From contig CAYZDT010000001.1 in NCBI GenBank assembly GCA_964477415.1, forward strand, positions 1 through 26,198: a DNA stretch of 26,198 bases, given 5' to 3'. A program made the translations under genes and the position numbers. Origin of the DNA: an uncultured Candidatus Saccharibacteria bacterium. Lineage in GTDB: Bacteria > Patescibacteriota > Minisyncoccia > Phycocordibacterales > Phycocordibacteraceae. Under the pieces are notes generated by a model. It was not told the origin of the DNA and did no database searches. It saw only the letters and a list, made by a program, of their open reading frames with translations. Positions 1 through 26,198 of the stretch are shown piece after piece. How positions within the stretch are numbered: the first letter of the stretch is position 1; each line of letters opens with the position of its first letter.

Positions 1-2356
1 CGGCTTCACGGTCGTACAGCGACGGGTCGAACGAGTCGCCGCTGATGTTCGCCTCGACGTAAATATTCTTATACACAGGCTCAACCGAAGGAACGACCGA
101 GACGATATTTGAAGTCGATGCGGTCGGCGCAATCGCCATGCAGTTACTGTTTCTCATGCCGTACTTTTTGACCGCGTCTCTAACGGGAGTCCAATCCATG
201 GAAGTCGTCCGTGCGACGTCTATCTTTTCTCCGCGTTCTTCTTCAAGAAGCGCGATGGTATCCAAAGGAAGGAGTCCGCGGTCCCATTTCGAACCTTTGT
301 ACGATTCGTACGCGCCGCGCTCTTTCGCCAATTCCGCCGACGCGAGAATCGCGTAGTAGGAAATGACTTCCATCGATTCGTCGGCGAATTTCACGCACTC
401 TTCGGATGCGAAGTTGATGTTGAGCTGGTACAGCGCGTCCTGGAAACCGCCGGCGCCGAGGCCCACGGGACGATGGCGCATGTTAGAGTTTCTGCCTTCA
501 ATCGTCGGGTAGAAGTTCAGGTCGATCACGTTGTCGAGCATGCGCATGCCGACCGTGACCGTCTCTTTCACTTTCTCGCGGTCCCACTGGCCCGCAGTCA
601 CGTGAACCGCGAAGTTGACCCAGCCGAGGTTGCAGACCGCCGTTTCGTCTTTCGAGTTGTTCAGCGTAATTTCGGTGCAGAGGTTCGAGTTGTGGACGAC
701 ACCGACATGGTCCTGCGGAGAACGGACGTTCGAGGGATCTTTGAACGTAATCCACGGATGGCCTGTTTCGTACAGCATCGCAAGCATCTTCTTCCACAAA
801 TCCATCGCTTTTATGCGGCGGAACATTTTTATCTTGCCTTCGTCCGCGGCCTTTTCGTATGCAGCGTACGCCTCTTCGAACTTCTTGCCGTAAATGTGGT
901 GCAAGTCCGGAGTCTCGTCCGGCGAGAACAGCGTCCACTGGCCGTCCTCCCTCACCCGCTTCATAAAGAGGTCCGGAATCCAGTTGGCGGTGTTCATGTC
1001 GTGGGTGCGGCGGCGCTCGTCTCCCGTGTTTTTACGCAGTTCAAGGAAGTCCTCGACGTCGTAGTGCCACGTTTCAAGGTAGACGGCGGTAGCCCCGCGG
1101 CGGCGACCGGAACGGTTGATGGCGACCGTAACGTCGTTTGCGATTTTCAGGAACGGAATCACGCCCTGGCTTGTTATGCCCGCCTTTTTGATAACCGCGC
1201 CCGTACCGCGGATATTGGTCCAATCGGTGCCGATGCCGCCGGCCCACTTGGACATCTGGGCGTTGTCGCCGTAGACCTTGAAGATGTTGTCCAGATCGTC
1301 GTCGACGGTATTGAGGTAACAGGAAGAAAGCTGCGCGCGCACTAGGCCCGAGTGGAACAACGTAGGCGTCGAAGGCACGAAGCGCAAAGTCGAGAGCATT
1401 TCATAGAAACGAATCGCCCACGCTTCGCGGTTTTCTTTTTCCTGAAGCGCAAGCCCCATCGCGACGCGCATATAAAGGAGCTGCGGCGTTTCCAAAGGTT
1501 TCTTTTCCTTTCCGCTTCTGTCCTGAATGAAGTAGCGGTCCGACAAGGTCGCGACGCCCATGTATTTCAACAATCGATCGCGCTCCGGACGCAGCGCGGA
1601 CGCGAGTTTCTGCAAATCAAAATTAATCATGCGCTCGTCCAAGACTTTCAAAGCAACCGCGCGCTTCACGTTCTCGACGAAGCCCGCACGGTACGCGGCG
1701 TCGAAATCGGCTGACACAATCGTGAGTCCGTCTTTGTTGAACGCGCGCGCATACAGAGAATTCAACAGAAGCTGCGCCGCAAGCTGGTTGTATGCGGGAT
1801 CGCGTTCAATCATCGAACGCACCACCATGATGAGCGTGCGCTCGATTTCGCCAGTCGTGATGCCGTCATACACTTCGCGCTCCACTTGGCGCACAATGCC
1901 GTCGATATCGATTGCGTTTTTGTATTCCGGAAGTATCGAATACTCAAGAGTCTTTCTCAGTTTTTCCGTCGAAAATATTTCCCGCTCGCCGTTCGCGCGC
2001 ATAATAAGGAGCGAACGGTCTTCAATCTTCTTTACTACCTCCTCCTGCTTCTCTTCGCGTATCTTCGCGTGTTCGTAGCGGTAAATAATGTACGACTTCG
2101 CGACGTCATAGAAGCCGCGCTGCATCAGAGAGTGTTCAACCAAGTCCTGCACCTCTTCAACCGAGGGAATCGCCGCCGTTCCGCCGTACTTCAGGCTGAT
2201 TGCGCCGATGACCGCCGCTCCGATTTCTTTCGATTCCTCCTCCTTGGCGTCATTCAGAACGTCAAGAAACGCTTTGGACACTGCCGAGGTTATTTTTGCC
2301 TCGTTGAAATCAACGATAGTGCCGTTTCGTTTCTTGATTTTCTGAAGTGTCGTCAT
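1..2356 (-). CDS. nrdA: Ribonucleoside-diphosphate reductase class Ia alpha subunit, two N-terminal ATP-cones; 3' end truncated by window edge
   Basis: Manual translation from ATG at 2356, open to the window edge: MTTLQKIKKRNGTIVDFNEAKITSAVSKAF (ATP-cone 1), IMRANGEREIFSTEKL (cone 2), PSTPTLFHSG, QLSSCYL, GRRRGATAVYLETWH, HNSNLCTEITL (N-x-C-x-E catalytic motif), TAVCNLG, MAIAPTAS. Not in the ORF track because it has no stop in the window. Confidence 0.96.
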   Translation of the reverse strand, partial: MTTLQKIKKRNGTIVDFNEAKITSAVSKAFLDVLNDAKEEESKEIGAAVIGAISLKYGGTAAIPSVEEVQDLVEHSLMQRGFYDVAKSYIIYRYEHAKIREEKQEEVVKKIEDRSLLIMRANGEREIFSTEKLRKTLEYSILPEYKNAIDIDGIVRQVEREVYDGITTGEIERTLIMVVRSMIERDPAYNQLAAQLLLNSLYARAFNKDGLTIVSADFDAAYRAGFVENVKRAVALKVLDERMINFDLQKLASALRPERDRLLKYMGVATLSDRYFIQDRSGKEKKPLETPQLLYMRVAMGLALQEKENREAWAIRFYEMLSTLRFVPSTPTLFHSGLVRAQLSSCYLNTVDDDLDNIFKVYGDNAQMSKWAGGIGTDWTNIRGTGAVIKKAGITSQGVIPFLKIANDVTVAINRSGRRRGATAVYLETWHYDVEDFLELRKNTGDERRRTHDMNTANWIPDLFMKRVREDGQWTLFSPDETPDLHHIYGKKFEEAYAAYEKAADEGKIKMFRRIKAMDLWKKMLAMLYETGHPWITFKDPSNVRSPQDHVGVVHNSNLCTEITLNNSKDETAVCNLGWVNFAVHVTAGQWDREKVKETVTVGMRMLDNVIDLNFYPTIEGRNSNMRHRPVGLGAGGFQDALYQLNINFASEECVKFADESMEVISYYAILASAELAKERGAYESYKGSKWDRGLLPLDTIALLEEERGEKIDVARTTSMDWTPVRDAVKKYGMRNSNCMAIAPTASTSNIVSVVPSVEPVYKNIYVEANISGDSFDPSLYDREA

Positions 2357-2700
2357 GGTCGGTTATATGGATCGCGTTATGCGACGATTAAGGGCGGATA
2401 ATTGATTGATAATCGTTGGGAATCGTTCGTCTCTGTTTCGCGTCGTTCGTCCTTTCGTATGAGTCTTTGAGTTGGAAGGTTATTCTAACTCTTTGAACGG
2501 ATGCGGATAGGAAAAAATCGAGAAAGTCGCCTGTGGAAAAAAGAGAATGCAATAAAAAAGAGCACTGTCAACGTCGTACGGAAACGAGCGCGAACTTCCC
2601 TGCTGTGAGAGGAAAGCTTTGTTGAAAAAAAATCTACAGGCGAATACCGATTTTCAGTTTTGAAACGAAAAAAACGGAACGCAAGAGCGGGCAGCGCGCA

Positions 2701-3660
2701 TCAGAGGCCGCCCGCTTCGGCGCCGGAGGAGTATCCGGCCGCGTCCGCCGCTTCGGCCAGCGAAAGACGCGAAAGAAACGCCGCCTGCAATGCGGGAATG
2801 TTTTCTTCAGCGCCTTTCCATGCCTGCATCGCGGGAATATGAAGGCTCTGGGAGAATGCAAACGAGATCGGCCACGAAAACGGCTCCAAACGGGAAAGCG
2901 CGTTCAAATACGAAGCGGCTTCTGCGGGTTCTAGAAGGTCGTCCGCGAGCATGACGCCTCCCAGAACCTGAGGCAACGACGATGAGAGAGCGCGGAGCGT
3001 GCGTTCGGCGACTTCGGAAGGTTTCGCGCGGAGCGGATTCAACAGCCCGGTGGCGGCGAACGTGCTTCGTATAATGATTCCTTTCAAATCAAGAGCGCCC
3101 GACTCAAGTCCGTCTGACAAAAGCGAAAGAAGTTCAACGAGAGCATCCTCTGCCTGCCCCGATGTGTGCGATCCGTCGGCGCGGACCTCAACGGAGATAA
3201 CGGGGACCGCGGAAAATTCCGCACACGCTTTTGCAAACGCAACAGCGGCCGTAATCCGATCCTTCAATGCGGCGTAGGCAGACTGCTGATTCGCTTCCCT
3301 CACAATGCGCGTGAGCGCGAATACCGCGCCCATCGAACGGAGCTCTGAAAGAAGCGAACGCGTATCTTCGTCTTCGCGCACAGAAACTCCGATGAGTATA
3401 TTTTTTTCTGAAAGAAGTTCGTGATACGGCATTCCATCCATTCCCGACGCGCGCAGCGCATCCGGCGAGAGCACGACGCCGGAAAGAAAACGTTCCGCGC
3501 CTTCAGTTGATAAAAGAGCGTCGCGAAACTTCTGCAGAGCGTTTTCCGTTTCGCATCCGCGCGCGGAAAGTTCCGCGGAAAGTTCCGCATCGGCGCGGTC
3601 GAAAATAAAAATTCCTCTTCCGTCTTTTATGAGCGAACGCGCTGTCTCGTTCTGGTTCAT
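2701..3660 (-). CDS. Class I fructose-bisphosphate aldolase-like protein with degenerate active site (probable pseudoenzyme)
   Basis: Colinear with the class I FBA consensus: GRGIFIFDR~GKGILAADE, FLSGVVL~YISGVIL, VPVISVEV~VPIVEPEV, WPISFAFSQSL~WPLTFSYGRAL, AWKGAEEN. Start placed at ATG 3660 (MNQNETARSL) because the 3696 start lies in a terminator hairpin and TGC-TATAGT sits 7 nt upstream of 3660. Confidence 0.8.
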   Translation of the reverse strand: MNQNETARSLIKDGRGIFIFDRADAELSAELSARGCETENALQKFRDALLSTEGAERFLSGVVLSPDALRASGMDGMPYHELLSEKNILIGVSVREDEDTRSLLSELRSMGAVFALTRIVREANQQSAYAALKDRITAAVAFAKACAEFSAVPVISVEVRADGSHTSGQAEDALVELLSLLSDGLESGALDLKGIIIRSTFAATGLLNPLRAKPSEVAERTLRALSSSLPQVLGGVMLADDLLEPAEAASYLNALSRLEPFSWPISFAFSQSLHIPAMQAWKGAEENIPALQAAFLSRLSLAEAADAAGYSSGAEAGGL

Positions 3661-3675
3661 GGCTTTCACTATAGC

Positions 3676-3703
3676 AAAAAGAAAAACGCTCACCATGAGC
3701 GTT
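3676..3703 (-). terminator. Intrinsic terminator-like hairpin
   Basis: Minus strand reads AACGCTC-ATGGT-GAGCGTT followed by TTTCTTTTT; lies downstream of the small ORF 3766-3939. Confidence 0.6.
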
Positions 3704-3714
3704 CATCCCCTGCC

Positions 3715-3749
3715 GGCATACCCCGATAAAAACAACAAAGGGGTATGCC
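3715..3749. repeat. Perfect 10-bp inverted repeat with 15-nt A-rich spacer
   Basis: GGCATACCCC (3715-3724) / GGGGTATGCC (3740-3749). Confidence 0.85.
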
Positions 3750-3765
3750 GTGTACTATGTTCTGA

Positions 3766-3939
3766 TTACCTGCGCTTAGCGTCTGACTTCTTGGCGAAAC
3801 TCTCGCCCCACGCAACCATTGCGCTGTAGAAATCAGCTCCAAACGGCTTCGGATTTGCGTGCGCTTCCTGCGCCGCCGTTATGCGCCGTTTGAGCGCGGC
3901 CAAATCGTCTCCTTTCTCAAGTGAACTGTTTATAGACAT
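3766..3939 (-). CDS. Small hypothetical protein, 57 aa
   Basis: Manual translation MSINSSLEKGDDLAALKRRITAAQEAHANPKPFGADFYSAMVAWGESFAKKSDAKRR*. Fills an otherwise empty gap and is followed by a hairpin and terminator; below the ORF-track length cut-off. Confidence 0.55.
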   Translation of the reverse strand: MSINSSLEKGDDLAALKRRITAAQEAHANPKPFGADFYSAMVAWGESFAKKSDAKRR

Positions 3940-4096
3940 ACTCTATGTGCTTGTTCTTATAAACTCGACCTCCGCGCGTTCCTCTATATATAATAAAACG
4001 CCCGGTTAAGACAGATTCGGGGAGCGGGTGCGCTCGAGGAGTCTGCTGGCGCCAATAATAGTCAGATTTTAAGCCGTGTCAAAGGGTTCTGCACTC

Positions 4097-4474
4097 CTAG
4101 AGAAGGCTCGATTTGTACCGTTCGGGCTCGTGTGCCCCCACGTATTCGATTCTGATGCCGAACTGCTTCAAATCGGGTTCCAGGGCCTGCTGATCGTATC
4201 CGAGAAATAGTACGTCCGGCTTCGTCTCCAAGACTATCTTCCACGAACCTGTGCGCTCGTCCCCTTTGACCACAGTGAGCGCCTGATTCCACTCGCACAA
4301 TGCGCGCATGCGTTCCTCCAAGTTCTGTTTCGGTTTTTTCCCTTTCAATAATTCCACAACCGCATCGGGAGCTACCGCAACGGTCAAATCATCACACTTT
4401 GATTCGGCCTCGCTTAAAAAATGCTTATGGCCTTCATGAAGAAAATCGAAAACGCCGAAGAGAAGCCCTTTCAT
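4097..4474 (-). CDS. Cytidylyltransferase-family nucleotidyltransferase (RibL FAD synthase / TagD-like)
   Basis: FGVFDFLHEGH (HxGH motif), LTVAVAPD, KPDVLFLGYDQ; ATGA overlap with the upstream peptidase. Confidence 0.85.
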   Translation of the reverse strand: MKGLLFGVFDFLHEGHKHFLSEAESKCDDLTVAVAPDAVVELLKGKKPKQNLEERMRALCEWNQALTVVKGDERTGSWKIVLETKPDVLFLGYDQQALEPDLKQFGIRIEYVGAHEPERYKSSLL

Positions 4475-5577
4475 AGCGAGAGATACGGAGCGCGGGTCAG
4501 CCGTTTCGCGCCGCCGCGGGTTACGACAACATCGTCTTCAATGCGTATCCCGCCGATATTTGCAATATAAATACCGGGCTCGTTCGACAACACCGTACCC
4601 GCCTGAAACGGATCTTTCGTGTAATCGTACGGATCATGCACATCGAGGCCGATTGAGTGCCCTAAGCCGTGAGTAAAATATTTCCCGTATCCTTTCGCCG
4701 TGAGGTAATCTCGTGCAGCAGCATCATACTTTTTCCATGTAATGCCGGGCTTGAGAATGCGAAATGCTTTTTTGTTCGCGGCGAGAGCGGCGCGATACAT
4801 GCCGGCCAGCTTTGCACTTGGTTTTTTGCCAGGCACGAAAATAGTGCGCGTCAAATCCGAACAGTATCCGCCCGGAAATACTCCGCCAAAATCAAGGACG
4901 ACGGGTTCGCCTGCGCGCACTTTTCGCACGCCCGTTTCATGATGAGGAATTGCTGAATGTTTCCCCGAGGCGACGATTGTTTTGAAACTGGGAGCCAGAG
5001 CGCCGCGCTTTAAATGCTCAATATCAAGCATCATCGCAATTTCCGATTCGCGCATCCCCTCTCGTATACGTTTTGAAACCGCAACAAACACATCGCTCGT
5101 TATTTTCGCGGCGCGCGCAAGGTTCTTCAACTCTTCCGCGTCTTTTATCTGCCGCATCGACTCGACGATGCCTTCGGTCGGGATAAGGCGTACGGGAAGC
5201 CGCTTCTTCCATGCTTTCAGCGCGGCGACGCTGACGCGTCCGGATTCAAATCCGATTCGCGCGCCTTTCTTAAGATTGAGCGCTCCGAGCGCGGTTTCTG
5301 CGTATGCAGAGAGTGCGGGACCGCGCACCATGCCCTTCGGAAGCTCAATGACGCGTGCGCCGCTCACCTCGTCCATTGCGCGCAAGGTATATCTCGCATC
5401 TACCGCAAGCGCAGCCCCTTTCATGCCGACCGCCAACACCCCCGTCGTACCCCCGAAACCGCTCATATAATAGGGGTTTTTGCTGCTCTCCTCGTCGGTT
5501 GCGAGGAGAATACCGTCAAGCGTGCGGGCTTTGAGAAGCGCGCGGAGGCGGGCCTGTCGTGCCTTGAAATTGAACAT
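4471..5577 (-). CDS. Xaa-Pro aminopeptidase/dipeptidase (M24B family)
   Basis: N-terminal creatinase-like domain, MRQIKDAEEL, IPHH, LDFGG..GYCSDLTRT, FTHGLGHSIGLDVHD, NEPGIY, GIRIEDDVVVT metal ligands. Confidence 0.93.
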   Translation of the reverse strand: MFNFKARQARLRALLKARTLDGILLATDEESSKNPYYMSGFGGTTGVLAVGMKGAALAVDARYTLRAMDEVSGARVIELPKGMVRGPALSAYAETALGALNLKKGARIGFESGRVSVAALKAWKKRLPVRLIPTEGIVESMRQIKDAEELKNLARAAKITSDVFVAVSKRIREGMRESEIAMMLDIEHLKRGALAPSFKTIVASGKHSAIPHHETGVRKVRAGEPVVLDFGGVFPGGYCSDLTRTIFVPGKKPSAKLAGMYRAALAANKKAFRILKPGITWKKYDAAARDYLTAKGYGKYFTHGLGHSIGLDVHDPYDYTKDPFQAGTVLSNEPGIYIANIGGIRIEDDVVVTRGGAKRLTRAPYLSL

Positions 5578-5581
5578 GATG

Positions 5582-6268
5582 CTACCAAGATACGCCGAGC
5601 CGCTTCAACTCCGCAACTAGCGCGGCTGCGTCGGTAAAAAGAATGCCTTTCATACCCGCACCGTGCGCGCCGTCGACGTTTTTTTGTCTGTCGTCGACCA
5701 TAACGGCTTCGGACGGAAGGATGCCGAGCATGGTGCACATAGTCTTGTAAATCTGCGGTTCAGGCTTCAGCATTTTATGCTCGGACGATATCAGGACTTC
5801 GTCGAACAAATCCCACGCATTGTGTTCCGCTATCACGTTCCGCAGATGCGACGAGGCGTTCGAGAGAAGCCCGATTTTATAGCGGGATTTGAGCGCACGC
5901 ACCAAAGACACGACGTCTTCGTTCAGCCTGCGCGCGTCTTTCATTTCTTGAATAACCTGAGGTGCGGTCTGGCCCGCTTCGCGCGCAAGCGCCGAAATAA
6001 GTTCTTCCTCCGCGTGTTCGCCGCGGTTTTCCCTGTCTATAAGATTCTGAAAATAATCTTTCCGATCCTCTATATCGGGAATATGGCGCCTCAGCCATTC
6101 CCAATACGCTTCGTGCGATATAACGCCGCCCCAATCGAATACGAGCGCGGAAATGCGGGATGACGCAGGCGCGGAAGTTTTTACCCGCATAAGAAAAAGC
6201 AGCGCGATATATATGTTCAGTACGACAAGCGCTGCGACGCCGCCGAATAAAATCGCGTAATCCGCCAT
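5582..6268 (-). CDS. HAD-superfamily hydrolase (subfamily IA, YihX-like) with N-terminal transmembrane helix
   Basis: VFDWGGV (motif I), LLSN (II), MLKPEPQIY (III), VMVDDRQKNVDGA (IV). Start at ATG 6268, with TATACT 6 nt upstream. Confidence 0.88.
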   Translation of the reverse strand: MADYAILFGGVAALVVLNIYIALLFLMRVKTSAPASSRISALVFDWGGVISHEAYWEWLRRHIPDIEDRKDYFQNLIDRENRGEHAEEELISALAREAGQTAPQVIQEMKDARRLNEDVVSLVRALKSRYKIGLLSNASSHLRNVIAEHNAWDLFDEVLISSEHKMLKPEPQIYKTMCTMLGILPSEAVMVDDRQKNVDGAHGAGMKGILFTDAAALVAELKRLGVSW

Positions 6269-6289
6269 GCGCGCAGTATACAAAAACTT

Positions 6290-6964
6290 TTAAGGCGCCG
6301 CGTCGGTAAAATCAGAATCGATCAGGCCTTTGAATTCGTCCGAATCGGCGCGAATTCCGGACTCGGCAAGACGCGCAGAGACGGCCGCAACGAACCCTCG
6401 CGAACCTGCTACATAAAAACGTGCGGACGGTACATTGCGTATTGCCGCATCTAACGCGCCGAAAAGCTCGGCGCGCCCTACGGCGGCGTATTCGTCCGCA
6501 AGCGGGAGGAGTTCGTCTTTATATATAAAGGCATGCGAGCTGACGTGAATGACGCGCACGCGTCCGCCTATCTTCTTTTGCGCTCGGTCGAGAAGCATCG
6601 AGCGAAACGGCGTAATGCCTACCCCGCCCGCAATCATTACCGAGTTATTCTCCGGCGCGGGCCAGGTCATATGCCCTTTTATTTTAAATAGAATTGCCGT
6701 ATCGCCTTCCCGCATTTCGGCAAGACGTTTTTGGTACGCGCTACCCGAGCGCATGTCTATTCCGAAACGTATGTACTCTTCATGGGGCGCCGACGCAAAA
6801 GAAAATTCGCGTACTGCGCGCGCCTCTGGCGGCAGGCCTAAAAGGCGGAGGTGGCCGTATTGACCCGCCGAGTATGATATCGGATGCTCGGAGCGGAATA
6901 GGAACGTGGACACGCCGTCGCCTTCATCTGCTACGGCGGTAAGCGTGAGTATGTCTTCAGGCAT
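6290..6964 (-). CDS. Ferredoxin-NADP reductase-like FAD/NAD(P)-binding oxidoreductase
   Basis: AGQY, REFSFASAP (RxYS-like FAD motif), MIAGGVGITPFRSML (NAD-binding). True start inferred at ATG 6964 (TGG-TATACT 9 nt upstream); the 462-aa track ORF extends into non-coding and antisense sequence. Confidence 0.88.
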   Translation of the reverse strand: MPEDILTLTAVADEGDGVSTFLFRSEHPISYSAGQYGHLRLLGLPPEARAVREFSFASAPHEEYIRFGIDMRSGSAYQKRLAEMREGDTAILFKIKGHMTWPAPENNSVMIAGGVGITPFRSMLLDRAQKKIGGRVRVIHVSSHAFIYKDELLPLADEYAAVGRAELFGALDAAIRNVPSARFYVAGSRGFVAAVSARLAESGIRADSDEFKGLIDSDFTDAAP

Positions 6965-7243
6965 GGGTTCATCAGTATACCAATGCAGAAAACTGAATTG
7001 TGAAAAACGCAGGTTGACATTTACACCGCGAAGACGCACCCTGAATTCTGGCTTCAGGATATCGATTGCACTGAAGCATTTTTTCGGAAACGGCGAGAGT
7101 ATCGGATCGGCACTGAGAAGCAATCGCACCGAAGTCGGAACGCGCATTCGCGTCAAGATATCTTTAGTCGGTAAGTTTTTCGGAAAAGAAGAAAGCGCGT
7201 GGCACGCTTTTCGGGAATATTCCCCTTCCGCTCCGACGGACCG

Positions 7244-8620
7244 ATGGCAACCCAAAAAGAGAACGAAGACAAGAACGGAAAAACTCCGCAGAAGAAATTC
7301 ACCATAGGTTTTGAAACCGAGTTTTTTGTTATTGACGCGGCAGGAAAACCTGCAGCCGGAGGAGAAGTCATATACAAAAAAGCGGCCGAAGCGGGGGCAA
7401 AAGAGAATGCGATTACGCGCGAATGCGCGAATAACCTTATTGAAGCCGGCAGCTACCCGAATGTTGAGGGTCAGAACACGATGAAAAGCCTTTTGGACGG
7501 ACTCAAATTGCTTCTCTATGCGGCAAAGGAAAGCGGGTACGGAATAGTACCTTTGGGAACCTATCCGGGAAAGTTTACGCCGGATATGAGAAAAGAAGCC
7601 CGTTACAAAGTGCAATCCAAGCTCTTTGGTAAGACGCGTTTTCAAATTGCAGGCAGAGTGGCCGGCTATCACTGCCATTACGCCTTGCCGTGGGGCGTCT
7701 TTGACGCGAAAACTCTCACGCTGAAACAGCTTACCGATTCAAAGAATCAGGAACATCTGGTTTCGGCGTTTAACTTCCTCATCGCCATAGATCCGGTATT
7801 GACGACGTTTATGCAGTCCTCTCCCTTCTATCAAGGGCGGCATTTTGCAAAAGACACCCGAATGCTCGTATACCGCGGCGGCGAAGACGTAGGTTACCCG
7901 AAAGGTCTCTATGCGAATCTGCCGACATTCGGCAGTCTTCCAGCATACGTGCATGCGGGAGCGGATCTTATCAGTCGTATTGAAGACAGAAACAAACTAT
8001 GGCTTGAGACGCTCTCTAACGCGGGCGTACGCACGAAGCCCGAGTACCGCTCCATACTCGACACAAACTGGTGCCCGGTTAAAGTAAATGCCCACGGTAC
8101 GTTTGAACAGCGCGGCATGGACATGAACCGGCTTCCGATACTCTTTTCGGTTTCCGTTCTCATACAGACTCTTATGAAACGGATTCAGGACGGAGAATAC
8201 CGTGTCGTTCCCCACGATTCGGGCAAAAATCAGCCCTTCTCGCTCGACGAAAAAGAAAAGATTATTTATATCGCCCCCGACACGTACGTCCGTAAGACAC
8301 TCCAGAAACGTTCCGCCTACGATGGACTTGCGAATGATGAGATATATAACTACTGCCGCAGGCTGGTACTTTTGGTCAAACAACTTGAAGGCGAAAAGAT
8401 ATTCCAGCTTCTTGATCCCGTTACCCAGATGCTCGCGGAGCGGAAAACGCAATCGGATACTATACTTGCGCAGGCAAAATCCCTCGGATACAAAGATCGT
8501 CGCAAAGTGCTTCCGCCCTCCATTGCCGCAGAAATCGCTCTCACACACGCGAAACAAATGTTCGAAGACATCGTCATCCTCGAAAAGATGATCGAGGTAA
8601 ACGCCGCTCTTTCGAAATAG
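7244..8620 (+). CDS. Glutamate-cysteine ligase family 2 (GCS2/YbdK-like carboxylate-amine ligase)
   Basis: FTIGFETEFFVID (~TxGxEEE), GYHCHY (~GxHxH), SSPFYQG, HGTFEQRGMD (~GTxExRxxD). Start inferred at ATG 7244. Confidence 0.8.
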   Translation: MATQKENEDKNGKTPQKKFTIGFETEFFVIDAAGKPAAGGEVIYKKAAEAGAKENAITRECANNLIEAGSYPNVEGQNTMKSLLDGLKLLLYAAKESGYGIVPLGTYPGKFTPDMRKEARYKVQSKLFGKTRFQIAGRVAGYHCHYALPWGVFDAKTLTLKQLTDSKNQEHLVSAFNFLIAIDPVLTTFMQSSPFYQGRHFAKDTRMLVYRGGEDVGYPKGLYANLPTFGSLPAYVHAGADLISRIEDRNKLWLETLSNAGVRTKPEYRSILDTNWCPVKVNAHGTFEQRGMDMNRLPILFSVSVLIQTLMKRIQDGEYRVVPHDSGKNQPFSLDEKEKIIYIAPDTYVRKTLQKRSAYDGLANDEIYNYCRRLVLLVKQLEGEKIFQLLDPVTQMLAERKTQSDTILAQAKSLGYKDRRKVLPPSIAAEIALTHAKQMFEDIVILEKMIEVNAALSK

Positions 8621-9358
8621 CTACTGCGCCTTTATAAAGTTCAGAGCGCCCCCGCGGTCCATATAGACGAGCGAAAGTTCTTCGGGCGTGAGCTTGGCGA
8701 GCTTGAACGTAAGCGGATTTCCCGTGTCGCCCGCAAACGTTGCGCGGATATACACGGCGTCTGCTTCGTACGGTATCAAAGCGTCCGGCGCGTTATCGCC
8801 CGCAAAAACCGTCCACCCGCCTTCCGCCTGGATTTTGCCGCCGTAATAATCGACGAGGCGGCCGCCGGATTCGAATTCGCGCGCGAATTTCTCGTCGTCG
8901 GTGCTTACCCATCTGCCGAGTATGCTTTCAGAGACAATAAGAGAGACGTCCTGCTTTACTCCGCCGCCTTCTCCCGCGTCTCCCCAATTCCACGGAGCCA
9001 TGTCCGTGCTCGGCACGGGATTACAAATGAGCGTTTTCCCGTTTACATCGAGGCGTACTTCCTCTCCCGCACCCGTCATGACGATTCCATTTCCTTCAAA
9101 GCGCGCGCCCGTCAAAGACTCTACATGCATAAGCGTTCCTTCCGCGGCAATCGGCTTCAATCCAAGAGGGCTCAAAACGACCTTGGCGAGGTCTGGGGCG
9201 GGCGTCATCGAAAATGAGGAACCGTTATCGCACGCATACCCGTACGAGTCGGGTGCGGAACCTGCCGACTGATTCGGCATGTATTCGGCGGTAAACCACC
9301 ACGCGCCTATAATGACGAGTCCTATAAAACCCGCAATCCACGTGTATGCGCTTTTCAT
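8621..9358 (-). CDS. Membrane-anchored protein with divergent MliC/PliC-like domain plus a C-terminal beta domain
   Basis: N-terminal TM helix; YACDNGSSF...TLMHVESLTGARFEGNG...GEEVRL...TLICNP resembles MliC (YxC..SASGARY..KGxEAxL..C); second domain LGRWVSTDD... Confidence 0.6.
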   Translation of the reverse strand: MKSAYTWIAGFIGLVIIGAWWFTAEYMPNQSAGSAPDSYGYACDNGSSFSMTPAPDLAKVVLSPLGLKPIAAEGTLMHVESLTGARFEGNGIVMTGAGEEVRLDVNGKTLICNPVPSTDMAPWNWGDAGEGGGVKQDVSLIVSESILGRWVSTDDEKFAREFESGGRLVDYYGGKIQAEGGWTVFAGDNAPDALIPYEADAVYIRATFAGDTGNPLTFKLAKLTPEELSLVYMDRGGALNFIKAQ

Positions 9359-9393
9359 ATACTATCGAGTATACCCTTTTTCAGGGGACGCGT

Positions 9394-9867
9394 TCAGTTC
9401 AAAAGATACAGCGTGTAATTCAGATACGAGGCGAAAGAAACCCACGCCAGATACGGAACCATGAGCCACGCGGCCGTTTTCGAAACTTTCAACATTGACG
9501 CTATGGTCGCGGCAATCGCAAGCCACATAAGTCCAATTATGACGAGCGCGGCGCCGATGTCGTGAAGTCCGAAAAAAACAGGACTCCAAATCGCGTTCAA
9601 AGCAAGCTGAATTCCGAATAAGACAAAGGCGGTTTTTGCGCCGCGCACGTTTCTTTTGCGCCATATAAGAAACGCCGCAACGCCCATGAGAGCGTATATA
9701 GCGGTCCACACCGGGGCAAAGAGCCAGTTCGGCGGCGAAAAATCAGGACGTACTAAAGACGCGTACCATGTTGGAATAGAATCGGCGGTAAAAACCGAGC
9801 CGATAAGCCCGACTGCCTCGCAGAGGATAACGAAGAGGGCGGCAACGCCGATGTCTTTTTGTTTCAT
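9394..9867 (-). CDS. tspO: TspO/MBR tryptophan-rich sensory protein
   Basis: WYASLVRPDFSPPNWLFAPVWTAIY, QLALNAIWSPVFFG, LMVPYLAWVSFASYLN; five TM segments. Confidence 0.93.
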   Translation of the reverse strand: MKQKDIGVAALFVILCEAVGLIGSVFTADSIPTWYASLVRPDFSPPNWLFAPVWTAIYALMGVAAFLIWRKRNVRGAKTAFVLFGIQLALNAIWSPVFFGLHDIGAALVIIGLMWLAIAATIASMLKVSKTAAWLMVPYLAWVSFASYLNYTLYLLN

Positions 9868-9887
9868 ATTGGAATTATACCCTCGCC

Positions 9888-10187
9888 TTAGGCGCGCACT
9901 CTGATTTCGTACTGCACAGCGTCCCCGTCGTCTATGCCTTCTGCGCGCCGAACCGCAGCCTTCAACGGCAAGAGATACGTTCCTGATTTTTTATCTGGGA
10001 AAATTGAAGTCTCCCATTTCGTCTTCCCGACTTTTACGGACACGGGAAGGGAGCCCCAGCCGCGCGCGCTGCCGCCGTGGCGTTTTTTTATCGCTTCGGA
10101 ATCTTTCTTCGGAACCGTGAGGAAACGCCACGCCGCCATGCCGGGGTACGGCCACACTTTCGATTTCAGTTTATATGACGCGGCCAT
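9888..10187 (-). CDS. DUF1905-like protein
   Basis: AWRFLTVP, RGWGSLPVSVKVGKTKWETSIFP, YLLPLKAAVRRAEGIDDGDAV. Start inferred at ATG 10187, 13 nt after the upstream stop. Confidence 0.8.
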   Translation of the reverse strand: MAASYKLKSKVWPYPGMAAWRFLTVPKKDSEAIKKRHGGSARGWGSLPVSVKVGKTKWETSIFPDKKSGTYLLPLKAAVRRAEGIDDGDAVQYEIRVRA

Positions 10188-10200
10188 GCGCCGAAGCGGA

Positions 10201-10740
10201 TTAAATAGAACGGAACTGGACGTTCGCGGGAGGCGTAAACATCGACGCATCTACCGCGGCAGGTTCGCAGTTATACGAATAGCTGACGTCAGGGTTGAAT
10301 CCGTATCCCGACGCATCGCCTGCGCCCGAACCTTCCGCCGTTACTTTCGCTTTAAAACCCTGCAGCATTACCGACGACCACGAGTAGATATATTCGCCGT
10401 CCGAAACCATGTACGCGCTCACGTTGCCGAGAGACGGAACGTCAATTGAAAAGTCCCCTTTCAATTTCTTTCCCGAGACATACACCGTGCCCGAGGAAAA
10501 CGCCACGCCTGCGCCGGTACTCGCCTGGCTTCCGATATCGCACTTCCAGTCTCCGCCGCGCGCCATAAGATCGTGCACGGAACCTTTGAATTCGCCCGCC
10601 TCTGCTTTCATCATTTCGCCTCCTTCTTCGTTCTTCATCGAATCGCCCGGCGCGGCGGAATTAGAATTCATGTAAAAATACGCGCCGCCGCCTATGACGA
10701 CGACCGCGGCCAAAATGCCGAGAGCAAGTTTTGTATTCAT
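10201..10740 (-). CDS. Membrane-anchored extracytoplasmic hypothetical protein
   Basis: N-terminal TM helix, two Cys (WKC, YNC), beta-rich core GTVYVSGKKLKGDF..MVSDGEYIYSW, ends SMFTPPANVQF; TATAAT 8 nt upstream of the ATG. Confidence 0.75.
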   Translation of the reverse strand: MNTKLALGILAAVVVIGGGAYFYMNSNSAAPGDSMKNEEGGEMMKAEAGEFKGSVHDLMARGGDWKCDIGSQASTGAGVAFSSGTVYVSGKKLKGDFSIDVPSLGNVSAYMVSDGEYIYSWSSVMLQGFKAKVTAEGSGAGDASGYGFNPDVSYSYNCEPAAVDASMFTPPANVQFRSI

Positions 10741-10768
10741 ATGGAGAAATTATACCGCGGCAAAAACG

Positions 10769-11188
10769 CTATTCGACGGGGACGGCTGTGCAGCCGAGAT
10801 AAGATTTTTCTTCGTTATTCTCTAGAACGAGTGCTTCGTCCCCCTTCGACCAGAATACGAACGTTTCGCCACCTTCAATCAGTGGGTCGCCGTCGGAGTA
10901 TCTGACTCCGCTTGCCGAAAGAGTCTGCTTCAACGTCATTGCGCGTCCGTCTGAGAGAACAAGATCGACCGTACTCTGCGGGACGGGCGGTTCGCCTTCT
11001 GCGGCAGGAGGCAGGGGCTCGGCGTTATGAAATACGGCCGCTATTGATTTGCCGTCATTGCAGGCATATTCGACGGAAACTGTATTTGCTTCTTTAACGG
11101 GGGCTTCAGCGAACTGATGGCCGGACAATAGCCAAACCGCCGCAAGGATAACAGCAAGGACGGCTATGCCCACGAGAGTGTTCTTCAT
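10769..11188 (-). CDS. MliC/PliC-family lysozyme inhibitor domain protein
   Basis: Signal/TM helix; VEYACNDGKSI, TLKQTLSASGVRYSDG, FVFWSKGDEALV, terminal Cys (canonical MliC motifs). Confidence 0.85.
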   Translation of the reverse strand: MKNTLVGIAVLAVILAAVWLLSGHQFAEAPVKEANTVSVEYACNDGKSIAAVFHNAEPLPPAAEGEPPVPQSTVDLVLSDGRAMTLKQTLSASGVRYSDGDPLIEGGETFVFWSKGDEALVLENNEEKSYLGCTAVPVE

Positions 11189-11235
11189 ATGCGTACATTA
11201 TACCGATTCGCTTCGCGGAAAGGCGCGAGATTTTA

Positions 11236-11244
11236 TGGTAGTGT
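11236..11244 (+). promoter_or_regulatory. Extended -10 promoter candidate for the tRNA locus
   Basis: TGG-TAGTGT ends 9 nt before the tRNA-like 5' fragment at 11254. Confidence 0.45.
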
Positions 11245-11253
11245 GACCTCGAT

Positions 11254-11273
11254 TGGGAGGTCGCCTAATGGTA
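11254..11273 (+). pseudogene. 5' fragment of a tRNA-Gln-like sequence (acceptor 5' strand + D-arm)
   Basis: TGGGAGGTCGCCTAATGGTA versus TGGGGGGTCGTCTAATGGTA of the intact tRNA: 18/20 identical. Confidence 0.75.
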
Positions 11274-11343
11274 AGCAGAGCTTCCCGATTGCGCTCGCTC
11301 GGAAAAGCGAGAGCTGTTCTTTAATAAAATTCGTTCGCAGAGC

Positions 11344-11414
11344 TGGGGGGTCGTCTAATGGTAGGACATCAGGTTTTGGTCCTGAGTATCGGGGTTCGAG
11401 TCCCTGCCCCCCAG
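11344..11414 (+). tRNA. tRNA-Gln (anticodon TTG), CCA not encoded
   Basis: Acceptor TGGGGGG/CCCCCCA, D-arm GTC-TAATGGTAG-GAC, anticodon arm TCAGG-TT[TTG]GT-CCTGA, T-arm CGGGG-TTCGAGT-CCCTG, discriminator G. Confidence 0.95.
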
Positions 11415-11458
11415 CTCTGCGCGGGAAACAGCTTTCACTCTTCTCTCGCTCGCTTATC

Positions 11459-11513
11459 GGTAGGACATCAGGATATGGCGCTGAGTATCTAGGTTCGAGT
11501 CCCTGCCCCCCAG
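11459..11513 (+). pseudogene. 3' fragment (D-loop to discriminator) of a degenerate tRNA-Gln copy
   Basis: 49/55 nt identical to 11360-11414; differences are confined to the anticodon loop/stem (ATATGGCG vs TTTTGGTC) and the T-stem (TA vs GG). Confidence 0.85.
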
Positions 11514-11558
11514 CCCAGCACATTTCCCTCGTTTGAAATTTGGTACATTGAGGAGAAC

Positions 11559-13043
11559 ATGAAAACAATCGCCCTGCCATTACTTATCGTATTTATTGCT
11601 CTTTTTGTATTCGTGCCCCATCAGGCAATTGCGGCGACCGCCTCAATTGAATCGCTCTCGCCCGGTGCTGTCGTTCCGGCAAAACAACTGGTAACGTTCA
11701 AGCTTTCGCTGTCGGGTTTCTACGCTCCGTATTTTCAAATCAGCGATTCGTTCCCCAACTCGAGCGTCGGTTCTTCAAATATCAGCACGGGCGGCCAATT
11801 CTCATGGGCGCCGACGGCAAAAGACGCGGGCCAGCACGTCTTAACGATTACCGCGCGCGATTTCGAAAATAACGTTGCTACCGTATCAGTCACGCTCACC
11901 ATAACCCCGCCGCCGTCGGCGACGCTCTCTGTATCCCCCTCTTCGGCCGCGATACCGGTCGGAACTCCGATCGCATTTGCGGCGGGCACCGCGGGTTTTA
12001 CGAACCCAATATACAGCTGGAGCGACTCATTCAGCGGTTCGTCATTGTCGAACGCCTCGGGCGTTTCAGGGCAATTTACATGGACTCCTGATTTATCGCA
12101 GGAGGGCGACCACACCGTCACGGTGTACGTTTCCGATTCTTCGGGCGCTTCCGCATCGGCATCCGTTCCGGTCCACATCGGTCCTCTTCCCTCTTTAAAA
12201 ATTGTGAACCTTCGCCCGGGCACGAACGTCTCTGTCGGCACCTCAACTACGTTTTCCGTCTTTCCTGTCGGATACACGCCCACGGTCTTCGGCGTCTATG
12301 ACAGCTTTAGCGGCAGCACCTCGCTCTCGCCGAACGCGGTTTCAAATAACGGCCTCTTTTCGTGGATTCCGCAGGGTCAGGATATCGGCGTGCACGTAAT
12401 AACGATTACCGGAAGCATCGGACCGTTCGGAAAAAGCGCTTCAACTACGCAGACTTTAATTGTCGGAGAGATGGGCAAGCCTGTATCGTCCGCCTCACAA
12501 ACCCCCTCGGTTACCGCAGCGCTCCAACCTTCTTCTTCTGTTTCGGCATACATTTTCACGTCCGCATTGAAAATTGGTTCTGAAGGCGCGGAAGTAACGC
12601 AACTGCAGAAATTACTGAGCTCGCTCGGATTCTTTAACGGAGAAGCGACGGGATATTTCGGTCCCGTTACCGCAGAGGCGGTGAGAAAATTCCAAGCCGC
12701 AAAAGGCATCGCGCAATTGGGTACGGTAGGTCCGCAGACGCGCGCCGCTTTAAACGGAACGCCATCCGCCTCGGCGCCGGCTGCTCCTTCAGTCCAGACT
12801 GCAATGCCCGCGACAAACGGCTACGTATTTAAAAACTTCATGGGATACGGCGAAGATCCGAACGACGGCCCCGACGTCATGGAGTTGCAGAAACGCCTAT
12901 CTTCGCTTGGATTCTTTACCGGAGAAGCCACGGGTTACTTCGGCGCCGCAACGGCGGCGGCGGTAAAAAAATTCCAAACCGCAAACGGTATTGAAGCGAC
13001 GGGATACGTAGGCTCTCTGACCCGCGCCGCACTCAATAAATAA
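11559..13043 (+). CDS. Secreted protein with three Ig-like repeats and two C-terminal peptidoglycan-binding (PGBD-like) domains
   Basis: Signal peptide; three ~80-aa repeats with DSF..S..GQFSW.P...D.G.H..T; two repeats L..G..G..V..LQ..LSSLGFF.GEATGYFG..T..AV.KFQ...GI...G.VG..TRAALN; GAGGAG before the ATG. Confidence 0.88.
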   Translation: MKTIALPLLIVFIALFVFVPHQAIAATASIESLSPGAVVPAKQLVTFKLSLSGFYAPYFQISDSFPNSSVGSSNISTGGQFSWAPTAKDAGQHVLTITARDFENNVATVSVTLTITPPPSATLSVSPSSAAIPVGTPIAFAAGTAGFTNPIYSWSDSFSGSSLSNASGVSGQFTWTPDLSQEGDHTVTVYVSDSSGASASASVPVHIGPLPSLKIVNLRPGTNVSVGTSTTFSVFPVGYTPTVFGVYDSFSGSTSLSPNAVSNNGLFSWIPQGQDIGVHVITITGSIGPFGKSASTTQTLIVGEMGKPVSSASQTPSVTAALQPSSSVSAYIFTSALKIGSEGAEVTQLQKLLSSLGFFNGEATGYFGPVTAEAVRKFQAAKGIAQLGTVGPQTRAALNGTPSASAPAAPSVQTAMPATNGYVFKNFMGYGEDPNDGPDVMELQKRLSSLGFFTGEATGYFGAATAAAVKKFQTANGIEATGYVGSLTRAALNK

Positions 13044-13061
13044 GTTCCCGACTCTCCCTCT

Positions 13062-13089
13062 CTACTGCTACTCTATAGAGGAGCAGTAG
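13062..13089. repeat. 28-bp near-perfect palindrome
   Basis: CTACTGCT-A-CTCTATAGAG-G-AGCAGTAG; 13 of 14 pairs match. Confidence 0.85.
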
Positions 13090-13101
13090 TAATTGACGAG
13101 T

Positions 13102-13617
13102 ATGAGAACGAAAACCGTCGTGGTGAACGACAAAATGCAAAAAGGGTACCGCTATGTGCTTTCCGAACCTGTGGGCAAAAACTTCGATCCGCGCTTCAAG
13201 CCGCAACTCACCCCGAAGCAAATGCTCGCCTTAGGCGTATTCGGCGGCGTCTACATGCGCGACTGCACGAAAGAATTTCCAAAAGATTGGTTTGTAAAAG
13301 CAAAATTTCAAAGAATAGAAACGCGCGTGCGGGACAAAAAATTGAACTTTTTTATGGTCAACGCGAGCCAGCCTCTGTCGGTCTGGCGCGAGAAAGGGTG
13401 GATTTGGAAAGACGACCCGCGCGGCTGGTTCCAGTGGTACTGCCGGTATTTCATGGGAAGGCGCTCCGAAGACGACGAGCGCCAGATAAAACGCTGGATT
13501 GCAATTCGCCGCCACATCGCACAGCTCAGAGCTAATTGCGAGGCGGGCGATATGATGTGCAGGCCTGTGCAGCGGCAAGCTTTACTCCACTGGGCATACG
13601 ACAGCAGAAGGATATAG
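13102..13617 (+). CDS. Conserved hypothetical protein (LTP..ML..GVFGG / DPRGWFQWYCRY..GRR / RQALLHWAYD motifs)
   Basis: Trp/Tyr/Arg-rich motifs that I recall from an uncharacterised widespread family; followed by a terminator. Start placed at ATG 13102. Confidence 0.8.
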   Translation: MRTKTVVVNDKMQKGYRYVLSEPVGKNFDPRFKPQLTPKQMLALGVFGGVYMRDCTKEFPKDWFVKAKFQRIETRVRDKKLNFFMVNASQPLSVWREKGWIWKDDPRGWFQWYCRYFMGRRSEDDERQIKRWIAIRRHIAQLRANCEAGDMMCRPVQRQALLHWAYDSRRI

Positions 13618-13626
13618 TCCGGCAAC

Positions 13627-13653
13627 AAAAAACGCCCCCGAGGGGGCGTTTTT
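13627..13653. terminator. Bidirectional intrinsic terminator between convergent genes
   Basis: AAAAAACGCCCC-CGAG-GGGGCGTTTTT; GC-rich stem with A- and T-tracts on both sides. Confidence 0.9.
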
Positions 13654-13664
13654 AGGTGAATCAG

Positions 13665-14267
13665 CTATTGCGCCTGCGCCTCCATTTCCAGTGAGGATTT
13701 CACCGAGTTCGAGACGTCGACTGCCGCGCCCGCGTTTACGTTCGCGTGAACCAATGCCTCAATGTCGGCCTGTACTTTCGCGGCGCCTGAAATCAGGAAG
13801 CCCCACCACGGAAGATTTACCCGCGCGGTCAATGAGCCGTTCTCCTGTTTTTCAACATCCGTACGGACGGTGAACGTCACGGGCAAAAAACCCAAGAACT
13901 TTCCTTTATGCTTAGATTTTATCTCTACGGTCCCGTTGTCCTTCACTTCGACTTTTACTTTTTCCTCCGAAGAAATCGAAGACTTTATTTCGTCTTCCGC
14001 CATAGAGTCGTCCGATTCAGAAGAAACTGAAGCGTCTGCGCCGGTCATGATATGGAAAATCGGAGTACCGTCTTCATCCACATCCTGCGTAACCGTCGCA
14101 GGCTTGCCGTTTTCGCCCTCTACCTGAAGCTGAATCTGAGCGCCCCCGGTCGCACCGGAGTTTCCGGCGGAAGCGCCGCCTGTGGCGTCGGATTCAAGGT
14201 ATACGGCGCCCGCCGCAAAAGGCAGCACGAGCGCAAACAAAGGAACAATGCCGATAAGTTTTTTCAT
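13665..14267 (-). CDS. Secreted hypothetical protein
   Basis: Signal peptide MKKLIGIVPLFALVLPFAAGA, low-complexity acidic linker, KGKFLGFLPV..RVNLPWWGFL motif; TATAAT at 14303-14308 upstream. Confidence 0.75.
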   Translation of the reverse strand: MKKLIGIVPLFALVLPFAAGAVYLESDATGGASAGNSGATGGAQIQLQVEGENGKPATVTQDVDEDGTPIFHIMTGADASVSSESDDSMAEDEIKSSISSEEKVKVEVKDNGTVEIKSKHKGKFLGFLPVTFTVRTDVEKQENGSLTARVNLPWWGFLISGAAKVQADIEALVHANVNAGAAVDVSNSVKSSLEMEAQAQ

Positions 14268-14314
14268 ATAGTTGTTAGATTAAAGCGGTTTACCCGCTCA
14301 GGTATTATAACGAA

Positions 14315-15364
14315 TCAGGAGGACGATTCTTTCACTTCCGCTCCCGACTCCATAATCGCCAATTCAAGCGGTACTTCGGGGACCGGCGAGCGCGCGGTTT
14401 CAATCGAAGCCGCAATAACCCTGCGCAGAGTTTCCGAATTTATTTTTGACGCCGAATCCTTTGCCTGAAGCAGGAGGAACTCCCGGTCCATATCAGGCAA
14501 ATCAGCAGCCAATTCTGCACCAAATTCCGGCGCGTAGCGCATGAGAAGAAGAATCCTTAGCCGCTGAAGCAGGAGCATGCAAAACACTCCCATGTCGGCA
14601 TTCGCTCGTACGGCCTCGCCTACGGCGGAGAGCGCGTCTTCGGCTTCCCCTTTCGACAGACCGGAAATGACGCGCTGCACCAGCGCAATCTTGGGTGCGC
14701 CGGTAATTTCAATCACTTCCTCCAGGCTTACTTTTTTATCGGACGAAGAAGACGTTATCTTCTGCAGGGTCGACAAGGTATCCCGAAACGACCCGTCGCC
14801 CAAAAATGCAATGAGCTCGGCTGATGCGGGTTCCAATGCGAATCCTTCCGCCTTTGCGACTTTAACGACCATGCCGGCAAGAACTTTCTGAGTTGGTTTT
14901 TTGAACGTAAATACCTGGCAGCGCGACGCGATAGTTTCCGGCACTTTATCCAGCTCCGTCGTCGCGAGAATGAACGACACATGCGCGGGCGGTTCCTCCA
15001 AAAGTTTCAGGAAGGCGTTGAACGCTCCTTTCGAAAGCATGTGCACTTCGTCGATTATGTACACCTTGCGCTCGGATTCAAACGGCAAGGCCGCCGCTTC
15101 CTCCCTGAGCTGTCGGATATTATCGACGCCCGTGTAGGTCGCGGCGTCTATCTCTGCGATATCGGCGTTTTTTGCGCCTAATTCGCGCGCGAGTATGCGC
15201 GCAACAGACGTCTTTCCCGTACCGCGAGAACCGACGAATAGATACGCGTGCCCCGCATTCTTTTCGGAAAGCGCGCCTTTCAGAGCGGCGACGATATGGT
15301 CCTGGCCGAGGACTTCTTTAAAAGTCGATGGGCGGTATTTTTGATAGAGGGATGCGTCCGACAC
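14315..15364 (-). CDS. dnaX: DNA polymerase III clamp-loader subunit gamma/tau (short form, no Zn module)
   Basis: LYQKYRPSTFKEVLGQDHI, HAYLFVGSRGTGKTS (Walker A), IIDEVHMLS (Walker B), FNAFLKLLEEPP, ETIASRCQ (SRC), GDGSFRD; GTG start with TGC-TATACT 6 nt upstream. Confidence 0.95.
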   Translation of the reverse strand: MSDASLYQKYRPSTFKEVLGQDHIVAALKGALSEKNAGHAYLFVGSRGTGKTSVARILARELGAKNADIAEIDAATYTGVDNIRQLREEAAALPFESERKVYIIDEVHMLSKGAFNAFLKLLEEPPAHVSFILATTELDKVPETIASRCQVFTFKKPTQKVLAGMVVKVAKAEGFALEPASAELIAFLGDGSFRDTLSTLQKITSSSSDKKVSLEEVIEITGAPKIALVQRVISGLSKGEAEDALSAVGEAVRANADMGVFCMLLLQRLRILLLMRYAPEFGAELAADLPDMDREFLLLQAKDSASKINSETLRRVIAASIETARSPVPEVPLELAIMESGAEVKESSS

Positions 15365-15382
15365 CCCTAGAGTATAGCAATT

Positions 15383-15634
15383 CTACTTACCGAGTAGAAT
15401 GCGCTTGGCTTCAGCTTCGGCATCTTGCTGCTCGGCAGGCAAGCCGTCGTATCCTTGGCGGCCGTCCTCATGGTCTATGCCGACGGCGCGCACCTTCTTC
15501 TTTTTCGGATCAAGAACGAACCAATACAGATACCCGCTCGGTTTTTTGACGATAACCGCGGTGCCTTCCGCCGATTCAAAAGGAACGCCGATAGGCGCAT
15601 TCAGCTTAAACGGCTCTCCTCCCGGCTCAGTCAT
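15383..15634 (-). CDS. Small hypothetical protein, 83 aa
   Basis: Fills the gap co-directionally; ATGA overlap with the upstream ORF. Confidence 0.6.
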   Translation of the reverse strand: MTEPGGEPFKLNAPIGVPFESAEGTAVIVKKPSGYLYWFVLDPKKKKVRAVGIDHEDGRQGYDGLPAEQQDAEAEAKRILLGK

Positions 15635-15882
15635 ACCTTTTTAAAGCGAAAGCGGGCGTTATTTCTTCCAGCCTCGGCAAGCCACTCGCGCGCGGTGCGG
15701 AGCGCAAGGCCCTTCTGTATGCCGTTTACATCGCGCAAGTCGTGTCCGGACTGAGCAAACATATCTCCCGGTGCCAGCGTCCCGTCAACTTCAAGATTGA
15801 ATTCAAACATAGCCGTGGGTCCCTCAACCTCTATGCGGCGTGAACGCGAGCGAAACACAGCGGAAAACGCTTCGGTATTCAT
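15631..15882 (-). CDS. Small hypothetical protein, 83 aa
   Basis: Co-directional, translationally coupled to 15383-15634; no recognised motif. Confidence 0.55.
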   Translation of the reverse strand: MNTEAFSAVFRSRSRRIEVEGPTAMFEFNLEVDGTLAPGDMFAQSGHDLRDVNGIQKGLALRTAREWLAEAGRNNARFRFKKV

Positions 15883-15918
15883 GTGGAAGTTATGCCATTT
15901 TCAGGCAGTATCCGCAAG

Positions 15919-16758
15919 TCATGCGATAAGCCCTGCCAATTTCATCGCGCGTATCATGCGCGTTACGCCGATGCCCCCGCCGCAGCGCGGAATGAATTTG
16001 CGTTTCAGGAATTCTTCCAGTTCTTTTTCTACCCGATCTTTGCCGAACTGCGCGTACAAGGTGTTCGCGTACATGCCGTTTGAAATCGTATGGAAGAGTT
16101 CATTCATCTCTTCCGGATTCGTACTGCGTTCAGCCGAGCCGACCGTCTCAATGCCGTACATGATGACGTCGATTTTCTTCGCGTACTCGCCGTCTTTCTT
16201 CATGTTCCAAAAGGGCGACGTGTACTGCGGGAAATTCTTCAGAAACGTTATCGGCGCGTAATCGTCCTTCATTTTCGCCTCTTCCTGCGCTTTTATTTCC
16301 TCGACTCCGTATTTTTTCGCCGCATCGACGTAATTCACTTCCTTAAAACTCGACGCATTGCCGAACCCCATCGCCTCGAGCATTTCCGTCTCGAGCTTCT
16401 GCAACTCCTCTATCCCGCCGTGCGTCTCGAACTCGAACATCGGAAATATAAGATTGTGGCGGCCCGCTATCGGATGCGCTTCGTTTCGGTAAGAGGTCGT
16501 AATGCAGTAGTAACCGGGCGCCTCGGGCTTTGTCAGAAGTTCGTACTCAAGCCACATCTGCCCCGTCTGCGGGAGCGGCCACACTTTGCCCGCGTAATTG
16601 AACGTGCCGATTGTGGTCGGATCTTCGCACGCAGCTAAAATCGACAGGCGGTGCTGGACGGGCGTTTCTAAAAAGCCTTTGCTTCTGAAAAAATTCCGCA
16701 TCGCGGTTACCGCGGCGTCGTACTCTTTGGGCTCTATGAGGTCTATGTTCGGATGCAT
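15919..16758 (-). CDS. Class II aaRS catalytic-domain-only paralog (AsnRS-derived; asparagine synthetase/AsnRS2-like)
   Basis: Motif 1 MRNFFRSKGFLETP, SILAACEDP, motif 2 YRNEAHPIAGRHNLIFPMFEFE, GIETVGSAER, motif 3 GGGIGVTRM; no N-terminal OB-fold. Start at ATG 16758 (279 aa). Confidence 0.82.
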   Translation of the reverse strand: MHPNIDLIEPKEYDAAVTAMRNFFRSKGFLETPVQHRLSILAACEDPTTIGTFNYAGKVWPLPQTGQMWLEYELLTKPEAPGYYCITTSYRNEAHPIAGRHNLIFPMFEFETHGGIEELQKLETEMLEAMGFGNASSFKEVNYVDAAKKYGVEEIKAQEEAKMKDDYAPITFLKNFPQYTSPFWNMKKDGEYAKKIDVIMYGIETVGSAERSTNPEEMNELFHTISNGMYANTLYAQFGKDRVEKELEEFLKRKFIPRCGGGIGVTRMIRAMKLAGLIA

Positions 16759-16796
16759 ATTTTTTTGCGTTATGTGTAATGTTTGATAAACGAGGT

Positions 16797-16823
16797 AAAA
16801 AAAAGCCCCTCTAGAGGGGCTTT
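16797..16823 (-). terminator. Intrinsic terminator ending the pyrE-deaminase-argH operon
   Basis: Perfect 22-bp palindrome AAAGCCCCTCTAGAGGGGCTTT (16802-16823) plus T8 on the minus strand; contains the argH stop. Confidence 0.85.
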
Positions 16824-18097
16824 GATATCTTGTACTTCTGTAACTGCAAATTCCCGGGGCCTCCGATAGAGGTAACCTCCTTAAGGGCGGCAACGGGGTC
16901 CGGCACGGTCAAATCTGCGAGATGTTCCTTCACCTGCTGGTACGCATCCCTGAAGGGCATTCCTTTTTTAACGAGCTTATTCGCCTCTGAAGTCGCGAAT
17001 AATTCGGGCGACAGCGATTTCATAAGGACTTCCTCCTTCGGCTTCACTGCCGCCATAACCAAAGCCATGATTTCGAGCGACCGGCGCGCGATGCCCATGC
17101 CTTTTATCAGCGGCTCCTTGGTGAGCTGGGTATCGCGGTTGTAACCGGAAATCGCTGCACGCGCCACTTCTTTCACCTGCGTCTGCAAAGAGACAATAAC
17201 GCCGACGTTGCCGCGAACGATTTCAAAGACGTCCGGATTTCTCTTCTGCGGCATGATTGACGAGCCGGTCGTAAACTGGAGAGGCAAATCAAAGAAATTG
17301 AATTCGGGGGTCGTGAACCAGATCATTTCTGATGCAAGACGTCCCAAGGTCATGGTGATTTTTGTCAGAACCGAAAGGATGTAGGACTCGACGGGACCGC
17401 GCGAGTTGACCGCGTATAAGGAATTGACCTGGAGGCGTTCGAAACCGAGAAGCTTCGTGGTGAGCTCCCGGTCCAAGGGCAGGTTCACGCCGAAACCGGC
17501 GGCGGCGCCCAGCGGGTTTTGGTCATTCAGGCGGTAGGCGGACTCGAGAATCATGTGGTCGTTTATCAACTCTTCGAGATAGGCAGCCGCCCAGTGGCCA
17601 ACAGACGAAGGCATAGCGCGGCGCGTGTGGGTGTAGCCGGGCATCGGAACGAATTCGTATTTTTTGGCCATTGCGAGGAACACTTTCTGAAGGCGTATCA
17701 ATTCTTCGCTGATTTGCTTCAGTTTCTTTCTGGTGTAGAGGCGGGTTGCAACCAGAACCTGATCGTTGCGGCTTCTTCCCGTATGGATTTTCTTGCCCAA
17801 GGTGCCGAGCTTTTTAACCAGATAGTTTTCAATCGCAGTATGGCCGTCCTCGTCGGAGCGTTCGATGACGAACTTTCCTTTCTCATGCAAAGCGAGAATC
17901 TCGTTGAGACCCTTCGTCAGTTTCGCCAGTTCCGCTTTCGTTATGATTTTCGCCTTAAGGAGGGCCTGCGCGTGCGCCTTCGACGCCTCAATGTCGTACG
18001 GCAAAAGCCTCAAATCGAGAATGTAGTCGTTGCCGACGGTGTACTGCTCCGCAAGAGGATGGAGCTTGGTCGATTTAGTCTGCCAGAGTTTTGCCAT
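16811..18097 (-). CDS. argH: Argininosuccinate lyase
   Basis: EDGHTAIE, IHTGRSRNDQV, MPGYTH, FTTGSSIMPQKRNPD, GYNRDTQ, GMPFRDAY. Start at ATG 18097 (MAKLWQ). Confidence 0.92.
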   Translation of the reverse strand: MAKLWQTKSTKLHPLAEQYTVGNDYILDLRLLPYDIEASKAHAQALLKAKIITKAELAKLTKGLNEILALHEKGKFVIERSDEDGHTAIENYLVKKLGTLGKKIHTGRSRNDQVLVATRLYTRKKLKQISEELIRLQKVFLAMAKKYEFVPMPGYTHTRRAMPSSVGHWAAAYLEELINDHMILESAYRLNDQNPLGAAAGFGVNLPLDRELTTKLLGFERLQVNSLYAVNSRGPVESYILSVLTKITMTLGRLASEMIWFTTPEFNFFDLPLQFTTGSSIMPQKRNPDVFEIVRGNVGVIVSLQTQVKEVARAAISGYNRDTQLTKEPLIKGMGIARRSLEIMALVMAAVKPKEEVLMKSLSPELFATSEANKLVKKGMPFRDAYQQVKEHLADLTVPDPVAALKEVTSIGGPGNLQLQKYKISKPL

Positions 18098-18108
18098 GCG
18101 TTTGTACT

Positions 18109-19086
18109 TTATTTGTAATTGAGTAATGTATGTCCGTTTGAAGACGCAATCGCCACCAATTCGTCGAACTTGTAGAAGCGGCACGCCTCCATAAGAAAGC
18201 GCAGCTCAGTCCACATGTCGCCGTCGACGTACGGCTCGTAGAAATCGCATACGTTATCAACGCCGAGGCCCACCAGGACGCCCGCTTCAAGCATTTCAGG
18301 AACATTCGCAATCGAGTTGTGAACGGGCGCGGTTTTATCGTCCAATTGGCGCATGGACAAAGCCGCCGTCGGACACACCGCAACCGCGATTCCCAATTCA
18401 GCAAACCGTTTGTAAATCATTGCGCGGTATTCCTTAGGCTGAGCCGAGGTCGAAATTGCATGGACCGCGACCGTCCTGCCCTGATATCCGTGCCGCTCAA
18501 CCGCATCCGCCAGTTTCTCCGAATCGCGTTCGTCGGGATTGTTTTCCTGATCGATGTGCACGTGAACCGGCTTGTCCAGCTTTTTCGCTATTTCAAAAAG
18601 TATATCTAGATTCTCTACATCGTTCGGGCGGTCTTTCGAGGGCAGCCCGCCCGCAATATCCGCCTTCGCGGTGATTTCTTCATAGAGGGCGCGCGCTGCG
18701 GGGTCAACTAATCCGCCTAGAGGCTGGGTAATTATCTTTACGTCGATTTTCCCCTTGTATTCGGCTTTTACTTTAACCGCGGCGTCTATCGCTTTATGCC
18801 CCACCGCGTCATACGCATCGACGAACGTGCAGGTCGCGGTCGCGCCTTGCGCGACAAGCATGTCCAGGCCGCGGCGGATGCGCGCCTCAACCTCTTCCTG
18901 AGATGAGTTCCGCTTGATGTCGTCCGACATCAGCCATTTCTGCTCCATATCCACCATCGACTTATCAAGCCCTTCTTTGGTGATGTAGTACGCCTTATCG
19001 AAGTGCGCGTGGCAGTTCGCGAAGCCGCCCTTCTCTTTAATGGCGGCGAGCATCTGCGTCTTCAAATCCCAAGGTGCGTTCGTCAT
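18109..19086 (-). CDS. Amidohydrolase-superfamily metallo-deaminase (cytosine deaminase CodA-like)
   Basis: NCHAHFDKA (HxH), IAGGLP, VHVHIDQ, VAVHAIS, CPTA, GLGVDNVCD; lacks the N-terminal beta-sandwich. Confidence 0.82.
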   Translation of the reverse strand: MTNAPWDLKTQMLAAIKEKGGFANCHAHFDKAYYITKEGLDKSMVDMEQKWLMSDDIKRNSSQEEVEARIRRGLDMLVAQGATATCTFVDAYDAVGHKAIDAAVKVKAEYKGKIDVKIITQPLGGLVDPAARALYEEITAKADIAGGLPSKDRPNDVENLDILFEIAKKLDKPVHVHIDQENNPDERDSEKLADAVERHGYQGRTVAVHAISTSAQPKEYRAMIYKRFAELGIAVAVCPTAALSMRQLDDKTAPVHNSIANVPEMLEAGVLVGLGVDNVCDFYEPYVDGDMWTELRFLMEACRFYKFDELVAIASSNGHTLLNYK

Positions 19087-19715
19087 ACTTTTTGAGGATG
19101 TTCTTTTAAATACTTCGCACCATGACCGACTTCGGTGTTTATCGGCACGGTTGCCTTACAGAGTGGACATTCTTCTGCTGCGTACGTTTCCGCAGGTACT
19201 TCCGCAAGCCACGCAAGCGGCGCTCCCACCACCTCGCTTGTTATTTTTTTAGTATCGCGGTTTACGATAACGCACGCCTGTACCACGTTACCACCCGCGT
19301 CGCGTACTGGTTTGATGGCGCGGCCGACCGAAAGTCCGGTTGCCGTCGTATCCTCGATAACGAGCACGTTTTTACCAGCTACAACCTTATCGTAGCCACG
19401 TTTAAAAATCTGATTCTCTTCCTTATCCTTTTCGGTATACACAGACAGGACTTCCCTGCCAGTCGCCTTGGAAAGATAGTATGCGGTCCAGTGACCTAAA
19501 ATAATGGCGCCCATTGCAGGCGCCGAAACGATATCAATATCCAAACTTTTGTTTTTCTCGGCAAATAACTCGCCGATACGGGCTGTTTCTGCAGGATGTA
19601 CTAAAAGCGCGTCTTTATTTACGTAAATCGCCATGTGGCGACCTGACGTTCCGACAAAATGCCCCTCGAGGACGGCGCCAACTTTCTTTAGTATCTGTAT
19701 TACTTCTTCCTGCAT
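19083..19715 (-). CDS. pyrE: Orotate phosphoribosyltransferase-like type I PRTase
   Basis: GHFVGTSGRHMAIYVNK, APAMGAI, YTEK, VLVIEDTTATGLS (PRPP loop). Confidence 0.85.
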   Translation of the reverse strand: MQEEVIQILKKVGAVLEGHFVGTSGRHMAIYVNKDALLVHPAETARIGELFAEKNKSLDIDIVSAPAMGAIILGHWTAYYLSKATGREVLSVYTEKDKEENQIFKRGYDKVVAGKNVLVIEDTTATGLSVGRAIKPVRDAGGNVVQACVIVNRDTKKITSEVVGAPLAWLAEVPAETYAAEECPLCKATVPINTEVGHGAKYLKEHPQKV

Positions 19716-19736
19716 ATAGGCCTGCTCTGCCGCGTT

Positions 19737-19793
19737 TTAAAAAAATACACCCGCCGTGGGTGTTTTTATTTTTTTAATAACCGCGGAGGTCAT
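19737..19793 (-). CDS. Putative leaderless leader peptide MTSAVIKKIKTPTAGVFF (18 aa) spanning the pyrE-upstream terminator
   Basis: ATG 9 nt after the -10 box; the frame runs through both hairpins and ends in TTT TTT TAA at the U-tract. Confidence 0.5.
   Translation of the reverse strand: MTSAVIKKIKTPTAGVFF
19739..19767 (-). terminator. Terminator/attenuator hairpin upstream of pyrE
   Basis: Minus strand ACACCC-ACGGC-GGGTGT-A-TTTTTTT, ending 23 nt before the pyrE ATG. Confidence 0.75.
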
Positions 19794-19802
19794 TAAAGCC
19801 TT

Positions 19803-19831
19803 AGTATAGGGGGTCTTCGTTCCGTTGTCAA
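19803..19831 (-). promoter_or_regulatory. Sigma70-type promoter of the pyrE operon
   Basis: TTGACA (19831-19826) - 17 nt - TATACT (19808-19803). Confidence 0.85.
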
Positions 19832-19832
19832 T

Positions 19833-20834
19833 CTATGCAAAGTAATTATCCACTATTCGTGCGACTTCCCCGGCGTCTTTCGCGTCCATGAGGCGTCCGC
19901 GCAGCTCTGCGGCGTTGTCGAAACCGTTTACGTAGGCTTTGTAGTGCTTCTTCATAAGCGCGAACGATTTGTGCGGTAAAAGCTCCTCAAAGAGTTTCGT
20001 ATGCTCTACCATCACTTCAAGGCGTTTCTTGAGAGCCTGCCTATCGTTACTATATATAGTAGCAGTTGCTTCGGGCGGGAACGGCTCGGCAAAAAGCCAT
20101 GGATTGCCGAATATCGCGCGCCCAAGCATGACGCCGTCCGCGCCGCTCTCTTCCGCGCGCTTTCTCGCGTCTGGAATGTCCGCCGCATCGCCGTTCCCGA
20201 GTATCAGAACCTCGGGCGCCAGCTCATCCCGGATTTGAACCGCCCGGGCGACCTTCTCCCACTGCGCGGGAACTAAAGACATCTCTTTCCGCGTGCGCGC
20301 ATGAATCGTAAGCGCGGCGGGATGTGCGGACAAGAGATGCGGAACCCACGTCTCGAGTTCATTTTTGTTATAGCCGATTCTCGTCTTGACCGAGACGGGT
20401 AATCCCTTCGCGCCCTTCTTCGCCGCTTCTATGACTTCTTTCGCCAACTCGGGCGTTTTTATCATCGCTGCGCCTGCGCCCTGTTTCTCAATCGAACGGT
20501 CGGGGCATCCCATGTTGATATCAACACCGTCGAATCCGAGTTCGTTCGCCAGTGCGGCCGCCTTTTCCATCATTTCTGGCTTAGAAGAGAAAAACTGCGC
20601 GACAATCGGTCGCTCTGATTCCGAATACATCAAATCCGCAAGAAGCTTCTTTCTGCCCTCCTCAGGCGCGCGTACCAATCCGTCCGCCGAGACGAACTCA
20701 GTCCACATGGCGCCCATGACGCCGGGTTTTGAGTATTTCGCGATAATGCGCCGAAACGATGCGTCTGTAACATCCGCTAAGGGCGCCAAAACGAAAAACG
20801 GCTTTTTTAGATGTGCCCAAAATCCTCGACTCAT
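19833..20834 (-). CDS. dus: tRNA-dihydrouridine synthase (DusB-like)
   Basis: LAPLADVTD, WTEFVS, PIVAQFF, VDINMGCP, GAGAAMIK, PVSVKTRIG, LTIHART, GNGD, GVMLGRAIFGNPWLF. Confidence 0.93.
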   Translation of the reverse strand: MSRGFWAHLKKPFFVLAPLADVTDASFRRIIAKYSKPGVMGAMWTEFVSADGLVRAPEEGRKKLLADLMYSESERPIVAQFFSSKPEMMEKAAALANELGFDGVDINMGCPDRSIEKQGAGAAMIKTPELAKEVIEAAKKGAKGLPVSVKTRIGYNKNELETWVPHLLSAHPAALTIHARTRKEMSLVPAQWEKVARAVQIRDELAPEVLILGNGDAADIPDARKRAEESGADGVMLGRAIFGNPWLFAEPFPPEATATIYSNDRQALKKRLEVMVEHTKLFEELLPHKSFALMKKHYKAYVNGFDNAAELRGRLMDAKDAGEVARIVDNYFA

Positions 20835-20870
20835 GCCGAGAGCCTAGCACGGACGGCCGCTACTGTCCGC

Positions 20871-21662
20871 TTATTCGCCTTTAAATTTGACGTAGACTTT
20901 GTTGCCGTAACGGAAATCGGCGTATTCAAAATCAGACTTGCTTTTGAAATTCTGAGAGGCAAATACGGATGCGATGTTTTCCAAGGTCGCCTCGGTGTCT
21001 TCGGTCCTTACAAACTTCAGTTCGCCTCCTTCGGCAAACGCGAGCGTTACGTCGTTATTGGCGTCAATTGAAACTGTTTTCGGCGTACGCGAAGCGGTCT
21101 GAGCACTATCTTCGACGAACGCATGAAGCCCGTCAAAGTCGGGCAGCGTTGCGCCGATGCCCCCTTCCGCCCCTCCGGAATAGACGACGTATCCGTCGGA
21201 GTCCGCGGCGGGAGCAAACATAAATCCGTCTTTGTCCATATCGAAGCACTCGGTATCCGAGCACCAGACGGCTGCGGTCGCCCGTTCAGTCAGCATGACA
21301 AGAAGCGTATGCGGATCTTTTTGGGTGAGTTTTGTTTCAAGGACGACGGGAAACGCTTCCGCAATGCCGTCCGCTATCGCGCCGCGCGGCGCGACGAAAG
21401 AATTAGAATGCGGAATCAAAAATCCGTAGGAGCCGGAAAGCTTTTCTTGTACCAGTTGCTTCACCGCCTCCGCATCGGCGCGTTCGGCGCCGGAGACCGC
21501 CACGTCGGTCAGCTGAAAGTTAGAAAGGCGCGAGACAAAGAAGACGCCTACGAATACGAGAATGACCGCCAGAGTCGCGACCGAGAGCTTCATCCACATC
21601 GCCCGGCGCCTTCTGTCGCGAAGACGGAGACGGGGCTGGACGGGCTGAACTCTCTTTCTCAC
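20871..21662 (-). CDS. ftsQ: Cell division protein FtsQ/DivIB-like
   Basis: Basic cytoplasmic tail, single TM, POTRA-like FQLTDVAVSGAE, C-terminal YADFRYGNKVYVK; GTGA overlap with the serS stop. Confidence 0.7.
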   Translation of the reverse strand: MRKRVQPVQPRLRLRDRRRRAMWMKLSVATLAVILVFVGVFFVSRLSNFQLTDVAVSGAERADAEAVKQLVQEKLSGSYGFLIPHSNSFVAPRGAIADGIAEAFPVVLETKLTQKDPHTLLVMLTERATAAVWCSDTECFDMDKDGFMFAPAADSDGYVVYSGGAEGGIGATLPDFDGLHAFVEDSAQTASRTPKTVSIDANNDVTLAFAEGGELKFVRTEDTEATLENIASVFASQNFKSKSDFEYADFRYGNKVYVKFKGE

Positions 21663-22921
21663 GATCCTATTATATCTTTGCCCATGAAGGGACGGAGCAC
21701 GTTTGGCACAGCGATTGAACCGTCTTCCTGCTGGTAGTTCTCGATAATAGAAACGAGAATGCGGGGTGTCGCGACTGCGGTGTTATTTAACGAGTGCGCG
21801 TACTGCATCTTTCCTTCCGCGTCGCGGTAACGGATATTCAGGCGCCGTGTCTGGAAGTCATGGAAATAAGAAGCGGAGCTGATTTCGCGGTACGTCTCTT
21901 CGAGGGGCACCCATGCTTCGATATCGTACTTCTTCACTTGGCCGAGGCCGATATCCGCGCCGCAGTTTAAAACGGTGCGGTACGGAATGCCCAGAGATTC
22001 AACGAACTCTTCGGTGTTTCTCGTAAGCCACTCGTGCCACTTGACCGACTCTTCGTGGGAAGCCTGGCAGAGAATCACTTGTTCCCATTTGTAAAATTCG
22101 TGGACGCGAATCAGCCCCTTCACGTCCTTGCTGTAGGAACCCGCTTCGCGGCGGAAACAGGGGGAGAACGAAAGATATTTTTTCGGCATGTCCGACAATT
22201 CAAGCGTCTCGCCCATGTGATACCCCATCGTGGCGACTTCGGCCGTACCGGCGAGATAATCGCCGTCCTGCGTTTTATACAAATCCTCTTCGCCCTGCGG
22301 CACAAAACCCGTACCGAGAAAATTCACGCGGCGCGCCATCGAGGGAACAATCATCGGAGTAAAGCCTTTTTCGGTGAAAAACTTCTGCGCGTAATTCGTG
22401 ACCGCCATAGAGAGGAGCGCGCCGTCTCCGGTTAGAAAATAGCCGCGGAAGCCCGAGACTTTCGCGCCGCGCTCGAAATCAACCATGCCGAGAGCGGTCA
22501 TCAGTTCAATGTGGGACTTGGGCGTAAATGAAAACTTCGGCTTCTCGCCCCACGTCTTTACTTCCTGATTGTCGGCGTCCGATTTTCCGTCGGGAACGGA
22601 AGGATCCGGAATGTTCGGCACCTGAACCATGAGGGTCTGCCATTCGACCATCACGGTCTTCAATTCTTCTTCTTTTGCCGCCATTTCCTCTTTCAAGGCT
22701 TTCATGTCGCGGAGCATGGCATCGCGGTCTGCGGGTGAAGCCGAAGGAATTTTTGCGGACACTTCATTCTGCTTCGCGCGGAACGCCTCGACTTCGACAA
22801 GAAGTTTTCTGCGCAGGTCGTCTACGGAAACGAGACGGTCAAGATCAACCTCGACCAGTTTTTTCCCGGCGGCGGCTTTCACCAGTTCAAGGTTCTCCCT
22901 GATGAACTTGATGTCGAGCAT
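21659..22921 (-). CDS. serS: Seryl-tRNA synthetase
   Basis: MLDIKFIREN, coiled-coil arm, PNIPDPSVPDG, YLAGTAEV, PCFRREAGSYSKDVKGLIRVHEFYKWE, YDIEAW, HSLNNTAVATPR. Confidence 0.98.
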   Translation of the reverse strand: MLDIKFIRENLELVKAAAGKKLVEVDLDRLVSVDDLRRKLLVEVEAFRAKQNEVSAKIPSASPADRDAMLRDMKALKEEMAAKEEELKTVMVEWQTLMVQVPNIPDPSVPDGKSDADNQEVKTWGEKPKFSFTPKSHIELMTALGMVDFERGAKVSGFRGYFLTGDGALLSMAVTNYAQKFFTEKGFTPMIVPSMARRVNFLGTGFVPQGEEDLYKTQDGDYLAGTAEVATMGYHMGETLELSDMPKKYLSFSPCFRREAGSYSKDVKGLIRVHEFYKWEQVILCQASHEESVKWHEWLTRNTEEFVESLGIPYRTVLNCGADIGLGQVKKYDIEAWVPLEETYREISSASYFHDFQTRRLNIRYRDAEGKMQYAHSLNNTAVATPRILVSIIENYQQEDGSIAVPNVLRPFMGKDIIGS

Positions 22922-22946
22922 ACGGTGATACAGTGAATACTAGCAT

Positions 22947-23801
22947 ATGGCCGAAATAGAAGCCGTTCCCCTCTCGGGCGTTCTCTCTCCTCTTTCCGAA
23001 ATCCCTCAGCCGCCCGCGCGTATGTTTGTGCGCGGCACTTTGCCGCCCCTCGGCACCAAACTTCTTACCGTCGTCGGAAGCCGCGCGATGAGCGGATACG
23101 GCAAGAACGCGTGCGAACACCTGATTGCCGGCCTTGCAGGCTTCCCCGTCTCTATCGTCTCCGGTCTTGCCTTGGGCATAGACGGCGTCGCGCACCGCGC
23201 AGCCTTATCCGCAGGCCTCCATACGATTGCAGTTCCCGGCTCGGGCCTCGACGACTCGGTCATGTATCCGCGCGCCCACGCGGGCCTTGCGCTTGAAATC
23301 ATTAATAAAGGAGGGGCGCTTCTTTCTGAATTTGAACCCCTGTGGAAGCCGCGGCCGGAGTCATTCCCCCAGAGAAACCGCATTATGGCGGGTATGGCGC
23401 ACGCGACTTTAATAATAGAAGCGGGAGAGAAATCAGGCACGTTGATTACCGCCCGCCTCGCAACCGAATATAACCGCGAACTCTTGGCGGTGCCCCATTC
23501 GATATTCGCAGACGGCGGCGCGGGCGGACACCTGTTCATGAAACTGGGCGCAGCACCCGTACGCACCGTCGCGGACATACTTTCCGCGCTTGGCATCGAA
23601 ACCGAAGCACCGAGAGCGGCCTCCGCCTTGCTCAATGCAGAGGAGAAAATAATTATCGACATACTGAGAGAACCGATGCAGAAAGACGATCTTATTCGCG
23701 CATCAAAGCTTCGTGCGGGAGACGCGAACGTGCTTCTTTCATCGATGGAATTGCGCGGATTGATTGCGGAAACATACGGAGAAGTGCGTAAACTCATTTG
23801 A
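22947..23801 (+). CDS. dprA: DNA-processing protein DprA (Smf)
   Basis: VVGSRAMSGYG, IVSGLALGIDGVAH, FPQRNRIMAG, IEAGEKSGTLITA, C-terminal winged helix. Confidence 0.96.
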   Translation: MAEIEAVPLSGVLSPLSEIPQPPARMFVRGTLPPLGTKLLTVVGSRAMSGYGKNACEHLIAGLAGFPVSIVSGLALGIDGVAHRAALSAGLHTIAVPGSGLDDSVMYPRAHAGLALEIINKGGALLSEFEPLWKPRPESFPQRNRIMAGMAHATLIIEAGEKSGTLITARLATEYNRELLAVPHSIFADGGAGGHLFMKLGAAPVRTVADILSALGIETEAPRAASALLNAEEKIIIDILREPMQKDDLIRASKLRAGDANVLLSSMELRGLIAETYGEVRKLI

Positions 23802-23833
23802 CACGTTTCGGTTCGTAACGTACTACTGTCCGC

Positions 23834-26188
23834 ATGAAGCTCGTCATCGTTGAGTCGCCCGCGAAGGCGAAGACGATAGAAAAATACCTCGGCAAGGACT
23901 ATAAAGTTCTTGCGTCGGTCGGACATATCCGCGACCTCCCTAAGTCGAATAAAGATGCGGTAGACGTCGAAGGCGGATTCATCCCCCGCTACGTGACGGT
24001 GCCGGGAAAAGCGGAAGTCATACACAAAATAGAAGCCGCGGCGAAGAAAGCCGACGAGGTCCTTCTCGCGACCGACCCCGACCGCGAAGGCGAAGCTATC
24101 GCATGGCATGTCGCGGAAGCGGCCGGACTTAAAAAGGCGCGCCGGGTCGTTTTCAACGAAATTACCAAAGATGCGGTGATTGAGGCGATACAAAACCCGC
24201 GCGATGTCGATCAGAACCTGCGCCGCGCGCAGGAAGCCCGCCGCGTCCTCGACCGCCTCGTGGGTTACGACCTTTCCGGCCTTATCTGGAAAAAAGTGCG
24301 CTACGGACTCTCCGCGGGCCGCGTTCAATCTCCGGCCCTCCGGATTCTCTCCGAACGCGAGCGCGAAATCCGCGCCTTTGTTCCCGAGGAGTACTACGTA
24401 ATTACCGCGGATTTGAAGACAAAAAAGGGCGCCTCTTTCACCGCGACCTGTACGGAGGAGCCGAAAACCGCGAAGGAAGCTGAAGATATAGTGGCAAAAG
24501 GCAAGACGGGTTCATGGAGCGTGTCCGAAGTGACTGAATCTCCCGTAAAAAGAAGCCCGAAAGCGCCGTTCACCACTTCGACTCTCCAGCAAGCGGCATC
24601 GACCCGTCTCGGTTTTTCGCCCTCGCGCACGATGCGCACCGCGCAGAAACTGTACGAAGCGGGCCATATTACCTATATGCGTACCGACTCGACCAATCTT
24701 GCGGCGGTTGCGGTTGCGGCACTTGCCGCGTACGTAAAGAAGGAATACGGAAACGACTACCACGAAGGCCGGATGTATAAGACGAAGAGCAAGAACGCGC
24801 AGGAAGCGCACGAAGCCGTGCGTCCGACGGACATGTTCAAAGCGCATGCGGGTTCAACCGATGAAGAAGAAAAATTGTACGCCCTCATACATGCGCGCAC
24901 GGTCGCGAGCCAGATGAAAGACGCGGTTATGACGAGAACGAAAATAGTCGCAACGGCAGCCGGCATTCCCGACTTTACGGCAACGGGTTCTCAAATTGCG
25001 TTCGACGGCTGGCTCGCCGCGGATACGGCCGCGAAGGGCGAGGAAGTGGTGCTGCCAAACGTTTCCGAAGGCGAGTCTGTAACGGCGGAGTCGGTATCGG
25101 CGGAACAAAAATTCACGCAGCCGCCTCAGCGCTATACGGAAGCGGGCCTGGTTAAAGAACTGGAGAAGCGCGGCATCGGCCGTCCGTCTACCTACGCCTC
25201 TATTATCAAAACCCTTCTTGACCGCGAGTATGTAATTAAGGAGGGGCGCGCGCTGAAACCGACGACGACGGGCGAAGTGGTTTCGGAATTTCTCGAAAAA
25301 AACTTTGAAAAGTACGTGAGCGACTCGTTCACAGCGGAAATGGAGAATGAACTCGATCAGATTGCCGATGGAACTCGCGAATATTCGGAAACGCTGAAAG
25401 ATTTTTACGGACCGTTCTCGAAAGACGTCGCCGCAAAAGAAAATATTGAAAAACTGACCACCTTGGGCGACGTGTCCGACCAATTCCCCTGTCCCCTATG
25501 CGGCGCAAAGATGGTGATGAAACTGTCGCGAACGGGCGTCTTCATGAGCTGCTCCCGCTTCCCCGAATGCAAGGGCTCGAGAACCGAGACCGGTGCCGAA
25601 ATAAAAGACGGAGAGCCGATAGGTCTTCACCCGGATACGGGACACAAGATTTTCGTCAAAAACGGGCGTTTCGGGCCGTATCTTGAGATGGCGCCGGACG
25701 AGCCTGAAGAAAAGGCGGAAGGAAAAAAGAAAAAGGCGAAGAAGAAACCCGCCGGCAAACGCGCCTCGATTCCGCCCCACATAAATCCCGAAGCAATTAC
25801 CATGGCTGAGGCGGTGAAGCTCCTTTCCGTGCCGAGGGAAACCGGCATGCATCCCGAATCAGGAAAACCCGTAACCGCGGGCGTAGGCCGTTTCGGTCCG
25901 TTCATCGTCCACGACGGCGACTTCAGATCGCTGAAGGGCGCGGACAACCCGTACGACATTACGCATGAGCGCGCCCTTGAGATACTCGCGGAACCCAAGA
26001 AAACGCGCGCGGGAGTCGCGATAGTGCGCGAAGTAGGCGAACATCCGAAGACGAAGAAGAAAATTTATCTCTATAAATCGAAGAGCGGATTCTTTTTGAA
26101 AAAAGGGTTCAAACGCGTGACCGTTCCCGAAGCCGAGGCGGACACAATTGACCCTAAGCGCGCCGTCGAACTTTTGAAAACGATTTAA
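23834..26188 (+). CDS. topA: DNA topoisomerase I (type IA) with one C4 zinc ribbon followed by Topo_C-type repeats
   Basis: LVIVESPAKAKTI, ATDPDREGEAIAWH, SAGRVQS, ITYMRTDS (catalytic Tyr), GIGRPSTY; CPLC..CSRFPEC; repeats G.HP..G......GRFGP(Y/F). Confidence 0.98.
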   Translation: MKLVIVESPAKAKTIEKYLGKDYKVLASVGHIRDLPKSNKDAVDVEGGFIPRYVTVPGKAEVIHKIEAAAKKADEVLLATDPDREGEAIAWHVAEAAGLKKARRVVFNEITKDAVIEAIQNPRDVDQNLRRAQEARRVLDRLVGYDLSGLIWKKVRYGLSAGRVQSPALRILSEREREIRAFVPEEYYVITADLKTKKGASFTATCTEEPKTAKEAEDIVAKGKTGSWSVSEVTESPVKRSPKAPFTTSTLQQAASTRLGFSPSRTMRTAQKLYEAGHITYMRTDSTNLAAVAVAALAAYVKKEYGNDYHEGRMYKTKSKNAQEAHEAVRPTDMFKAHAGSTDEEEKLYALIHARTVASQMKDAVMTRTKIVATAAGIPDFTATGSQIAFDGWLAADTAAKGEEVVLPNVSEGESVTAESVSAEQKFTQPPQRYTEAGLVKELEKRGIGRPSTYASIIKTLLDREYVIKEGRALKPTTTGEVVSEFLEKNFEKYVSDSFTAEMENELDQIADGTREYSETLKDFYGPFSKDVAAKENIEKLTTLGDVSDQFPCPLCGAKMVMKLSRTGVFMSCSRFPECKGSRTETGAEIKDGEPIGLHPDTGHKIFVKNGRFGPYLEMAPDEPEEKAEGKKKKAKKKPAGKRASIPPHINPEAITMAEAVKLLSVPRETGMHPESGKPVTAGVGRFGPFIVHDGDFRSLKGADNPYDITHERALEILAEPKKTRAGVAIVREVGEHPKTKKKIYLYKSKSGFFLKKGFKRVTVPEAEADTIDPKRAVELLKTI

Positions 26189-26198
26189 CCGGCGCGCC

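Follow-up and report, generated by a model that had tools for sequence, protein, structure and literature searches.

A degenerate class I fructose-bisphosphate aldolase at the aldolase locus of Saccharibacteria as a candidate pseudoenzyme maintained by purifying selection

What keeps a gene for a glycolytic enzyme intact once the protein that it encodes has lost the residues on which catalysis depends? The question is raised by a gene for a homologue of class I fructose-bisphosphate aldolase (FBA), located in a stretch of 26,198 nucleotides from an uncultured Candidatus Saccharibacteria bacterium (here termed the window, by which the whole analysed stretch is meant). An earlier note, made from the sequence of the window, had described an intact, full-length class I aldolase homologue with an extended -10 element of its own, had listed substitutions at the catalytic lysines and in the phosphate-binding motifs, and had proposed that the product is a candidate pseudoenzyme. 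The FBA-like gene and the features that surround it are as follows:

1-2356, minus strand: class I ribonucleotide reductase (RNR) large subunit, which runs off the window; downstream neighbour and synteny anchor
2668-2718, minus strand: possible terminator of the FBA-like gene, a weak candidate (z -1.7) consisting of a hairpin over the stop codon and then a U-run
2701-3660, minus strand: FBA-like coding sequence, 319 amino acids (aa) plus stop, with the stop codon at 2701-2703
3668-3676, minus strand: extended -10 box TGCTATAGT, separated by 7 nt from ATG 3660
3675-3704, minus strand: terminator-like hairpin (3704-3684) and T-run, which closes the upstream transcription unit and overlaps ATG 3696
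3714-3750, minus strand: conserved hairpin CGGCATACCCC-loop-GGGGTATGCCG, present upstream of canonical and degenerate FBA genes at 8 loci
3766-3939, minus strand: small ORF of 57 aa between the cytidylyltransferase-like and FBA-like genes
4097-4474, minus strand: cytidylyltransferase-like gene, upstream neighbour conserved in degenerate-FBA loci
4471-5577, minus strand: M24 Xaa-Pro aminopeptidase gene, upstream neighbour conserved in degenerate-FBA loci

The reading frame at 2701-3660 is intact and is preceded by its own extended -10 box (at 3676-3668 in the direction of the gene), in agreement with the earlier note. The longest ORF opens at ATG 3696 and encodes 331 aa, and this codon is the one chosen by gene callers; it was rejected as the start since it lies inside the terminator hairpin. 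The ATG at 3660 appears to be the better supported start, because a Met equivalent to it is the start in most of the full-length orthologues (39-51% identity) and because of the spacing of the -10 box. This box (TGnTATAGT) is found with an identical 7-nt spacing to the ATG in the window and in the related loci L001, L002, L005, L006, L008, L011, and L013. Its position implies that the mRNA is leaderless or nearly so, and it places the tandem hairpins outside the FBA-like mRNA. Within the window, TATANT occurs 5-9 nt before an ATG 8 times against 1.05 expected, mostly at ORF starts, which suggests that leaderless-type starts are normal in the source genome, the FBA-like gene included.

The surroundings of the gene are shared to a large extent with those of canonical FBA genes from CPR bacteria, of which L004 (CAYHYY010000009, a Saccharibacteria MAG) and L003 (JAHFMJ010000039) serve as examples. 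The RNR gene is conserved directly downstream of canonical (L003, L004) and degenerate CPR FBA genes alike, with 77-83% identity between the window and L003-L005, and the order of the upstream elements (viz. conserved hairpin, terminator hairpin, and -10 box) is the same in canonical and degenerate loci. The conserved hairpin has the consensus GGCATRCCCC...GGGGYATGCC with compensatory changes in 5 of its 11 pairs, and the RNA fold z-score of the window copy is -5.96. Further upstream, a Saccharibacteria MAG (L006) and the window have in common the gene order HAD, M24 peptidase, cytidylyltransferase-like, and FBA-like, and ORFs similar in size to the small ORF are called at the equivalent place in other loci. 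The possibility that the upstream gap of ~400 nt contains a riboswitch or leader RNA was also considered and rejected, as no Rfam match was obtained for it at the gathering threshold or at E<=1; the gap contains the small ORF and the tandem hairpins. A second FBA was looked for in the 26-kb window and at nine related loci, together with as much as 10 kb of flanking sequence on each side of these, and none was found. Based upon the RNR adjacency, the upstream hairpins and the -10 box that are common with canonical loci, the FBA-like gene corresponds by position to the canonical CPR FBA as its orthologue and is not a spare paralogue.

The relationship of the encoded protein to class I FBAs, which the earlier note had recognised, is clear. 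The protein matches Pfam PF00274 with an E value of 1.2e-38 over residues 5-313, its top PDB sequence match is 3mbd (E 1e-28), and its best solved-structure matches are class I FBAs. An AlphaFold2 model, built from an input alignment of 20 sequences, is an eight-stranded barrel (pLDDT 87.6, pTM 0.88) that superimposes on solved class I FBAs with TM values of 0.89-0.91, and in this predicted structure the TIM-barrel fold is shown to be intact. On the NCBIfam equivalog model for class I FBA (NF033379) the protein scores 145.5 bits, below the cut-off of 250 bits; canonical CPR FBAs score 388-418 bits (406-418 for those from L003 and L004) and all of the degenerate types 145-232 bits. Of the attributes by which a class I FBA is recognised, the homologous (beta/alpha)8 barrel with a full-length profile match is present, and the Schiff-base Lys, the complete set formed by D33, K146, and E187 (of which D33 alone remains), the phosphate-binding residues (K107, S271-G272, and R303, with K41/R42 and S35), and a score above the 250-bit cut-off are absent. 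By homology the window protein is a member of PF00274, and judged by its residues it does not qualify as a catalyst of EC 4.1.2.13.

The state of the active site is given below in the numbering of human ALDOA, whose sequence was checked against PDB 6xmh; the residue mapping agrees across three alignments (including HMMER pairwise and MAFFT).

D33, now D21: kept
K107, now S93: lost (GVSVR)
D109, now R95: lost (GVSVR)
K146, now L116: lost (FALTR)
R148, now R118: kept (FALTR)
E187, now S156: lost (ISVEV)
E189, now E158: kept (ISVEV)
K229 (Schiff base, end of strand 6), now R198: lost (IIIRSTF)
L270-S271-G272-G273, now A-D-D-L, with S271-G272-G273 as D240-D241-L242: lost (LADDL)
S300-Y301-G302-R303, now A268-F269-S270-Q271: lost (FAFSQ)
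E34, S35, K41, and R42, now R, A, A, and E, respectively: also replaced

Every substitution that the earlier note had listed (at K229, K146, K107, E187, and the LSGG and YGRA sites) is recovered in the three alignments, and D33 and R148, which it had named as retained, correspond to D21 and R118. At the substituted positions the same residues are present in 14 population variants drawn from many metagenomes, which indicates that the substitutions are not sequencing noise. Some relatives of the window protein have G, A, or E at position 229. A conserved Lys elsewhere at the top of the barrel was sought by sequence and fold comparison and none was found in the group of proteins closest to the window protein (the window type, described below), in which K133, a helix residue, and K193, which lies at the bottom (N-terminal end) of strand 6, are the only invariant lysines. 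With HMM, sequence, and fold comparisons all placing an Arg at the Schiff-base position, with no conserved Lys at the barrel top and with the phosphate sites also lost, the window protein, as far as its residues allow prediction, cannot carry out Schiff-base aldol chemistry, as the earlier note had maintained.

The window protein is also one tip of a larger group, a refinement of the earlier description to which the positional orthology described above likewise belongs. In a collection of 5.8 billion proteins clustered at 90% identity, only ~20 clusters are close relatives, and K229 is absent from almost all of these ~20 nearest clusters. When one genome per species was scanned, relatives were found in MAGs labelled Candidatus Saccharibacteria (L004, L005, and L006) and Kaiserbacteria (L003); two relatives are labelled 'Patescibacteria group bacterium' by NCBI, and the runs that contain the window sequence are wastewater, activated sludge, bioreactor, and aquatic metagenomes. 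Together with the gene order common to L006 and the window, these labels make a Saccharibacteria-like CPR bacterium the most likely source of the window. An exhaustive HMMER search gave 1387 hits; of 166 aligned sequences from among the best of these, 108 possess all seven core residues. In a fast NJ tree (500 bootstraps), a type of tree in which fast-evolving sequences can be grouped artificially, all of the degenerate sequences form one clade (100%) inside the CPR clade (100%). Three subtypes are distinguished within this Saccharibacteria/Patescibacteria clade:

Window type (WIN, P0002, P0004-9, P0012; NJ bootstrap 93%): keeps D33, R148 (lost in P0009), and an acidic residue at 189; changed at K107, K146, E187, K229, and in most members R303 (three members retain it); the residues differ from subgroup to subgroup
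K-type (P0010, P0013, P0161-167; NJ bootstrap 99%; sister to the window type with NJ bootstrap 95%): keeps D33, R148, E187, K229, S271, and G272; E107, G109, E146, D189, and N303 are fixed and T302 is also conserved
E-type (P0014, 15, 17, 18, 24, L005; NJ bootstrap 81%): keeps K146; G187 and E229 are fixed

Nearly all members of the clade retain D33 and R148, and position 189 is Glu or Asp. The subgroups of the window type vary at position 229 (R/G/A), 146 (L/V/Y/M), 187 (S/G/A), and 303 (Q/E/R/C/H/D), and within one of them (P0004-P0008) the pocket residues Y146, G187, D189, and G/A229 are fairly constant. K229 persists in the K-type, and as this type has a nested position in the clade, at least two separate losses of the residue are required; another loss is seen in P0019, a sequence placed together with the canonical FBA P0016. 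The only active-site positions that are changed in every member are K107 and G273, making them candidates for the first event. It was also considered that motifs specific for the family might mark a new function. This proposal was rejected, as most of the motifs (viz. HTAxQAED, EVAERTxRA, RLEPxxWP (RxEPxxWP), and FLSRLSL (FLxRLSL)) are present already in canonical CPR FBAs and are mostly inherited; the C-terminal tail ADAAGY...E (ADxxGY) is likewise common to degenerate and canonical CPR FBAs.

The FBA-like gene is under purifying selection. The comparison of dN/dS among orthologues, which the earlier note had named as a check on its reading, gives a value of 0.12 (bootstrap CI 0.08-0.17; dN 0.125, dS 1.03) for the closest pair of DNA sequences, viz. 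the window and L007, and values of 0.07-0.14 in three further pairs with saturated dS, dS being near saturation in all of the pairs but one. Strain-level SNPs in metatranscriptome contigs comprise 15 synonymous and 4 nonsynonymous changes, all of the full-length orthologues (39-80% identity) are intact and without stops, and none of the 14 population variants is truncated; they differ at 13 sites, of which none is a former catalytic position. The distribution of the constraint within the protein has been altered. The entropy of 22 active-site positions in comparison to the rest of the protein is 0.28 vs 1.74 in canonical FBAs, 1.23 vs 1.03 in the window type, and 0.51 vs 0.75 in the K-type, and the former pocket has thus been released from constraint in the window type, where other parts of the protein are now better conserved.

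The protein has also evolved rapidly. Its mean distance to non-CPR FBAs is 1.64, vs 0.92 for canonical CPR FBAs (a ratio of ~1.6-1.8), and FBA-like proteins show 38-42% identity where the RNR shows 77-83%. Between the window and L007, the FBA-like protein is 79% identical, whereas the small ORF reaches 93% and the N-terminus of the RNR 99%. Of 15 genome pairs compared, 14 show lower conservation of the FBA-like protein than of the M24 peptidase, and all show lower conservation than of the CTP-transferase-like gene. A mosaic, recombinant, or hypervariable gene was rejected as the cause of the divergence from L007, as the identity is evenly ~77% along the gene and no block structure is seen. With respect to expression, the whole gene is covered by contigs from 4 wastewater metatranscriptomes at a depth similar to that of the flanking genes; as these contigs are assembled and unstranded and DNA carry-over is possible, transcription of the gene is supported without being proven, and the conserved promoter adds weight to it.

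Homology to an enzyme family together with the absence of the essential catalytic residues, by which a pseudoenzyme is recognised, is found in the window protein, and so are purifying selection, an intact gene in diverged lineages, and expression, the last of these with unstranded support. The residue losses and the purifying selection lend support to the candidate pseudoenzyme proposed in the earlier note, and we consider it probable, though by no means certain, that the protein is an orthologue of the CPR/Saccharibacteria class I FBA in which catalysis has been lost and which is kept by purifying selection as an expressed pseudoenzyme. If the gene were instead a recent pseudogene with a frame that is still open, its faster evolution relative to the neighbouring genes (as in the comparison with L007) and the lost constraint on the active site would be accounted for. 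This explanation is very improbable and is largely refuted by a dN/dS ratio whose upper confidence limit is 0.17, by the excess of synonymous over nonsynonymous SNPs, by full-length ORFs that are intact across lineages diverged to 39-50% identity, and by a confident folded model and a conserved promoter. Lower still is the probability that the protein is an FBP aldolase that uses a relocated Schiff-base Lys. The catalytic Lys is known on another strand in the wider class I aldolase superfamily, e.g., in transaldolase in comparison to FBA, which provides a precedent for such a relocation. However, the only candidates, K193 (in DLKG) and K133, were rejected because of their positions in the barrel and because both are present in the K-type, where K229 persists, and the phosphate-binding residues are gone as well; a relocated catalytic Lys is thus essentially excluded.

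Class I FBAs form oligomers, and it is common for a dead paralogue to regulate a live one. The protein could in principle be a subunit of this kind, regulatory or hetero-oligomeric and itself non-catalytic, of an active FBA whose gene lies elsewhere in the genome, a role that the earlier note had suggested alongside those of a scaffold and of ligand or RNA binding; the conserved helix 167-187 might then serve as an interface. We regard this as improbable, since the gene occupies the ancestral FBA locus, which makes it the former FBA itself and not a duplicate, and no second FBA is present in the window or in the flanks covered at the nine related loci. The main rival to the pseudoenzyme reading is that the barrel has been neofunctionalised into an enzyme or small-molecule binder with a new set of residues in the old cleft (D21, R118, E158, R198, and D240/D241) and a substrate other than a sugar bisphosphate, acted upon without a Schiff base. 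The other two subtypes provide grounds for it, as the K-type keeps K229, E187, and D33 within a charge-inverted pocket that is strictly conserved (E107, G109, E146, D189, T302, and N303) and more constrained than the rest of the protein, and the E-type has a fixed E229/G187/K146 set; the near-universal retention of D33 and R148 with an acidic residue at 189 and the strong selection on the gene point in the same direction. For the window type, however, the pocket differs between subgroups and is more variable than the protein average, whereas active sites are normally the most conserved part of enzymes, and the gene neighbourhoods examined gave no hint of a new pathway. Neofunctionalisation of the window protein is therefore unlikely in our view, although it is far from negligible.

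Under the pseudoenzyme reading, the aldolase reaction would have become dispensable in the ancestor of the degenerate clade, and the remaining catalytic residues would then have been lost independently in separate lineages. Selection would then act on a second function that does not involve catalysis and that resides in the conserved surfaces outside the pocket and in the C-terminal ADAAGY...E tail, which are features in common with canonical CPR FBAs; a protein-protein or other macromolecular interaction, or a role as an oligomeric scaffold, is plausible, and this may have been a former moonlighting function that outlived catalysis. In the subgroup of the window protein, R198 together with D240/D241 may fill the old phosphate site internally. 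The conserved surfaces outside the pocket could also serve merely for folding. In view of the well-conserved new pockets of the K-type and E-type, the lineage as a whole may have moved to new chemistry or a new ligand, of which the window type may retain some.

The closest known counterparts of the window protein are the canonical CPR FBAs, which resemble it in fold, length, lineage motifs, the site upstream of the RNR gene, the hairpins, and the -10 box. They differ from it in keeping D33, K107, D109, K146, R148, E187, E189, K229, SGG, and R303, of which only D33, R148, and E189 remain in the window protein; the canonical motifs in L003/L004 are ILAADES, GIKVDQG, FAKWR, IIEPE, ILKTSM, LSGGQ, and FSFARAL. 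The K-type proteins, which are 39-44% identical to the window protein, have also lost K107, K146, and R303, and the synteny is the same in the one K-type locus that was fetched (L001, carrying P0010). Unlike the window type, which has no Schiff-base Lys and a variable pocket, they keep the Schiff-base K229, E187, and D33 and have a conserved acidic pocket, and judging from these residues they may still be enzymes.

Non-catalytic uses of aldolase folds have been described elsewhere. Among the moonlighting class I aldolases, apicomplexan aldolase links the tail of the TRAP adhesin to actin (PDB 2pc4, 2eph, 4tr9) and rabbit aldolase binds a WASP peptide (PDB 2ot0). These proteins have the same fold as the window protein (TM ~0.9) and demonstrate that the cleft or surface can be used for protein binding independently of catalysis, but they are fully active, whereas the window protein is without the catalytic machinery and no actin-like system is implied for it. 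The aldolase domain of adducin, which is class II aldolase-like, non-catalytic, and actin-binding, is an earlier example of an aldolase fold that serves for interactions and not for catalysis, although it has the metal-dependent class II fold of an unrelated class, is eukaryotic, and forms part of a larger protein (PMC12599920). The FBA of TM7x has been treated as active (PMC12815258). The literature searched contained no account of class I FBA pseudoenzymes or of a family of degenerate CPR FBAs. The combined reading, according to which the only FBA gene of this Saccharibacteria lineage is now non-catalytic and represents the first case in bacteria of a pseudoenzyme family that has arisen from class I FBA, with the K-type as a new Schiff-base enzyme with a charge-inverted pocket, is tentative and falls somewhat short of an even chance.

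The present names of these proteins bear directly on the metabolism attributed to their carriers. JGI lists the window protein and the near-identical members of its cluster as 'fructose-bisphosphate aldolase class I', and NCBI gives the K-type records MBY0539131.1 and MBX9765280.1 the name 'fructose-bisphosphate aldolase [Patescibacteria group bacterium]'. Metabolic reconstructions of CPR/Saccharibacteria lean on such annotation, and in view of these names the aldolase step has probably been over-called in the lineages concerned; if it is true that their only FBA has become a pseudoenzyme, genome reconstructions that score an aldolase step in these organisms would be wrong. The clade also provides a natural series from enzyme to pseudoenzyme or new enzyme, leading from canonical FBAs to the K-type and the fully degenerate proteins, with the E-type as an independent case. 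CPR genomes are very small and are assumed to shed DNA that is not needed, and the maintenance in them of a dead enzyme at an omega of ~0.1 would suggest that, in these episymbiotic bacteria, a glycolytic protein has a so far unrecognised role outside metabolism.

Two tandem RNA hairpins lie 5' of the start of the gene resembling class I fructose-bisphosphate aldolase (FBA), and the intergenic features on either side of this gene, together with the promoter-like sites of the window, are as follows:

2357-2700: spacer of 345 nt between the stop of the FBA-like gene and the start of the RNR gene
3675-3704, minus strand: second hairpin, of terminator type with a T-run, conserved across loci
3714-3750, minus strand: first hairpin, with a stem sequence conserved across loci
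3766-3939, minus strand: ORF of 57 aa, flanked by the cytidylyltransferase-like and FBA-like genes
4082-4055: strong match to a sigma-70-like promoter (TTGACA-16-TATTAT), 5' of the 57-aa ORF
3658-3673, 6266-6280, 6962-6979, 9356-9373, 9865-9879, 10738-10754, 11186-11202 and 19791-19808, all minus strand: TATANT-ATG sites

The hairpin pair is present in the window and in seven related loci (L001-L005, L007 and L008), before canonical and degenerate FBA genes alike. The stem of the first hairpin is GGCATRCCCC/GGGGYATGCC, with compensatory changes at 5 of its 11 pairs and a loop whose length varies among loci, and the window copy folds with a z-score of -5.96. This element stays with the FBA gene despite a different gene upstream (viz. 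TspO in the Saccharibacteria locus L004 and the small ORF in the window), and a search of Rfam for the tandem hairpins returned no matches. The small ORF has no Pfam match; it is 93% identical to its counterpart in L007, the closest of the loci compared at the DNA level, with a dN/dS of about 0.09. In L001, L002, L009 and L010 an ORF of 56-69 aa is called in the corresponding position, and a weak motif is the sole likeness of those in L002, L009 and L010 to the window ORF.

Identity to L007 is 92-97% in parts of the spacer before the RNR gene, against only about 77% in the coding sequence of the FBA-like gene, which suggests that an RNR leader or regulatory region is conserved there; the spacer has no Rfam match. 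The RNR fragment is well conserved except at the contig edge (window 1-60, minus strand, the C-terminal end of the fragment), where it reads …NISGDSFDPSLYDREA versus …NISGDFTVVNPYLVEDL in L004, a mismatch probably caused by an indel or by misassembly at the contig end. Locus L003 (JAHFMJ010000039.1, a 3-kb contig labelled Kaiserbacteria) shares 81% identity with the window in RNR and 68% with L004 in FBA, and it may belong to Saccharibacteria and have been mis-binned into a Kaiserbacteria MAG, or the locus may have been acquired by transfer.

A -10-like TATANT lies 5-9 nt 5' of an ATG at eight sites in the window, against 1.05 expected, and since the majority of these coincide with ORF starts, leaderless mRNAs are suggested to be common in this genome. 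These sites further suggest that the HAD hydrolase truly starts at ATG 6268 instead of TTG 6283, and the NAD_binding_1 ORF at ATG 6964 instead of 7678, so that both would be shorter.

The degenerate CPR FBAs include two sister subfamilies, each with a fixed pocket of its own. The K-type (P0010, P0013 and P0161-P0167; L001 8001-8993) retains the Schiff-base lysine K229, E187 and D33 beside E107, G109, E146, D189 and N303, and may thus be an enzyme that uses Schiff-base chemistry on a new substrate, non-phosphorylated or cationic. The E-type (P0014, P0015, P0017, P0018, P0024 and L005 10001-10957) has Glu at the Schiff-base position and Gly at 187, and retains K146. Outside this clade, the HMMER search found further unrelated class I FBA homologues without K229 (P0151, P0082, P0137, P0152, P0140, P0075 and P0041), of which three resemble animal ALDO-like proteins and three high-GC bacterial proteins. 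Among those of animal ALDO-like appearance, P0151 shares the pattern L146/S187/R229 with the window protein, and P0137 carries a fused multi-pass membrane region. Judged from these sequences, dead enzymes derived from aldolase may have several separate origins.

Follow-up and report, generated by a model that had tools for sequence, protein, structure and literature searches.

How does an intact tRNA-Gln gene come to lie between two pieces of another tRNA-Gln? The question is raised by a locus in a stretch of 26,198 nucleotides of Patescibacteria DNA (hereafter the window), in which a 5' stub, spacer X, a leader, the intact tRNA-Gln, spacer Y, and a 3' stub follow one another on the forward (+) strand, to which all feature coordinates below refer. 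An earlier note on this DNA had read the locus as one tRNA split in its D loop by a tRNA-bearing hairpin, and had offered as explanations a tRNA-carrying miniature mobile element, a scar of serial integrations, or a processing scaffold. All sampled words of the locus were found in six runs, and three different studies provide contigs (7.4 kb, 23 kb, and 0.7 kb) that cross it with 0-3 mismatches. The agreement among independent assemblies (at least six runs, three studies) rules out an assembly artefact, a possibility that the note had wanted excluded. According to Pfam scans of the ORFs in the window, all recognizable genes across the 26 kb belong to housekeeping families, and the whole 26 kb has no integrase, just as the earlier note had stated for the vicinity of the locus, and no transposase. 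Rfam searches at permissive thresholds of the window locus and of allele D (described below) returned tRNA only, with no family for the pieces or the inserts. A promoter and terminator scan returned two weak hairpins and no promoter-like site, and the extended -10 previously placed upstream of the 5' piece was absent from it.

The only tRNA in the window is a tRNA-Gln(TTG) at 11344-11414/15 (59.2 bits), which both ARAGORN and Rfam found where the earlier reading had located it. This intact tRNA-Gln(UUG), taken as 11344-11414, does not encode CCA, and its T stem (CGGGG/CCCTG) defines what we call the W type. The sequences on either side of it pair with each other. Specifically, the leader CGCAGAGC (11336-11343) and the trailer GCTCTGCG (11414-11421, beginning at the discriminator G) are the two arms of a helix in the minimum-energy fold, and these 8 bp together with the 7 bp of the acceptor stem form a 15-nt inverted repeat with 100% complementarity (11336-11350/11407-11421). 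The chance of 8 extra pairs at exactly that place is ~1.5e-5, and the acceptor stems of other tRNAs in the fetched loci, outside this locus, are extended by no more than 2 bp. The minimum-energy fold of the locus gives the nested picture (z = -3.2). The whole insert had been described as self-complementary around the inner tRNA, and this stands for the 8-bp acceptor extension but not for the outer arms (AGCTGTT/AACAGCT, AGCGAG/CTCGCT, and TAAGC/GCTTA), which were rejected as real pairing because they are at chance level in shuffle tests (duplex energy against dinucleotide shuffles, p = 0.07; interaction gain, p = 0.08). Perfect leader/trailer helices of 8-15 bp vary between alleles in a compensated fashion. 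Three of the eight pairs shared by the W-type helix and its counterpart of a second, L type differ, and all three differences are compensated.

The 5' piece (11254-11273) is a copy of tRNA-Gln nt 1-20 with 18/20 matches, in agreement with the earlier note, and is the upstream member of a 20-nt direct-repeat pair whose starts lie 90 nt apart. It is of W type (G7), and in allele D and in species E it matches the tRNA at 20/20 positions. Folds and alignments place its acceptor strand GAGGTCGC in a hairpin with an upstream leader GTGACCTC (11243-11265), and the two substitutions of the window copy (nt 5 G>A and nt 11 T>C), as read from the sequence, both convert a G-U pair of this hairpin into a Watson-Crick pair. 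The surrounding block (11218-11276) is near-invariant in alignments across alleles and species E, whose MliC is 82% identical and which shares the junction of the 5' piece (GGTA followed by AGC); four contigs represent this species, each ending inside or before the tRNA, and the comparison with it is one of the 5' side. Spacer X (11274-11335) has its left part, up to CGGAAA (11305), in common with alleles B and G at ~77% identity. Between the window and species E, 54/66 positions of spacer X are identical (18% diverged), and the AT-rich stretch TTCTTTAATAAAATTCGTTCGCAGAGC directly before the tRNA, which may be the promoter of tRNA-Gln, is conserved.

The 3' piece (11459-11514) is a copy of tRNA-Gln nt 17-72 (plus 1), also where it had been reported, with a 50/56 match (E = 7e-15) and a start-to-start spacing of 99 nt from the tRNA. 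The 5' half of its T stem is of L type (CTAGG), and four clustered changes are found in its anticodon loop (ATATGGCG vs TTTTGGTC). Positions 11503-11506, the last part of this piece in the window, are converted to W type, and the unconverted form is found in the X9 contig (11503 C>T, 11504 T>A, 11506 C>T) and in L103. When joined, the 5' and 3' pieces form the full cloverleaf that had been described, with an ATG anticodon and mismatches in the acceptor, D, anticodon, and T stems. The GGTA said to be shared by the two pieces is indeed an exact overlap, accompanied by an imperfect one of 13 nt, but its boundary is less sharp than proposed because the 3' piece may reach further 5' (TCGCTTATCGGTA vs TCGTCTAATGGTA). 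Similarity comparisons show that spacer Y (11415-11458), 44 nt of unique sequence, is all that separates the two 56-nt repeats; it has no similarity to 11514-11557 and no second copy in the fetched loci. The sequence GCCCAGCACATTTCC (11513-11527) is an orphan trailer whose perfect partner, GGAAATGTGCTGGGC, lies before the tRNA in alleles B and G. In allele B the pairing of the two yields a 22-bp closing helix (fold z = -7.7).

Close relatives with nearly identical flanks carry at least six structural alleles of the locus. Allele A is that of the window and of L001, L006, and L007, and allele A' that of the X9 contig. Allele B (L002-L004) has the 5' stub and a single complete tRNA without the 3' stub, allele C (unitigs in X11 and X12) is without the 5' stub, allele G (L103) carries the 3' stub, and allele D (L093) has an extra structured insert of 187 nt, between whose bounds and the tRNA 3' end a 19-nt stretch is perfectly repeated. 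Three repeat pairs were thus observed, one of 56 nt (nt 17-72, 89%) around Y, one of 20 nt (nt 1-20) around X, and the perfect one of 19 nt around the D insert. A search for an empty site at the orthologous locus, as suggested in the earlier note, was successful: allele G minus 99 nt equals allele B with 0 mismatches over 243 nt, and the ambiguity of placement is limited to the 9-nt block CTGAGTATC (11382-11390, with a second copy at 11481-11489), to which the G/B crossover is confined. The same kind of empty/occupied relation holds for A versus D and for C versus D and E. Database searches via the MliC neighbour (GTDB representative genomes and JGI metagenomes) returned no close relatives, with identities of at most 61%, and L009, the sole syntenic locus among these, has a plain tRNA-Gln. 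Orthologues of a 494-aa neighbour (62-64% identity) were discarded as comparison loci for not being syntenic.

Alleles B and G also differ from the window in the parts that surround the tRNA. Their spacer X' differs from X at ~23% of positions while the flanks are otherwise identical, and their tRNA body lies between two 17-nt stretches that are exact reverse complements of each other, with GGAAA/TTTCC on the flanks. In allele G the trailer that pairs with the leader is displaced downstream by 99 nt, and the partner of A7, T66, sits in the 3' piece; with its halves matched across the insert, this allele looks like an insertion into an intact gene. The working tRNA of G is a hybrid that combines a 5' end of L type (A7) with a T arm and 3' end of W type, which results in an A7:C66 mismatch. 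Its 3' piece equals the functional tRNA of B, T stem intact, apart from the four changes in the anticodon loop, and this lack of decay elsewhere suggests that it belonged to a working gene until recently. The leader/trailer helix is broken in alleles G and D, both of which persist. Since the L-type T arm is the same as that of the genome's own tRNA-Gln(CUG) (X5 record 7, same depth), the L type looks native and the W type imported.

Our preferred reading, to which we give slightly better than even credence, is that recombination has left stacked scars at this locus, where a tRNA-Gln gene serves as a hot spot for insertions within a Patescibacteria population, and that it holds no functional nested tRNA. 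The repeats, the alleles, and the exact empty/occupied relation are direct observations, and the forms of alleles B, G, D, and C suggest that each stub is the mark of its own repeat-bounded insertion or deletion. Among the options put forward earlier, the scar of serial integrations fits best, with an empty allele for each piece, and the scaffold has just the 8-bp helix in its favour. The idea of one tRNA split in its D loop is disfavoured by allele B, by allele G, and by the 5' junction in the species with 82% identity in MliC. Because what follows the 3' piece bears no relation to Y, the DNA would have been inserted from outside rather than duplicated locally.

The order of events that we infer starts from a resident L-type tRNA-Gln as in allele B, whose leader would have paired with the trailer now orphaned at 11513-11527. 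A circular DNA with a partial tRNA-Gln (nt 17-72, W-type T arm, altered anticodon loop, and trailer plus Y) would have recombined with the resident gene inside the 9-nt block, and the product would be a hybrid working tRNA, followed by the insert and by the displaced 3' part of the resident, that is, the 3' piece as found in allele G. Deletions would then have trimmed the remaining cargo of the element to 44 nt. The 5' piece would stem from a separate event with the 20-nt repeat of the tRNA 5' end at its bounds, and this event may be older or have occurred repeatedly since the same junction is found in another species. A third event, at the tRNA 3' end, would account for the 187-nt insert and 19-nt repeat of allele D. 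Finally, allele A would derive from G by recombination between strains that swapped a patch (spacer X, leader, and tRNA nt 7) for the W type, and a few of the last bases in the 3' piece would likewise have been converted to W type. Integrase-type elements, rather than RecA, probably made these insertions, and the elements were presumably larger at that time. Many documented integrated elements have a partial tRNA copy at their border, which can represent the 5' end of the tRNA or its 3' end (PMC9897764, PMC3293823).

Several observations weaken the scar reading. No integrase or other element gene lies between or beside the repeats, in the 26 kb (Pfam), or, as regards a recombinase, in the gene lists of the allele contigs, and a prophage with a tyrosine integrase is absent from the 26 kb. 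The attachment site (attP) of an integrase-bearing version is predicted to be GGTAGGACATCAGGATATGGCGCTGAGTATCGGGG, and the predicted attachment sequences, the W-type tRNA, spacer X, and the D insert had 0 matches in IMG/VR (exact patterns) or in phage and plasmid collections (BLAST), which is weak negative evidence as these collections hold few Patescibacteria elements. The inserts are merely 44-187 nt long, so that three elements would each have been nearly wholly deleted and yet have kept both repeats. The crossover block is situated between the anticodon stem and the T stem, and to our knowledge the usual integrase sub-sites are the anticodon loop, the T loop, and the 3' end, none of which coincides with it. 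RecA-type recombination with selection for a working tRNA would produce the same outcome as an integrase. The breakpoints of the 5' and 3' pieces fall within 4 nt of each other, a coincidence that is expected for one event and that we estimate at ~1 in 10 for two. The perfect leader/trailer helices are left unaccounted for by the scar model. The searches also touched on the first option offered in the earlier note, a tRNA-carrying miniature mobile element. For spacers X and Y and the D insert, no second copy turned up in the window, in 112 fetched loci (of this genome, the 26-kb window only), or in viral contigs. A MITE-like transposon is not supported, as no inverted repeat is significant apart from the 15-bp helix, which takes 7 bp from the acceptor stem, the outer arms being at chance and further copies absent from the sequences searched.

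The rival that survives best is a single insertion, which we judge unlikely but retain because tRNA-dependent lysogeny yields exactly this architecture (PMC10865867). An element with its own tRNA-Gln would have entered the D loop of the resident gene through GGTA or the imperfect 13-nt core, whereby the resident was destroyed and the tRNA of the element became essential; the rest would have been deleted until X, the tRNA, and Y were left. It is described for mycobacteriophages, in which a phage tRNA makes up for the loss of the disrupted host tRNA of the same isotype (PMC10865867), and a complete same-isotype tRNA is present inside the insert between the two pieces here. The coincident breakpoints and the full-length cloverleaf formed by the pieces speak for one event, the leader/trailer pairing of the inner tRNA would be natural for one imported cassette, and selection for the imported tRNA would explain its sole survival of the deletion. 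The W type looks foreign beside the genome's own tRNA-Gln(CUG), and allele C, from a very close relative, may be an empty site and could represent the uninvaded gene expected under a single insertion. Alleles B, G, and C would have arisen later through recombination at the repeats, and the leader of B and G by a template switch (quasipalindrome) that copied the trailer. Template switching is expected to leave exact reverse-complement flanks with inverted short bounds, a signature to which the 17-nt exact reverse complements around the B and G tRNA correspond.

On the other hand, the ~23% difference between X' and X points to a long-separate L lineage and not to a recent derivative of the window form. 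The A7/T66 pair and the leader and trailer of G are matched halves parted by the 99-nt insert, and the changes in the 3' piece (n = 4) are clustered in the anticodon loop. Set against GGTA and the imperfect 13-nt overlap are the 5' junction found in the 82%-identity species and the 3' piece, which shows no decay and is missing in B. Moreover, the best pairing partner of the 3' piece is the A7 on the side of the L leader, whereas the 5' piece has G7, and the exact shared core is just 4 nt. The single insertion is also confronted with the lack of element genes and of matches in the viral and plasmid collections.

A history with no mobile element at all, in which a local tandem array of 2-3 tRNA-Gln genes was eroded by deletion, unequal crossing-over, and gene conversion, seems to us quite doubtful. 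A CGCT..CGGAAA motif and a small hairpin precede each unit, other Patescibacteria tRNA clusters are full of tRNA-like fragments, and reciprocal loss of duplicates would lead to one working copy per strain. The upstream region is weakly similar to spacer X (40/59 identical, p = 0.016 in the window), but this similarity is gone in species E (p = 0.6). One local tandem duplication, which the earlier note had regarded as fatal to its own reading, does not explain the flanks: a single 99-nt duplication was ruled out because no counterpart of Y follows the 3' piece, so that the duplication does not continue past the repeat copies, and the repeats differ by compensated stem changes. These W/L changes, in the T stem as well as in the acceptor, suggest diverged genes instead of fresh copies. 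Furthermore, allele G (L leader and L 5' half, W 3' half, Y, and L 3' half) does not result from simple deletion within a W-L tandem, whereas one crossover with a circular molecule, as in the stacked scars, does yield it.

Very improbable, in our view, is a functional RNA scaffold, that is, 260 nt transcribed as a unit whose nested fold controls the maturation or stability of the inner tRNA, or from whose outer halves a second RNA is made. The nested minimum-energy fold, the compensation of all W/L differences in the helix, and the absence of such helices from the other tRNAs examined are compatible with it, as is the presence of the flanks in metatranscriptome assemblies at a depth like that of neighbouring genes, in unstranded contigs that possibly derive from DNA. 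Leader pairing that lengthens the acceptor stem slows bacterial RNase P (PMC9433436). These points are countered by the chance level of the outer pairings and by the mutations of the outer tRNA halves, which differ per allele. Since B is without the 3' piece, C is without the 5' piece, and G and D break the helix, no part appears to be required, and perfect helices without G-U pairs better suit an origin at the DNA level. An artefact of assembly or strain mixing, suggested by the metagenome source and by several alleles occurring together in some samples, is next to impossible given the independent assembly of the same sequence in at least six runs and three studies, on contigs of up to 23 kb.

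If the reading as stacked scars is true, the locus is a well-resolved natural case of a tRNA gene gaining and losing partial copies, with six structural alleles in near-identical genomes that include an exact empty/occupied pair, in a phylum (Patescibacteria/CPR) about whose mobile elements and recombination little is known. It would also be a warning for annotation that tRNA stubs in such small genomes are not necessarily a sign of a nearby island. Comparable gene-less, repeat-bounded inserts, which count in favour of the scar reading, were found beside tRNA-Ser and tRNA-Pro genes at other Patescibacteria loci, and the D insert resembles those at tRNA-Ser in layout alone, with no sequence homology between them. 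These recurring small structured inserts hint at a very small class of mobile DNA or at an unrecognized mutational process seeded by tRNA stems, and together with the compensated helices they could outweigh the original finding. A broader proposal, which we put forward with much reservation as improbable, is that Patescibacteria hold a class of gene-less structured mini-inserts (~45-215 nt) that enter and leave tRNA genes via tRNA-segment repeats and are mobilized in trans by a recombinase encoded elsewhere, the palindrome-flanked tRNA-Gln cassette that replaces a disrupted gene being one of them. Its members would be the tRNA-Gln locus, the D insert (187 nt), and the mosaic inserts that follow tRNA-Ser in another five genomes.

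Five known systems invite comparison with this locus. Quasipalindrome template switching is a replication slippage that perfects imperfect inverted repeats. It would explain the perfect 15-bp and 22-bp helices, seeded by the acceptor stem, and the clustered, simultaneous "compensatory" changes in near-identical strains, but it leaves the tRNA fragments unexplained, and the arms are 70 nt apart here. The tRNA-Thr locus of Caldiarchaeum likewise has a 5' tRNA fragment upstream of a complete gene, and several structural versions of it coexist among near-identical genomes of a natural population in one environment, which the authors attributed to an integration event and later homologous recombination (Sugahara et al. 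2012, PMC3293823). It differs in being archaeal, with a 1.8 kb insert that encodes a recombinase and with tRNA introns. CIMEs and tandem accretion involve elements reduced to their attachment sites and stacked at one tRNA with att repeats between them (PMC5704250, PMC7563491). Stacking at one tRNA site without recombination genes of their own is a feature that our inserts share, whereas no neighbour supplying an integrase was seen here. As far as is known, CIMEs are kilobases long and lie beside a related element that supplies the integrase.

In the tRNA-dependent lysogeny of actinobacteriophages, a host tRNA is split by an insert with a complete tRNA of the same isotype that takes over its function (PMC10865867, Guerrero-Bustamante and Hatfull 2024), which is the nested arrangement of the earlier note as a known mechanism. 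There, a whole prophage with an integrase and a core of ~10 bp is involved, whereas here the insert amounts to a tRNA and ~110 nt with an exact core of 4 nt, and the allele series suggests unequal ages for the outer pieces. The att duplications of prophages, ICEs, and genomic islands, among which fragments of the tRNA 5' or 3' end are known (PMC3293823; PMC9897764, with a Gln-TTG case), differ in that here the inserts are gene-less and 44-187 nt long, three scars are nested on both sides of the tRNA, no integrase is within reach, and the crossover block is off the usual sub-sites. In these att duplications as at the present locus, the inserted DNA lies between direct copies of a tRNA segment, one copy forms part of a working and partly element-derived tRNA while the other is a displaced fragment, and the empty-site allele equals a precise deletion between the repeats. 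By this analogy, the locus is best seen as the pattern that integrating elements leave behind, here pruned to 44-187 nt.

The only tRNA in the 26 kb is a tRNA-Gln(UUG) at 11344-11414 (ARAGORN and Rfam), which lies within the 370 nt that separate a divergently transcribed MliC-like gene (10769-11188, minus strand) from the gene of a 494-aa peptidoglycan-binding protein (11559-13043, plus strand). Upstream lies a 5' piece (11254-11273) copying tRNA nucleotides 1-20 at 18 of 20 positions, and downstream a 3' piece (11459-11514) copying nucleotides 17-72 at 50 of 56 positions with a spacing of 99. A perfect 15-bp inverted repeat (11336-11350/11407-11421) closes the inner tRNA, 8 bp of it outside the acceptor stem. 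These repeats are as described in the earlier note, which also took the outer copy to be probably inactive and saw no integrase nearby. Both points hold: the cloverleaf folded from the joined outer pieces has an AUG anticodon and a mismatch in every stem, and no integrase or transposase occurs among the window's genes, the remainder of which serve housekeeping functions (aldolase, aminopeptidase, clamp loader, two aminoacyl-tRNA synthetases, Dus, DprA, and topoisomerase I). Only the inner tRNA is a functional gene; the outer pieces are relics. The extended -10 element proposed for the locus was not recovered, as a promoter scan of the locus found no sigma-70-like promoter. Two 115-codon ORFs cross the locus on opposite strands (11189-11536, plus; 11233-11580, minus) and are almost certainly spurious, though open to being miscalled as genes.

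The nested locus is real rather than an assembly artefact: all sampled words of it were present in six public sequencing runs, and contigs of 7.4, 23, and 0.7 kb from three unrelated studies (sludge, activated sludge, and soil) span it with 0-3 mismatches. The host was assigned to Patescibacteria through relatives of its MliC protein (Paceibacteria-like MAGs). MliC-like lysozyme-inhibitor genes such as that at 10769-11188 also adjoin a tRNA gene (tRNA-Gln, tRNA-Ser, or a tRNA-Pro/Gly cluster) in the fetched loci L009, L012, L013, L014, L019, L036, and L037, which would fit a gene travelling with tRNA-targeting islands.

Contigs encoding the neighboring proteins were used to collect the corresponding locus of close relatives, which takes several structural forms between almost identical flanks. 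Allele A (the window, L001, L006, and L007) comprises the 5' piece, spacer X, the intact tRNA-Gln, spacer Y, and the 3' piece; allele A', on a 1.3-kb contig of run X9, is similar, with a 3' piece ending in CCTAGTCCCCCAG. Allele B (L002-L004, and also runs X10 and X15) has the 5' piece of A, a shorter spacer (X'), and a single tRNA-Gln of a second version, the L type (A7-T66, T stem CTAGG/CCTAG), without Y or the 3' piece. Its leader GGAAATGTGCTGGGC is perfectly complementary to its trailer GCCCAGCACATTTCC, forming a closing helix of 22 bp. In allele C, from unitigs of two metatranscriptome runs, the leader is joined directly to TGGGGGGTCGTCTAATGGTAGGACATCAGG without 5' stub or spacer, and in run X11 its 5' variant was seen only in this joined form. 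Allele D (L093) resembles A with 187 nt added immediately 3' of the tRNA. Allele G (L103) carries the spacer and leader of B, a hybrid tRNA (5' end L-type, T arm and 3' end of the W type found in the window), and then, after the W trailer and Y, a 3' piece whose end is L-type. A second species, E (L094-L097; MliC 82% identical), shares the leader, the 5' piece (20/20), the GGTA/AGC junction, and the W-type leader and tRNA, with a spacer 82% identical to X, on contigs that end inside or ahead of the tRNA. The block 11218-11276 is nearly invariant, this species included; within it the upstream leader base-pairs with the 5' piece's acceptor strand (11243-11265), and the sole two changes that set the window's 5' piece apart from the tRNA each turn a G-U into a Watson-Crick pair of that hairpin.

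A 163/218-nt contig (F) from metatranscriptome runs X9 and X11 shares only window 11265-11302, that is, 38 nt with 3 mismatches including the junction of 5' piece and X. A different hairpin (CCTGCC GGTA GGCAGG) precedes this segment and unrelated sequence (TCATAAGAAAATC...) follows it. Contig F was not present in DNA runs X1, X5, and X6, so it probably derives from another organism, and it may represent either an orthologous module or the end of a longer related element.

The central test compared alleles G and B. Removing 99 nt from G yields B with 0 mismatches over 243 nt, and the removal can be placed only inside a 9-nt block, CTGAGTATC, with window copies at 11382-11390 and 11481-11489. 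G is therefore the occupied and B the empty state of one site, and one recombination event between tRNA and 3' piece relates the two. The insert in G comes between the L leader and the trailer complementary to it, and between A7 and T66, leaving an A:C mismatch in the working tRNA; this pattern is the footprint of insertion into an intact L-type gene through one crossover with a circular molecule. The incoming molecule would have carried tRNA nucleotides 17-72 (with a W-type T arm and altered anticodon loop), the W trailer, and Y. Such a crossover would account for the clustering of the four differences of the 3' piece in the anticodon loop, the part brought in, and for its identity to a functional tRNA elsewhere. 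A local duplication of the 99 nt was excluded, since Y has no similarity to the sequence 3' of the 3' piece. A 3578-nt contig (record 7 of run X5), ascribed to the same genome by equal depth, carries a tRNA-Gln(CUG) that matches window 11344-11369 and 11484-11502 and has no leader/trailer pairing. Because its T arm is L-type (CTAGG/CCTAG), it suggests that L is native and W imported. The window allele may represent G after exchange between strains of a short patch (X, leader, and nucleotide 7) for the W version, and on this reading a 4-nt stretch of its 3' piece was converted to W type as well, as the comparison of A with A' and G shows.

Most likely, the locus consists of nested scars that separate insertions, each bounded by repeats, left at a tRNA hot spot. 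The 3' piece is undecayed except for the loop cluster and hence belonged to a working gene until recently, whereas the 5' junction is common to the window and a species with a spacer diverged by 18%. Moreover, the 5' piece has the G7 of the W type but the 3' piece agrees with A7 of the L gene, and ~23% of positions distinguish X' (in B and G) from X, between flanks that are otherwise identical, so the L side is a long-separate lineage and no recent derivative of the window form. Together with the occurrence in B of the 5' piece without the 3' piece, these differences disfavor the headline reading of the earlier note, one tRNA-Gln split by another, although its observations were largely correct.

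It is unlikely that a single insertion produced the locus, with a phage-like element splitting the tRNA gene, bringing its own tRNA, and losing everything else by deletion. This would explain the coinciding breakpoints and the mutual pairing of the inner leader and trailer, and would accommodate allele C as an empty site. Some actinobacteriophages do integrate into a tRNA gene via a ~10-bp core, destroying it and providing a complete same-isotype tRNA in its place (PMC10865867), and deletion of all but the supplied tRNA would yield the exact layout of the window. A single insertion then requires the L leader to have been made secondarily. In B and G the tRNA body is flanked by two 17-nt stretches that are exact reverse complements of each other, with GGAAA/TTTCC as brackets. 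A quasipalindrome template switch would yield flanks of this kind. That the locus is a tandem array of purely local origin in decay is improbable, as this does not simply produce allele G and Y is unique. A functional RNA scaffold is very doubtful, since the flanks beyond the 15-bp helix, claimed to be self-complementary, pair at chance level (as shuffled flanks do, p = 0.07-0.08), and every outer part is absent or broken in some persisting allele.

The leader/trailer helix measures 8 bp in W (window 11336-11343/11414-11421) and 15 bp in L (allele B, L002:2735-2850, minus strand). Three of the eight shared pairs differ, all three compensated, and other tRNAs in the fetched loci outside the tRNA-Gln locus extend their acceptor stems by at most 2 bp. 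RNase P is slowed when leader pairing lengthens the acceptor stem (PMC9433436), and selection on the precursor RNA is therefore possible. Against such selection, the helices are perfect, lack G-U pairs, and are disrupted in G and D; we lean towards a DNA-level origin.

Within the nested insertions favored here, the inserted material amounts to merely 44, 70, and 187 nt, and phage, plasmid, and IMG/VR collections held nothing similar to the locus material. Either three elements were pruned nearly away under strong deletion pressure or the inserts were small from the outset. In L093:1947-2500 (minus strand), the 187-nt insert of allele D is bounded by the tRNA (2274-2345) on one side and by a perfect 19-nt copy of the tRNA 3' end (2087-2105) on the other. 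It contains several long AT-rich hairpins, folds far beyond shuffles (z = -7.2), and in its right part resembles tRNA-Gln nucleotides 22-73 with hairpins in the anticodon and T loops; no match was found in Rfam or among phages, plasmids, and viral contigs. A 41-aa gene is called inside it. Five other Patescibacteria contigs (L012:2451-2769, L013:2524-2770, L019:1324-1560, L037:1259-1511, and L036:2303-2563) carry a tRNA-Ser(GGA) whose 3' end recurs as a perfect 14-19-nt direct repeat 133-214 nt downstream. These inserts are mosaics of common, strongly folded modules, one of which, a terminator-like hairpin, stands after the repeat in L013 and immediately after the tRNA in L037. They share the layout of the allele D insert: a hairpin after the tRNA, a T-arm-complementary segment, more hairpins, and the repeat. 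At L014:600-1400 (and in L041), a tRNA-Pro/Pro/Gly cluster is ringed by tRNA-Pro-like debris, namely a 21-nt 5' stub broken just past the D loop (629-649), a truncated 5' half that its own acceptor strand closes (about 1196-1230), and a miniature tRNA-like structure made of acceptor and T arm (about 1323-1368). The tRNA-Ser and tRNA-Pro loci lend some weight to inserts that were small from the start. The feature is of a known kind, in a form that is unusually miniature, two-sided, and polymorphic.

Follow-up and report, generated by a model that had tools for sequence, protein, structure and literature searches.

The short leader that separates dus from pyrE in the genome of an uncultured Candidatus Saccharibacteria bacterium is best explained, with a probability that we would put a little above even, as a ribosome-gated, pyrL-like transcription attenuator which is adapted to leaderless mRNAs and which would also deliver ribosomes to a structural gene that has no Shine-Dalgarno (SD) sequence. 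This leader occupies about 116 bp (19716-19831, minus strand) of the 26,198-nt stretch of DNA analyzed here (the window), and all of the features that an earlier note had listed for it were found (Table 1). The view that such an arrangement is more than a chance assembly of motifs is based on its conservation in related genomes and not on the single sequence.

The promoter TTGACA-N17-TATACT, as the earlier note had proposed, is present at 19831-19803, where it gives an 11/12 match and represents the top promoter-like site within the 11 kb scanned, and its hexamers are conserved in relatives. The proposed AUG at 9 nt beyond the -10 box and the ORF stop at the U-tract were likewise found, this AUG being part of an 11-nt block (CTTTAATGACC) that also contains the second codon and, at the predicted transcription start, a run of three T residues (T3). 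A promoter that is followed at such close range by a short ORF, for which translation is predicted, corresponds to the arrangement of a pyrBI (pyrL)-type attenuator. The window holds 18 exact TATAAT or TATACT boxes, eight of which are followed 6-9 nt later by an ATG or GTG that opens an ORF of 139 aa or more; gene starts account for six or seven of the eight, with one being probably an internal Met codon, and an SD is absent from all of them. Since these boxes lie 6-9 nt before the starts of other genes without an SD, the leader AUG at 9 nt past TATACT fits the genome's own leaderless grammar, in which operon-internal genes overlap as ATGA.

Table 1. Features of the pyrE leader and its surroundings in the window.
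Feature	Position	Strand	Remarks
dus stop codon TAG	19835-19833	-	
-35 hexamer TTGACA	19831-19826	-	begins 1 nt past the dus stop; invariant in six homologous leaders
-10 hexamer TATACT	19808-19803	-	17-nt spacer after the -35 hexamer; TAnACT across homologous copies
Invariant 11-nt block CTTTAATGACC	19788..19798	-	identical in the window, L165, L170, L171, L172 and L173
Hairpin 1, UUUAAUGACC / loop UCCGC / GGUUAUUAAA	19773..19797	-	predicted to sequester the AUG; -8.9 kcal/mol
Leader-ORF AUG	19793-19791	-	9 nt past TATACT
Leader ORF, MTSAVIKKIKTPTAGVFF then stop (18 codons + UAA)	19737..19793	-	passes through the terminator hairpin and U-tract
A-rich tract AAAAAAAUAAAAA	19763..19775	-	complementary to the U-tract; kept only within the hairpin-1 subtype
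Terminator hairpin ACACCC-ACGGC-GGGUGU	19747..19763	-	6 bp, about -8 kcal/mol
U7 tract	19739..19745	-	one A between hairpin and U7; GGGTGTATTTTTTT invariant in six copies
Leader-ORF stop UAA	19739-19737	-	first base is the last U of U7; 21 nt before the pyrE AUG
Spacer from leader-ORF stop to pyrE AUG, 21 nt	19716..19736	-	weak SD-like AGCAGG only
pyrE, orotate phosphoribosyltransferase, pyrE_Therm type	19083..19715	-	putative regulated gene
Operon: pyrE, amidohydrolase (19086-18109, ATGA overlap), argH		-	pyrE first

Homologous leaders were found in five related Paceibacteria-like contigs (L165, L170, L171, L172 and L173), which together with the window gives six copies. Invariant among these six are TTGACA, TAnACT, CTTTAATGACC and ACACCC...GGGTGTATTTTTTT, and the promoter spacer and both hairpin loops are free to vary. 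Compared with the window, the neighbouring dus protein shows full identity in L165 and 72-77% identity in L170, L171, L172 and L173, and the six leaders stand ahead of pyrE (of two types), carA-carB or carA. An nhmmer profile of the six leaders yielded no further copy in 1.06 Mb of collected sequence, and an exact-pattern scan of viral contigs yielded no leader copy. The conservation of ORF frame, hairpins and A-tract, which the earlier note had named as a check, was thus found in part: the AUG block and the terminator stem are invariant, but the frame differs, hairpin 1 occurs in four of the six copies and the A-tract is missing from L172 and L173.

The gene downstream of the leader has a history of its own. 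A pyrE-homology search of genome and metagenome collections gave 160 loci, and the closest homologues of the pyrE type in the window reside inside pyrC-pyrB-pyrD-pyrE operons, where the gaps measure 1-20 nt and a leader is absent. These relatives at first suggested non-conservation, and the use of dus as an anchor recovered the homologous leaders. The two pyrE types found downstream of homologous leaders are unrelated subfamilies with 28% identity, and a polymorphism of the pyrE cassette was revealed by RNA-labelled metatranscriptome runs, which consist of unstranded assembler contigs with an even, DNA-like depth. By these comparisons, the leader has persisted through the replacement of its downstream gene by a non-orthologous pyrE, and the 21-nt spacer of the window, in place of which other copies carry a stop/start overlap, is part of the swapped cassette.

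In L165 the pyrE AUG follows U7 directly and in L173 the AUG lies 4 nt after U7, so that there is no room for a promoter or an SD between the two, and readthrough is, to judge from this spacing, obligatory in both copies. The rival that the earlier note had itself formulated, in which the hairpin just ends dus transcripts and pyrE has a separate downstream promoter, is excluded by these starts at 0-4 nt past the U-tract. It might still be argued that an ordinary dus terminator happens to lie beside a chance promoter match and that pyrE is expressed, unregulated, by leaky readthrough. The hairpin with its flanking A- and U-tracts does resemble a bidirectional terminator that scores on both strands, and the lack of a leader in the operons of the nearest homologues of this pyrE type could be read in the same way. 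However, the promoter hexamers are conserved around a spacer that is free to vary and are placed upstream of the terminator in every case, the leaders of L172 and L173 follow a transporter gene instead of dus, pyrimidine genes are always downstream, and the ORF and the ATGA pattern would be left unexplained, which makes this option very improbable.

The same design is also encountered in leaders that bear no sequence relation to that of the window, namely L174b, which precedes amidohydrolase-argH, and L175, which precedes carA-carB-pyrE-pyrD-pyrB. Both have an ORF that runs through a terminator, both lack the A-tract and hairpin 1, and a U-rich region precedes their terminators. Each of the three leader families has a T3 run adjacent to its predicted start (CTTTAATG, AATTTATG and AATTTAGGTATG). 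A generic scan of all loci for an ORF that passes through a terminator and ends at a long ORF returned many uncontrolled matches in distant CPR and was not used as evidence.

Across the resulting set of eight elements (window, L165, L170, L171, L172, L173, L174b and L175), the intrinsic terminator sits inside the leader ORF, upstream of the structural gene, in every case, and the ORF runs through it to end at or near the start of the next gene, with stops at -21, +8, +14, +4, +4, +4, +4 and +4 as counted from the main AUG. It thus stays open in 8/8 to within 21 nt of the next gene or into it, as expected of a leader ORF kept by selection. An ATGA stop/start overlap is present in five of the eight (P about 0.003 for at least 5/8, with an assumed chance rate of 0.15 per element). 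In L172 the ORF is open for 78 codons over 182 nt of an otherwise unrelated, A/T-rich leader (P about 0.03), and shuffle tests of openness gave modest results for most of the single short leaders (P 0.2-0.7); the case for selection on the ORF is built on L172, the number of ATGA overlaps and the agreement among the eight elements. In the window the stop lies 21 nt ahead of pyrE, so the stop/start coupling would be the weakest among the copies.

As to what is selected, the reading frame over the terminator and U7 differs between copies, with all three frames in use, and the two frames other than that of the leader ORF close early; therefore the act of translation itself, and not the peptide, appears to be under selection. 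No conserved regulatory codon run of the trp/his type was detected across the leaders, and Lys-Lys is missing from L172, L173, L174b and L175. The same difference of frame bears on the idea that an independent small gene, specifying a 55-nt sRNA or an 18-aa peptide, is merely located between dus and pyrE. A promoter, two hairpins and a terminator do make up a compact transcription unit, but the peptide frame is not conserved beyond the constraint on the RNA sequence, the ORF in relatives extends beyond the terminator to the start of the next gene, and the unit invariably adjoins pyrimidine genes; we regard this idea as scarcely credible.

With regard to RNA structure, the terminator stem ACACCC/GGGUGU with U7, another claim of the earlier note, is present (19763-19739) and invariant across relatives, and its loop varies among copies in sequence and in length (4-6 nt). 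On the plus strand it scores too, since the A-tract reads there as a T-run. Hairpin 1 was found with the UCCGC loop that had been described for it, although its stem has 10 bp, one of them a G-U pair, and not 9 bp. It is restricted to four of the six homologous leaders, its 3' arm being missing from L172 and L173; where present, the stem is invariant and the loops differ (UCCGC, UGCUC, UACGC, ACCGC). Owing to the invariance of both stems, no compensatory changes stand behind either pairing. Hairpin 1 and the terminator fold side by side and are not mutually exclusive, and neither folds nor manual pairing checks revealed a conserved alternative antiterminator hairpin. One candidate, the pairing of ACCUCCGC in the 5' block with GCGGGUGU in the 3' arm of the terminator, reaches 7/8 in the window and was rejected as a manual check showed that it is not kept in L165 and L171. 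The MFE fold of the window leader is one long nested hairpin (-31.4 kcal/mol, z = -3.2) held by the pairings AGGCU:GGCCU, CCGCG:CGCGG and A-tract:U-tract, the last of which lengthens the terminator stem; as a general structure it was discarded, because it needs the 21-nt spacer that is unique to the cassette of the window. L171 has a similar CCGC:GCGG pairing option. A search of the whole window against Rfam at gathering score returned tRNA only, and at E<=10 the region 19600-19950 gave chance-level matches only, with no PyrR site (RF00515) or other family. A riboswitch was rejected on the grounds that only 25-30 nt precede the terminator, that L172 and L173 do without hairpin 1, and that an Rfam match is lacking.

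The A-rich tract, with the codons Lys-Lys-Ile(AUA)-Lys-Thr that had been reported for it, is present in the window, where the pre-terminator region contains 47% A and 23% U; only in L174b and L175 is this region U-rich. It has been suggested that AAAAAAAUAAAAA acts as the sensor, either through ATP-limited pausing (ATP or purine sensing) or through the decoding of Lys or AUA codons, and the tract does lie directly before the terminator in the window, L165, L170 and L171. This suggestion is not supported by the comparison: L172, L173, L174b and L175 have neither the tract nor Lys codons, L165 carries GCA AAC where the window has AUA AAA, and the tract is complementary to U7 and lengthens the terminator stem in the MFE fold. 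A sensory function of the tract is accordingly held to be extremely doubtful, and hairpin 1 and the A-tract would instead be tuning elements specific to one subtype.

The invariance of CTTTAATGACC and GGGTGTATTTTTTT exceeds what pairing or translation would need and could mark a protein-binding site. In this regard, a trans-acting factor may be the real switch, with the short ORF being incidental or merely carrying ribosomes to the SD-less gene. Such a factor might be a DNA-binding repressor on TTAATGACC-N5-GGTTATTAA, given that the arms of hairpin 1 form at the DNA level an 8/9 inverted repeat from +1 to +25 which overlaps the start site, or else an RNA-binding protein, PyrR-like in its logic, that binds the terminator, the invariant 5' block or both. 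Indeed, the 11-nt and 14-nt blocks have been kept as sequence beyond their pairing potential, and where a conserved antiterminator hairpin is lacking something else may modulate the terminator. On the other hand, L172 and L173 lack the right half of the repeat though the rest of the leader is kept, no match to a PyrR site or any other Rfam family exists even at E<=10, the RNA offers only 25-30 nt between its 5' end and the terminator, and L174b and L175 share the ORF-through-terminator design and not the putative binding sequence. Taken together, we consider a trans-acting switch unlikely, while granting it some weight.

The ribosome-gated attenuator that we favor would operate as follows. A strong sigma-70-type promoter right after dus would yield an RNA with its 5' end at the AUG or 1-3 nt before it. 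This AUG opens a short ORF through the weak 6-bp terminator and U7, which is reached 25-30 nt past the AUG. If no ribosome were close behind the polymerase, the hairpin would form and a transcript of about 52-58 nt would be released; a 70S ribosome that had engaged the 5' AUG and advanced by about 5-7 codons would cover the 5' arm ACACCC, the hairpin would be blocked and transcription would proceed into pyrE-amidohydrolase-argH. The same ribosome would then terminate at or near the start of the first structural gene, where a usable SD is absent, and re-initiate there, across an ATGA overlap in relatives and a 21-nt gap in the window. Two points count against this scheme: the burial of the 5' AUG in hairpin 1 should hinder leaderless initiation, and the ribosome has very little loading time before the terminator is made, so that a pause of the polymerase must be assumed. 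The pyrBI-like attenuation advanced in the earlier note is retained, by comparison among the leaders, in the form of a promoter-proximal, (near-)leaderless ORF through a terminator, and the A-tract as its sensing element is not.

By analogy, the sensed signal is most likely the level of pyrimidine nucleotide (UTP), which would be read through the race between polymerase and ribosome and/or through initiation at the conserved T3 run. The latter option, touched upon in the earlier note as start-site switching or reiterative transcription, has gained some support from the T3 run next to the predicted start in three unrelated leader families. It can be taken further, to a signal read mainly at initiation by UTP-sensitive events at T3, of the kind known from E. 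coli pyrBI, carAB, upp and codBA. When UTP is high, the 5' ends would be aborted or extended by U residues and would no longer be leaderless, the ORF would stay untranslated and the terminator would act. In E. coli, where the pyrBI transcript begins AATTTG, a run of three T residues a short way past the start is enough (PMC6524683). However, the start is a predicted one, the T-run at 6-8 nt past TATACT would fall at +1 and not at +2 to +5, and with three families only a nearby T3 could be due to chance (rough P about 0.1 each). Reading at initiation, which is compatible with ribosome gating and would simply relocate the sensor, thus seems rather improbable as the main mechanism.

A bolder combination, for which we would claim only a low probability, is a two-stage pyrimidine sensor made up of core machinery only, in which UTP at the conserved 5'-UUU start would decide between an RNA that starts exactly at the AUG and could be translated as a leaderless mRNA, and one with extra U residues, which could not. 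Only a ribosome on the exact 5' end would then outrun the terminator formed 25-30 nt downstream, and that ribosome would be the sole route to translation of the SD-less pyr gene, by ATGA re-initiation. If true, leaderless initiation, intrinsic termination and termination-reinitiation would be fused in one switch, and this switch would have been invented anew on at least three occasions, each time with an unrelated sequence, within one CPR clade.

Patescibacteria (CPR) are uncultured and have few transcription factors and few recognised riboswitches, and to our knowledge their gene regulation is almost unknown. In the literature searched, neither an attenuator nor the use of leaderless mRNA was found to have been described for this group, in agreement with the earlier note, which knew of no equivalent in CPR. 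The pyrE leader would show in a concrete case how a minimal genome can achieve "repression without repressors", in convergence with E. coli pyrBI, and it would link leaderless initiation, the coupling of ribosome and RNA polymerase at an intrinsic terminator, and stop/start re-initiation, which are usually treated as separate topics. The replacement of the downstream gene, along with the unrelated leaders of the same design in sister lineages, may serve as a natural experiment on the essential parts of an attenuator. For annotation it carries a warning, since short unannotated ORFs at the head of operons in such genomes may be needed for the expression of the first gene.

Among known systems, PyrR-binding attenuators and the Bacillus pyrG leader likewise exert terminator-based control of pyrimidine genes in a 5' leader, but the present leader matches no Rfam family, lacks an anti-antiterminator architecture and does not begin with a G-run. 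In E. coli rph-pyrE, a terminator between rph and pyrE is suppressed by a coupled ribosome, and rph is transcribed from its own distant promoter. The regulated gene is again pyrE and an intrinsic terminator again lies between it and an upstream ORF, whereas here a dedicated promoter and a mini-ORF are placed between dus and pyrE.

Translational coupling via ATGA overlaps is general (PMC6728339), and in M. tuberculosis a role in preventing premature termination within 5' leaders has been proposed for uORFs with stop/start overlaps (bioRxiv 10.1101/2022.06.01.494293); the conditional terminators in that organism are Rho-dependent, unlike the canonical hairpin with U7 described here. In the mycobacterial 'Cys ribulon', leaderless short ORFs, unannotated and recurring before functionally related operons, form the first cistron, and their translation controls the downstream genes, with the ORF sensing the amino acid at consecutive Cys codons and acting on an RNA duplex that conceals the RBS of the following gene (bioRxiv 10.1101/834739). 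The present leader resembles that system in having a short first-cistron ORF at leaderless spacing, and differs in that it has no codon run, its frame is not conserved and an intrinsic terminator takes the place of the RBS duplex.

The E. coli pyrBI leader gene is SD-led, with a U-rich pause region before it; the pyrE leader has no sequence similarity to it, its AUG is 9 nt from the -10 box, its terminator is reached after 25-30 nt, its ORF comprises 18-34 codons in most copies with a stop that overlaps the start of an SD-less structural gene (ATGA), and its pre-terminator region is A-rich in the subtype of the window. An intrinsic terminator located within an ORF or immediately downstream of one is suppressed when a ribosome follows closely, and the E. 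coli pyrBI attenuator lies within its 135-bp leader-peptide gene (PMC4824070). In both systems a promoter-proximal ORF that contains an intrinsic terminator stands ahead of pyrimidine biosynthesis genes; a ribosome close behind the polymerase prevents termination in E. coli and would do so in the pyrE leader, and a T3 run is found in the initially transcribed region, which is a predicted one for the pyrE leader.

Sequence inspection and a promoter and terminator scan located every feature that an earlier note on this DNA had listed in the gap between dus and pyrE, and the leader promoter, with a match of 11/12, was the top site among the 11 kb scanned, while the leader region gave no match in Rfam. 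The best model for the window phosphoribosyltransferase is pyrE_Therm (orotate phosphoribosyltransferase), at 142.8 bits and below the 150.25 cut-off, and in patescibacterial pyrimidine operons the nearest homologues are placed between pyrD and pyrF; because of this model and this gene context, pyrE is a reasonable name.

Features of the window locus, of its homologous leaders (L165, L170 to L173) and of two sequence-unrelated leaders (L174b, on L174, and L175); ORF stops give the last base of the stop codon, counted with the A of the following AUG as +1
Feature	Position	Strand	Remarks
dus (dihydrouridine synthase)	20834-19833	minus	
dus-phosphoribosyltransferase gap		minus	117 nt
Phosphoribosyltransferase (pyrE)	19715-19083	minus	
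Amidohydrolase	19086-18109	minus	start overlaps phosphoribosyltransferase stop as ATGA
Argininosuccinate lyase (argH)		minus	next after amidohydrolase
-35 TTGACA	19831-19826	minus	then 17-nt spacer
-10 TATACT	19808-19803	minus	
Leader-ORF AUG	19793	minus	9 nt past -10 box
Hairpin 1		minus	10 bp, includes leader-ORF AUG
A-rich tract		minus	directly before terminator
Terminator		minus	hairpin ACACCC/GGGUGU, then U7
Leader ORF		minus	18 codons; UAA takes last U of U7; 21 nt to pyrE AUG
Exact TATAAT/TATACT boxes 6-9 nt before SD-less ATG/GTG gene starts	21674, 15376, 11202, 10754, 9879, 9373, 6280	minus	GG often precedes
Leader-ORF stop, window	-21		21 nt between stop and AUG; pyrE (pyrE_Therm type) downstream
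Leader-ORF stop, L165	+8		pyrE (classical type) downstream
Leader-ORF stop, L170	+14		carA-carB downstream
Leader-ORF stop, L171	+4		ATGA overlap; pyrE (classical type) downstream
Leader-ORF stop, L172	+4		ATGA overlap; carA-carB downstream
Leader-ORF stop, L173	+4		ATGA overlap; pyrE (pyrE_Therm type) downstream
L174b leader	L174 8700-8870		before amidohydrolase-argH; TTGCAG-N17-TATACT, then AATTT; AUG 11 nt after TATACT
L174b ORF			42 codons through CUCCCG/CGGGGG+U8; ATGA overlap at end
L175 leader	7970-8088		before carA-carB-pyrE-pyrD-pyrB, directly after dus; TTTACT-N17-TAGACT
L175 ORF			30 codons through 8-bp hairpin and U-run; ATGA overlap with carA

A search by pyrE homology, in which the nearest pyrE proteins (78-79% identity) were found in pyrC-pyrB-pyrD-pyrE operons whose genes have hardly any DNA between them, gave the first impression that the leader is unique to the window, and this was overturned by a search anchored on dus, which recovered a homologous leader on five more contigs: L165, from the same species and with an identical dus protein, and L170, L171, L172 and L173, whose dus proteins are 72-77% identical to that of the window. 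These six leaders share the invariant blocks TTGACA, TAnACT, CTTTAATGACC (11 nt, including the leader-ORF AUG) and ACACCC ... GGGTGTATTTTTTT, while the 17-nt promoter spacer has diverged past recognition and the loops of hairpin 1 and of the terminator vary in both sequence and length. Judged by sequence comparison, such a pattern is a phylogenetic footprint left by a functional promoter, start region and terminator. All downstream genes belong, or are linked, to pyrimidine synthesis. In L170 the promoter lies within the 3' end of dus (3965-3990), the dus stop TAA being part of the -10 box TAAACT, and its hexamers are therefore under coding and regulatory constraint alike. In more distant relatives, L085 (~2960-3000) and L086 (~110-180), hairpins are found between pyrD and pyrE, namely CACACC...GGGTGTG, which resembles the ACACCC/GGGTGT leader stem, and GAAAATACTACC...GGTAGTATTTTC.

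The census of leaders was small, comprising eight elements in three sequence families, with L174b and L175 built on the plan of the window leader but unalignable with it. The position of L174b hints that the amidohydrolase and argH share the regulatory logic of the pyr genes; the amidohydrolase concerned is cytosine-deaminase-like (NCBIfam PRK06886, named 'hypothetical protein'). In two more distant CPR loci, L034 (4740-4920) and L055 (3480-3660), a TTGACG-N17-TATAAT promoter directly after pyrE leads into a pair of consecutive terminator-like hairpins that carry T8 runs, and then comes a gene of 447-468 aa, an arrangement which may represent another attenuator-type leader.

The window and L165 are 99.4-99.8% identical across 6.4 kb except at 19081-19737 (L165 4095-4712), where two pyrE genes of 28% identity substitute for each other, the pyrE_Therm type in the window and the classical PRK00455 type in L165; the two are non-orthologous genes within one species-level population. 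Both alleles are found together in the same public metagenomes, the L165 (classical) form predominating in three wastewater runs, and the leader is retained upstream of either. Since differences between the two leaders are concentrated in the 45 nt adjoining the swap junction, the exchanged segment probably brought a portion of a homologous leader along. From the U7 tract to the pyrE AUG there are 0 nt in L165 and 4 nt in L173, too few for pyrE to have a promoter or ribosome-binding site of its own, and from this layout pyrE mRNA in both must pass through the terminator. These distances remove the scenario, raised in the earlier note against attenuation, in which the hairpin serves to end dus transcripts and pyrE has its own downstream promoter.

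How ribosomes reach such a leader is suggested by gene starts elsewhere in the window. Among 18 exact TATAAT/TATACT boxes, eight have an ATG or GTG 6-9 nt downstream from which an ORF of 139 aa or more begins; six or seven of them are clearly the starts of genes, and a Shine-Dalgarno sequence precedes none. Genes inside operons overlap their predecessors via ATGA or GTGA (e.g. 19083-19086, 4471-4474, 21659-21662). Because of these starts and overlaps, translation in this organism appears to begin at 5'-terminal start codons, with termination-reinitiation handing ribosomes on to each following gene, and the pattern suggests leaderless mRNAs as the usual form for its operon-first genes. The leader AUG is placed after TATACT like a typical gene start of the window, with spacing identical to that of gene 9358-8621; on this grammar, the leader ORF would be the ribosome entry point of the operon, with the terminator lying within the first cistron. 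At the 3' end of argH (16802-16823), the point at which the following gene starts, there is a hairpin formed by a perfect 9-bp palindrome (AAAGCCCCTCTAGAGGGGCTTT); it has T-runs on each strand and resembles a bidirectional terminator.

The ORF from the conserved AUG crosses the terminator in every homologous copy and stops at or near the start of the next gene; in L172 it stays open for 78 codons over 182 nt of additional, unrelated A/T-rich leader, matched by about 3% of dinucleotide-preserving shuffles. ATGA endings occur in 5/8 elements (P ~0.003 given an assumed chance rate of 0.15 per element). Openness is non-significant for most short copies singly (P 0.2-0.7), and the case that the ORF is maintained rests on the ensemble. 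The frame across the terminator and U-run varies by copy, all three frames being used, and leader peptides are alike only where the RNA is alike, as would be expected if the act of translation, not the peptide, matters.

It is established that an intrinsic terminator placed inside an ORF, or just after one, is suppressed by a closely following ribosome, and that the pyrBI attenuator sits inside its leader-peptide gene (PMC4824070). The 5' arm of the terminator, a weak hairpin (6 bp, ~-8 kcal/mol), starts only 26-31 nt past the AUG, and nt 51-55 mark the end of the U-tract, with transcription start sites placed from promoter geometry; public RNA-labelled runs with this sequence comprised only unstranded contigs at DNA-like depth. 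On a transcript from the leader promoter, a ribosome would bind the 5' AUG and, if 5-7 codons in when the polymerase completes the U-tract, would cover ACACCC and block the hairpin, so that transcription continues; the same ribosome would halt at or beside the AUG of the first gene and re-initiate. With a late or absent ribosome, the RNA would end at U7, and read-in transcripts from dus, on which the AUG is internal and SD-less, should by our reasoning terminate. By analogy, the signal tipping this race may be UTP. All three families have a T3 run where the start is predicted (CTTTAATG, AATTTATG, AATTTAGGTATG), which recalls the E. coli pyrBI start AATTTG, at which reiterative transcription occurs at high UTP (PMC6524683), a likeness to be taken as a lead towards UTP sensing, not a result.

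The earlier note had proposed pyrBI-like attenuation with the A-tract as an ATP or lysine sensor. An ORF through the terminator, a conserved promoter, AUG and terminator, and pyrimidine genes downstream speak for the former. The proposed sensor is not supported, as the A-tract with its Lys and AUA codons, and likewise hairpin 1, are confined to the subtype directly after dus (window, L165, L170, L171), L172 and L173 lack all of these but have the remaining parts of the leader, and U-rich sequence precedes the terminator in L174b and L175. In copies that have it, the A-tract complements the U-tract, with which it is paired in the minimum-energy fold. A role as part of the terminator suits it better than one as an ATP or lysine sensor. 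Hairpin 1, which buries the AUG, may tune how often ribosomes load or serve as a pause hairpin. Compensatory changes were found in neither hairpin 1 nor the terminator stem across copies, because these stems never vary; the main rival to translation-coupled attenuation, a protein factor acting on the invariant leader blocks, draws on their being invariant as sequence. The window leader (19716-19802, minus strand) can also be folded into a single nested hairpin (AGGCU:GGCCU, CCGCG:CGCGG, A-tract:U-tract, terminator; -31.4 kcal/mol, z = -3.2) that joins the hairpin 1 loop to the 21-nt spacer preceding pyrE; L171 has a similar CCGC:GCGG pairing option, and L165 and L173 are unable to form this fold.

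In the literature searched, nothing relevant was found on attenuation or leaderless mRNAs in CPR/Patescibacteria, nor a described combination of the features of the known systems compared here, and the element appears, from its sequence, to be a leader-peptide attenuator and the first candidate in the phylum Patescibacteria. The window-type leader would work like the E. coli pyrBI leader, in its putatively leaderless first cistron resembles the mycobacterial leaderless sORF attenuators (10.1101/834739), and in its stop/start overlaps recalls the Rho-dependent conditional terminators that are linked to uORFs in M. tuberculosis (10.1101/2022.06.01.494293); with each of these systems the likeness is one of design, sequence similarity being nil.
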